A stretch of 64,000 bases of DNA. It comes from Sphagnum compactum (Eukaryota). Location: the NCBI GenBank assembly GCA_965153455.1, contig OZ234494.1, positions 2,728,001 through 2,792,000 of the forward strand. The letters run 5' to 3'. The translations under genes were made by a program, and so were the position numbers. The notes below the pieces were generated by a model. The model was given only the letters and a program-made list of their open reading frames with translations. It was not told the origin of the DNA and searched no databases. The first letter of the stretch is position 1. Each line of letters opens with the position of its first letter. This document shows positions 1 through 64,000 of this stretch, piece after piece.

Positions 1-568
1 ATCTTCCTTTCTTAATCTACAGATGTAGAACTTGTAACCTTGTAATCTGTGATTGGGATTTGAATCACAAAAATGTGCAAATCTTTCTTATGGAAAATTG
101 TTGTTTCTTGGCACTGAAATTGGGTTTCTGGTGTATGTGGAGACGGCATTGTGACTTCCAGTTGTTGTGCTTGCTGTCTTCTTTTTCATGCAGATTGGGT
201 TAATTCCCACATATTCTGATAGTCTTTTTCTCCCCCTGCCCTAGTTTTTCTTCCCTTGATTCCAGTGGACACAAATGTTTTGGGCTTCTTTGCTGTCTCC
301 TAAACTTTTGTTCAGCTTTCGCAATTCTCATTTGGCACATCTCATCTCTTCTGAATCTTGTCATTGGGAAAAAGTGTACAATAGACCTACCCAGCATAGC
401 ATTTGTGAGCAATCATATGTTAGTCTGCTTTGAAGTTCCTGAATTTGATGGAATCCAAATCAGGACTTGTCAAGTACCCATTTTGCCACAAATCTGAACT
501 GTCAGTCAGTGTGTGCATCGAAGAAGCTGGGGTGATTGACAAACAGATTCACAATTAATTTTTTGTAG

Positions 569-3500
569 GGAGCAAGAATCTTATTGGAGCACGCAAAGAA
601 GGCTGGATATGCAGCCAGATATGCTCGATCATATCAGACCACGGTTACTAAATCCACTACGGTAACTGAGATTTATCATTCTGAATCTGTATACAATGTC
701 CCACTTGGTTGGTTGGTTGGTTCATGAAAGTTTTTCTGTTTTTATTATGCTTGCAATACTAGTCCTTTACCCAAGTGGGGTTCTCTTCAGCAGTTTCTCG
801 TGTGCAGGACTTGCGATCAAGGCTCGAAGAGTTGGTCCCACAAGAGCGGGTGAGAGCCTCTTTGATTTTTTACAGTTTCCATTCCTTTACTGTTGATTTT
901 TCATGGAAATGAGTAAAATAAAAATCAAACTGTCTGGAATCAAAAAATTTCCATCAGATGATGGTTTCTGTTGGGCTTTCAAGAATGTTTTGTTTTTCCA
1001 GCAGATGGTATTTTGTTGGGCTTTGAGAACTAATTTGAAGGACTTTCCACAGGAGCGACTGAAGGAGATAAAATCCAAGTATGGCAAAGTCTCTCTAGGT
1101 GACACAACAGTGGATATGGTATGTCATATAAATGCACTCCTACTAACTTTAGATCAGGAAGTTGCTATTTATCAAGATTTCTAAACTCCTGAATGTCAAG
1201 CGTTGAACAATAAGCGCTGGACCATAAATCCTTATTTCAAAAGCAACGTGCCTGTGACAGACTTGCACAGTGTTTGTTTGCATCTGTCCTATAGTTTCTG
1301 ACTGACTGTGAAAACATATATTTGTGGGTGTTTGATAGGCTATTGGAGGAATGCGAGGTATCAAAGGCATGCTTTGGGAGACCTCACTGCTCGATCCTGA
1401 TGAGGCATGTTACCCTATTATTATTGTTTCATACATGAGTTGCATCTCAGTAGTGCAATCTATTATGCCTCTGCTGTTTTGAAGAAGAAGAAGAAGAAGA
1501 AGAAGTGTGTTGGGTACTGATGAATCCCTGAGTGGATGGTACTCCTCCAAGTAATTTGGGCTTATCCATGAACGCATACTGATCCGGTGTTGTGATACAA
1601 TCTGACACTCCAAAGCTATCTGTTTGGCTTTTACCATGATTTGGGTATCATGCTTTAAAATTCAGCATTGGCTCTTTGAACTATATCACACTGACAGTAG
1701 ATTATTTTGCTCTTCTTTTCCTGCAGGGAATTCGCTTCAGGGGCCTTTCAATCCCTGAGTGCCAAGCCAAGCTTCCAGGTGCTAAAAAGGGAGGTGAACC
1801 ACTTCCTGAAGGTTTTCTCTGGCTACTTGCCACTGGAGAGGTACATCATTTGTTTCTGCATTTACATATGATTTCTGTATGTGGTAATCACGGTGTAAAG
1901 TCAGTAAGTTGTTGCTACTGAGTCCTTGCTTGTTGAGGTGTATGGTCTGCTGCACTCACATAGACTGGTGTGTGGCAGCTGGCTGTAGGTGAAATCTGTC
2001 AATCTTTAGATTTAGCTAGTGAAATATTTTTTAACTTTGATGTATTTATTCAGTTGAGTTCAGGTTGCTGAACAGCAATAAGGCCCAACTGTGTGTGGCT
2101 ACATTGTTTTTCACTTTATGAATTTTTTTTGTGTTTCTGCTGCAGTGCAGATTGAAGGAGAAAGTCATGTTTTTTCGCTATTGCTGCTCTGTTGTCTGTT
2201 TCAAGCTTTTGTGTCTATCAAATGTGTTGATTAATGTTTGAGTTTATCACCACTTCAGGCCTGCACTTTCTGAAATCTGCACCTCTTGGAATGATGACAG
2301 TTGCCGAATAAGGAGCAAGTGGATGCAGTGACTGCAGATTTGCGATCTCGCTCCAAAGTCCCAGGTGGGTGTACTTAGATTTCTCAGTGTAGAGTCTTCC
2401 CTGTCATGAATTTGTAGGAACTTAGTAGCTCAGGATTATCAAAGAGCACTCATGCTTCCACTACATCAGAAACAATGAAAACTTCGTGTAATGTCAGATT
2501 AGATATCTAACTTTTCACCCTTGCCCCCTTTCTGTCCTGCATGCATCCTTTGTCTGGCTTCTTGTATGAAGACTGCTGGAAAGTAGCATTTGGGTTTTTC
2601 ATTTCAAAATACCAGAAATCTTTTGTGGGGAATAATAGCATTATTTTTGTGTTAAACCCAAGTTTTCTACAGGCCATGTATTTGATGTGATAAATGCACT
2701 CCCGAAGACAGCTCATCCAATGACACAATTCACAGCTGGCATCATGGCTCTCCAGGCATGTCTCTGAAGTTCTCTATCCTACTGCATCATATTTTTTGCA
2801 ACTGCCTTTGCAAGATCATGTCTTTGGACACTTAATGATGCACCCACCCCCACCCCACCAACAGCTAATGCTTTTATGATCCTCACTTTATGATTCTGAG
2901 AATTGTAGTGCAATCTGATGATGTATACAGACTCAAAGTGAATTTGCCAAGGCTTACGAAACAGGAATTTCAAAGACCAAGTGAGCATACTTGGTTTGAT
3001 TGCATACTTCTGGAAATGTTTTTTTTGCTTACTTAGTACTCACCTACATGTTTGTATTTCAACTGTGGAACATAAAGGTGGCAACTTTTGGTGACTGACA
3101 ATTTTGTGTAAGTTACACAGATACTGGGAGCCCACATATGAGGATGCAATGAATTTGATTGCCCGTCTGCCTGAGGTTGCAGCTTTCATCTACCGTAGGT
3201 ATGTGTACTTGCTTCTTTTGTAAATGCTTTTGGGTTTTGTGGGTTCAGTTTATACCCTTGAACCCAATCATGAACCCTGCACCCTGGAGCTCTCAAATAT
3301 ATGGAGGCTGTAGAAACCAGTGAGCAGGTGGCTTGCAATCAACCAATGTGATTGCTTAGAGTCAATGGGATGTAAAAGAAAGGGAAGGAGGAAACAATGC
3401 ATATGCAATTCTGAGGAATTGAAGGTGTTGTTGCAGGATATACAAGGGAGGTGAGTTGCATGGGGCAGACCCCAATCTGGACTATGCTGCAAATTTTGCA

Positions 3501-6051
3501 CAGATGTTGGGCTTTAAAGACGACCTCATGCATGAACTCATGCGCTTATACATCAGCATTCACAGGTTATCTTTTAGTCTCTGTTTTTTTTCAAACCTTC
3601 CTTCCTTCCTGAAATCTTTGTTATGCCAAGATTTGTGGAACCCAAAGTTTTACAGAATGTGGCTGTCGACCTGAGCAGTAGGGATGTGTTGCTGCTGGCA
3701 GTGATCATGAGGGAGGGAATGTGAGTGCTCACACAGTACATCTTGTAAGTGCAGTATTTCCTTTCAGTCTTTGTTCAGCGCTGTCAGCTAGATGCCATTG
3801 CTTGTCCATCCATTCATTCATTCTGGGTTGTCAGGGTTCATTTTCCTCTTGAACCCTTTCCTTTCTTGAGCAATTTTGAAAACTGTGGCTTTTTTATTCT
3901 CAGGTTGGAAGTGCTCTGTCAGACCCATATCTCTCATTTGCAGCTGGAATCAATGGCTTAGCTGGTCCTCTTCATGGCCTTGCAAACCAGGTACCTTTCA
4001 AAGAAGTCTATGATATCATGTGATTGTCAGTCTTTTGACAACTCCTAGTGGGCATGCTTGGCTTGATCATTTGCAGAGGTTCCATGGCTGACTATTTATT
4101 GAGCAGACCATGCCATCCTGGTCACTCATATGTGCAAAGGTGGCAGGAAGTTCTGAGGTGGATTCAAGAAGTGGTGGCAGAGATTGGGAGTGATGTCACC
4201 GCTGAACAGCTTTCTGAATATGTGCACAAAACCTTGAAAAGTGGCAAGGTAAAGGAAGCAAACCTCCTAACATGGATATAATGGACAAAAATCCTTGAAA
4301 GCTAGTTTCCCACGAAGGAGTAGATCAAGGAACATTTTGCATAGAGCGTGGATTCGCTTCTTTGCAACCAAAGCTTAAATCTTTTGCAGCCATTCAATCT
4401 TGCTATGGATTTCCTTGGTGCTGATCTCTTTGTCCTGACAGTTAGAAATGTGTTACAATCAGCAGTGCTGGAGCAAGTCACATAGAGAATCCATTTGTGT
4501 CCTTGTTTGTATCTGTGTGTGAGGAAGGACTAGATGCTACAGGTGAAAGACTCCCCATTCACAGATGGAGGACTCTGACATAATCCAGTTGGGTCATGGG
4601 TGTAGGTGGTGCCTGGCTTTGGGCATGCAGTACTGAGAAAGACGGATCCTCGTTATATGTGCCAGCGTGAATTTGCCCTCAAGCATCTTCCAAATGATCC
4701 CTTGTTCAAAATGGTTGGTGCAATGCTCCTCCCTCCTCATCCACCATTTTTGTTTGAAAAAAGCCGTGACTTGACTGAACAAGAGTATGGATTATTTCAT
4801 GAGCAAATTGGTCCAAGGAGCTCCATGTTTTGAATTTGGTCCCAATGTTTTTTTTTCCTGGATGGTTTTTCTTCCTCAGGTCTCAAAGTTGTTCGAGGTT
4901 GTTCCACCAATTTTGCTCGCAGGTGGCAAGGTAAATCATCAAACTGCATAGAGACTTGACTTTATGTGGTGTTGGTCCCATGTTCTCATGGTTACTCTAT
5001 TGCTGCACAAGGTGCTATAGCTGAAGGCAAGAATGCAGTAGGGTCTAAAATGACCCAAAGGTGCCTCCTTTGTCCTGAATTGATAGTCCTGAAAACGGAC
5101 TGATGAGCTGATGTTGCAAATTGGGATTGGTTGGTTTCTCTGTTTTTAGGATTTAGGGTTTAGGTTTTAGGGTCATACCCTAAACCCAAAACCCTCTAGT
5201 TACTTTGCGTGAACTATGCTTAAAAGCACTCATTACACAGGCCTTAACAAGTTCTTTTGGGTACTCTACACTCAATTAGATTCATTTCAAATTTATCAGT
5301 GTTACAATGTTATATTTAAAACATTCTAAAAAACACGTCACAAATTTTCAACATCAACTTACTTTATCACCTTAAAGCTTGCAAAATAAAAACTTACAAA
5401 ATAAGGATCAATTACACTTGGGAGTGTGCCATTTTAGTGTGACTACACAGCCCAACAGTGAATTTTTTTTGAGTGGGAGTGCAGGTGAAGAACCCATACC
5501 CCAATGTGGATGCACACAGTGGTGTCTTACTTCAATACTTTGGCCTGAGAGAACAGAAGTAAGTTCTGCACTAGAACCAAATGGTTTCTAACTAAAAACT
5601 TTCTCCTTCAGTATTGTGTTTCAAGAGAGGATTATGCAGCAGCACAGACCCCTGTTGTTTATCGGCTCTGGTGGGTATATGTCTAATCTACTTGGGTGTT
5701 GCTTACTGCAGCTACTATACAGTGCTGTTCGGAGTGGCTAGATCCTTGGGTGTACTTTCTCAGGTAGGTTGTAAAACTGGTTTGAAATGGTCATGTTCTG
5801 CACATTTCAAGTCTGGAAGAAGATGATGAAAGGCAGTTACAGTGACAATTACACTGCTGGAATTTATTTATTTTTGTCAAAAAAGAGAATTAATTCCATC
5901 TGTGATTTGGGAGTATTTGTTTAACTGCCTGTTTTACCCTTTGTTGAATATGCAGCTGATTTGGGACCGGGCGCTGGGCCTTCCAATTGAGAGACCCAAG
6001 AGTATGACTTTTGAATACATTGAAAATTACTGCAAGTCCAAGGTTGCCTAA
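569..6051 (+). CDS. CSY4: Mitochondrial citrate synthase (CSY4/CSY5-like); start exon lies upstream of the window
   Basis: Manually spliced exons: 569-661, 808-849, 1053-1118, 1339-1404, 1727-1840, 2301-2364, 2673-2755, 2931-2980, 3121-3198, 3437-3565, 3702-3744, 3904-3990, 4147-4248, 4606-4713, 4880-4930, 5485-5558, 5712-5763, 5956-6051. They give a continuous frame with [78 protein letters not shown] and ERPKS. The Arg/Ala/Thr-rich first exon resembles a mitochondrial presequence. Confidence 0.96.
5145..5195. repeat. Short head-to-head interstitial telomere-like repeat inside a citrate synthase intron
   Basis: agggtttaggttttagggt (5155-5173), then cat, then accctaaacccaaaaccct (5177-5195); the arms match 17/19 as an inverted repeat. 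Confidence 0.75.
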
Positions 6052-7880
6052 GGCTGAATGAAGAAGCAACAACTGAAGAAGAAGATCCGCTAGGGTCATC
6101 ATGACAACAACGTTCAAGATAAGTTGCAGCTGTAACAGGATTCTGATGTATTTGGGTTTCTTGGGTCACACTAACATCAATTCTGCACTTCAGTAATTTG
6201 TTCATGACGATCACATGGGTTGCAGAATTTTTGATGTTTGTGGTTGGAATTGAAATAATTCTTTTACTTGTGTGAGCATCCGTGCTGTCACCCTTAAGCG
6301 ATCAGCCTACCGCTAAACCAGTAATTGTTATGTAATTCAGTTTCTTATTGGGCTCCGTAGTAGTCATAATCAGCTTCAGGGGCTGTCTCGAGGATGTGTC
6401 TCTTCCTAATTGGACATGCACACTTGAGTTATGTTCTGTATCCAACTGCGTGCTCACAGTTTAATTTATGTCCATAAACTGCTGAGTACATGGAGAGAAA
6501 GGGTATGTTTTTTCATCCACATGCAGAATTGAAGCAACCAGTAAAATGGGCAAAAGCTAGAAGGAGCCAGTCTTCTTGACAGTACCTAAAGCTGGTTATG
6601 TCCAGTAACTGGCTTGAGCTGGTTGGTTAGTGGGAATAGTCTCGATGCTACCGTGCCTCAACTATTCGCAGTAACTAGTGAGCTCTTGCTGATTACCTTA
6701 GTCCATATCACCTTCATTGTTCAATGCTCTAGCTCTCAAAGAGGAGGTAAAAAAATCAAATGCCAAGAGTGGAAAAGATGGTTTGGACTCCTGGGTTTCC
6801 TCATCTTGCTGATTCATTCATCACATCACCAAGTGTGTAAAAATTAGGAATAGGGATACCTCTGAATTGGAAATAATTTGTGTAAATCCATCAGATTGAA
6901 AAATGATCAGAAGTTTGTGTTCATTTCTGAGTCTTATGAAACAATTTGAAAGTTAAAACAAGTAGCCCGTCGTGTAATGACTTTGCCCTTTTTTTGGCAG
7001 GTTCAAACTTCAAACTAAAAGCTTTCCTTACACTGGACATAGAGCTTTCACATCTAGACATGTGCATTTCTATGGAACATGCACATCCACAAAGTGCACA
7101 TGTAGAGTACTGTAGATGTCACTCACACATTGTGTCAAGTTTGAGACAACAATTCTGCCACCAACCATTGTTTTGGGTAGCGAGGTAGCAACCTACCTTC
7201 TATCATCGGGCTTTGGGTGGGGCGGGAGGGCAGGTACATGGCTACTCTTAATGCCAGTGAACGGGATATAGGAGGCTGATTCTGCCAGGTACTTGGGGCT
7301 TGTCCTATGTGACTACTGGACTCACCCAGGAAGTGTTTGCCTGATAGGATCAAGCCATCTATGGCCCATTCTTTTGTACGTACCTACATACATACATACA
7401 AACAAAGGTACTTCCAGAAAGCCAAGTGCACACTCGTATCTGATATCCCAAATCATAATATCTGCAGAGTTCAGTCATGTTTCATCATCCCCTTGATTCT
7501 CCCAGTCATGCATGTTTGCACTCTTGTCAGCTCCCTTACAAGTTTGCACATTGCAGGGTTTGGAAAATGATAATAAGGAAAAAGCCGTCTAGAACATGAG
7601 AAACATTGTTGGAAGCTCAAATACTGTTAGTTTGGCACGGGACCACTTGATGCAAAACTCTCACAATTTGGAAAAGCTTTTTGCAATTGGAGACAATTTT
7701 TCTAACCAAATTGAGCACGAATGCTAGAAATGGGTTTCAAGTGAGAACAAAATCACTCTGAAACTGAGCAGCTTGTCTCACACACTCATGAATCCATCCT
7801 ATCATCATCTTCAGCTTCTTCGTATTACCATAGACAATGTTGGCCGGCTTCAGAGCATGTCTGTCCAATCAATAATTAAT

Positions 7881-8240
7881 TAATTAATTAATTCTGAAAT
7901 TTTCTTTCATTTAAAAAAAAAGAGTATTCAAGAGTGTCCCAAAAGATATTTCATTTTCCTTCACTAAAAAAACTCTCTTTGAGATTTTTTTTAAAAAAAT
8001 TTTTTTGAGGAAAATTTTGGAATTTCTAAAATATATATATATATATAATTTGTGTGAAAGTTGTTGCCAAGGTACTTTGAGAGTTTTTTTTTTTAATAAA
8101 AAAACAACCCATTCATCCATCATCCCTTGGATACCCTTTTATGACTCAGGTCTGGATGAACCACACAACTAACTCATCAGTTACCAAGGTTCCACCTTCG
8201 TACCCGATGGCCCGGAAATCCTCTCAGAATTAATTAATTA
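7881..8240. mobile_element. Putative MITE-like element bounded by AT-rich inverted repeats
   Basis: TAATTAATTAATTCTGA (7881-7897) and TCAGAATTAATTAATTA (8224-8240) form a perfect 17-bp inverted pair, but it is mostly low complexity; the interior is non-coding. Confidence 0.4.
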
Positions 8241-9963
8241 TTGATGTGGGTAGGGAATGTAAGTGGTTACTAGGTAGGTAGGTAGGTAGGTAGGTAAGGC
8301 AATTGGTGACTAGTCTAGTAAGCGGTAGGTATATGCGTGTGTGTGGATGGTTAGTACATAGTTAACAATTTGTGGTTAGGTAAGGGACAGAAAACTGTAC
8401 TTCTTTTTTCTGTCCACATTTCATCCATCCATTCATTCATCCATCCATCCTGCATGGTGCTCTAGTGGGTGCTGGTTTTTAGATAACTTGTAAGTTTGTT
8501 GTTGTCGTCATGTTGTGATTAATTGTGCCTGGCATGTTCTCTACTTTGGGAGCTGAACTCGGTCATTAAAATTCTCTCATGTTGCATTTACTAGTATATA
8601 TATCTGACAAATTGGGTTTCATGCAAGAGTCGCCTAATCCTTTTCCCAATTGGGCCATAGTTGCAGCAAAAAAAGCACAGAACTGACATGAAAAATTTGT
8701 CATCTATTTTTTTTTTCAAAAGAAAATTTGTTGAAAAAGATGGATAACCTAGACCTGACATATTATCGTTAAGTTAACGTTGAAAATTGGGGGTAAAACA
8801 CGACATAAATTTCTAGTAGAAATGGATGGAATCACAAAGTTTACCTCACACATGTGTATGTCATGACCATCGGTTTTGTTTTTAGGGTTTAGGGCTTAGG
8901 GTTTACGAAAAATATTAAAAGAGTCGTGCTATCATTTGGCAAACTACTAACTAGAACCTATTGTCTAAACACCAACCACCGTTGATTTCAAGAAGGAAAA
9001 AAACCTGAAAAATCTAGTAGTGACTTTAGCCCATTTTCCTCACAAAAATCCTTTGTATGTATGAGTCCCATTGGATTTTCTTTTCTCACCAAGTGACAAA
9101 ATTTTGCCTGAACAAAGCAAGCATCTACCAAACATGGCTTATTCAACATGAATTTGTGTCGAATTTTATGTAAGGTAAACCTAATGATGTTGTTGTGCTT
9201 TGTGCCGTATACAATACAATACAATACAATACAATAATAACCCTTATATAGTTTGCTACCCTCTTGATTATTATTATTTCTTTTCACCTCTTAGCTCCCT
9301 AAGTTTTGCATGAGATGTGTGGCAAACTATAATAACCCATGATGATTTTAGCCTAGTTTTGCAATTTGAATATTTTCAACCCATTTTGAAATTTGCTTAA
9401 GTTTTTAAATGTGATTTGCTACAATTCACCTATGTTTTTTTTTATAAAAAAAAAAGTTCTTTTTTGCGATACAAGAATTACAATCCTTTGGGTTTTTATT
9501 CCAATCCTAGTCTCTTTCTCATCAGCTAAACCTGTGTTGGGTTGTTAGCTGCTTGTACCACAAGCTATGTTGAAATGCAGTTTTGGGATGAAAATGTTTT
9601 GCTAAAATTTTTGCACAATTTCACATGGGAACCAAGAATGGTGTTTTTTTTGGTTTTGCTTAATTGCTTTTAATGTATTTCTTAATATTGTTGGAATCTG
9701 GACATCAACATTTTTCTACTTCCCGAAAGCCCAAATTTATTTATTTATTTATTTATTTATTCTTTTTGGGTAAATAACAGGACTTTACTCAGCACAGAAG
9801 AAAACAAAGCCCAAAATTTTCATGGTGTCATTGTGCACTATGAATTGAATTGAATTCTTGTTAGACACCAAAAGGAACACTTCTGGTGAAACTATCCACC
9901 AAGCACAAATATTTTCCCAGCAAAAAAAAGAAAAAAAAAGATTTTTTTTTTTTGCACTCATTA

Positions 9964-10495
9964 AAGTTATCCGTAAAGTCACCCTCTCTTTCACCCGCTA
10001 TCCCCTCTTTCAGTGGTATCCACAATGTAAGGAAACTTTTATATTAAATCTCATTATGGAATGCTGAAACTCAGCATTTAATGCACAAGGTACACGCGAG
10101 AGTAATTATAGTAATCGTACAGGTAGGAGCAGTGAAAATATATGTAGCAGCCAGCAGTGGAGGCGCTCAGGAAAAAGGAAGGAGGGGGATGAAACTCAGT
10201 TTTGCAGCTCAGGAAAAAAAGGAAGGAGGGGGATGAAACTCAGTTTTGCAGCTCAGGAAAAAGGAAGGAGAGGGATGAAACTCAGTTTTGCAGCTCAGGA
10301 AAAAGGAAGGAGGGGGATGAAACTCAGTTTTGCACCAAAATTGGTGAAAAAGCTAGTTTGGGTTCCAGTTATTTATTTCGGTTTTTTTTTTTTTTTGGGG
10401 GTAAAATTTCATTCCCAGTTACGCATTTGATGCCCTATTATGCCGAAACTGGCCGTTCTCGCCCCCCTATCATCGCCTGACTATACCGATAACTT
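9964..10495. mobile_element. MITE, copy 1 (TA-flanked, ~18-bp TIRs; Tc1/mariner-type by TSD)
   Basis: TA|AAGTTATCCGTAAAGTCA ... TGACTATACCGATAACTT|TA (16/18 inverted match). The body aligns by eye along its length with 25663-26064. Confidence 0.8.
10165..10334 (+). repeat. 4 x 42-bp tandem repeat inside MITE copy 1
   Basis: Unit gctcaggaaaaaggaaggagggggatgaaactcagttttgca starts at 10165, 10207 (two extra A), 10251 and 10293. It is present once in copy 2. Confidence 0.92.
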
Positions 10496-11611
10496 TATTT
10501 ATTGGCTCAACAAAATGAAAACCCGTGCACACTGACTGACAACTAACTAGTAGGCTGAATGAAAACAAACAAGATCTCTTTGGAATGAAAGCAAAAGAAA
10601 AGTCCAGTAAACAAACTCTCAGTAAAAAGTTATAAATATGTGCACTACTCACTCAGAAACTGCAGCATCCATCAAACTGACTTCCTTCAGTGTCGAAGAA
10701 GAACAATGGAAGTAAGTACTCATCACTAGCAATCTGGAGTTTACCGTTTCTGAAAGGCACACTTGGAAGAGGAGCAAGTCAGTCAGTGGGTGTTTCGGAG
10801 CTTCATCTTCCAATACATGCTTCTTTCTCTCTCTCTCTCTCATTCAAAGAAACACGAATGGAGACACGAAGAAGAATTTAAGACAAAGTCAGACAGACCA
10901 CAATTTTCAGCTGTCCGTTGGGAAGAAGGTGCCTGTGCATGTGTACTTTCATCATCACATTTTGTTTGTTTGTTTCTTTCTTTGTAGATGGATGAAAGCT
11001 TCACCCAAGATGCCAAAAAAGACATATATATATTTCATGATTTTTTAATAAAAATAAAATTAATAGATATTTTTTCTTAAATAAGAAGACATAATTTTCC
11101 ACCTAGTTTTTATTCACTATGCTTATTGAATTATTATTATTTTTATTATTATTATTCACTAACTAAAGCAAGCATATTTTAATTTAATTGGGTATTGAAG
11201 AATTTGCTATAAGCTAATAAAACAACCTTCAAGTTCAATTAGAAAAGATGCTGCACAAAAGGCCAATGCCATTCATTAATGATGAATAGAATCATCATTC
11301 ACACGTCGTTAGATTAGTCTAGAGACCCAAACAATTGTGCCACTTAATTAGGGTTTAGGGGGTAACACTTATGTTTTGATACACCAAATGATTTCAAGCA
11401 TAAGTTTTTGTTAATAAAAATCTCTTGTGGATGCATAATCCTTTTTATTATTATTATTTTTTGGAAATGTCTAGATGCATATCCTTTAGAGAATTTTTTT
11501 TATTAATAAAAAAGTCCTATTCATATCCTTTAGAATAGTTGAAAGAAAATTTATAATTGGCCAACAATGGACTGTTACTTAGTATTAATGAAAAACATGC
11601 TGAAAGCCGTC

Positions 11612-11810
11612 GTGTTTTTCTAACATTTTGTTTGTTTAGCCTAAATGACAATCATCCATAGGAACATGTGAAAAAAAAACGACAATCATCCTTAGAAAGA
11701 TTTAGCCAAATCTGGCTATAAACCAGATTTGGAATATTTAATGAATCTTCAATATCCATCACTACACTTTGAAAACCAAACGAAAAAATGTGACAAATTT
11801 TAACAAACAG
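11612..11810. repeat. Fragment of a dispersed repeat family with a palindromic TAGCCAAAT.TGGCTA core
   Basis: aagatttagccaaatctggctataaacca (~11697-11725) matches aagatttagccaaattgggctataacca (~62541-62568). Boundaries are approximate. Confidence 0.5.
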
Positions 11811-12608
11811 TTTTCCCCGTCTTCTTCCCGCCCCCCAAACAAGACAAGACCCAAATGTCGAGAACAAACAAACAAAGGAAAGTTGAGTAAGTTACCCCCT
11901 TTCCCACCTTGTCTTTATTGATCAAATTGGTACCTGAGCACAGATACTTAGTGTAAATTATAAACTGTCGCGGCTTCCTCTAACAAGATCCCACACCGAC
12001 CAACAAAGATGGCAAAGCACAAGCCAAAGAGAAAAACCAGGGGATGTGTCACACACTATGTAAGGCCTTGCCATTTACATGAAAAAAGTATGTATCTTAA
12101 GGCAAAAAAGAAGAATCATGGAGACTCAAATGGAAAAGACAAACAAAAAAAGGGAAAAAATAAAAATAATATAATAAATCACCAGACTTAGATTCATGCT
12201 GCTTCCCTGCATGTGATGCATGAGAAAGAGAGAAAGAAACAAGTAATCACCATCATCATCATCAACATCATCATCATCATCATGACCATGAGATCTCATG
12301 ATCACCATCATGTCAAGAACAAGAACAAGAAGACTGAATAAGAAGAAGAGGAGGATGAGGAGGAGGAGGAGGAGGAATGAGTAGGAGATGATTCTTATGA
12401 TTCTGATCATACTGTTGTTGTTGTTGTTGTTGTTGTATGTATGCTCACAAGTGAGAAGATGGGTCAGCTCCAGTCTTGGAAATCAGAAGCAGCAAAGTAC
12501 TTAAACCATCCAGCTACTACAAAACAGCAAACAATGTAGAGAGATAGATAGATGGTGGTGAAGAAGTTCATGCCACTACCAGGACCACCATTGCACCAAT
12601 CAAACAAG

Positions 12609-12659
<51 letters not shown>

Positions 12660-12909
12660 GAGACACACAGAGAGAGACACACACACGCACACATACACAG
12701 AATCTATCTCCAGCAGCTTCATAATTCTGTGCATGAGAAAATCATGACACCATTGAGGATTCTCATAATACCCTTCTTGCAGTGGAAATGGCAAGCGAGA
12801 AGTGAGACAGAGAGAGAGAGACAGAGAGAGATGCAGTGAGGTTCCAGGAGTAAGTATGTAGCTGAGAGTTTGATGGTTTTGTTGTTGTTGTTGGAGTAGT
12901 AGCTTAGTA

Positions 12910-15457
12910 ATGGGGTTGTGTGCATCGAGGGCGTTGGGGGAGTTGACGGAATTGGAGGAGGAGGAGGAGGAGGAGGTTGGGCATGACGAAGATTGTAGAA
13001 GCTGCTTGCAGATAGATCATCAGTCGGGAGCAGGTGATGGTGGTGGTGGTGGTGGTGTGCAAATGACGAGCAAAATGACGAGCCGGAGCAGCAGCAGGAG
13101 CAGCAGTAGAAGAAGCAACAATTCCGGCAACTCCTCCTCCCTGGTCAATGCTGCCTTGAGCTTCGACTCCTCGCGATCCTCCGCCGAGGTCGGGGATATG
13201 GGCAAGCTTGGGGCGCTCTTTTGTAAGCGACGGCCGTTTGTGGGTAGTCCCGACATCTTGTCCGCGCACCTCACCAACTTGCTTTCTTCCCTCGTGCGTT
13301 CATCGTCGTCGGTGATGGATCAGCCGCAGCAGGAGCTGCAGCTGTTGGCCAACGCGGCTGAAATCTCCTTCTCCTCCTACCTCAGCAAGTCCTTCATCCG
13401 GCCTCAAGCTGCTGCTGCTGCTGCTGGTTTCCAGCAGGAGCACGCCTCCGCCGCCGGTACTAGGGATGCTGCAGCTCTGGACGCCATCGCCAAATCTTAC
13501 GCCGAGTCTGCGGCCAAAGCTGCTGCTCGCGACACTCTCTTGTTCCTCAAGGAGAATGACACCTTGCAAGGCTATGCCTTGACGAGCTGCTGCGTCCCTG
13601 AAGAGTTGGACGACAGCAAAGGACTCGAGCCCGAGGAAGCAGCAGAAGAAGAAGAAGAAGAAAAGGCGACGTCGGAGACGACCCATCAGACTGTAGATCT
13701 CTTCAGACCCGGGGGATTACAGTACCAGCATACCGAGAAGGAGCTTGCAGTGGGCGATGTGGTTGCCGCGCAGAGGTCGCTCTTTGAGTTCTGTTTCCCA
13801 GCAACAAGTACAAGCAGCAGGTGGGCTTCTGTCGTGAATGCAGCCAGACAGTCGGCTTGCCTGGCTGCTACATTCAGGCCATTGCAGCAGCAGCTGCAGG
13901 CCGGATCATCAGTACAAGGAGACGTAGCACTGGAGCAGAAGCTTGAGGGGAAGCAGCAGCAGAAGAAGAAGAAGAAGAAGAAGACATTGCAAGATCTTGT
14001 TCCTCCGCTTCAAGATGCAGCAGCATACAGCAGCCAATTGGATCAGAACCTGTTGGGAGCAGCAGATGCTGCAGGAGCAAAGGTGATGTGCAGAAGTGAT
14101 GATGAGGATTCTAGGGATCAGAGAGGGTGCTTGGTATCATGCCCAACAAGCTGCTGCTCCTGCTTGCAAATCGGTTCTTTGCCATCTCCAGGGAAGAAGT
14201 GCAGTGAGAACCAATGCAGCAGCAGCAGCAGCAGCATGTGTGATTCTCCATCTCTTGAGGATCATCATCATCGTCAAGAAGGTGAGCTAGAAGAAGAAGA
14301 AGATGATTCAGCTCAGGATGATCCTGCAGATCTGGCAGACCGAGATTCCTTCTTCTCCTTCCCAAGCTCACCATCTTCCAAACTGTTTGAGGAGATGGGC
14401 TCTGGACATATCATCGAGCAGATGAAATTCACCAAGTTGATGCAAGAAATGGCATGCCAGAGAAAGATTGTCGAAGAGTTCCATGCTGGGATACTACAAA
14501 ATTTTGAGGACAAGCCCAGAAGCAGCTCATGTGAACCAGCAGCAGAGACTCCACCACCATCATTCAGCAGCAGGCCAAGTGGAAATGGATTCCAAGGCTC
14601 TGAATGTGCAGCAAGTCAACAGCTGCTGACACATGAGGAGGACTCAAGAGTAGCACAACAGCAGCAGCAGCAGCAGCCTGGTTTTGACAACAACAAAAAT
14701 CTCAATTTGTTTGCAATACAACACCGACAAGATTGCAGCACCAATACTTGTCATGCTGTGGGTGCTCCTGCTGTTTCAACAAACAGATTTGCAGGTTTGG
14801 AATTGTTAGCAAACACTGAAGAAGATGATGAGGATGAGGATGATGATGATGATGAGGATGATGATTCCTCTGACACCCATGCAAGGGAGTATGGTGAGCA
14901 TGATGGCGATGACAACGAGTCAAGCTGTGAATCATTCAACATTGATGATGATCGTGCTCAGGGCATGAGGATCATGAGCTTGATAGGTAAGGATTTTGCT
15001 TGCCTTCACATGATCCAATGCTTCAATGCCCATGAGGCAGTGGCAGATTTGATGACATCATCAGGAACTGCCACTGCAGCACATGTAGGAAGATAGTCCA
15101 GAGAGTTTCAGTACTACCCATCTGCTGTAGTGATTTCCTAAGCTTAGTTTCTTTGTGTGTGTGTGTGTGTGTGCTTCTTTTTTTTTTGTTGCAGGCATTT
15201 TGAGGAACCTAGTTCATGGAGGCAAAGCTGTGCAAAAAGTAAGCACCACACCAAAACCTCTGAAGAAAGATGCAGCACCCAACATGAACGAATCCAAGAC
15301 TTTGGAGCAACAACTTGAAGACTCAACAGCAACAACAATGACAACAACATTGTCTTCAACAGTTAAAGGGCTAGTGATTCTAAAACGTGGACTACTGTGC
15401 CGAAATCACTTGGCTGTTAAAAGCAACAACATTGCACACAAGAGTATATCTCCCTGA
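12910..15457 (+). CDS. Uncharacterised low-complexity protein (~779 aa, 2 exons), predicted N-myristoylated/S-acylated
   Basis: 728-codon GC-rich ORF beginning MGLCAS. A strong donor AG|GTAAGG at 14987 and a polypyrimidine/GCAG acceptor (exon starts 15195) join it in frame to the 15155-15457 ORF (..IMSLI-G-ILRNLVHGG..), giving exons 12910-14986 and 15195-15457. It has poly-E/Q/S/D/K tracts and no domain I recognise. Confidence 0.75.
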
Positions 15458-18418
15458 CAATTCAACCTTCTCCGAGTATTCCCAACATCAAGGTCGGTCA
15501 TCTATAGACTTTGAAAACAAACCTTCAGCATACTAGTGCTCCCACAACTACTGCAGGTGCCACATTGTTTTAGAACACTAATACCCAATGCACCAAAAAG
15601 TTTCAATCATGAGACATTATGTGTGACAAATGATGACCTTAATTCTGCCCGTTGTTATAGTGCAGCAGCAGCAGCAACACATGGGGTGTGTGGTCACTTT
15701 GTGTTGCAATGTTAAAGGGGATGATGTAAAATGGAAGGTGGTGTTCTAGAAATCAGATTTGCGAATCTAGACACAACTCTGAGACAATGTAGGTTAATTT
15801 CAAGGATATTGAGACCTAGTTCGTTTGGCTTGGTGAGCTGCATATTCTTTGTCACTAGTTAGTTCTGTACAACTCAACATTTGACAATTTGTTTGGGGGG
15901 GGGATTCTGGCAACAATTTGGGTTTTGGATCAGCTCATTCATTCTCCTGAGTGGAATTTTGTGGATCATTTGTTTCTTAATCTTCATGATTTTACTCGGT
16001 GTTGTTGGCACATGTAATGTACTAGAGAGCGGGCAGGTCACTGCTGAATCCAGCTCCCTGAATCATCCTAGGACCTCCCACACTGAGGTCCTAATTAACT
16101 CCCAGCAAACTCCTGGCTTGCTCAGGGTGAGCTGCAAACTCCTGGCTTGCTCAGGGTGAGCTGTGGGAGCTTGAATGGGCACTGGCCTGCCCTGCACACT
16201 GGTGTTAAAGTTAGGGGTGATTGCAGTTATTCTGCAGGATCTGCCCTGGGTGACCAAAACAGGCTACCATGGCTGAATAAGCCAGTGGCTGATTCAATCA
16301 CCGAGGGCAGATACTGCACAAACTAAAGAGTGCTCAATAAGTAGACTGAGTAACTGAACTTGCTCTCTGTGCAGTTGTGAATTCTGTTAGGTAGAAGGAA
16401 GAAGCCTCATTCTGAATATTATTAAGCAAGGAGATGAGTTCTGGGTGCTCTGTGAACGGATGATTGAATTGGATGATTGAATCAGGCATCCTCAAACTCT
16501 TGTGTTTCAAGGGATGAAACTACTAAGTTGCACTTCACCAACAATTACCCACAAATGCTCAAATCCTCTCTCTCTCGTGTAATTCACTCCGGATGAAAGA
16601 AATTTTGAAGTTTGCTGAACTCAATCCCCCAAAGGCAAATCACGCAAAGGTAGAAGAACTATGGATCCTGGCTAGCTCTAGTTGTGGAGGTATTGATGCA
16701 TTTTTCAGACTTGACAAATTAATCCATTAGTGAATTTTAACTTACTATGGTTCAAGGTGGTCATGATGTTCTATAAGTTTCATACCGAAACTTGCCTACG
16801 AAAGTCTATTCCAAAGTATAACCACTGTTTCCATTGTCCATTCACATTAAAGAATATGTATATTTTCTCCTAATTTGTGTTGTATTTTGCTTTACAACGT
16901 GAGTAAGTAGCCTAACATAGTGGAACTGGCAGACCCAACAACACTGATCCCGGGTCACCAGAATTCCAATCAAAGTACTTGAAACGGGTTCCATTTTCAA
17001 GACAAAGATCAATAACTGATCGGGTTCCCCTCCCACCCATGAGCCCAGCTTCTTAATGGGATGGGTAAAAGAAAGTCCTTTACATGCAATGGATGAGGTT
17101 CCTGGACTGGTGGGTTCTCCTGAGGTTTGGGAACACCCTTGGGCTCACACGGCCTCAGGTAGCCCTCCCTCAAGAGAACCCACTTGGACAAAAACCTCTC
17201 CTGCAACAAAAGATGACAACATTCCAGGCAACATGTGCATTCAGAACTTTGAGAGATTTAGAGTTCTTTCATTTGGTTCCTCATTCCCATTTGCTATTGT
17301 GGGTTTGCTTAGTCCATCCATGTGAGAATTTTCACCACACTTGAAGAAAAGAAAACAGCCATGACAAAAAGAATTCAAACCATTAATTTTTAAAAATCGA
17401 AACAGGACATTTGATGCACATTTGGGTTAGCAAATGAATTGGATCATCATCATATATGTCTGCTAATTGTGAAACTAAAGCTATAAAAAGCTCCAACCAT
17501 CTATGATTACGGGTAACTCAAAATGATCAAGTGTGGTCACAATTGCAGCCAAATTCAGCTACTTGCTGACAGAGGATTACAGTTGCAAAATTTCCACCAT
17601 TTGGGTTTAGTGTGTTACAAACCTTCAACTGTTGGGTTTCGTGCATTACAAGCTTCAACTGATGGGTTTAGCCCATCAAGCAGCAATTTAGTTCCACAAG
17701 TTTTTGACAGATGGTTGTAAACTAACTGCAAATTGAGACTCATCAAAATATGGCACTCATTTCCAAGAAGCTGAGAATTATTCCGATCTTCTGGACCTTG
17801 TTGTGGTGGAAATAAATGAAGAAGAGACCAAATGAAGGAAAATGAAGCAGTTCATTAGAAAAGCACCCAACATCAACAAAATCCGATTTACATCAAAACA
17901 CAACCCAATTCAGGAATTGCATGCAACCAACAACCACAATTTGTGAGCAGAAATTTGCTTCAGAGAATCGACAAAGAGAAATTGCTTACAACAATTTGCA
18001 ATCAATCAGACACCGAGCATTCTTCAGAAAAAGCAAAGAACACACACATACACACAAACCCACAATTTCACATGTGAAATCAGTCATTGAATGAATTGTA
18101 ATTGTGTGTAGTAATAGTTTACTAATCATCCACTGGTGCCAAGTACAATGAAGACATAATGGGAGCTCTACTAGAGAAGAACAACAACAACGGCCGAGGA
18201 GGTGCTTCTTCTTCTTCTTCTTCTTGTACTCAGAAAACCATGGCAAGGAAACTAATTCTTGGTTGTTGAATTGGATTCGGGTTTTGGGTGGTGGTGGTGT
18301 GAAATTCTCTTTCTCAAACACATTCCAACATTTGCTTCTTTGATGATGATGATGATGATGGGTTTTGAGTAGAAGAAGTCCTAGTCTGTGAGATTTTTCT
18401 TCATCGTCATCTAATCCA

Positions 18419-18580
18419 GATGACCAAACCTGTCTCCAATTTCCTGCAAACGAAGAAGAAGAAGAATTCTCACACCCTGATGATGATGGAAACTTTCTCC
18501 AGTTTGCTGCAGAAGAAGAATTATCACACCACACTGATGACCAAAACTGTCTCCAATTTGCAGAAGAAGAAGAATTATCC
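18419..18580. repeat. 3 x ~55-60-bp degenerate tandem repeat just 3' of the MAP3K stop codon
   Basis: Units of gatgaccaaa..tctccaattt..gcagaagaagaattatc recur at ~18419, ~18479 and ~18536. Confidence 0.7.
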
Positions 18581-18587
18581 AACTTTG

Positions 18588-20456
18588 TCATCTGCAACAG
18601 CAGATTTTGTTGCTGTAAAAATCTGGTTCGACTCCTGATGGAACATTGTCCAGAATTGTGGGTAAGTAGTTTCGTATGGCCCAGAGCTCTGGTTGCAGTG
18701 CACAAAGAAGCTCCTGGAGGAAGACGACAAGAGGCAGAAAAGAACAATTGGTTGGTGAAGAAGCTCTGCAAGGAGGAGATCCCATGGTTGTCAACTCTGC
18801 TGCTGGAGATTTGGCAACCTCCTCCTCCTCCTCCTCCTCCTGGGTGCTATTGCATGCAGAAGAAAACAACAAGCATTCAGCAGTTGATGAAATGGAAACA
18901 GACTCCGGCACGAGTTCCTGGCCGCCATTGAGGATGATGATCTCAAGCTTGAGATTGGGTGCTGATGATGATGGTGGTGGTGACGACTCCTCTGCAGTGG
19001 CAACACTAGTTGCTTCTGCTTCTGCTTCTTGTTCTTGTGGTGGTGTCCTGGGAGCTTCTTCTGCAGCTGCACGCTCATGAGGAGCTTGGGGAAACTGTTT
19101 GTTGGGGATGGAAATCGCCTTTGGAGACCGAACCACGATCCATTCTCCTTCAGCCAGTGGACTGAGAGGCCACATGTTGTTGTTTTTGTCGTTGCCTGTT
19201 GCCCCACCAGCTTCTTCCATCTCATGTGGCCTTGTTTTTCTTGGAAATTCCAAAGCTGCCAGCTTCTTCCAGAATGAAGGAGTGCAGAGAGGCGGAACCG
19301 AGGAGAGAAGAAGCGAGCTGGTGTTCGTAGCATGATCAAGAAGAACGCTGGTGGGAGAAGAAGAAGCGGCAGCAGCAGGAACAGGAGCTTGATGATGGGT
19401 GTTGGAGGATTGAAGTCCGGAAGGAGGAGGAGGAGGAGCTTTGAGAAAGGGATGTTGAAGGAGCTGTGCGGCAGTCCAGCGCTTGGAAGGCTCGCGCTGA
19501 AAGCAATGCGCGAGAAAATCGTGCGCTTGCGGGGACAGAGAAGCGGGCGTTGGCGGCACCTCGTCTGTGCAACCGATACAGTAGAGAGCCACGAAAGGAT
19601 CGGCAGCAGCAGCAATGTGCGCCCAGGGAGCGCGTCCTCCCGTGGCCATCTCCACCACGGTACAGCCCAGCGACCAGATGTCGGACTCCAATCCCTGCTC
19701 CTTCTGCAGCACCACCTCGGGAGCCATCCACTGCGGCGTCCCATTCATCATCATACAAGAATCCTCAACCTGCTCCTCCTGCTCCTGCTGCAGTCCCAGC
19801 TCTTGAGCATTGATGCGCTTGGCGGATCCAAAGTCCGCCAGCTTCAGGGTGCCTGCATTGCTACCCACCAGCACATTCTTGGCCTTGATGTCCCCATGCA
19901 CGATCCCGCGGCGATGCAGGTACTCGATCCCTTGCAGAATGCTGCGAGTGTAGGAGCGGATGAGAAGCTCATCCAGAGGAGGCTGTTGCTGCTGCTGCAC
20001 TCCCCCAGAAGCGAAGAACTGCTTGAGCAGATCCGAGAGACTACCACCCGGCATGTACTCCAGGAACACATTCCGCAACCGCCGCTTGCCTCTGCCCCTC
20101 TCCTCCTCCTCCTCCTCCTCCACCTCACTCCAGGAGCTTCCCAAGCAACGCACTACAAACTCCGACTCCAATCCCTGCAAGATCCGGATCTCGTTCTCCA
20201 TGGCTGCGAGATGCGCCGTCGAATTCTTCTTCTTCTGACCACCACCACCACCCACAATCTTGTCCTCCTTCTCCTCCTCCTCTACGGCGTCCCCATCATC
20301 ATCATCACTCTTGTGCTCCTGCTGCTGGTTACAAGAACCTGCAATAGTGGATTTTACAGCAAAGAAGGAGCCAGTCACTCTGTCCATCGCCAGGTGCACT
20401 TGCCCATATGCTCCTACTCCCAGTAAACTTCCACGGATCCATGAACTCATTCCCAT
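18588..20456 (-). CDS. Intronless MAP kinase kinase kinase (MEKK subfamily, MAPKKK15-21-like), 622 aa
   Basis: First in-frame ATG at 20456 (MGMSSWIRG), with an upstream in-frame TGA at 20535-20537. Motifs: GVGAYG, FAVKS, alphaC Glu (ENEIRIL), HGDIKAKN, DFG, GTPQWMAPE, DIWSLGCTVVEMATG, and C-terminal SPTSVL and EWIVVR typical of this intronless clade. Confidence 0.93.
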   Translation of the reverse strand: MGMSSWIRGSLLGVGAYGQVHLAMDRVTGSFFAVKSTIAGSCNQQQEHKSDDDDGDAVEEEEKEDKIVGGGGGQKKKNSTAHLAAMENEIRILQGLESEFVVRCLGSSWSEVEEEEEEERGRGKRRLRNVFLEYMPGGSLSDLLKQFFASGGVQQQQQPPLDELLIRSYTRSILQGIEYLHRRGIVHGDIKAKNVLVGSNAGTLKLADFGSAKRINAQELGLQQEQEEQVEDSCMMMNGTPQWMAPEVVLQKEQGLESDIWSLGCTVVEMATGGRAPWAHIAAAADPFVALYCIGCTDEVPPTPASLSPQAHDFLAHCFQREPSKRWTAAQLLQHPFLKAPPPPPSGLQSSNTHHQAPVPAAAASSSPTSVLLDHATNTSSLLLSSVPPLCTPSFWKKLAALEFPRKTRPHEMEEAGGATGNDKNNNMWPLSPLAEGEWIVVRSPKAISIPNKQFPQAPHERAAAEEAPRTPPQEQEAEAEATSVATAEESSPPPSSSAPNLKLEIIILNGGQELVPESVSISSTAECLLFSSACNSTQEEEEEEEVAKSPAAELTTMGSPPCRASSPTNCSFLPLVVFLQELLCALQPELWAIRNYLPTILDNVPSGVEPDFYSNKICCCR

Positions 20457-20624
20457 CACTGCAAATGAGTGAATCTCCTTGTAGATGGCAGCAAGCTGCT
20501 TGCAACCCTTCTCACAATTCACTCTGCATTGATCTCAATCCCGATGTCGTCATCATCATCAAAAAGATCATTCTTCAAACCTCAAGTGGATTCTTCAGCT
20601 CTTTCAAACCCCGATCTCCAATTT

Positions 20625-20838
20625 CCAAACATCAAACTGCAAACTTCAAACTCCAAAGTTCACACTCCAAACTCCAGACTCCAGACTTCAAACTTCCAAA
20701 CTTCCAAACTTCAAACTCCAAACTTCCAAGTTCTCCAAACTTCAGACTTCAACTTCAAACTCCAAACTGCAAACTTCAGACTTCAGACTTCAATCTGTAA
20801 ACTTCAAACTGTAAACATCAAACTTGACTTCAAAACTT
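20625..20838. repeat. Degenerate heptamer array (CAAACTT/CAGACTT/CAAACTC) upstream of the MAP3K
   Basis: Roughly 30 imperfect 7-8-bp units, e.g. aaacttcaaactccaaa...cagacttcagacttc. Confidence 0.85.
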
Positions 20839-22599
20839 TTGTGTGATGGAGTGTTTAATTTGAGGGGATGATGGGTAGTTGCATGAGAGTTGGTTGGGTA
20901 CTTTCTAGCTATAATTATGCTGCTCAAGTGGTACAAACCACAAACAACAAGATGCTCATTGTCTACAAACAACAAAGAGACAACAAGATGCTCATTGTGT
21001 ACAAAAAACAAGGAGAAGGGGGAGGCAGAAGGAGATGAAATTATTGTGAAGATGTAAATCATGTGCAAGTGCTTTATACTTGTCAATCTTTCTTCCAATA
21101 ACAAGTTACTCCCTTCCCCCCAACTTTTTTCCTTTGTCCTGATCTCCTCCTTCCTACAAGTCCTCTACTTGTGTTTATAGTGTCTGCCATGTTTGGTCTG
21201 ACATGTTCTCCTAAATTCATGACAAAATTGTGGCTTGCAAATGGTAATGACTAAAGATCATTGACAGACAAAATACATACAAAATTAATTACCCCATTGA
21301 AGAAGAATGCATTCCAGGCCACACTCTCCATGATCTCCAACTGCCTACTCCACTCTAGCAGCCTGACTGACTTCAAGGAGACAAAAGAGCCCTAGATTTT
21401 GGCTTTCAGCCTGCATGTGACTCCGCTGTAGCAGCCTGACTTCCATGAGATGAAGAGAGGAAGGTTTTTTGCCAAATTGATGTAAGCCCAATACAAGAAA
21501 GACAGAAAAATTATTATCATTTTGTTTCAAGTTGTGGAAACTATATTTATTGTTGATTACATGTGCATTTGTACAACACGAACGGTTTTGGAATCGAAAC
21601 TATGTATGATTACTACATAATTATGAAATCTTGTTCTTGATTGTAAAATTATTCTCTCACCCTTCAATTGCTAGAAATACCATTTTGATGAATTTTTTAA
21701 TCAAAAAACTGAGGTTACCATGTTGAAGATTAAGAATGTAATTTCTAGTAAATATAAAAAAATCAACAATAATGCTAATAACAACACTTCAGCTCTTTCA
21801 CAATTCTTTTGTGGGCAGGTATATAGTTTCTAAAAGTATCTTCGATGGAAGAGATTATTATATCACTTTACAATGGCCATATAGTACCAACAAAAAGAGG
21901 ATAATTTTTAGAGCACCCCAATAGTCATCAATGTTGAGAAATAAACTAGCAACATTGGGCAAATTTTTCAAGTCGAGCTTTGCAAGTTGGTGTAGGATAC
22001 CAAGTTCAACAAAAGGTTTTGTGGACATAGTCAAACTATGTTGCCCATCTCTCTCTCACATGTTTCATCTTCATTTGTTGCAAGCTTTCATGGAAACCAT
22101 GAAACCTACCTCACATGTGTTCATCTGTATTTGTCACAAGCTTTCATGGAAACCACTAAACCCTATTTGTGTGTTTCATACGTGGATGTTGTAAAAATGT
22201 GGAAGAAAGCAAGAAAACTTGGTAGAAAAAATCTCAATTTCACAAGATGACCCAAATCTGGGTGGAACTGAAACTATGGATTTAGGTGTTCAAGAAATTT
22301 AATTGAAGCACATGACTAGGAAGGAAATGCACACTAAACATAACCATATGCAAATAGAAACAAATGAAAATGGTAACTTCAACAACAATTTTGATAGACT
22401 TTTAATTTCAATAAATTTTTTTATTTCAATCAAGTTTATTGAGGCCCTTCATGGCCCACAAGTGTTTTACAAGGTTTGATCTTAAATTGAAGTGGATTTG
22501 TGAGTTTTCCAACTCTTTTAATGCTTTGCATGTACACTTGAAATTGTCAATCCCTACCTTAATTACCCTAAATTTGCTTGTTTAAACAAAGATTTCACA

Positions 22600-23560
22600 T
22601 TATTCTTTTTCATCTTTTATTATAATAGTGTGGGAAATCACACAAGCAACCGTGATCTCATAAATTGTATTCATATACCATAATCCACAATGGTTCTAGA
22701 TGATGGCAAAGTGGGATTGTAAGATTTCAAAACACCTTTCAAAATCCTTCCTCACACCTTCCATAAATGTAAAATGTTTTTTCCTACATCTCCTAGCTTG
22801 TGTATGGTCTACACAAAACAAAACAACTACAAATAGATGTTGTTTGTTAGAAAATAGCAATGAAAATATGTTATCCCATTCACAACAAAATTGAAATCAT
22901 GGCTTGGTCTGTTCAACAACAAGTCAATGGTGATTAATCAAGAATGTTGATGTCATTGTTTCCATCAAGAAGCTTAAAGAATGTGTGCCAAATTTAAAAG
23001 GATTGGTTTACATGGTCATTTCGAATATGGTGCACCTATCTCCATTTTTGTTTTGGAATTGACCTTGCCAACTAATAGGGAAATTGTTCCACTTGTAGAA
23101 CATGTAGTGCACGTTCATGAACATCCCTAGAATTCCTTGTGTGACATTGATCTCCAACTACCTTTCGATATTAGTTTGAGTGGGTTCTCTTAAATACATT
23201 AGCTGAAATACTACAAGAATTGTGCACACAACTTATTTGAAGCATTCAATTGCAGTACTGTTGCCAAGTTGCAATAGTCATCCACAAAATTTGCACTTGT
23301 TCCATAAGCAAACTATTGGAGAACAATTATACATTTTTTGGATTGCAAACAATCCAAGTTTTCCTATACAATCCAATTGCACAAAAAAACCATCACAAAC
23401 GTAGTAATGCATTCGTATATTGACACTTCAACAAACATTCACCATACACAAGTGAAGGTGCAAAGTATTCACAAAAGATCCGTTCCTAACCTCATTGCCA
23501 ATCTCGTCTATTCACCCAAACATAAAACCACCATGTGTTCTTGACACTTATGTTATTTGC
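22600..23560 (-). pseudogene. Decayed PIF/Harbinger transposase
   Basis: Minus-strand translation across stops and frameshifts gives GILGMFMNVHYMFYKWNNFPISWQGQF..IFE, IWHTFFKLLDGNNDINILD*SPL, FNFVVNGITY..YFLTNNIY and EGVRKDFERCFEILQSHFAII..VACVISHTIIIKDE. This follows the plant Harbinger DDE transposase pattern (GFPGMLGSIDCMHW..W.GQ..WIWHAFFG..GSNNDINVL..RKDVERAFGVLQ.RF..CIILHNMI.EDE). Confidence 0.85.
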
Positions 23561-25662
23561 AAGTTGTTGCATTGTGTTAGTTAGAAAAAACTCTTCAACA
23601 TCTTCATCCCCAATGTAATCTTGCAATTGTTGTTGTAAAATGTTGCCTTCACACTACTATAGTTATTTTATTAAGTTCTATGTGCAACAACAATGATGCA
23701 AGGTGTGTGTGCAAGTTTGTGCAAAAAAACAACAATGAAAAAGAACGTCAAATCCCTTGCATTGGATTCTTATCAATTTTTTATGTCTATAATAATATAA
23801 TAATAGTACATTATTCTTTTGGTTGGCCAATCAATATTTTGTAGACTGCATGTTGATGACCGGTCGGCCGCCCTTATCAACCCCCTTGTGGCTTTTGACC
23901 CATTGAACATCTTTGTGAAAGAGGATAGCACCATCAAATGGTGCCTCCTCCCTCCCAATGTCCCATGTATTTCCTTGACTCTTTTAATATGTGATGGGCC
24001 TATTTGTCCCATTCCCCCACCCCCATTGTGGGCTGTCTCTTGTGGCTTTTGATTGCTAACTAATAACATATAATGCAATGTTTATTGTTCTTGGGTGAGG
24101 GAGGTGCAAATAGTTATAGTGAACATTGGATGTTAAAATTAGTGTAGCATTCCATTTTCCTCTTATGGTTTGAGATGATCTAATCCATATCAATAATAGG
24201 GTTTATAGATGTGAGACTTATACCTTTGTTTTTGTACATTCTTGCTTTGTGATTCGTTGAGAAGTTGACATGGATAAGGTTTATTATTTCAATTGTGGCC
24301 ATCAATATGTTATGGGTGTAAGTGCTCCTTTCATTTTGTTGGTTTTGTCCATTGGGAAGAGGCAAACTACCCATTGGTGTAAGATTTGGTCATAAAATTT
24401 GGATTGAACTTAACCCAATGTGAGTGATATCTTGCACACTATGTGTGCGATGGATGGGCATGTTCCGTAGTAGAGCACGCATCTAGATGAGAAGTTCTAG
24501 ATCTAATGGGGAAGTTTAAAGTTTGAAAGTAGTTGATCCGCTTATAATTTCCTATGAGTTCTAGCAAATAAGCACATGAGCTAGTGATGAATGTGTTTTT
24601 GAAGTGAGTTTCCATGTGCACCACCCATCCACTATTCTTCTTGAAACACTTTTGAAGGATGAGTGAAAATCCTAAGTGGTAACCCTAAGGGTGATGGCTC
24701 ATTATTGTAGCCCTTCAAGGACCACGAAAGGTTTTGGGTTCAAACCCAATGGTGTGTAGGTGAAACTCGTACCAGCCCTCTACTTGCCAATGGGTTTGTC
24801 AAGTTAGATCTGATTTTGTGCTTCCCAAAAAAAACACATCTATTGGTAAAGCATTCACATGTCTTCGTTTCTATGTGTTTTTTTTTCCACCACATCTCAA
24901 TTAACTAAATCTAACCATTTGACATCATCTAATTATTTTGAACACATGACAACATAAGAATGTGCCATTAGTAACAAACACTCCATTCAAACATAACCCA
25001 AATAGTGTGTAGCACTATTCAAACCAAGTGGGTGGGGTAAGGACCAACCAGCCCATCTTATCCCATCCCAAACCTGCCAGGGAATAGTGGGTGGGTGAGA
25101 GTGCCACTATGGACATGAAAACCCCACCACCCAGCCACTCTTCTCCAGAAAATAGTGGGTGGGTGAGTCACATGGAAACTCGCCCTAAATGGGCCCCCCC
25201 CAAGTGCCCTCAAAAACCTCAAAAACTAGCCAATGGGTATTGTAATTGGCTAGTGGGTATTGTACTAAGAGACTGTTGGTCACACTTGTGTGGCACCACT
25301 CATTGTCCAACATCACTAAAACTGGGGTTTGATTGTTCCTTTGGAAGTTGTCAGTTTACACATAAATTGTCAGCTACATGCTACTAATTGTAGTGTCAAG
25401 TTGGGGTCTTCTTGTTTCTAAACTTGTTTTGCTCTTTTATTGAAAGTCATACAAACTTGGGTTTTGTATCATTCTTAATATACCCATCCTTCTTCTTCCA
25501 CAGAACTAGTTAACAACCCAATCACAAAAGAAGCCAAGCAACAACAAACACACACTACACACTTCTAGGGTTAAATACAATGAACAAGCTTGAGCCAGGT
25601 TTTGGGATGTTGGCATTGCAAAAGACCAGATTGGGAAAATAATAATCTGTAGCCAAATATTA

Positions 25663-26064
25663 GAGTTATCTGTAAAGTCACCCTCTCTTCTGGGCCTGCT
25701 TTCACCCTCTATCCCCTCTCCCTCTCAGTGGTATATCCGCAAAGCAAGGAAATTTTATTAAATCTCGGTATGAAATGCTAAACTCGGCATTTAATGCACA
25801 AGGTTCAAGAGTAGTTATAGTAGTCGTACATGTAGGAGAAATGAATGAAAATGTCAGCTGCAGCAGCAGTGGAGGCGCTCAGAAAAAGGAAAGACAGCAT
25901 GAAACTCAGTTTACCACCAAATTTGGTGGTGGGAAGACTAGTTTGGGTCCCAGTTATTTATTCGCTTTGTAACATTTTCATTTTCAGTTACGGGTTTGAT
26001 GCCCTATCATGCCGAAACTGGCCGCTCTCACCACCCCCTAATAGCGAGACTTTAGGGATAACTC
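25663..26064. mobile_element. MITE, copy 2 (same family as 9964-10495)
   Basis: TA|GAGTTATCTGTAAAGTC ... GACTTTAGGGATAACTC|TA. Internal segments shared with copy 1 include gcatttaatgcacaagg, gcagtggaggcgctcag, gaaactcagttt and tgccgaaactggccg. Confidence 0.8.
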
Positions 26065-26849
26065 TAATATGTAGCTCATAGTTCCAACTTGATCTCCATG
26101 TGCAATTTGAGATACCAAACCAGCTTGGAAGTGAACATATCTTAGGTAAGCCATGGAATAGCCCTTCAACAAGCCTACACACCAATTGGTAATAATTTCT
26201 ATTTTGAATTGGAAAATATGTAAAAAAGAAGTCTTAGGAGAAAATGTAGTTTTTAAGTATCTATTGCAAGTTTGGGTCTTAGGGATGAAACACCATCCAA
26301 GCCCAAGAAGGCACCCCATAACTTGGGCCACACCTAATCCACAACTTGGTCCACTTATACAAATTTTATTGGCCAAGTTGGTCGATGTTTCAAAAGGGCC
26401 AAATTCAAAAGTATACGGATTTTTGTGGACTAATAACCCACTTAATTTTTGGTCCAACTTTATGGCTTATAAGTGGACCCAAGTGTTGCCACACATAAGT
26501 CATTTTGAGTAAGCGTACAAACTTGATCCCCTAATAACTCACAAACTCAGAAGTATACAATTTTTCAATGTTTCAAAATGGCCAAACTTGTACACTTAAT
26601 TGTCAAGTTGAATTACATGAACTGTCCACAAAAAAATCAACTTGCCTACTTAAAAAAACATGCCCCTCTTTTCAAAAGTGTTTTTCTTTATAGTTTTGGG
26701 TTTAGGTCCAGAACTAGCAAAAGACTAGTTTCATGCTCTAGTGATGAAACCTGCCAATCATAAGAAAAAAGAGGAATACAAGGAACAAAATGGAAGGACC
26801 CACATCCATGAAAACAAATGAACCACCTAAGAGGGCGGACTACAAGGGG

Positions 26850-28330
26850 AACATCAAGTTCCTAAACCCCTCTAGTCACAAGAAGCACATCAAATAACGA
26901 AAGGGGAGGACCTCTTAAACCCCCTCCAATCACAAGAAGCATATCAAATAATGAAAGGGGAGGACCTTTGAAATGACACCTAGCCTAAATGAACTTTCAC
27001 CTGTTGCAACTGCACCTCTCAAAATAAAGACCACCTCGCATGTTATAACACCACTAACACCCTATGTCTAAACTAAAAAAGGAAGGTCTCCAATACCTTT
27101 CACTCCCCACGCCATGTTGGCATATTGATGATGAAACTCATATGCTTGTTGGTGTAGACATCCGAAAACCTTTACAACTATAGCGAAAAACATGTCCGTT
27201 AAGAATTGATCGTGATAAAAACTATCCTTTGCTTAAGCCATGATTATCGTAGCAACCCCACAAGAAACAGCAATTTGCAAGACCAAATCAACTCAAATGG
27301 GGTTGACAATGACAACATCTACCAATCTGCGAACACCATCGATTGATTGCACAATGTCAATTCGAAGGCATGAAAATTACAGGGTAAGGGGCAAAAGGAC
27401 ATGGATTTGCTTTCATGAAACTTGAAATCCCACATCTTTCACAATAGCTATGAAAGTATCTTGCACAACATCATGCAAGGTCGTCTTCTCCTCACCATGA
27501 GCATGGTGATAGAGGTGGATCCCCATAGAGTCCAAAGGTTGGCTACAAATGCAATGTGACACCCCAAGGACTAAAAGATAAGAAAGACCCAACCTAGTGC
27601 ACGATGCAGTGGAAAAACATATGAAACCAAGAAAAAACAAAAGGATGATTGGATGACCTAACAACCAAGTGCCTGCATCCAGCCCTGCACACAACCTCAA
27701 ATGTGTCTAGTGCAAATCAAAAGGTAAATCAGAAATGATGTTAGTAAAGGAATGGTATGCAATCTTTCTAAAATATTATCCTAAACACAATTTGTGCTTC
27801 TTTCAACCAATTGTTCAAAAAGGGGCACACATGTTGTAACCCCCAGGGGAAAAAGCTTTCCCATTGATTTCAAATGCACCTAAAAAAGGAATGGCCCCAA
27901 GCAATTTGCACTTATCGCCTCCAACAAGAATGGGTGAAAATCCAACAAAAACCTAGAAGCTATGACAAGGGCAACTAAGGCCCAATCCCCCAAATAAGCA
28001 GCTAGAACAATGATTTTCGAAAAAATCAACCTTACGCCCCCACTAAAAATGGGGAGAACCGCTTGATGAAATACTAAAAGGGTCTTAGGGCATTCCAATG
28101 AACTCAGACCCAAAAGTTTATCAAAAACTTTCTTCAAGGTCAAATAAAAAACAACAAATTGATTATGCAAACCTAAAAAGGAAGGAAGCAACAAAACAAA
28201 AATGAAGGCCTTTGGGCAAAACATTAAAAAATGATACCAAAAATGCTTGCAACCTTGCAAATTTTTTTTGAGATAAACCCTTAAGGTCTTAGGTCATTGG
28301 TGTTGTACAATGCACCTCAATGAATTGAAA
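26850..28330 (-). mobile_element. Decayed non-LTR retrotransposon fragment with restriction-like endonuclease (CRE/R2-type architecture)
   Basis: QAVLPIFSGGVRL resembles the RT thumb LP..GGLG. It is followed by RLGL..HCICSQPLDSMGIHLYHHAHGEEKTTLHDVVQD (zinc knuckle/RHD region) and RIDIV..DGVRRLVDVVIV (PD..D-like). Stops are present. A ~52-bp tandem duplication lies at 26865-26968 near the presumed 3' end. Confidence 0.7.
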
Positions 28331-31300
28331 TTCGATACTGAACACACACAAAACTTAGAATTTAAAACATTAATTCTAATTTCATGAACATTAACTATAA
28401 TTTCGAAAAAAAATTCATGGTCAAGCAAATTGAAACTCGATTCAACAAAAAAAGCCATTAACCAGTGATCATAATTCATGATTCATCACATTGACCCATC
28501 ACCCAGCCAAACCATTTATGCTTCAATTTAAAATTAAACCCAATTGCAAGAAAAAAAAAATCTAAAATTACCGACTACAATTAAAAAAACACATTATGGA
28601 AGAAGAACAACAACAAGACATGAGTACAAGCATTTATTGGGTGTTTAGCATTAGGTGGAAAAGGACCCCCATCTTTTAATGGTTGGGGTACCACAGTAGG
28701 AACTAAGAACGTATTGTGTCATGAGTCCTAAATTCAAAGGCAAAATTAATGTTCTAAGGTGTTTTAAATAATGAAAGGTGGATGTGTATACTTAGTCCTT
28801 CAATAAAAAATTGGATAAGAGGTGGTAAAAATCAATTCAATTTTTTTTTTAATGTCATGTTGAAATATAAACTAAAAAGGCATGCAAGATTCCAAGACAC
28901 TTCCAAAAATAGTAGTTTCTCATTTGAAATGTCAAAGTCTTATTAAAAACATCAAGCAATGTCCTATTTGTTGCATTTGCATACTTTGTATTTCCCTTCA
29001 AACCTTTGGAATGTAAACTAATCATTAACAAAATTAACGTGACCATTTTTATTAATGTAGCCTTTTAATGAATGTTTTTGAAATTCTGATGTCAATTTCA
29101 AAAAACAATGTTTTCTTTAAAAATTAAAATTTTATGCCAACTTGTAGAATATACTGCATTCTATTTGTGGTTTAAATGTAAAACAATTTGAACAAATATG
29201 GATCTATTCATATTGACTCTTTTTTGATAAATCTATGTAATGGGACACAATTTTTGAACCACGTTTCAAGACATTTAAAGAAGTTAAAATCATCTAAATA
29301 AAAATAACCATAACCACTTCAATTAAGACGTATGTGAGTATATATATATATAAGGAATTGTACAAATTAAAGATAAACAATTTGGTAAAGTTCACAGTCA
29401 TTCAAAGTAATCCAAACTATGATTTCATCCCATAAAAATAATCACTCAAAATACTAATCATCAAACAAAGGATGACAAACCAACATGTGTTGAAAAAACT
29501 AAAAGCAACGAACAAGTGACAAATGATGAACAAACAACAAACATTGAATGAACGATGAATGACCATGTTAAAAAAAAAAGGAATAACAAAAAAAACAAAT
29601 GTGTCTCAATCTCATTAACACATTAGAGGTCACAAATGCTCCCCATTTGTTAGTTGGTTAAATTTTTACAATATAAAATGGCAAGATTAGGTGTCAAGTT
29701 ATAAAATTTTTAAAATTCAAAATTTTAAGAATTAATCTAATTAATGCCAAATTCTTTTGAATAATATTGTAGACACAAACAAAACAAAGGGAGGACATTA
29801 CTAATGGTTATGTTGTGATCATTAAAACTATTTAAGGCAAGTGGTCAATAGACTTTTCTACATTATCATGTTGAAATTTGGTGAGAGATTAAAAAATATT
29901 TTGGAAAGCACCTTTGGATGACCTATGATAACATCAATGGAATGAACTAATGATAAAACTTGTAATTTGAAGGGGGATGTTTTTCTCGAGCTTTTTTGAA
30001 TCCTTTAAATTTAATGAAACCAACAACTGGGACATCATTGATTCAATTTGGGATTACTTCAAACACAAACTTTACATCACAATAAAAAAAACTTGTTGGT
30101 TTCATAATCAATATCAACCATGATATTCATTGATAGATTAAATGAATGTGTATGCAAAACATATTTGGATTTACATGGTTTGAAGGCATGGTTGTTTACG
30201 GTACTAGAATAGGATTTCATGTCTTAAAGATATTCTTTGGGGACATTAAACTTCCCTTATGTTTTCAATTGCAAAATCACTATTCTTCAAGGATGGTGTG
30301 AAAGGATGAATCCCATCCCAAATACATCTTAAGGTGTTATCTGGTTCCTAATATGTCCCTATACAAAGACATTTAAAAGTTGATGTCAATGTGGAGAAGG
30401 CTTAACCTTGGATGTTAATCATGTGGTGTGAACAAGGTCTAGATGTTTTTGAATGCAACGATTTACTACATCACCAAGTGAATGTGGCCACTTTGTTTTC
30501 TGAATCTTATGTATTAAAAAATCTTTGAGTTTAATGGTTAAAGAAATCAAAAGCGCACACACACACATATATAGCGCTAAACATTTAAGCATGTTAAAAC
30601 TATCCATTAAATCATGGAAATTCAGCTCAAAAACCATGATTTGGTGCCAAAATTGGGATACAAATGCAAAACTTCCATTGTAAAAAAAAACATGGTTCAA
30701 TTGACCAAAAAATTGGATAAAAGGCAACCAATTTGTGACATTTGTTGATTTCACTAATTAGTTAGAAGTCATACTAGACAAGTCATTTTGTACATGTCCA
30801 AATTGGTTGGTGATTTTTTTGTTTATCTTTTTATCTAGTCAACTTGGCCAACTTTCATTGAATCAAAATGACAATCAAAAGAAATAAACCAATTTAAAGA
30901 AATAATAATGCAAAAACACAACCTTTTTATGACCTACCTACTTACCAACCTATTTGTATATGTGTAGGTTTATACATACATACAATATGTACATATTTGT
31001 ATATATATGATTTATAATATATGTTGGTAATAAGGATTGAAGCTTGGTCTCCACGGTTGCAAGCTAATGTCTTTGCCAACCAACCATTACACGATTATCA
31101 TTGTAGCAACTACAGCCTCTAGTCAAATTTACCAAAATTTAAAATCAAAACAAACAATGTAATCAAATTACACACTTTGAAAAGCCATGATTTCTTGTAG
31201 TGTCAAGACAAAAATGATAGAAGGAATCAATGGGGTACAAAATTGGCTTTTGCCCCATAACTTGGAATCACTTTAAGTTTGGTGCTCGTCACAAAACTTT

Positions 31301-31382
31301 GAACATCATGTGAGAGCCCTTGTGTGTGAAGCCCATTTGTTTATGTGATGAAAAATTCATGTAAATGTGTAAGAGCACTTTG

Positions 31383-34300
31383 CTAAGAGCTCCATGTTCC
31401 ATCGTCTTCATTTGTCTCTATCTCAACCTCACTCAATGTTTCTTGAAAGTTTTTCATTTTTGTATCACCGTTATCAAAAGACCGATCCTCATACTTGTCG
31501 TTTGTAGCATGGCTTTCTATTATGATAACTCGCGCTTTTTCTTCAGTATTTGTTGCTACACCTACAAGTTGTGAAACATTCTCACCATAATTTGCTATTT
31601 CTAGGATTGGATAATAAGTAGGGATGGGCAATGCAAGGAGACTTTGAGATTGCTCACGAATGTGCCAAGGACAGATTCCTTTGCATTTGGGTTCATGGGC
31701 ATGATACAAAATCTAGGGCAAAAATTGGAGCACAATAATCTCCTTGACTCATGCAATTCTACTTAGAGATCTTCCATCGAGATTGCTTGCACCAATCGAT
31801 TTTGGCTTCCTGATGATGCCTATGGAAGAACATGTTGGAATCGGCAAAATGTTCCCATTCATCAGTTTCTTCAAAGTCAAGTATCTCCCAAACACCAGGA
31901 CAAAATCCAAACAAGAACCACTGAGAAATTAGTTAACCCGATAAGTAGCCATCCTGGAGACAGTAGCATTTCAATACTGTTGTTGTTCTGTGTCTGGCAA
32001 TCAAAGAACTGGAAGCAAGGAGGTCATGAAGTGGTCACAGATTGCAATGACGGTACATACAATTTACAATCACCAATCTGCCCACCTCCTTAGACTTCTA
32101 CAACATGAAAGATACTATTGACATTGCAGAGGGAATTAAGTACTTACTCCATAACAAAGCACTTTGAAAGGATATCCGGATCTCAGGAAGGAGCAACACA
32201 AGAGGCTCAAGTTGTGTGATACAACCATAGGGACTTGTTTTCAGCAGGGACCCGAATTCTAGAAATCCTAGAGCTGCTGAACCAGTCCTCTCGTGAAAAC
32301 ACAGTTCACAGGTCCTAATGCAGTCTCAATGCAATGGGCTCATGGTACATACTGGCAAGACAATGGAAATTGCAGAGGAATGCACACACCAACAATTTGA
32401 AGGTGGTAACATGACAATGGGTGCAATCATAACCTTATGAGAGTTGCTCACAAAGTCTCTAACCATCACCTTCATCACAAATAGTAGTGATGAGCTGCCA
32501 CAACTCCCCCCACTGACTTCATCAGCTCCCAACAATGGGTGTAGATAAGTATATAATAATGTGCCCAAAAATCTGGGCAGACCATTATGGTGTAGCTGCA
32601 ATCTATTCAGAAGATGATTAGGCCAAAAGGGATTCATGGTGGAGTGCTGCAGTGAGCTCTGCACTGTCATGTTGACCATGATGTAAACACTGCCTGGAAA
32701 CAGCGTTTGAGGTCAGACTTTTTCCCTGGACTTGATTTACATAATTTTGCACATTAGCAGCTAGTGGTTTCATTGGAAAAGCTTCGATCCGTCTCTTGCA
32801 TGATATGGGTGTTGTTGACCATGAGAATATAGATGACCCAAAGCTCCTTGATGATGCTCTAAACTTGTTTCTTGTGCAACACCTATCTAAATTTAAACCT
32901 TAGGTTCTCTGTTTTGATGAAATGGAGAGACTGTATGGTCAAAGTCTTATCATCCTCCAGAGCCTCCAGCTTACCGCAGTCTTCTGTGTCCACAGATGAA
33001 GCAAGTGGGTTGTGGAGTAGAATTCAAGCATGTGGGTTGTGGATTAGAACCTGGAATTTTCTGTCAGATCACACTCATGGTGATATATCCAGGTCTGATG
33101 TATTACCACCTTAAATTGTCCATGTACAACTGGACATTATGACTTTGTGATGTTGGTCTGATACTTTGTTTGTGACAATCTCAAGGTTCTGACTGCACTC
33201 ATTCCTGTCATGTTTCATTTGATTCCATGAGGGTTTTGCTGGAACTAATGCAACAGTTACTCTCAAAGTGTTATTGTGGAGTTTGCTCTGGAATTGCATA
33301 GAATTATATATGTGTATGTATGTCCAGGTGTTGGAACGAGAGATGAGAGACACCATGGAATTTCTATGAAAGAAACCAACCATCTGACCCTGGAGAACTT
33401 GTAGAAATTTGTATGAGGTTACAGTCCATGTAGTTCTTATAAAGCTTAGACGTATTTGACCTGGAGCAGCATTATGCAGAATGGATTCTAACCTCAAGTT
33501 CATATGATTAGTTCAGGCTTTCTCTAAATACAAGTGAATGTGCCTGTTGTGTCCATTCTTGGACAAAGTGCAGGTTTCTCAGCAATCCCAGCTTTAATGG
33601 TCAAGGTTGAATGAAGCTCCACACCATATGCTTCTGTCCTTGGGCCTTAAAATAGTTGATGTGTGGAGACAGAGAAGGTAGGGTTTCTCCCTAATAATGA
33701 CTGCAATTTAGGTCCACTCCATGTGGATTCTGTCCTTGGGGGCTTGCATGGTTGAGCTTTGCAGCAAGAAAGTAGAAATTCCTCCCTTGAGATCCTGGTG
33801 GAATGGGTCTGTGCATTGAGAATTCTGCCTTGTTCACTCTTTGATGGTTGTTTGACCAATTGGTGATGCAGGGTTTCTGGAGTCATGGTCATACATTCCC
33901 TGCTGATATTTGCTCCTAACCTCTTTCTTCTTTCCCTAAACCTGCAGGAGTCCCAAGTGGGGGTTTCCAAGTGCTGGATGCAAGGATGAGAACCCTGAGC
34001 AGGTTTAGAGTTTGATTGCAAGGTCATTGGAGGATCAACCTGGAGCCAACCACGTGGAAGTTGAGCTGTGCACAACCAGACATGCGAACACACGTTGAAT
34101 GCAAGCAAATCACCAAAGCGTCCTCATCCTTATGTGATTTAAGTCTTTCTTGATTTGTTGAAGAGAAACAGAAGCATATTGTGGTTAGAAACTCCAAAAC
34201 CAGACTCACAATTGCCTCAAAACTTAACAATATTTGTTTACCTAGTTGCGAGATCCAGATTTGTAAACATCGGAACCCCTGTATATTTGGAAGATGAACA

Positions 34301-34547
34301 AGAAGAGCATTTTCACTTCAAGTTGGGAGCTGCTGATTGATTGAAATTGAAGCAGCCTTTTGGCCTGTCTTCAAAATAAGTAACCTATGATCCTTTGAAA
34401 TCTGGACATGCCGAAAATCATTCTAACAAGTTTGACGCTTTTGAAGCTTTAGAAGATTTCCATGGCTAGACTTGTGGACTGGTTTGGAGTTGAGAAACTA
34501 ACTAGGTTGGGATTAGAGGAGGAACTGGAACTCAACCCCATCTCCAT
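31383..34547 (-). pseudogene. Possible decayed gene or spliced lncRNA divergent from the cpRNP gene
   Basis: Gene-like composition. Minus-strand splice signals: donor GTTATG at 34817 with a CTAAC branch point and TTGCAG acceptor at 34574; donors GTAAAC at 34241 and GTAAGT at 32147. ATG at 34547 (MEMGLSSS..) but the ORFs are fragmented (100-150 codons); no family recognised. Confidence 0.3.
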
Positions 34548-34736
34548 AGATGAAAGATAAATGATCAGGTCTCCTGCAATACTGAGACCCGTTAGATAGT
34601 TGGAAAATGTTCATAGAATTTACATCTCTCTCTTTTTCTCTCTCTCTCTCTCTCTCTCTCTGTGTCTGCAAAGTCTGCCATCCTAAATTGGCAAAGTTCT
34701 TCACTTAAAAGACGAGCTCGGTCTCCAAGATCACAA

Positions 34737-34751
34737 AACCCTAAACCCTAA
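34737..34751 (+). promoter_or_regulatory. Telo-box motifs (AAACCCTA) upstream of the cpRNP gene
   Basis: aaaccctaaacccta lies in a CpG-rich promoter-like segment; TAGGGTT also occurs at ~34799 and ~34870. Telo-boxes are established elements of plant genes for the translation/RNA machinery. Confidence 0.4.
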
Positions 34752-35457
34752 TCCATTCACTTCGGATGTGTATCTCCGAATCACGGATTTTCTGCTTCTA
34801 GGGTTACAGGCCATAACCTCATCGAAGCCGTCCAGTACTCAAGATCGACGGTTGAAAATGAGCGAGAATTAGGGTTAGTCATTACAGTCGATGGCCATCG
34901 ATACACATCCTCTCTTCTTCACTACTGGCCCCCCGGATTCTCACATACGTAAATTACATCGTGACCGTCGAGAGATGAATCTGAACGGTTACATTAAGGC
35001 TCAAATTAGGTTTCGAAGGCCCGTACATGCACTCGCTCACATCGTGGCCGTGGAATCAGAGGAATCGACGGTGATAAGATGGTTAGGGAAGCTGTGCATG
35101 GGGTACCATGGACGCCCATATCGTCTCCATCGCGGTGGTAGAGCGAAGAGCGTGTCCTCCGAAGAGCAGCGGAGGAAGCCAAACAAATTGCAAGCGTTGC
35201 AAGCGTTGCAAGCGTTGCAATTTTGTGAATTTTGTATTTCGCTTTGTTGTCTGCCTTTGTCTGGAGGAATTGATTGCTGCGGCGTTTGGAGTTGGACTAG
35301 AATTTTCTTGAATTTTTTTTCTCCTTCGGTTTTTGTCTGGTTTTTGTTTTCGCGGATTCTTTTCTGGAGCGTTCGTTCCTTAGGAGGTAGAGCAGTTTCT
35401 TTTCGTTTTTCTTCCTCTTTCGGTTTTTTTTTTTTGCTTTCGGCGTCGTTTTGCACT

Positions 35458-37111
35458 ATGGCGACCTCTTGTATCGCCTTCGCGGTGGCTACCGGCTCGT
35501 GTGCGGTCGTGTCCGGACGGGCAGAAGTGAAGCCGGCGGGAAAGGTGAATGTGGATGCGGTTCCTATGTCCGTCGTTGTTTCCCGTCTGTCATTCAATTG
35601 CTGCAGCAGTAGCAGCAGCAGCAGCAGAAGGAGCAGCAGGAGGTCTCTGAGGAGCACTACCGTCTCCGTGTACGCGTCGGAAATCGAGGATGAGGAGCTT
35701 GCCTCGGGTGGGATTGTGGAGCCGTCTGGTGAAGGTTCTGACGAGGAGTTGGTTTCCCCCCTGGCTACTGATGCCGATGATCCCCTCAACTTGAACGCCA
35801 TCGCTTCCCCGGAAGCTCCTGAGGGCTCAAAGCTGTACGTCGGAAACTTGCCATGGACCTGTGATAGTCAACAATTGGCGGAGGTCTTCCAAGACTGCGG
35901 AAGTGTTGAGCTTGTTGAGGTGCTCTTTCGAAACCTCTTCTTGTTTCCCTTGCAGTACAAAGTAGACATCTATATGTATCCGCACATCTTGAATTGTCTA
36001 CTCATTCAATGCAGCCCGGACATCCTATGGTTGGACTGTTGATATTGACGATGTACCAGTCATTCCAGACAAGATGTGTTCTACGTAAGTATAGGTGCAT
36101 GTTTCACTCTACTCGCATGGCGATCGACAGACCTGCCTTCTGCGAGTTCTTAGTAGATTTGACAAATCTCCAACTGAAGACTGTTTTCTTCGTGTTTTCT
36201 ACAGTTGAGGTCTTCACTGTTCAGAGCACGGTGACCACAGTAGTCTCGTAGCTTTAGTCTAATAGCCATTTATTCTGGGTGTATTTTCAGGTTATATATG
36301 ACAGAATAACTCAAAGAAGTCGCGGATTTGCCTTTGTCACGATGAGCACAGCTCAGGATGCCATCGCTGCCATCGAGAAATTGGATGGAATGGTATGTTC
36401 AACATAATCATCAATCCCTATTTTGCATCAAGCTGGGCTGTTTTTTGATTGTCCTCATTATGTTGAGTTACTTGATTGTGGTATTTCATCTGGAAATGTA
36501 ATTGTGAGCCTTTTTTTCTCCAGGACTTTGGTGGGAGAATTTTGAAGGTGAACTTCCCTCAAGCACCAACAAGAGAGCCAAGGACAAGCAGCTACAATAA
36601 TAGCCCTCCACGTAGAGAAGGTGGTGGTGGGTACAACAATCCCAACAAACTTTTTGTGGGAAATCTTTCCTGGAATGTGGATGATGTCACCCTCGAAACT
36701 ATTTTCAGCGACTATGGAAAGGTTTTGGAAGCAAAGGTTATTAGTGATCGTGAAACTGGGAGGTCAAGGGGCTTTGGATTTGTGACTCTAGCTTCTGCAG
36801 ATGAAGTGACTGAAGCAATCAACAACTTGGATGGAGCTGTAAGTCTTTCTTCAGATTTTCTCACTCTTGTGGTTTCAGTTAACAGCTCTCATGAAAGGGG
36901 TTTCTGTTTAGAGAGGGTCTGATCTTTGTAGGGATGTTATATGCAGTCTACTTCATCATGAATATGCAAGGGTCCTCCCTGATTTTGATGTGCTTCTGAG
37001 CTTGAATTCTGAAGCTTCGTACCATTTTTCTTGTTCCAACAGGAGCATGATGGAAGACAGTTACGAGTGAACTTGGCAGGAGAGAAGCCTCCAGCAAGGG
37101 GCGGATACTGA
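35458..37111 (+). CDS. Chloroplast ribonucleoprotein (cpRNP, CP29/CP31/CP33 family), two RRMs, 315 aa
   Basis: Exons 35458-35919, 36291-36392, 36524-36838, 37043-37111, all GT-AG and phase 0. Ser/Arg-rich transit peptide, acidic domain, RRM1 (KLYVGNL..RSRGFAFVTM), Gly-rich linker, RRM2 (KLFVGNL..RSRGFGFVTL), ending GRQLRVNLA. Confidence 0.95.
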
Positions 37112-38076
37112 GTTAGTGCCATTGTGATTGTGAAAGAAACGTCCATGTGGTACTTCCTTTCAAAACTTAGCAGCACAACCTCTCAACTGCTTCGGAAGAG
37201 GATATGGCCACGAAAATGGTGAAAAGAGTTGATTGTAGAATTTGGGTGGTGCATGTGTTATGTAGAGTGCATCCAGAGTTTCTAGGAAAGAATGCCTTGT
37301 CATAGGTCCAGTACAATCATACTAGGGTTGTGCATTATCTGTCAAGTATGGGCTGTATGCTTTTTGAGGTCAAGGGTCTGTCAAGTATGGGTAGTATGCT
37401 TATTGAGGTCGGAGATATTTTTGTGTATCTGTTTTCTTTCAAGAGAAATAACCAGCTTCTGAATTCACAGCAATTGAGTTTATTTGGAAAGATTCAGCTA
37501 TTCACTAACCTTCAGTGAAAAGTACATCGTTTACTGCTCAAATTGCTTATGGCTCACTAATAGTCATTGTTCGTGAACTGACTCATTACTTATTGTCCAT
37601 GAATTTGTCATGCCACGCAAATTGTTCATACTTCTTGTATTGCAATGCTAAATCTGGCTTATCTGACAGTTTGATAGCTTGCTCTCCAGAAAGCCAGTGA
37701 GTATATGCTCTCAATTCAGCAATGCACAACTGTCAGAAAACTATATAAGAAACAAAGTTTATCATCACATGTTCATGTCACAGAGTTTGCTAGTGTTTGT
37801 GAAGTGACATGTGAAATACATTTTCATACTTGCACTTTGAAAGACAGGAAGTTTGTTGGTTTAACAAAGCATTTCAAGTGTCACAGAAGTTGTTGGGCTG
37901 GAAAGTTGTTTAAATTGCATGAATGCCTTATTTAAGTTCTTTCTTCCTACCATATTTGTTAATGGTAATGTTGTGACTTGAAAATGAGTGGGATGAGAAT
38001 TTTTCATTCACTTTTCTGCTTCAAATTTTTTGTTAGGTTTTCTTCAGTGAATCTATCTTTCAACTTTCACAACATA

Positions 38077-38250
38077 GGATCCGGAAAGTTCTGCAAGCTT
38101 ATATCATTACTTTGAGGTGTGTTGTGGGTAGGAATTTGTTGAGGGTTGATTGTGTTCTGCTGCACAATTAGGTTCCCTGTAAATTTCTAATGAATAATCA
38201 AAGAAAGAGAAATGCAAGCAATGACAAATCTAGATTCATTTTCCGGATCC
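38077..38250. mobile_element. Small MITE-like element (TA-flanked, GGATCCGGAAA TIR)
   Basis: cataggatccggaaa (38073-38087) and tttccggatcctatg (38240-38254) form a perfect 15-bp inverted pair including the flanking TA. Confidence 0.55.
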
Positions 38251-39479
38251 TATGAGATGGTGGGGAGAACTTTTTAAGAGAGCCAATGCTTAATTTATGT
38301 GAGGAAGTAGTTTTTCTGTTTGTGAGGGTTGCTTGTGGAGATGCTTGAAATTAGGTCAAGTTTGTAAGGAAGTTTGATAAAAGTATCTGCAAGTACAAAG
38401 AGTGAGCATCATATTCACCATTCTTTGTCTTCAGTCTGGTGGGGGAAGTTTGATGCACTACAGGTGTTGTGCCAGAAAATTTGTGCTTGTTGAATTTGTT
38501 TTCTATCTAGACTATATTGGTCTGTTGTTGAATTGTGAAGAAAGGGAGTTATATAAATATAAGAAAAAGAATACGTGAATGCGGTCTGTGATTCATTTAG
38601 GGACTTGGAGATGGTCAGATTCCAAGTTCTTTGTTCATTGACATGTTTCAAGTGCGATAACAAGATTGAGGGATTGTTCACATAAGTGAAGATTGGATTG
38701 TGTTTGAAAAACATTTTTCAATGTGGCAAGATTGTGTTGAGGAAAGCTCATTGTAGTCACTAGAAGTTATATGTTTGCTTTGGGTTCTTGCCAAGAGCGG
38801 AGAAAAAGGTTCAGAGATGGGAATATAACACGAGGATCTGACAAGGACATGCAGAAGCTCCTTCAAATAGTTCATTCAATAATTTTATGAGGGAAGTTGT
38901 AGCACCAGTTCCAACAACTCTCATCATTTGTGTATCAAGTTTTGGTGCAATTAGAGTGATTGGATTGGATCTGATAGACAGCCGAAATAGGGGATTTGGC
39001 AATTAGCATTTAACATAGTGGATTCAATATAAGGTCGATGTGGATTTGGATGAAGATGCAAGATGGAATTTGTAGATGGGGGCAAAAGGCCCAATTCGAA
39101 GGAAGTCACTACTTTGTTCTTCAATTCGTTATTCCAATGTATGATGCACAAGATGTGGCACTAGGGTGGGGGATATTTGGATTTAGCATGTTGTAATTTC
39201 AAAGAGTCAATATGTCTAATTTTTCATTCTAGGCATGGAAGAATTGTTTTGATGTTGGCGATAGAATCATTAAAGTAAAATGTATAAGTTGCCAATCCAA
39301 ATTGTTGTGTTGGAGGGTTGGTAGGGATTTAGAAGGTGAGTATAAATGGAATTTTGAAGATGAAAATCATGTTATTTTTGCTTTCAAGCCTTTGGACTTT
39401 GGGCTAGTATCTGTCGGTGGTATTACTCTAGATCTAGATTGAGTTGATTTTGCATTGGAGAAGTTGACTAGATCATAGG

Positions 39480-42400
39480 AATGACAAGCCATAAGGGCAT
39501 GGATGAGTTGTTTTGGGGAAGAAATTTTGAAGATGTAATAGATTGGGTGGAGCATTTTGAAATGGTGGTTGAAGTATGAAACATTGATTAAGCAAAGTTG
39601 TTCAAGATTGTCCACCTTAACTTGATAGGTAAGGCCAAAGATTGGTACAAGAGATTTCCCATTAGTCTTGTTGATTGACAACAATGTGTGTTGAAATGGT
39701 TCAAAAATATGGGAGAATGGATCATGAAGACATAAAGGAGAGGTTAGATGCCATTAAATATGATTCAAAACCTATTATTATAGGCTTGAGAAATTGTTTA
39801 TTCATGGGAAGACTTAGATGCACGGGATAGAGGAGTTTTTTGGCCCATATGAGACTTGAGATAAGGAAGCAATGTGTGGTATGAGATTATATTCACATGG
39901 AAAATATGATAACAATTGCACTAGAAGTTGAATGTGTTTTAGCTAAATTAGGAAAAATTTCTTTTGAACCTCTAAAGGAAGAGCATGATGAAGATATATG
40001 CATTGTTTTAGTTGTGGAGAATGTTAAAGAGACAATTTTGACGAGTGTTTTAGAAAAACTACATAAATAGCTAGAGGAAAAATTTATAGAAAGATAGTTG
40101 CCTTGTTGAAAATAGTTTAAAAATTATTTAAAATCTCATGCTGAAAGTAGTCACAAATCATTAAAAATGTCTATTGAAATTCCTACTAGAAGTAATTGCA
40201 ATTTTTATAATTTCAAGAGGTAGATGAATTTTGATTGGTATTATTAACATGCCATTGGAAAGATCCTTCTAAGTGACACAAAATAGACATTTAAAAACAT
40301 CCATAAGGGTATCACCTTAGTGAATTTTGGACAATGACCAACTTGTGAAAGAACATTGGTTATTTTGCAAGGGGTAGTGACTTGCTCTTGAGGTTAACAC
40401 TACACCTACCAAATGGAGAATGCACATTTTTTATGCAGTTTTGTAAAAGTAATGGTACCTATTTTCAAGTTAATATTTAAGGCTTAGAAATAAAAACCTT
40501 TTCATCTTCTATTTCAGTTTTTAAAAATATTTTTGAGAAGATCACCACTTGAGGATTTTCAAATTTGTTTCCAAAACTTATATACTTGTTTGTAGGAATA
40601 CCGAAATACCTTCTTCCAAAACATTTCTTATTTTCAAATTCAAGTTGTGCATTGTTTTAGTGCTAATTATGTTGCAAAACTTTTAAATCTATTCGATCTC
40701 TCCCACTATTTATGGTACATACATCTACAATAAAAAATTAATTCAAATTCATTCAAGTTTGAGTATTTTCCTTCTTCTACTAAATTCATTCAATAATTTT
40801 TTGCCTACAAATGTTTTTCATATTTTGTGTTACAAAAGTTTCAAAACTTGTTTTGCTAGACTAAATAAAAAAGTAATGATTTTAATGAATCTCTCAATAA
40901 ATACTTTTAAACAAGGTGTTTCAATAAGCTTGGGAGCAAGTTCACCCATAAGCAACAATTCTACATATCAAATGTATAGATTCAATGATAATATTGCTAC
41001 ATCATGCCCACAAATAGGTGACATAAAGTTTAAATGTGTAAAATGTGGATATTGCTCAGGGATGAAACTTGCAAAAGACAAATGCATGGGGTATGTTGGG
41101 AAAGCATCATCTTTGTAACTACAAACTATCTTGAAATACTTGTGAATATTGAAAAAGTTATGTTGGAATAGGTGAATCAATTGTGTGGACTCAACATGAC
41201 ATCTTTTCATGAACATTTTTACCATGTTGAATGGTACCAATAGGTGTGCTTCCATCAAAATCGAGAATTTAAAAAATTGGATTGGAGATAATAATAGAAA
41301 TAAGAGACATGGAATTGGGCAAAGAAGGGACAATGAGGTCCAAGATCCTTATTCATTTTTGGTGGAGGCACACCTATAGGCACCTTTTATGAAAGGAAAG
41401 ATAATATTGTCTCTAATGGAAACCATCTTCATAATCCCAAAACAGTTGGAATACATGTGGAAAACCTAATCAAGCTAGTCAAGAAGAAAAGGATGAAGTA
41501 TTGTGGACAAATCATATGGCAATTACATCAAGAGCTCCAATAATTCACAAGATTTGTATAAACAAGAGCCATCAAAGTAACACCTTGCATCTACTAATAC
41601 AAATAAATATTCATTTGGTTGAAAGGTTAGTAGACATTGGGGCATCAATGTTCGTATTATCTATTATTTTAGTTAGGGAGTTGGGCATCATGTGTTTAGG
41701 AATGGAGTCATACAAAACAATGTCTATGGTTGTTACTCAAGCCTTTAGAAAAATTAGCAAGCTTATTGTTCATATTGGACAAGTGCAATGTAACATGAAT
41801 TTTATGATTCTCAACATCGACAATTATGATGATTTGTTAGGGCTAGATTTTTTCATCAAAATAGGTGATAGTGGACAATGAAAAGGGTATAATTCAAATG
41901 AAACAAGGCTTTTGGTGACAATGTCTAAATGCTACCTTTAAACATGGTGAACATGTTCCAAGTTGTGAATAAGAAGATGAGGCCTTTTTCTTTTCAAAAA
42001 CATTAAAATAGATTCAAAACATGTAATAAGGAGCCAAAAAAAGCCTCAGGTGTTAAACATAGTCAATCAAAATCACATATTTTTTATGACCATTTAAAAC
42101 CATAGCAATCATGACAAGTTCTAGACCTTTTCCCTTCATATAAATGTAAAGAACTTTAGAGTAAAAATTCATTTGATCTAATTTTAAGTTTTGATTTTAA
42201 TTTAAAACATTTGAAAATGTACACCTATTGCATCAGAAGAGTCAATTTTGCAAAGCATTATCAAAAGGACTCATATGATAAAAGAATTTTCATTGAAAAA
42301 AATATATACAATGAGAACATATTAGTCACATTAAAAAATATTCATAATTAAAAAAATGTGAAATTCTAAAACTTGAAAAATTCAAAGAATGTTTCAAAAT

Positions 42401-44700
42401 TGTTTCAAAATTTTAGAACTTCAAAAGTCCTTTACCACATACAAATGGGTTATAATGTACACGATGTATTGAAAAAAGTTATAACTTAGAGTATAATAAA
42501 ACTAAAGAATGTGAAAGTTTAATTTTTGGTAATGATTTCAAATGTTGATCATTTTTCAAGATGAAACATTCAATTTATAAGGAATCTACACCATTTTAAA
42601 GAAGAAAAAAAGTGATGCATTGGGGAAAATTTTAATATTTTTTAGAACAAGTTAAAAAAAATTCATTAAAAAATTCATTTGCATGTAAAGATTATTTCTG
42701 GGAAAAAAAACTTGCAATCCTTTTCCAAAATAATCCATTTGGCTTCTTGTTACATATTTTGACCTAGTAGTGTATAAGAGTTAGAAGATAAACTTAAGGA
42801 CATATAAATAAAACCATTGAATGTGATTTGCAAGAGACACTTCCACTTTGTGGTAACCCAATCCTTGAAAGGATGGTTTTAAAGTCATCTAATGATTGTG
42901 ATGACAATTCATAAATTCTTATGGATGCTATAAGAAAATACAAGTGAGGCTGAATAATTAACAAAATGTGAATTAAAAAAGTTGGTGCATATTGATGGTC
43001 CCTTGCAAATTATGAATTTAATCTTTAATGATCGAGCAAAAAATGCCATTGGAGGAAGCATATTGGATTCCAATGATCACCAATTGGCCAAGGTGTATGT
43101 TGATGAGGACAATACTGTAGAAACTAGATGTATGTAGCAACAAAACAAAGGCAAATGCTTGCACTATTTCAACTAGAAGAAATGGAAGATGGAATTTTTT
43201 ACCAAGTTTTTGAGCCGTGTATTAAAAATAATAAAAATAGATTGGTGGATGGAAATCAAATCCAAGATCAAAATAAATATAGAATTAACCTTAGAGGCTA
43301 AAAAACAAAGGCAACTGCTAGCATGATTTGATGATGTGTTCACTTAGCACAAAGGTGAATTATGATGTCATAAAGTGGGAGAATGTACAATAAAAACCCA
43401 AAGGTTTTTGCCATGCCAAAGAACTCCAAACCAATTATCATTTTGGGAGGAGATTGAGGTGGAAAAACAAATTGATGCCTTAGTGATGTTGGGTAAGATG
43501 AGGCCCATCAACTCATAATAAACATGTTGTGTTTCTTTAATAATAAAGGAAGTGGTAGTCACCACTTTTGTGGTGATTGTCATCCACAAAATCAACAAAC
43601 AAGAAGGGATGCATTTCCAATGCTATTAATTGACAATGTGTTGAATGCAATTGGGCAGGTTTGAGTGATTTTTTTTGCATTAGACCTAGAATTTGGGCTC
43701 TAGCACATTAAGATGGCTCCTAAAGACATAAAGAAAATTCTTTTGATAATCAAATCAAGGCTTATTGATTGGACAGTAATGCCATTTGGGTTGAAAAACA
43801 GAATTAGTACCTTTTTTCAAACTATAAGAAAAGTGTTCAAAAAGTACATGGACAAATTTTTAAAGGTGTTCTTCAATGATTTCGACCACAACCAATATTG
43901 GGCTAAACATTTAAAAGCACATCAAATGTGTGTTATAGAAGTTAAGGGAAGTCAATCTTAAGCATAACCTTAACAAATGTAGTTTTGCAAAGAAATCCAT
44001 TAGTTTCTGAGGTCATGTGATTAATAAAGAAGGAACCCAACCTAACCCTAGGAAAATAAAAATTAGAATTGAATTTCATGTGCCAACCATTGCTACTAAT
44101 GTTAGAGCTTTCTTGGGATTATTTGAATATTACAAACCTACGTCAAAGGTTATGTGCACATTTTGTTGTTTTTTTGTTTGAGTTTTAAAACAATACTCGA
44201 ATTTTTATCTAGAGTCTTGATTATTAAAAAGCCTTGAAACTATTGAAAGATGTTGCAATTAAACCCTAAACCCTAATCAAACCCTAAGCCTCTAATTTCA
44301 TTAAGATGTTTATTTTGGATGTAGATTGATACTCTTGGGGAGTGGGAGCCATTACATCAGAGGAGAGAATAAGTGAATATGTTATTACTTATGCAAGCAA
44401 GGAGCTTTCCCAAGTACATTCCGAGGTGATTCCATTGTATGGAAGGAAAGTGTTATGCATTCATATGGGGGATTTTCCATTTCCAAGAATTTTTGTATAG
44501 AACCCACTTCACAATACCTGTAAATCACACGTTGCTTGAATGGTTGGCAATAATGCCTAATGCATATGGAAAACATGAGATGTGAATAACTATGCTACAT
44601 GATTAGATTTTCAAAAATTGTCCATTGTGTAAGGTCAAGGCACACCAATTCAAATGCACTTAGTTCGAATTCAATGGACAAGTTTGCTAGGAATTTCAAG
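39480..44700 (+). mobile_element. Heavily decayed Ty3/Gypsy LTR retrotransposon internal region with AT-rich interruptions
   Basis: Remnants in Gypsy order: gag (DVIDWVEHFEM..KAKDWYKR, ~39530-39650), Cys-rich knuckle-like remnant (~40970-41090), protease (LVDIGAS..DDLLGLDFFIKIG, 41501-41881), RT (WTVMPFGLKN..FLKVFFNDF, 43713-43961) and RNase H (FILDVD..GVGA..ITYASK, ~44310-44560). Many stops and frameshifts; LTRs not identified. Confidence 0.8.
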
Positions 44701-46668
44701 AAGAAATCTAAGTATGTCAATTGGGTGCAACAAGTAGTAGCCCAAATCAATGATTTGATTTGGATTAAAAACATATTAGTAAAAGGAGATCTATTGGGGG
44801 GCAAGAGCTAAGTAGTTGTTGATGATAGGTGAATTTAAAGAGGAACTTGCAAAGGTGGTTGTAAGCTAGGGTTGCTCATTTTCGATAAATATGACACTAC
44901 ACAAAAGTTCATATGATAGCGTTAAAATGAAAATCTATTATGATGTCATTGGTTAAATGGAGAATGATATGGTGATTAATAACTAAAAAAGTCCATATGA
45001 AGAGAAGCCTTGCATTAAATTTATTTAAAACATATATTTAAAAAAGAAAGATAATTGAAATCCATCCAAAAAAGATAAAAAAGATGGACTATAAACATGA
45101 CCCATTTCAAACCATTCAAACATTCATAACTTTTTTTTTTCAAATGGGTAAGGATTTTCTAGCAAACTTTTAGCATTTATGTTCCTATTGCTTTAACATA
45201 TCATATATTGAGTCTCTATAAGATATCCTAATAAGTAAAGGATTTGCCTAGAGCATATCAAATGTAGGTTAATCAAGTTGTAGAAGCCTAATGCCATAGA
45301 GGATAGAAACTAGGTCTCCATTAAATGAGCTGGATAGTAGCTAGAGGTGGTTAGGAAGTGGTGGTTAGTGGCAGTTAAGAAGTAACTGCTTCCCAATGTG
45401 TAAAGAAAGACACAAAGATCAAAGAGGGGCTTGCAATTTGGAGAGATGGAGTAGGCGAACCAGGAAGATGTACTAATGTATATAATGGAAGAAATTTTCT
45501 TTCTACCTGAATGTGTGTAGATTGTGTACACTTGTGTATGTGGGTTGTGCAAAGAATCGCCCAACACTGCTTTGAACCCACGTTCCTTATGTGATAGCCA
45601 TTCCTACTGTCCTGATGCTGGACACAACGATGCTGCACATTCCCACCTCTACTGACACCTTCATTTACTTCTGGATTAAGTGTAGTATGCATGTGACTGC
45701 AAGATGACTCATCTCTGCATTGTTCTGTGCGGATTCCCAGTCTTCCAACAACTAAGCTATACAATGAAGTAGTAAGACAACTCAAGGTCTCTCCATCTTA
45801 TTATGTTCAGCTCTAAACCATTCCAAACACAAACTACCATGTACAAAACACATGACCACAGAACAAGAATACCAAACAGGCCCCTTGAACAATCTATTGC
45901 TCCATGTCTTCACTACAAAGTGGTGTTGACAATTCACTAGGATAAAAAGACTAGTCGCAAACCCCCTCCCCCCAAAAAAAAAAACCCCGTTGTTCAGTAA
46001 ATAAGAATGCAGAATGTCTTTCAGTAAAAAATTCTGCTCTGAATAATTTGGTGATCAGAAAACATGTATAAGAATCTCCTGGCATTGCCGGGGTTTGCAA
46101 TGCACTCAGATGGAGTTTTCTACTTTCTGCAGCCTACAATCTATAGTCTCTAGTTGAGAGCACAAGGAAGTGAATGCAATGTGCTGTCAATAGTCAATAC
46201 CTTTCAAAAGGAATGCCCTCCAAACTGCAAACCCTCTGATAGCATGAGGAAAAATGTTGTAAACAAACACAAAAGAAGCGCAAGTCTGTAACAAGCCACT
46301 CTGTTCTGCATTGTTGGCAGAGATGGTGAGATTATTTTGTACAACACGTATTGCAAAGCTAGTGATACACAGCTGCAGGCTAACCACAAAATCAGAAGCT
46401 ATTCTTATCATCTAAGACCTGTGTTGCTTCATGTCTACATGCCTAGCAAAGGTCAGCATCAGCACTGTCTTAGGGCATTAGCCTCAAACAAGTGCAAACC
46501 TCTGTCTGGTAAGTGCTCAAGCAAGTACCACCTTAGAGACTAATCTACATATACCTCTTGAAGCTCAAGAAGCTCAACAGAATCACAGCTATGTTGATGT
46601 TCAGTGAATAACACACCTTTCTCTTGGTCAGAAAGGGAAGAAGGTGCACAGATCAAGAGGTTGCACTA

Positions 46669-47502
46669 CTAAACCATGTTGCTCACTACATTGGATCCTT
46701 GTAAAGTGTAGGAGTTCCCTGTCCAACTTGCAGATGAATTTGCTGCAGCAACTGGGCCAACACTCGGCAAATCAGCATCAGCCACCGACTCAATCTCCAA
46801 AAAGGGTAAGTAAGATGCTGACGTGCGCTTCAAGCTTAAAACAGACCCTAATGCAATCCAGATTGCAAGGTTGATCAACCAGTAGTTAGTCATCCCTTGC
46901 ACTACACCCCAGCCTATTAAATAACCAATCACAATCCCTGACAAATGCCCAAGAAAGCTGGCTTGTGGAACAATTATTGATGTGAAGACGAGTGACTCGA
47001 ATGGTGCAAAGCTTATCGGAAGAGAGAGAAGACCAAAGATGTTGAGCTTCAAGGATGGTTGCTTCACTGATAAGACTGTCATCCAGCCAAAGACTACACA
47101 TGAGTAGCCAACTGCCGTCACACGCCTGAAGAATTCAAGATTAAATCTTGTGATGAGCACATGATACATCCCAAGTACAAGCACTCCAGAGAACAGGAGA
47201 AGAATTATGGAGTATTGTATGTAGTACTCAACTCCAAGATGATATTCCTGGATGCTTTCCACAACCCCAAGACTCCAAAGTGCACTGAGGTTGAAGATGA
47301 GATGGAGGAAACTTATGTGCGAAAAGGCGGAGGAGATGATCCTCCAGTGTTGTCCTTGGGAAACTACGTTCTCATAGCTCAATCCAACGTCCCCATATCT
47401 GATTCCCTTCTTCTGGATGTAGAACCATACCACACTGCAAATTGCAATGACGCAGGAGCTTGCTGGTTTGTCGATGATGTCAAATACTAAAAGACGGCCC
47501 AT
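46669..47502 (-). CDS. RBL13: Rhomboid-like intramembrane protease RBL13, 277 aa, intronless CDS
   Basis: Very close to recalled Arabidopsis RBL13: [31 protein letters not shown], catalytic-Ser region [11 protein letters not shown], catalytic-His region SFLGHLSG; multiple TM segments. Confidence 0.93.
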
Positions 47503-50500
47503 CTTGCCTTCCGCCCACCTTCCGAAACCTCCCCTTATTCTCCCAAAGGTTCAAACCCTAGGATCGGTCCATTCTTGAAGATGAAAGAGGAACCCAAAAA
47601 AAAAGAAAAGCCCGCATAGAAAAAACGTCTTCTCTGCAACCGTTGCAAATCAATCTTGGCGCAAAGAAGAAGAAGAAGCACTGAGACACTCTATCTCCGG
47701 ATCAACGCTCTAATAAGGAAGCATCAGACCAGAAACCCTAAATGCAAACCCTAGTTTGGCATATGCAGGAAGCAAAAGTAGCTTCCCACATCGAATCACA
47801 TCCTCTACCGAAAATCGCGAGAATCTTCTTCTCAAACATTGAGCAAGCAAAATCCATTCCAGAACTTAGATTATTGCCGACCCAATCTCAATCGTCAAAT
47901 CCTTGAGTAATATTTGCGAGCGGCCCCATGAGCTGCAGAGCTAGATTTTTTTCCTTGTACAAAACCGATGGAAAACAATAGTCATGGAATGAAACAAAAG
48001 GATCTGCTTCTGCTGCTACTGCTGCGTACTAAATAATCTCGCATTCCGAATGTATGTCGATCAGCCGTTAATGATCAAAAGCGAAGGTGGAGAGCGATGA
48101 TCGATCTCGTGTCGCAGCGTCGCTGGTGCAATTGCGCGCGCGCAAGAAAGTGAAAGTGCGGCAGTCTCCAAGTGACGATGTCGCAAGGGCGTTCCTTGGT
48201 CGCAAAGGGGACGTTTCTCCGGGTCGTTCAGGGCCGGGTGGGGGTTGGGGCCGTGTTCGCTGAGAGAGGGAACTGATCACAGAGAGTAAGTTCCCAAGCG
48301 AGGGGAACAGAACCCCAGACCCGGAAAGTTTCTTCCCCCCCTAGACCCGGAAATCTTTGACCCGGGAATTTTTCCTCTGGGGTCTGGTAGCAGGGATGGA
48401 TGAAAGGGAGGGCCCCACTTGTCCTTTCATCTTGTCCTTACAATTGGTCTTTTTTTCAGTTTTGTTTTTGGGTTTTTTTTTGGGTCAGTGCATTGTAAGG
48501 CGCTTTTTTTGGTGTTTTTTTTTTCCTTGAACTAACTATTTATATTTATATTCTATTGGTTTTTTCTTGCTATTTTGGTTTCTTTTTAAAAAATTTAAAA
48601 TATTATTATTATTTATAAATTTTATTGCATTATCAATGCCACTATTGGTGCTATAGGAAGGTCTTTTGCAAGTTGTCCCTCCTACTACTTGCCTTTTCCT
48701 TGGTAAACATTATCAATTGTTATCGATCGTTGGTTACTAATGTGTTTGTTTTTTCTTGTTACTCATTTGTCATGTTTGTTGTTGTTTGGTTGCTTCTTTT
48801 AGGTGGTGAGCTCACCCTTGTTCCTTTTCTTATTTTGCATTTTGAATTGTAAAATTACAAGTTTTTTTCATCAAATTTAGTTCACATTATTTGTAAAAAA
48901 TCATTGTTTTAAATAAAGGCATAAAATAGCCTTCCTTTTATCTTTTGTGTTGTACATTTTCATGTTTGCATTTCACTCGTGTAACAATTACACATGATGC
49001 ACCCACAAAGACTTGCCACAAGATGTTGGGGGTACATTCTTTTATATACGATGGATTATCTAAAAACTTTGGTGCATTCCTTATCTCCATGGATTGAAAC
49101 AAGGTTTCATGAAAATTCTAAGATAATACTAGGACAAGCTTTTCAAGTTGAATTTACAAATACATCAAACTTACACAAACCAAGCAGGAAAATAATAATG
49201 CAACATTTTAGGTCAAAATGATACATAGACAAGCCATAAACTCACATGGCTCACCACAGATTGGATTTAAGAAAATCACCATTTCTTTAATAATATTTTA
49301 TGCTACCCCATAGTGACAAAATTAAATCAACAATTTGGGGGGGGGGGGGGGAGGGGGAGGGACACTTAAGTTTGGGATCTATGTGCTTCAAATGGCCATT
49401 TTTAGGGAGGTATTAGATAATTATCCAACCTATTTTTTATCACCCTATTATGATTTAAATTTTTTTAAAATATATATTAAAGTCACCTTATATTAATTAT
49501 AATCCAATATTTTAGATTATTACATACTCTATATTAGAATTAAATCAATTATTTGAATAATATGTACCCTATTTTTAACTAATTAACTTATAATTTCTAC
49601 CCAAATTAAAATTATAACAAGAAAGTGAAAAGTTAATGTTTATAACGAATGTTAATCAAAACTCAAAGGTATATTATAACGAGTTTGAAAGAATGTTTAA
49701 GGTTGTCACAACCCTTCTTTTGAAGGTGCAACAAAAGACAAAAACAAACATGGACCTAGGCAAAAACAAAGTGATTCAACTTGGCTTCAAATTTTGGATA
49801 AGGTCTAAATTAGGGCTTCAAACAAAGTTTCATAATGTAAACGAAGGCATTGACTTTTCTTATAAGTGAAGGAGAGTGTCGCAACCTTAACTAGAATGTC
49901 CAACCAATTCCTTAAATGGACAACAATTTTTATTTTCTTTAAGCTTAATTTTATGAACTTCCAAAATGATGGGATTCATAATTGAACATTTTCAACTTTC
50001 AAAACTCCCATTTGAGAATGTTGAGAAAAATTTTTGATCCCGAGTGGGGACATTAGTAAAAAAAGTAGAAACATCCTAAAACACCATTCTTGAATTACAA
50101 TAAGTCGACAATGCTAGAATGTTGTGTCAAATATAACATGAAGCTAACAAGACTTGTTAAAAACAAATCAAGCCATTGCCAAAAGTCGGATATTTTATTT
50201 TGAAATTGAAAACTACATGAGTAAAAAATAAGGTCCCCATATATTGGTTGTTGAACAAAAAAAATTCAATTTCTTCTATAATAGGATTAATTTTATTCTA
50301 AAAATCCAAACATATATATATATTATAAAGTATGCATTAGTAATGGAATTAAAAAATGGACAAAAGACTTTACAAATTGGTTGTTAGTAGGTTATTACAT
50401 GAGGAACACACCTTATAATGAGTTTTGGCATGGTTCAAGATTTTGGCCAACGAACAATGTGCAATATGTGCAAACATAGAAGACAACATTATTTGCATAG

Positions 50501-52263
50501 TTAAAATTGCAAGTTTGATCAATCCTTTATACCTTCAACCGTACTCAATGTTATGAAGAGTATCCAATGTTGTGTTGTCTTCTTTAACTAAAACAAAGCT
50601 TGAGTTAAGATATTCATGATTGGTCATTGAAGAAAGTTTAATCTTACTCTCATGTTTTCAAATGTTAGAGTTTGCCGAATGCCTAGACATAATACTTTTT
50701 CAATAAGTTGAGCTATTAGTTCAATATATATTAGGGTGTTTAGAATTGGATTATAAAAAATTCACTTATAATTTTTTTAAAATTTTTATAAAATATTATG
50801 TTAATATTATATACTTCATAGCATACAAAAAACACCTCTTTATCTCACATGTTTCATAAGATATACAAACAATGATTTCCTTTAGAAGACAAGGAGTTGA
50901 TGAAGGCTTGAATGCAACAACTTGCCGGTTGACTTATTGGGGTTGTAATGCACATTTCCTTCATTTGGATTTTAGAACTTAACTGATTTTTTTGTTTTTT
51001 TCCCCATGGAAAACAAACCAATTGCCCAATGTTTAAAACGGCTTTGTGAGTGTCAAATATGGTCTTTAGTATTTGAAATGTGATCTTCTACCCAAATGTT
51101 TGTTGATGTGTAATTTCTAAAATTAAATGTTAGTGTTTCATCCATGATGTTTTTTTTTTGTCACACACAATCACAACCTTTTTTCACAACTCTTCATATT
51201 TCAACTAAAAATAAAATTGCAAACAAATATATGGTGTCAAAATTTAATGATTGAAAAGAAAATTTTAAGGTGGTTTGAATACAGTGTGGATATTAAGTAA
51301 TTAAATAATAATATGGTGCAAAAAATTAAAGTTCCCTTGCATTATATCCCTCCAAAAATATCCTTTTTGAAACTTTGATGCATGTAGTGAAAAAAATTAA
51401 TACATAGTGTCCCTTCAAGGTCATCACATTATGTACAACATTTTGACTACGATAAGTTCAAACTTTCAAGTTATATTTGACAAATTTGCTTGATGTGAAT
51501 GTACAAATTTTGTATTTGGGTATTCTTTGGCACAATAGGTGTTAGTTTTCATGTTCATGATTATGATTATAATTCATGGCTTCTATGTGCCCTCAAACAT
51601 TAGTTCCAAAGTGTTGGTAAGTAAGTCTTATCTTCTACTTTTGTATTGTGGAACTCACTTACCATTATAAAAGGATATCGTTGAAAACAATTTTTTTTGG
51701 TTATTATGTTGTTTTGTTTAATTTGAATGTGGTTCATAAATTTTTTTGTGATTTATTTATCAATGAAATAATTATAAATAAAGACTAAAAATATTAATGG
51801 AAAATGGTTATGTGTAGCTAAAAGAATAGGGAAGGCAAACCTAAAAACCTTTTATGAAAAAATGTATAATGAAGGAGAGCGGGCAACTTTTTGAAGGTCA
51901 TTCACTACATTTAAACTTCAAGTATTAATGCAAATGCTCACTTTAATTGGTTACTATACCATACATGTCACTAATGTTCAATGTTAAATCACTTTCATAG
52001 AGAGCAAGTTTGGGATATTTACATGTTGCATTTTTGGTTTTTCTTTCTAGTGCTTTTAACCATTAAAAGAATCTTTCAAAGTGTAAAAGAAAATGATATT
52101 ATGGAAATTAGAAAAAATCTTTTTGTTGTCAATTTAAAATACACAACATTTTTACATGTAAGGTTCTAAGGATCTTCACAACTTCCAAGTAAGGATTCTA
52201 ATATGATAAATTCCTAGTGCATTTGGAAGACACCTTATATTGATGAATATGTCTTTTAGAACA

Positions 52264-52362
52264 AAGGATGGATCTTACACCTATTCTTTAAGAATGGGAG
52301 GCATCTTATAAAATGATCCTTCCCACTCTTAAGGAGTAGGTGTAAGAATTGTCAACATCCTT
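52264..52362. repeat. Compact inverted repeat/hairpin
   Basis: tcttacacctattctttaagaatgggag (from 52273) pairs with ttcccactcttaaggagtaggtgtaaga (to 52347) at 24/28; the outer aaggatg/catcctt also pair. Confidence 0.75.
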
Positions 52363-55300
52363 CAGCTCTTGATCTACATATGTTTAAATTCATGATAACA
52401 TGCATTTCATGTTTTATAATGATCAAAGCCCATAGTTGGGGGGCATTCCCAAAATGCAAAGCTAGATTTAGTTACATATCAACTTGTTTGGCCTTGCATT
52501 TTGAGAAAATCCTAACCCCAAGGGTTTACAATAATTCCTACTTTAATAGTTCCTGATTATAATTGTTATCAAATCTTTATGTGTAAGGTAAATCCGATGG
52601 GGTGTACACAAAAATGCATATCGTTGCATGTTAGTAGATAATGGAGTCAACACAAGCACATTCATCCACATAAAATGTGTTAATATTGTTCAAAATAGGC
52701 TCCTATGTATTTTTAGGTACTAGATAATAGGTTGGGCAAATATTGTTGGGTAAACCTTCCTTGGCCAAGCCCAATGGCATTGTGGTTTGCACTTTGCACT
52801 CCCTTAAGGTGTGACATAACAAGTGTTGTTCATGTCATTATGTGTGCATTATGTGAAAAAAATGATTGAAAGAATTAGTGAACCAAAAAAGGAAAGATGT
52901 AATATTCTCCTCAATGTTTTTTCAATGTATTTATCTTTGGGGCTAAAAAAAAGTTGTGATATTTGTTTTGATAATTTGACTAAGATTTATTCATCACATC
53001 ATTATTATATAGCACAAGCCATATGATAACAAGCCATTTATACCTTTACAAGCACACATCAATTGACATGAGTATTTATTTTTCCAAACAGGAAAGAAAA
53101 CCTAAACATTAAAAACCTACATATTTGTCAAATTATTTAAATAAGATGAAGCGAAAGATAAAACAACTTGAAAATGAAATTTAATATAGAAGAAAACTAA
53201 TCAAATAATGATTAAAGAGGTATACATGCAAATGATATTATATTTGAAATCCACATTTGACATTTTGTTATTTTGTAAAATCAATCTTCAACAAATTAAA
53301 GAGGATTCATAAGGCTTTACAAAACATTATACATTTAAAGTGTCATTTGATCATTGATACAAGATTACATACATAATATGTATAAACAAGCTAAAATAAC
53401 TTTGTACATGTCTTCTAACAAAATCAATTGTTACAAACAATCTAAACTGGGATAATGACATGTTTTACAATCCAATTTTTCCTATCATTAATATATAGAA
53501 CTTAAGCCTTTGCATGAATCTTCTATTGAATAAAAATGATCATTCAATGTATTCATGATGGATTAAATTTTTGATCTTTTCATTAGGTTTTTTTGGAGAT
53601 TCATTAATTTAAAAAATTCAATTTGGAACATTATTTATTATATGGGTAGATGACCAATATTGTCCTTATTACAAATGTCATTGCTTGATGATAAATCCTA
53701 ATAAATTTACAATATAACAATTATCAATTTCTTATTATAACAATTCAAAATATCCTTGCAACTTATGGAAACCTTTAAAATTGTTATTGAAATTATATAA
53801 AACAATAAAAAAGAGAAAATTTTATCATAAAACAAGCATGATTTGATGAGATCAAATGATTTGTATGTGTTCTTAAACTCATTTGGTGATTCTTGTCCCT
53901 TTTGTAAATATGACCTATTAGAATTTTTTTTATTGCATAATTTATTGTATGTGGATTTCATTTTAATATTAATATTTATTTTTAACACAGTACCCTAACA
54001 TCTTTGACATTATTTATATTATTTATGAAATGATGTAATTTTCAAATTTACTTTTTCAAATAAACTTATTTTTGTGAAAAAAAATACATACTATTTTGGA
54101 GTATTCAAGAATATTTTATTTTTGATATGAAGTTTTCAAAATTCATTAATTATCCTACAAACATGTGTTTTGAAGTTTCTTTTTTATCACATTAATCAAA
54201 TGTATTTTAAAAACGTTGAAAATATTATGAATCTATTAAATCATGTGTACTTTCCACATCCCACAAATATGTTGTAGGGGTTGCAATTTTCTTTTAATGC
54301 GTGTCATTATTTAAATTAAAGCACGGTGAAATGAATGACTTGTTGCCATAAACACTTTACAAGAAGGGGAAAAAAGAAGGTGGCAAAGGAAAAGGAAGAA
54401 AAGACAAAAGTGATTTAATTTGTGAACATTATACCAATGCTTGCAAATTGGGTGCAAATTGAGATGAGCAAGACTTTAAAAACCATGCAAATTAATCACA
54501 ATAATTTTTAATTTTTTAGTTATGTATATATTTCTTTTTTTTATGTAGTTAAAATATGTTCAAAGTTTGACTTTTGATGTCAAATTTTATATTATTCAAA
54601 GATTTAATATTTGAGTTAAATCAATTGCATTTAAACCCCAAATCATTTGTCTCTCAATTTGTTGTCATTATGTATCACACCAAGGTCTTGAAAACATTGA
54701 GATTTGTTTGTGCATGTTATCATTTAAGAATGCGTGATTCATACTCAAATGCATTTGTGTTTTATCTTTTCATTCCACAACTATGTTTTAAAGTTTAATA
54801 ATGTATTAAATAATACATTGTTAATGTTTTGAAACTTGCATATTAATTTAGAGTTAAAAGTTTGTGATCCACACAATCTATTTGCAAATTGTTCTAGATG
54901 TTTTAAATTTTAATATTTTGTTTCATCCAAGAGGAATAACACGTTTTGATTAGTGTTTTTTTTTGCAATTTTTTGCTATACTATCATCAATTAACATCCC
55001 AAGAAAAAATTATTAATGAATGAAAATCTTTTCCTAGAACTTATAAAATAAAATAAAATCCTTTTCTAGTCTAGCAAACCTATAATAGCCAAGAATTAAA
55101 ATCTAGGTACAATGACCTAACACAACTATTTTATAAGCAACTTTTTCTCGAAACAAATTAAATCTTGTAATAATAAAGTAGTCCCATCTCAAAAAGAATA
55201 CATCTCAAGAACACTAAAGATGACAAAAGATAAGGAACAAAACAAAAAAATGACAATAACACAACAAATATTATCCTAAAACTCTTTGCATGAATGAAAA

Positions 55301-56327
55301 AGAGAACATCTCAAATTTCACAAGGGATGGATTTGTTCAATAACAGGCTTGGATGCATTGAAGAAAACCCACTTTTATATACAAAAAGTTAAATGGGAGT
55401 CCTCCGGGATTCCCGAAACTTCAGTATTCGATTGCAGAGGTCAAAACACCTTGCGTTGAGGAGTTCTTTATATCATTGGAAAGCTATTGAAGTGGAGATG
55501 TCGAAAATGAGTGACACCTGCCTTACTTTGATGCGGGTTGAAATGGATTCACATACAGTAGTAGTATACGGGTGTTCTGATGGTACAAAATGGGGTTGGC
55601 TGCTGTGGCACACTGCTATATATTTTGTTGATGTTCCTAGAGAAGAGAAAAGTTTTAGGCAACTCCGGGAGTTCATCTTCAACCAGCTGTGATCATATAA
55701 TATGAACCCAATATGCCTGATTGCTGCCATCTTGGACAGTTGAAAAGAGATTGAGTTCGTATGCTACCAAAGGGATCAAAAGAGACTTCGGGAACAAACA
55801 CGTGTTCAAATCCACATTTTGTTCACACTTTGTGCAGATCTCTCTCTTGGGCTAAGCATCCCAAAAGCTTTGGGGAGCTGCAATGGAGAGACCAACAACA
55901 CATCAAAAGAGGATAAAGAAAATCGCATGCGTGCATAGTTCAAGAATACATACCTTTCGCCTCTGTATTGCTGAGTAGCGGAAATTTGAATTTTACACAA
56001 AAAAGACTCATAAGAAATGAAATAACAGAAGGCACCCAGGATTTATATGTTGGAAAGTCATTTTCTGTTTTTGCTGCTTACACAGTTGTTTGATTTCATG
56101 GAAAGGAGACAAAATACAACAGTTGACAACTAGTACACCTGACCTACAATTGTTTGAAATAATTAAGAAAAGTTGGGGGGAGTCCTGTAGAAGAAAAGAA
56201 GGCATCTTTCATCATCTTCCCTCAACACAAATGAAGAGGACAAAATAATTGTGTTCTTTTTTCCATACCTCTGACTGTCTAACAATGCCCTGGCTGAATA
56301 ATATATAGTAATCAGGGCAAAGCTGTT

Positions 56328-59300
56328 TTAAGTGCATTGTCCAGGAACAAATCCCACTTGGTAGTTCACGTTATCATATACCACTCGGAAACCTTGTTGC
56401 TGAACATTCCCGATGATAGAAGGCCCTGTGGTCCCAGCGAATGCAAAGCAATAGGTGTTGGAATTATCAACTGGAATGAGGTAATTGCTTGCTGGGAGAT
56501 CCATGTCTGCGCCGTTTTGGAAATGCAGGGTTACTGTTGGGACATCCACGGTTGTCATTCCAACAAGGTCATAACAAGTATCGAAAAGAGAGAATCCTGT
56601 TGTCAATGTTAATTTCCTCGTTGCTGCACGGAATGCATCCCTCATTGCTATGTAAGCAGCATTAGCTAGTCGAGTGACTGAAGTGCCTGAATCGATGATG
56701 ACACCACCATCACCACTGGCATCCAGCTGGAAAACATGTGAAGGAATGGAGAGGAGGTCACCCCCGACACTAATGCCTGTCATTTGCAGGTAGTAGAATG
56801 TGGAGATCTTTGCATTCTTCACCTGCGGAGTAAACGTCACACCTGCTGGAACTGCAGCATTTCCAAAGATGAGAAGTGATCTGTCGGTGGTGTCTGTTTC
56901 ACGGTCTGTAAGGCAGTAAGAAAATTTGTCCCCGATTGCAGCACCCACTTGGCTGGGAAAAGATAGAGGACCTTTGCCTAGGCCCAAAAGCCCTGCAGCT
57001 CCAACAAAGTAGCCTTCATTGTCATGTCCACAACCCATCGGGATTGAATTCAGAACAACTTGGCCACCAGCAGTTGTGGCAGAGTCGAGTGTCACAGTGT
57101 CAGTTGAAAAATCTCCCAGAGTGAAAGATCCATCACCATAATCAACCTGTGACATGACCAGAAGCAAAACCATTAAGTCACTTGGGTGTATGAATGCAAC
57201 AAGCAAAGAACTCAAAGACAGTAGAGAGGTGGTGGCAGTCTGCACCACCTTGACAAACACAAAAAATGGTGTTTTCTTCACCTTCTAGAGGACATCCCAC
57301 ATGTATTTCATTGTTGACATGACAATGACCACCTCAGGGTTGTGTTGGTTTCTTGCTAATCTACTCTCTTCTGTGATTTTGGAGCTTTAGTGCAAGTGAT
57401 CTGTACAAGAACTGCAAGTGAGCAACAGAAGGTGGGTGGGCAGGCGCACACAAACTGACACATCCATCCATCCCTCCCAATCTTTGTTGCAATAAGGCAC
57501 ATCACTCATGGACGACCCACATCCAGCTGTGAAAAAGGGCTTGAAAGAATCCAAGCAGATGATCAACATCCTATTACCACATTCCCATTGACCTGGGGTG
57601 CAGCGCACAGAAGATGGAAAGAAGGGATTGACAGAATCCAAGCAGATGATTGACTTATCATGCCAGAAAGAATTCCAAACCTAATCTCCTTGTTCAATGA
57701 CCACACTGAAGACTAGGGTAAACAGGCTTTCGAAAAATAAAGTCACAAGTCAAGCTATAGTAGCATGTGTGTAGCACCACCCAGACCTGACAAAACATGT
57801 ACAAATCTTGAGCTCCAACAAAAGATGCAAGGGTTTGGAGCACAAGATTTTGGGGGGCATGTCTTACTGCACAACATACCCACCCGAGACTCATGTACAA
57901 AACGAATAGTACATTGCAGATGCAACTGTAAGAGCAGCTCCAGGTGACCCTGGAAATCAAAAGTCAGAACATGCCAGTTTGGCTCAGCAAAATGGTTTTG
58001 GCGCTGCATTTTTCCACAGTTTGCTGAGCCTGGCAAAAGGCATAGCAAAGCCTAAAGAGAAGAGTGTAATAAATATGATCTGCCTGCTGCTCCTTGTTTC
58101 TGATTTGCCAATCATAATGATTGGTGCAGGTGGGTTGCTATTAGTAGTAGTCTCCCACCTATTTGCAGTCCCAGTTTTAGTTTTATGGGTGGGGTTGGAA
58201 AAAAGTAAATAACTAAATTTGGATGTGAGAAATATTTTTGCGGGGACGGATACTGAGCACTGCTGGAGCTGCTCGAAGAGGATGCCCCAATTTGCACAGA
58301 GAGAGAATGAACTTGATGGATGCACAGGTGAACACACCAACAAACAAACCTGGTAGAGGCAGTCACTTTGTTGACAGCCACTGATATCCAGATCCAAGCA
58401 GAGCTTGGAACCGCATCGGACAGTAGCATAAGTGGATGAAGCAAGAGGGTTGAACACAGGACCAGCTTGCTGGTAACAGTTATCACATGGAGAGCATTGG
58501 AGCCACAAAATGTCACTGCCAGTGTCGACCACAAGGTAAGTGGATTTTGCAGGTGTGCCGATTGAAAGTTGAACAAAATACTCCCCACTTCCCATGGTGA
58601 GACCCGACACAACTGGTGCTTGAAAATCACTGCTGCCTGCACCAGCCTCCTCATGCTGCTGCTGCTGCTGCTGCTGCTGGAATAGGGTTTGGAATTTGGC
58701 TTCAGGCAACATCCCGTTCACCATTCTCTGGATATGGGCATGGATGCCAAGCACCCGGATGTGGTCCCTTGATAAGCTTTCTTTCATCAGCTGAGATCTT
58801 GTTGCATTGACTGGCCTGAATGGTGATGAGGGTGCATACCTGCAAATGGGTACACTCCCAGTGAGATTTTCTTTCAGGAAATGATGATCTCAAGAAGAAG
58901 CATGGCTGCCACTGGAGCCAGAGGAAATGCAATGCATACATGCATGCAGTTTGTGAAGAAAGTTCTACTCGTACTGCAACAGCAAAAGAAGAAAAAGAAG
59001 AAGAAGAAGAAGAAGAAGAAGAAGAAACAACAACAACAACAACACCCACCCAATGATGAGAACCCTAGACTTGTGACCAGCTGCTGCACCTGTGCATGAG
59101 GTTCGCTTGTACGCCATCACCATGGCCTGTTGTGTGTGTTTGCAGCCGATCATGGACAGCGGAGGTCGAAGCTCTGGGCAAGAATTCAGACATCCCCCGT
59201 GATGCCGGAACGAAGCTTCTTCTATTATCCTCCCGCCGACTTGTAGTCTTCTCTGTAACTTGAATGTCCAGTCTCTGGTAAGTGTACGACCCTGGAGCTG

Positions 59301-59448
59301 CAAAGAACTGCTGTCTGGCCGACGAAGACACCGGCTCAAAGACACTAACCGTGATCAATATTGCAAGCAGCATCCCAACTACACAAGTAGAAGAACCACC
59401 ACCACCGCCACCACCACGGCTCCTGCAGCTTCGAATGTCTCTTCCCAT
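56328..59448 (-). CDS. A1-family aspartic protease (nepenthesin/ASPG1-like), 555 aa, 3 exons
   Basis: Exons 59448-59090, 58839-58350, 57146-56328 (GT-AG, in frame). Hydrophobic signal segment (VVGMLLAILITVSV), propeptide LMHR-YAPSSPF, GSGEYF, catalytic DTGS and DSGT, Cys-rich NAP insert (WLQCSPCDNCY), GCGHDNEG..GLLGLG, IIGNVQQQ. Confidence 0.95.
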
Positions 59449-59463
59449 TCTGATCAACGTCTG

Positions 59464-59503
<40 letters not shown>

Positions 59504-59535
59504 CCAACACGTATCTGCAGCTCCTCTTCTTGATC

Positions 59536-59911
59536 TAGAGCTCCCAAATCCCACAACTCAAAACAACAAAAAACTGCTGCAGCAACTGAACTCTAAAAAC
59601 CCCACAACTCAAAACAACAAAACTGCTGCAGCTACAACAGGTCCAGAACTCCACAACTAGCTGACAACAACAAAACTGCTGCAGCAGACGAACTCTAGAG
59701 CTCCACAACTAACTAACTAACTAATAAACAACAACAACAACAACAAAGCTACTGCTGCAACAGCTGAACAAGACTCTGGAGCTCTAACACTACTAACAAC
59801 AACATAAGAGCTGTGGCTGCAGCTGAACAACTCCAGTCTGAGCTCCAACACTACTAACAACAACAACAACAACAACACAAGAGCAACTGCAGCTGAAAAA
59901 CTCCAGAGCTC
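59536..59911. repeat. ~6 degenerate 50-80-bp units in the presumed 5' leader of the aspartic protease
   Basis: Recurrent gagctcc-acaact-(aac)n-actgctgcagc-gaactc modules. Confidence 0.7.
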
Positions 59912-60047
59912 ATCATCCACTTCCTTCTTCTTCTTCTTCTTCTTCTTCTTGTTTTTCTCCTCCTCCTCCTCCTCCTCCTCTCAAGTCTAGTAGTAGCTGT
60001 GCCTGCATAACTGCAAAACCAAAATAGACTTGTGTGCACTACTAGAG

Positions 60048-60053
60048 TTTATA
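60048..60053 (-). promoter_or_regulatory. Candidate TATA box of the aspartic protease gene
   Basis: TATAAA on the minus strand at the boundary between AT-rich upstream DNA and the GA-rich leader, ~600 nt from the ATG. Confidence 0.4.
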
Positions 60054-60796
60054 ATCTTCTTGTTGGGAAGTCATTACTTCTTTGCATAAAATTTAATGAG
60101 AACCTTCTGCAAAAATAAAAGAATATTAATAATTTAAAAAAACTGCAATTAATTTTTTTCCATAATTAAATAATTAAATGCAATCTTTATTTATTTATTT
60201 ATTTAGTTAATATTTCCTTCTTTCTTTCTTTCTTTTCTAAACAGCTGCAATTTTGGGGGAGTTTGCACCTACATACAATTAATTAATTAACTAACTAATT
60301 AATTAATTAATTAATGCAGATCACACATGAGGACCATGAGCGAGGAGTTAGGAAGGGAGGAGAGAGTTGTGGTAGAGAGAGAGAGAGAGAGAGAGAGAAA
60401 GAGGTAGGTTAGGTTAAGTTAGGTGTGATTAGGTTTTGGTTTGGGCGGGGTTGGGTGCAGAGTTTTAAGGAAATGGCTGTTTTCACATGATACACTTGTC
60501 AGGTCCCCCCACTTCTTCCTCCTCCTCCTCTTCCTCCTGAGTTTATTTATTTATATATTATTTATTTATTTATTTATTTATTTTCCTGAGTCCTCTTTTA
60601 CATAAACTAGTCTGTACCTACATATGAAAACAAGCAAAACACAATTTTTTTTTAAAATTAAAAAAAAAAATTCTATACATAACAAACTTAAGTTTCTTTA
60701 TGTGTAGTAGTGCGTTACTTAGTACTACCAACCATTCATTAATTTTACTCGGTAGGTAGGTAGGTAGGTAGGTACCCACTTTAATTTTTCAGCGGT

Positions 60797-60835
60797 GATA
60801 CCCGGAGGGTATCAAGTGGGTACCCTCCGGGTATC
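60797..60835. repeat. Perfect 15-bp GC-rich hairpin
   Basis: GATACCCGGAGGGTA, a 9-nt loop, then TACCCTCCGGGTATC. Confidence 0.9.
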
Positions 60836-60912
60836 TTGGGGAAAAAACCCACGCAAAAATAGGCTCTGCCTCAGTTGGGCACTACTTATTTTCGGAACAC
60901 CTTGCTCCTCGA

Positions 60913-61071
60913 GTTTAGGGTTTAGGGTTTTTTTTTAATTTTTGGGAACGCCTTGCTCCTCCTCGGGGTTTAGGCTTCTCCACTATTTTTGAAGGGTTTT
61001 AGGGTTTTGGGAAACTGAGGGTTTATTAGGGTTTAGGGAATCTAAGGGTTTATTAGGGTTTAGGCCCTAGG
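60913..61071 (+). repeat. Degenerate interstitial telomeric (TTTAGGG) tract
   Basis: Multiple tttagggtttaggg and agggtttattagggtttagg blocks. Confidence 0.8.
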
Positions 61072-61263
61072 GAGATCTGTGAGAAGGTAAAACTGATCAC
61101 CTAAAACACTCTCACATGGGGGAAGGTGATCATGCTCCTCACAGGTGGGCTAATTGCCATTTAAGATTGACAAGTGACCAACCCTTGGTTTAGAAATGGA
61201 CCCCTTGGGCCCAATCATTAGGGTTTCAATCCAATCAAACATTGCCACATGGGTGTAATGGGT

Positions 61264-62019
61264 TACTAGACTAGGGTTAATAGAGAGAGAGACACTCACT
61301 CATTATTACTCCTACTAATAAGAAAGAGGGATATATAGAGGGACCAAAAATCAACCAACAAACATGTTCATAAACCCAACAAAAACCTTGTGAGCCCATG
61401 GTTTAGGGTTTAGGGTTTATGAACATGGGCTCACAAGGTTTTGGGTTTATGAACATAATCACTAGATTAGGGTTAATAGTGAGAGACTGATTATTACTCC
61501 TAATAATAATAGTAATAGAGGCATGTATAGAGGGACCCAAAATCAACAAGCATATATGTTCATAAACCCAACAAAAACCTTGTGAGCCCATGGTTTAGGG
61601 TTTAGGGTTTACAAGGCTTTTGTTGGGTTTATGAACATGCTTGTTGATAAAGGGACCCAAAATCAACAAGCATGTTCATAAACCCAACAAAAACCTTGTG
61701 AGCCCATGGTTTAGGGTTTAGGGTTTACAAGGCTTTTTGTTGGGTTTATGAACATGCTTGTTGGTTGATTTTTGGTCCGTCTATACATCCCTCTTTATTA
61801 TTATTAGTAGGAGTAATAATAAGTCTCTCTCTATTAACCCTAGTCTAGTGACTATGTTCATAAACCCAACAAAAACCTTGTGAGCCCATGGTTTAGGGTT
61901 TAGGGTTCACAAGGCTTTTTGTTGGGTTTATGAACATGCTTGTTGGTTGATTTTTGGTCCCTCTATACATCCCTCTTTATTATTAGTAGGAGTAATAAAT
62001 AATAAGTCTCTCTCTATTA
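61264..62019. repeat. Mirror-symmetric array of four hairpins with (TTTAGGG)2 loops and ~100-bp spacers
   Basis: The arm atgttcataaacccaacaaaaaccttgtgagcccatg occurs four times. Each is followed by gtttagggtttagggtt and then a reverse complement of the arm. The spacer is forward at 61264 and 61457 and reversed at ~61757 and ~61938. Confidence 0.92.
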
Positions 62020-63587
62020 GAAGTACCAACCACAAGAGGCTTTCAGACAACACACACTAACTAGGTTGGCTACCTAGTGCTAACCAAGGGTAGGTGGGTG
62101 GTTGGGTTAGTTGTCAGCAGATTTGATGGTAGCCAAAAAAAGCTGTGTGTGTAGTTAATGCCTCTCTGCCAAAGTTGAAAATTTGGTCATGAATAATTTT
62201 TTTAAGATAGGCCTCCAAATTATTAAATGGCAAAATGTTTTAATTGGGTGTCCAATCCATGTGCACCAAGTGTTCCCCCCTATTTTTTTTTGTCAAGCAA
62301 TAATCCCAAAACCTTTTTGGACAATATGAATTTAAATAAATAAATAACATACCTTGATTTTATTATTATTGTAATACCAGGTAAAATATAAAGCTGTATA
62401 TATATATATATATCTATTCTTGCCCCTTGGGCATATATTGGAGTTTTGTAGGCTACTTGAGACCCAGGGCTTTTTTTTTTTTCCTTTTTTCTTTCCCCCC
62501 AATTTTGTGATGTAGCCAAACCTGGGGGATCGTCCACAAGAAGATTTAGCCAAATTGGGCTATAACCAAAATAAATTCAGGACTTTCAAAGAAATTATTA
62601 AGGTGAAACAATAAACCTATAAGAAAAGAACACCGTAATAAATTCTTAATGGTTCTTAATGCCAATATCTTAAGAGAAAACATAATAATTAAATATTTGA
62701 CATGAAAGTGCCGAACTTGCTAGGCTACTAAATATATACATTTATTCTTGCATTGCATGTTAATGTGTTTTTATTTTCAAAGGAGGATATTAAGTGGACT
62801 ATCATAAATAAATAAATAAATAAACTATATTGGGGTGTCATTGCAAACATAGTAGAAACCGAAACACATATTTGCTCTACATTATACACTTAGACTCACA
62901 CATGAATGGGGTCGAGATTTTTATGAAGTAAGTAATTTTCCCCAATTAAACTTAAAAAATGACCGTGCATATAGTAATGCATATCCTAAATGCCGTTTTT
63001 CTTTTCACCAAAATTAAGGCTATTTTAGGATATGCAATATGCACACCATTTAAGTTTTAATCGGGGAAATTTTAGGGCTTTTTTAAAAAGGTTTTTCACA
63101 CTAAGTGAAAAAAAAAAAAATCCCAAAATGTTCCTGTTTTTGGTCGAAAACTTGAAACTTTGTATAATAATACCAAAACAAAGCCAATTGCAATAACTTA
63201 TCATTTCTTCATATAAATCAATCGCACAGACTTGTTTGTCAGAGACTTTGTCAATTGGGTTTTGTGTTTCCACTTCAGTCTTCTTCCTCTTTGGTTTGGT
63301 TTTTCCCCCATTGCTTGCGACATTATTGTTAGTTTCATTAAAGGCAATAATAGCATCCATCCAAACATCCAAGTCCAAACAATCTTGTCACTGAAATCAC
63401 GGAGTGTGCTGATTGATGCACTGCACTGCACTTTGAGAGAGAGAGAGAGAAAGAGAGATGGTGCAAAAATCTTCCTCTGTCATGTCATATATACTACTTA
63501 CACACATAATTTTCTTTCTGTACGTAAACCCAAAAAAATCTTTGAAAAGCTTTAATTGGACATGCAGCCCGATCAATCAACGACCAC

Positions 63588-63911
63588 ACACCAATTTTTG
63601 AGAGGTTGTTTTTGTTGTGGGTGTTTTTTTGTACAATAATTTGTTGCAGAAAACATGTGTAGCAAATGAAAGGAAAGGAAGTGAAGTGGTGTTATTGTTC
63701 ACACTTTTTGCTTCTTTTGGTTCTGCAACTAACATATTATTATTACACCAATTTTTGAGAGGTTGTTTTTGTTCTGGGTGTTTTTTTGTACAATAATTTG
63801 TTGCAGAAAACAAGTGTAGCAAATGAAAGGAAAGGAAGTGAAGTGAAGTGAAGTGGTGTTATTGTTCACACTTTTTGCTTCTTTTGGTTCTTCAACTAAC
63901 ATATTATTATT
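63588..63911 (+). repeat. 157-bp tandem duplication
   Basis: acaccaatttttgagagg...caactaacatattattatt starts at 63588 and again at 63745; the second copy has extra gaagt units. Confidence 0.9.
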
Positions 63912-64000
63912 ATTATGGTGTTTTGTGTCTTGTCTTGTAGCGAGAGCTATAAGTGCTCCCCGGGGTTTAAAGGGGTCAGAGGTCAGTCACTAGTAAGCTA

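Follow-up and report, generated by a model that had tools for sequence, protein, structure and literature searches.

Direct and inverted copies of one hairpin unit with telomere-type loops in Sphagnum compactum: a case for local growth

In the 64-kb stretch of Sphagnum compactum DNA analysed here (the window, in whose coordinates all positions are given), about 760 bases consist of direct and inverted copies of one unit of about 190 bases, in which four hairpins carry telomere-type tracts in their loops. The observation is real and far beyond chance, and the reading towards which we lean is that of a complex repeat that grew locally, and that is neither a record of repeated telomerase action nor, probably, a mobile element. 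If this reading is true, a promoter-type telomere motif has been multiplied passively by local duplication, and co-oriented loops inside a palindrome can arise with no participation of telomerase; this would be a caution for the interpretation of telomere-like motifs and would call for no new mechanism. In a search of titles and the first parts of abstracts, with most subscription journals lying outside it, no literature was found on an array of hairpins capped by telomere repeats.

Anatomy of the array

The array is built on four copies of a 37-nt arm (ATGTTCAT..GAGCCCATG), which are free of mismatches, lie all on the + strand and start at 61364, 61556, 61672 and 61854; shuffled sequence yields no match to this arm (0/100 shuffles). 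Directly 3' of every arm copy stands GTTTAGGGTTTAGGGTT, with starts at 61401, 61593, 61709 and 61891, the fourth tract ending in GGGTTC. An earlier note on this DNA had described four hairpins with telomere-repeat loops, whose tracts are co-oriented and begin after the same ...GAGCCCATG junction, and this is what is found at all four copies, together with the GGGTTTA microhomology that it had pointed out, a sequence common to tract and arm. The layout that it had proposed, with two forward spacers alternating with hairpins and the spacers inverted in the second half, is likewise recovered: the unit order along the array is S H S H H S' H S', with spacers of about 100 nt in forward orientation (S1 and S2) and in reverse orientation (S3 and S4), unit periods of 192-196 and 182, and two to three head-to-tail units per side. 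Other claims have to be qualified. The large palindrome placed about ~61650 stands in that three inverted-repeat diagonals of the repeat finder, I1 (100 nt, 92%), I3 (75 nt, 92%) and I6 (44 nt, 93%), lie on one anti-diagonal with its centre at ~61655, but a join produced by direct duplication of ~119 bp is the better interpretation of that centre. Similarly, the description of four alike hairpins and spacers is right for the last three hairpins (H2-H4), but the first one (H1) has a full reverse right arm, and S4 is short of about 17 nt.

On its left side, the array opens with S1 (61262-61363, + strand; alignment A1 and segment table), followed by H1 (61364-61456, + strand), which is composed of the arm at 61364-61400, the tract at 61401-61418, the letters ATGAA and a right arm at 61424-61456. 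This right arm reproduces the whole left arm in reverse, CATGGGCTC included, though with 4 nt less, and the loop measures 23 nt, which makes H1 unlike H2-H4. The H1 tract passes straight into GGGTTTATGAACAT, with which the right arm ends. S2 (61457-61555, + strand), the most diverged of the spacers, is joined to H1 by the junction ATGAACAT-AATCA-CTAGATTAGGG and leads to H2 (61556-61638, + strand; arm 61556-61592, tract 61593-61610, right arm 61611-61638). The centre (61639-61671, + strand; alignment A2 and diagonal I6) contains GCTTGTTGAT, AAAGGGACCCAAA and ATCAACAAGC, and is at the same time the loop region of a hairpin with 44-nt arms made of the right arm of H2 and the left arm of H3. H3 (61672-61755, + strand; arm 61672-61708, tract 61709-61726, right arm 61727-61755) copies H2 in direct orientation and is followed by the full-length S3 (61756-61853, - strand; alignments and segment table). 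H4 (61854-61937, + strand; arm 61854-61890, tract 61891-61908, right arm 61909-61937) is in turn a direct copy of H3, and S4 (61938-62019, - strand), which lacks its distal ~17 nt, forms the right end of the array. In H2-H4 the left arm, whose last letters are GAGCCCATG, is free of bulges, and the right arm has a C bulge and no matching CATGGGCTC.

As DNA, the single hairpins fold at -33.5 to -42 kcal/mol (z from -9.8 to -12.6), with 0/200 shuffles as good; the values are -34.9 kcal/mol for H1 (z -10.8), -34.4 kcal/mol for H2 (z -10.3) and -42 kcal/mol for H3 (z -12.6), and the central hairpin at 61605-61705 reaches -42.6 kcal/mol (z -12.7). When 776 nt comprising the whole array are folded as RNA, they form one long hairpin of -477.6 kcal/mol (z -45.7; 0/20 shuffles as good).

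The sequence to the left of the array is part of the picture. Positions 61150-61261 (+ strand) are probably a decayed older unit, hereafter unit 0, with the remnant of a spacer end, a pair of site II and telo-box motifs, and the remnant of a right arm abutting S1. The segment 61150-61264 is colinear with 61330-61460 (spacer end plus H1) with a semi-global score of 14.0, which is reached by 0/500 shuffles preserving base composition only (mean 5.3, sd 2.2, maximum 13.0); for two control segments of equal length, 80/500 and 76/500 shuffles reach the score. A local-alignment test of the same relationship is marginal (17-20/500). The motif pair, TGGGCCCAATCATTAGGGTTT at 61206-61226, resembles the string of the loops, TGAGCCCATGGTTTAGGGTTT, at 76% (family D6), and its telo-box adjoins the site II with no hairpin around them. 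Further to the left, at 60913-61064, there is a zone of telomere-like motifs with the G-strand always on the + strand, which comprises (TTTAGGG)2.6 with no mismatch at 60913-60930 and, at 60992-61064, 2.8 copies of a telomere-like unit of 27 bp. Judging from these alignments, the array looks like a short tandem array decaying leftwards.

Copy relationships and proposed order of events

Aligned in direct orientation over 83-85 nt, H2-H4 have identities of 98.8-100% (H2 against H3: 83 matches, 0 mismatches and 1 gap; H3 against H4: 84 matches and 1 mismatch), and they have their asymmetries in common, namely the C bulge and a 14-nt gap on the right. The spacers are less uniform, with identities of 86.2% for S1/S2, 90.2% for S2/S3, 91.4% for S1/S4, 93.2% for S2/S4, 93.5% for S1/S3 and 98.7% for S3/S4. 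Between units 2 and 3, mismatches amount to 0/83 in the hairpins and to 9/92 in the spacers (Fisher p = 0.0035), a difference that could also be a product of selection on the hairpin. In alignment A2, ATAGAGGGACCC...H2...GCTTGTTG is directly followed by ATAAAGGGACCC...H3...GCTTGTTG, i.e., about 61527-61646 is repeated from about 61646 on, and H2 equals H3 because these ~119 bp are duplicated directly. A reading of the centre as that of a fold-back with a 13-nt spacer was given up in favour of this duplication, which also explains why H2 and H3 are the same. A second direct relationship is seen on the right side, where Tandem Repeats Finder reports a period of 182 with 1.9 copies at 95% over 61672-62019, corresponding to H3 and S3' followed by H4 and S4' in direct order.

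Direct copying is not sufficient for the whole array. The junction between H1 and S2 has its mirror image in the junction between S3' and H4 at 61845-61861 (I3, 75 nt, 92%; alignment A1), so an inversion step is needed, and independent direct duplications on each side with no inversion are ruled out by these mirrored junctions. Inverted arms and mirrored internal junctions are thus found together at one locus, as in an inverted duplication. Since the tracts lie inside units that were copied from each other, they have inherited the fixed ...GAGCCCATG junction, and no more than a single seeding event has to be postulated for all of them. Their common orientation follows from the two direct duplications, which account for three of the tracts, H1 deriving from the older forward array.

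From these relationships we infer the following order of events, including the fold-back step. The building block would be a unit of about 190 bp, formed by a spacer of ~100 nt and then a hairpin, which would first have been present as a short head-to-tail array (the decayed unit 0, S1-H1 and S2-H2). A reverse copy of part of this forward array would then have arisen, in the simplest case via a fold-back at the last hairpin, bringing with it the reversed spacers and the mirrored hairpin-to-spacer junction; according to the available part of PMC7467729, fold-back inversions arise via single-strand hairpins. Later, a direct duplication of ~119 bp around the central hairpin would have produced H3, and a copy with a 182-bp period, or a gene conversion, of H3 and S3 onto H4 and S4 would have overwritten the core of H4. 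Because the last steps would be direct, the four tracts point one way and start after the same base. Against a simple version of this history speaks the fact that other spacer pairs are closer than the mirror pairs S1/S4 (91.4%) and S2/S3 (90.2%) and that S2 is an outlier; the spacer identities fit no simple order or tree, so that additional conversion or uneven decay has to be assumed for a history that is drawn from four short copies with no outgroup sequence.

A close comparison is with fold-back duplications, and with complex tandem or inverted repeats of local extent, generated by template switching during replication. The array has in common with them the long inverted arms, the short centre and the mirrored internal junction, as well as the growth by direct duplications and the confinement of everything to a single locus; in contrast to them, its arms embed small hairpins whose cores are all co-oriented, which requires direct duplication or conversion after the inversion, and its mode of formation is deduced here from the sequence. 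Another way to change the orientation of a loop is its flipping between the arms, as in the recurrent small hairpin-loop inversions of chloroplast non-coding DNA described in the accessible parts of PMC3123225 and PMC2903610. There, as here, a loop flanked by arms is a labile segment that can be flipped, so that orientation taken alone is weak evidence of history; unlike there, the arm asymmetries of the array travel together with the loop, and direct duplications suffice. As the sole cause of the co-orientation, flipping was discarded: four free loops would agree in 1/8 of cases (our own reckoning), the process is not needed, and it leaves the arm asymmetries common to the hairpins unexplained.

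Likeness to mobile elements

The main rival to local growth is a nested mobile element, a reading that we consider unlikely. In it, a non-autonomous fold-back or CACTA-like transposon at 61460-61850 (S2 H2 H3 S3') would lie inside an outer copy (S1 H1 ... H4 S4'), and the nesting would account for the mirrored junctions at once. CACTA elements have CACTA termini and a target-site duplication of 3 bp. The inner segment begins with CACTAG, ends with CTAGTG, has an inverted terminal region of ~137 nt and lies between AAT and ACT, which agree at 2/3 positions, as an imperfect duplication of 3 bp; the outer copy starts with TACTAG and its right end is missing. On this outer level no target-site duplication is present, given that the 10 nt to the left of 61262 (GTGTAATGGG) and those to the right of 62019 (GAAGTACCAA) do not match, nor is there one when the left end is set at 61278. 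A 16-nt direct repeat (60719 and 62017; 88%) was also considered as a wider target-site duplication and set aside, since by our own estimate ~0.5 such repeats are expected by chance in 2 kb. The left flank, moreover, resembles a further decayed unit, as expected of a tandem array and not of host DNA, which speaks against an insertion into unrelated sequence, and the identities of S1/S2 (86%) and S3/S4 (98.7%) are unlike those of two copies of one family.

The likeness extends to fold-back transposons in general (e.g., FB of Drosophila and Tetris), in which long terminal inverted repeats often contain tandem sub-repeats. FARE of Arabidopsis is a fold-back transposon of this kind. The arms of the array (S1-H1-S2 and S3'-H4-S4') have the same construction, with two tandem units of ~190 bp each, a size not far from the ~220-bp repeats in the long terminal inverted repeats of Tetris, and the array is also nearly devoid of a middle domain and has nothing coding, as judged against the available part of PMC4079207. 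The same source gives a target-site duplication of 8-10 bp for Tetris, which the array does not show; it differs furthermore in that no other copies are seen, in the truncation of its right end and in a left flank that continues as a decayed unit. A relationship to Replitrons was rejected, because their terminal features (short direct repeats and one 11-bp palindrome) are unlike the array and the string 'telomer' is absent from the part of PMC10288648 that was accessible.

The number of copies bears on the nested element as well. No other copy of spacer or arm is found in the remaining 63 kb of the window, no second spacer or arm locus was seen, and a metagenome scan with a 19-nt word of the arm returned 12 loci that share only 19-25 nt with it, i.e., chance matches; the index of scanned stretches has 0 look-alikes. 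Contigs from public sequencing runs point in the same direction. Those of two runs, X1 and X2, which come from two independent studies under the same organism label, were placed on the stretch at an identity of at least 88%; in X1, the unique contigs of the array have depths of 41.5, 43.5 and 46.7, against 34-46 in the flanks, which is the single-copy level, and a true high-copy repeat at 62408-62574 has in the same run a depth of 6239 against ~40. A satellite would look different as well, the array having two to three units per side and unique parts at single-copy depth. The earlier note had offered a fold-back element or satellite built on a telomere seed as one of its explanations: this comes close to the local fold-back and duplicated repeat described above, and a large high-copy array was not encountered. 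On the other hand, all three DNA runs reach 3-12 times single-copy depth in the bins on the array, a surplus that local copies and contigs with the motif alone explain incompletely; this excess leaves room for diverged copies, and there may be a diverged low-copy family elsewhere in the genome. If such a dispersed family exists, it would be a new fold-back element of mosses.

Telomere-type motifs, function and integrity of the locus

The motif in the loops is itself a familiar one. Each loop has two overlapping telo-boxes (AAACCCTA, minus strand) and, 4 nt on, the site II motif TGGGCT, and telo-box and site II occur together at the four loops and at 61206-61226. Telo-box 8-mers number 29 in the window against ~2.5 expected (~10x), 13 of them within 60.9-61.9 kb, and the 14-mer of the tract is found, with at most one mismatch, 16 times in the 64 kb against 0.01 expected; the combination of a telo-box with a site II within 40 nt is restricted to the four loops and to positions 61219 and 33679. 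In the window, tracts of 2-3 repeats occur often, mostly with no hairpin. At the tract borders, X1 shows 18-30 loose contig ends per edge with a consensus agreement of 0.40-0.41 (among the matches listed, 24 of 373 loose-end rows), and this divergence of contigs exactly at the tract edges indicates that many other loci have the bare motif alone. The (TTTAGGG)2-3 tract is one of the ordinary, short interstitial telomere motifs that this genome contains. TTTAGGG telomeres are found in bryophytes, Sphagnum among them, according to the accessible part of PMC10856949.

Does such a motif cluster have a function at this place? Telo box, site II (TGGGCY) and their joint occurrence in plant promoters are treated in the available part of PMC3022908, and that of PMC12616469 reports that TRB proteins bind telo-boxes, with the motif peaking in Physcomitrium at -50 to 0 of start sites. 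The array is the same as such promoter modules in having AAACCCTA twice per loop with TGGGCT 4 nt off, and this pairing recurs 180 bp to its left; it differs from them in that the modules known from the accessible parts of these sources lie within about 100 bp of the start site and not in hairpin loops, whereas that of the array is amplified four-fold and is 1.8-2.5 kb from the nearest recognised ATG. The neighbour in question, encoded on the minus strand at 56328-58889, is an aspartic protease of the nepenthesin type with the domains TAXi_N (5e-23 and 1.1e-22), TAXi_C (7.5e-36) and Asp (7.9e-12), whose ATG is likely near 59.45 kb according to the reading of its open reading frame. The position of the array ~1.8 kb upstream of the protease ATG, as first noted, agrees with this predicted start, the array being 1.8-2.5 kb from it and the gene lying on the minus strand.

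That the stretch is a maintained functional element, either as a telo-box and site II cluster recruiting TRB/TCP-type proteins for the neighbouring gene or as a hairpin-RNA gene yielding small RNAs, appears to us quite improbable; it is a reading that concerns present function and is compatible with an origin by local duplication. The greater likeness of the hairpin cores relative to the spacers would fit it, but recent duplication explains the identity of the cores with no need of selection. It could likewise draw on the two telo-boxes and the site II of each loop and on the repetition of their pairing at 61206-61226, but the distance of 1.8-2.5 kb to the protease ATG is well beyond the ~100 bp of start sites within which telo-boxes act, as far as the accessible parts of PMC12616469 and PMC3022908 go. 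A hairpin-RNA gene would be in line with the ~370-bp duplex into which the whole stretch would fold as RNA, and with the presence of at least part of the array in a relative with ~1% flank divergence. In a polyA RNA run (~12% of its reads examined), 31 reads were placed and none of them lies wholly on the stretch; a fraction of 0.97 of these reads continue into unlike sequence and so come from other loci, including 16 from a locus elsewhere that has 61395-61427 in common with the array, apart from one change, and diverges on both sides. The depth on the protease exon is only ~0.4, which means that this run says little. In Rfam, a search of 58-64 kb with E up to 1 returned no family at threshold and hence no match to a known microRNA or hairpin RNA, the best one being MIR837 with 48.5 bits against a gathering score of 117, on both strands of the central hairpin, as a generic hairpin match. 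If the loops were bound or processed, the array would qualify as a structured cluster of telo-boxes or as a hairpin-RNA gene of young age.

No evidence of function was seen in these data, and the stretch is probably functionless. For the locally grown repeat no function need be assumed, and cruciform formation or replication trouble, a double-stranded RNA of ~370 bp if the stretch were transcribed, and a cluster of TRB binding sites would be possible by-products, consequences of the sequence and not findings. Of the effects that the earlier note had named, cruciforms, hairpin siRNAs and binding by telomere-repeat proteins would each be conceivable.

The earlier note had also suggested that the array could record telomerase addition at a fixed end. 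Repeated addition of this kind is not supported, as the tracts are copies of one unit (H2-H4 being 98.8-100% identical) and their four junctions, copied from one, are not independent events. A version in which telomerase added about two repeats after ...GAGCCCATG at a broken end, followed by fold-back priming and amplification, strikes us as very unlikely. The GGGTTTA common to tract and arm and the run of the H1 tract into GGGTTTATGAACAT would suit it, and the available part of PMC3022908 proposes that single telo-boxes of plants arose in a telomerase-based way. Nevertheless, fold-back copying would, by our reasoning, invert the earlier loops, yet the tracts are co-oriented; tracts of 2-3 repeats are common in the window and mostly hairpin-free; and the older unit 0 already pairs telo-box with site II with no hairpin. 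The related organism has at least the right-hand unit. There may have been at most one ancestral seeding event, of the type that the accessible text of PMC3022908 proposes for telo-boxes generally.

Equally remote is a more elaborate idea, in which the hairpin core would be a selected device: extruded hairpins would expose the double telo-box and the site II as single-stranded G-rich loops on one strand, neighbouring loops would pair via guanine tetrads or load TRB-type proteins to give a silencer or boundary upstream of the protease, and selection would have kept the orientation and the near-identity of the cores.

Finally, although the region is made of near-identical inverted and direct repeats and no contig among the matches listed spans the array or covers its centre, a collapsed or chimeric join of repeats in the assembly is hardly credible, because the contigs of two studies reproduce most of the unique junctions with no difference and a related organism has matching pieces. 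Among the matches listed (24 of 1905 pieces), contigs with zero differences cover 60783-61393, 61390-61584 and 61749-61882 in X1, and 60863-61336, 61390-61584 and 61931-62224 in X2, with none over the centre at 61585-61748 or over 61883-61930. They support both outer boundaries (the right one in X2 only), the H1-S2-H2 segment and, in X1 only, the S3-H4 junction. Over ~1470 bases aligned in the flank at 58400-60173, 16 letters are different in the related organism (X9), a divergence of ~1%, and its depth on 61072-61238 is almost nil. As to the array, it has a 94-nt contig on 61562-61648 with one 4-nt insertion and another of 438 nt, which shows 11 differing letters and 28 gaps, on 61921-62347, matches from which it follows that the structure, at least in part, predates the split of these two close relatives.

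A possible expressed locus with a core related to a hairpin loop

In the spacer/hairpin array at 61262-62019, whose four hairpins each carry a telomere-type tract in the loop, the loop region of the first hairpin (61395-61427) shares approximately 33 nt with 16 reads, from 10 start places, of the polyA RNA run X22. The common stretch comprises CCCATG, the tract and then GTGAACATG, with an A>G change at 61419 that is also found in one contig of each of the three DNA runs, and beyond it, on both sides, the reads continue into unrelated sequence. The reads come from a different locus in this organism, for which they are the only view, and a core related to this loop region may sit in an expressed gene elsewhere.

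Telomere-type motifs to the left of the array and across the window

Telomere-like repeats are also present at 60913-61064, where TTTAGGG forms an exact tract of 2.6 copies and a telomere-like unit of 27 bp recurs in tandem for 2.8 copies with 87% matches, both with the G strand on the forward strand, i.e., in the same orientation as the tracts of the array loops. In the window as a whole, the 8-mer of the telo-box, a plant promoter-type telomere motif present twice in each array loop, occurs 29 times versus the approximately 2.5 expected (about 10-fold over-representation), and doublets or triplets of it lie at 8881-8901, 34736-34750, 44261-44286 and 47733-47753. At 5145-5195, telomere-like repeats are arranged head-to-head as a mini-palindrome, in which about four G-strand units are followed by TCATA and about three C-strand units (19-nt arms separated by 3 nt, with 89% complementarity); a telomere motif may have folded back here on a small scale, or the palindrome may be the relic of an end-to-end join.

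Repeats on both sides of the array

Further to the left, none of the four runs shows depth over the stretch 60237-60737; since this stretch is of low complexity (TTAA-type, GA and TTTA repeats), the gap probably reflects the skipping of repeats in the depth computation and not absent DNA. A (GGTA)6 microsatellite (60751-60774) adjoins two overlapping perfect inverted repeats: one of 11 nt (60771-60781 / 60814-60824) and one of 15 nt (GATACCCGGAGGGTA / TACCCTCCGGGTATC, 9-nt spacer, 60797-60835).

To the right of the array lies a short, very high-copy repeat (62408-62574, core at approximately 62503-62573). In the three DNA runs, the depths of its contigs add up to 6239, 599 and 7263, compared with approximately 40, 6 and 35 for single-copy flank. 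Represented by some 90-100 variant contigs with loose ends on both sides, it is probably a piece of an abundant mobile element.
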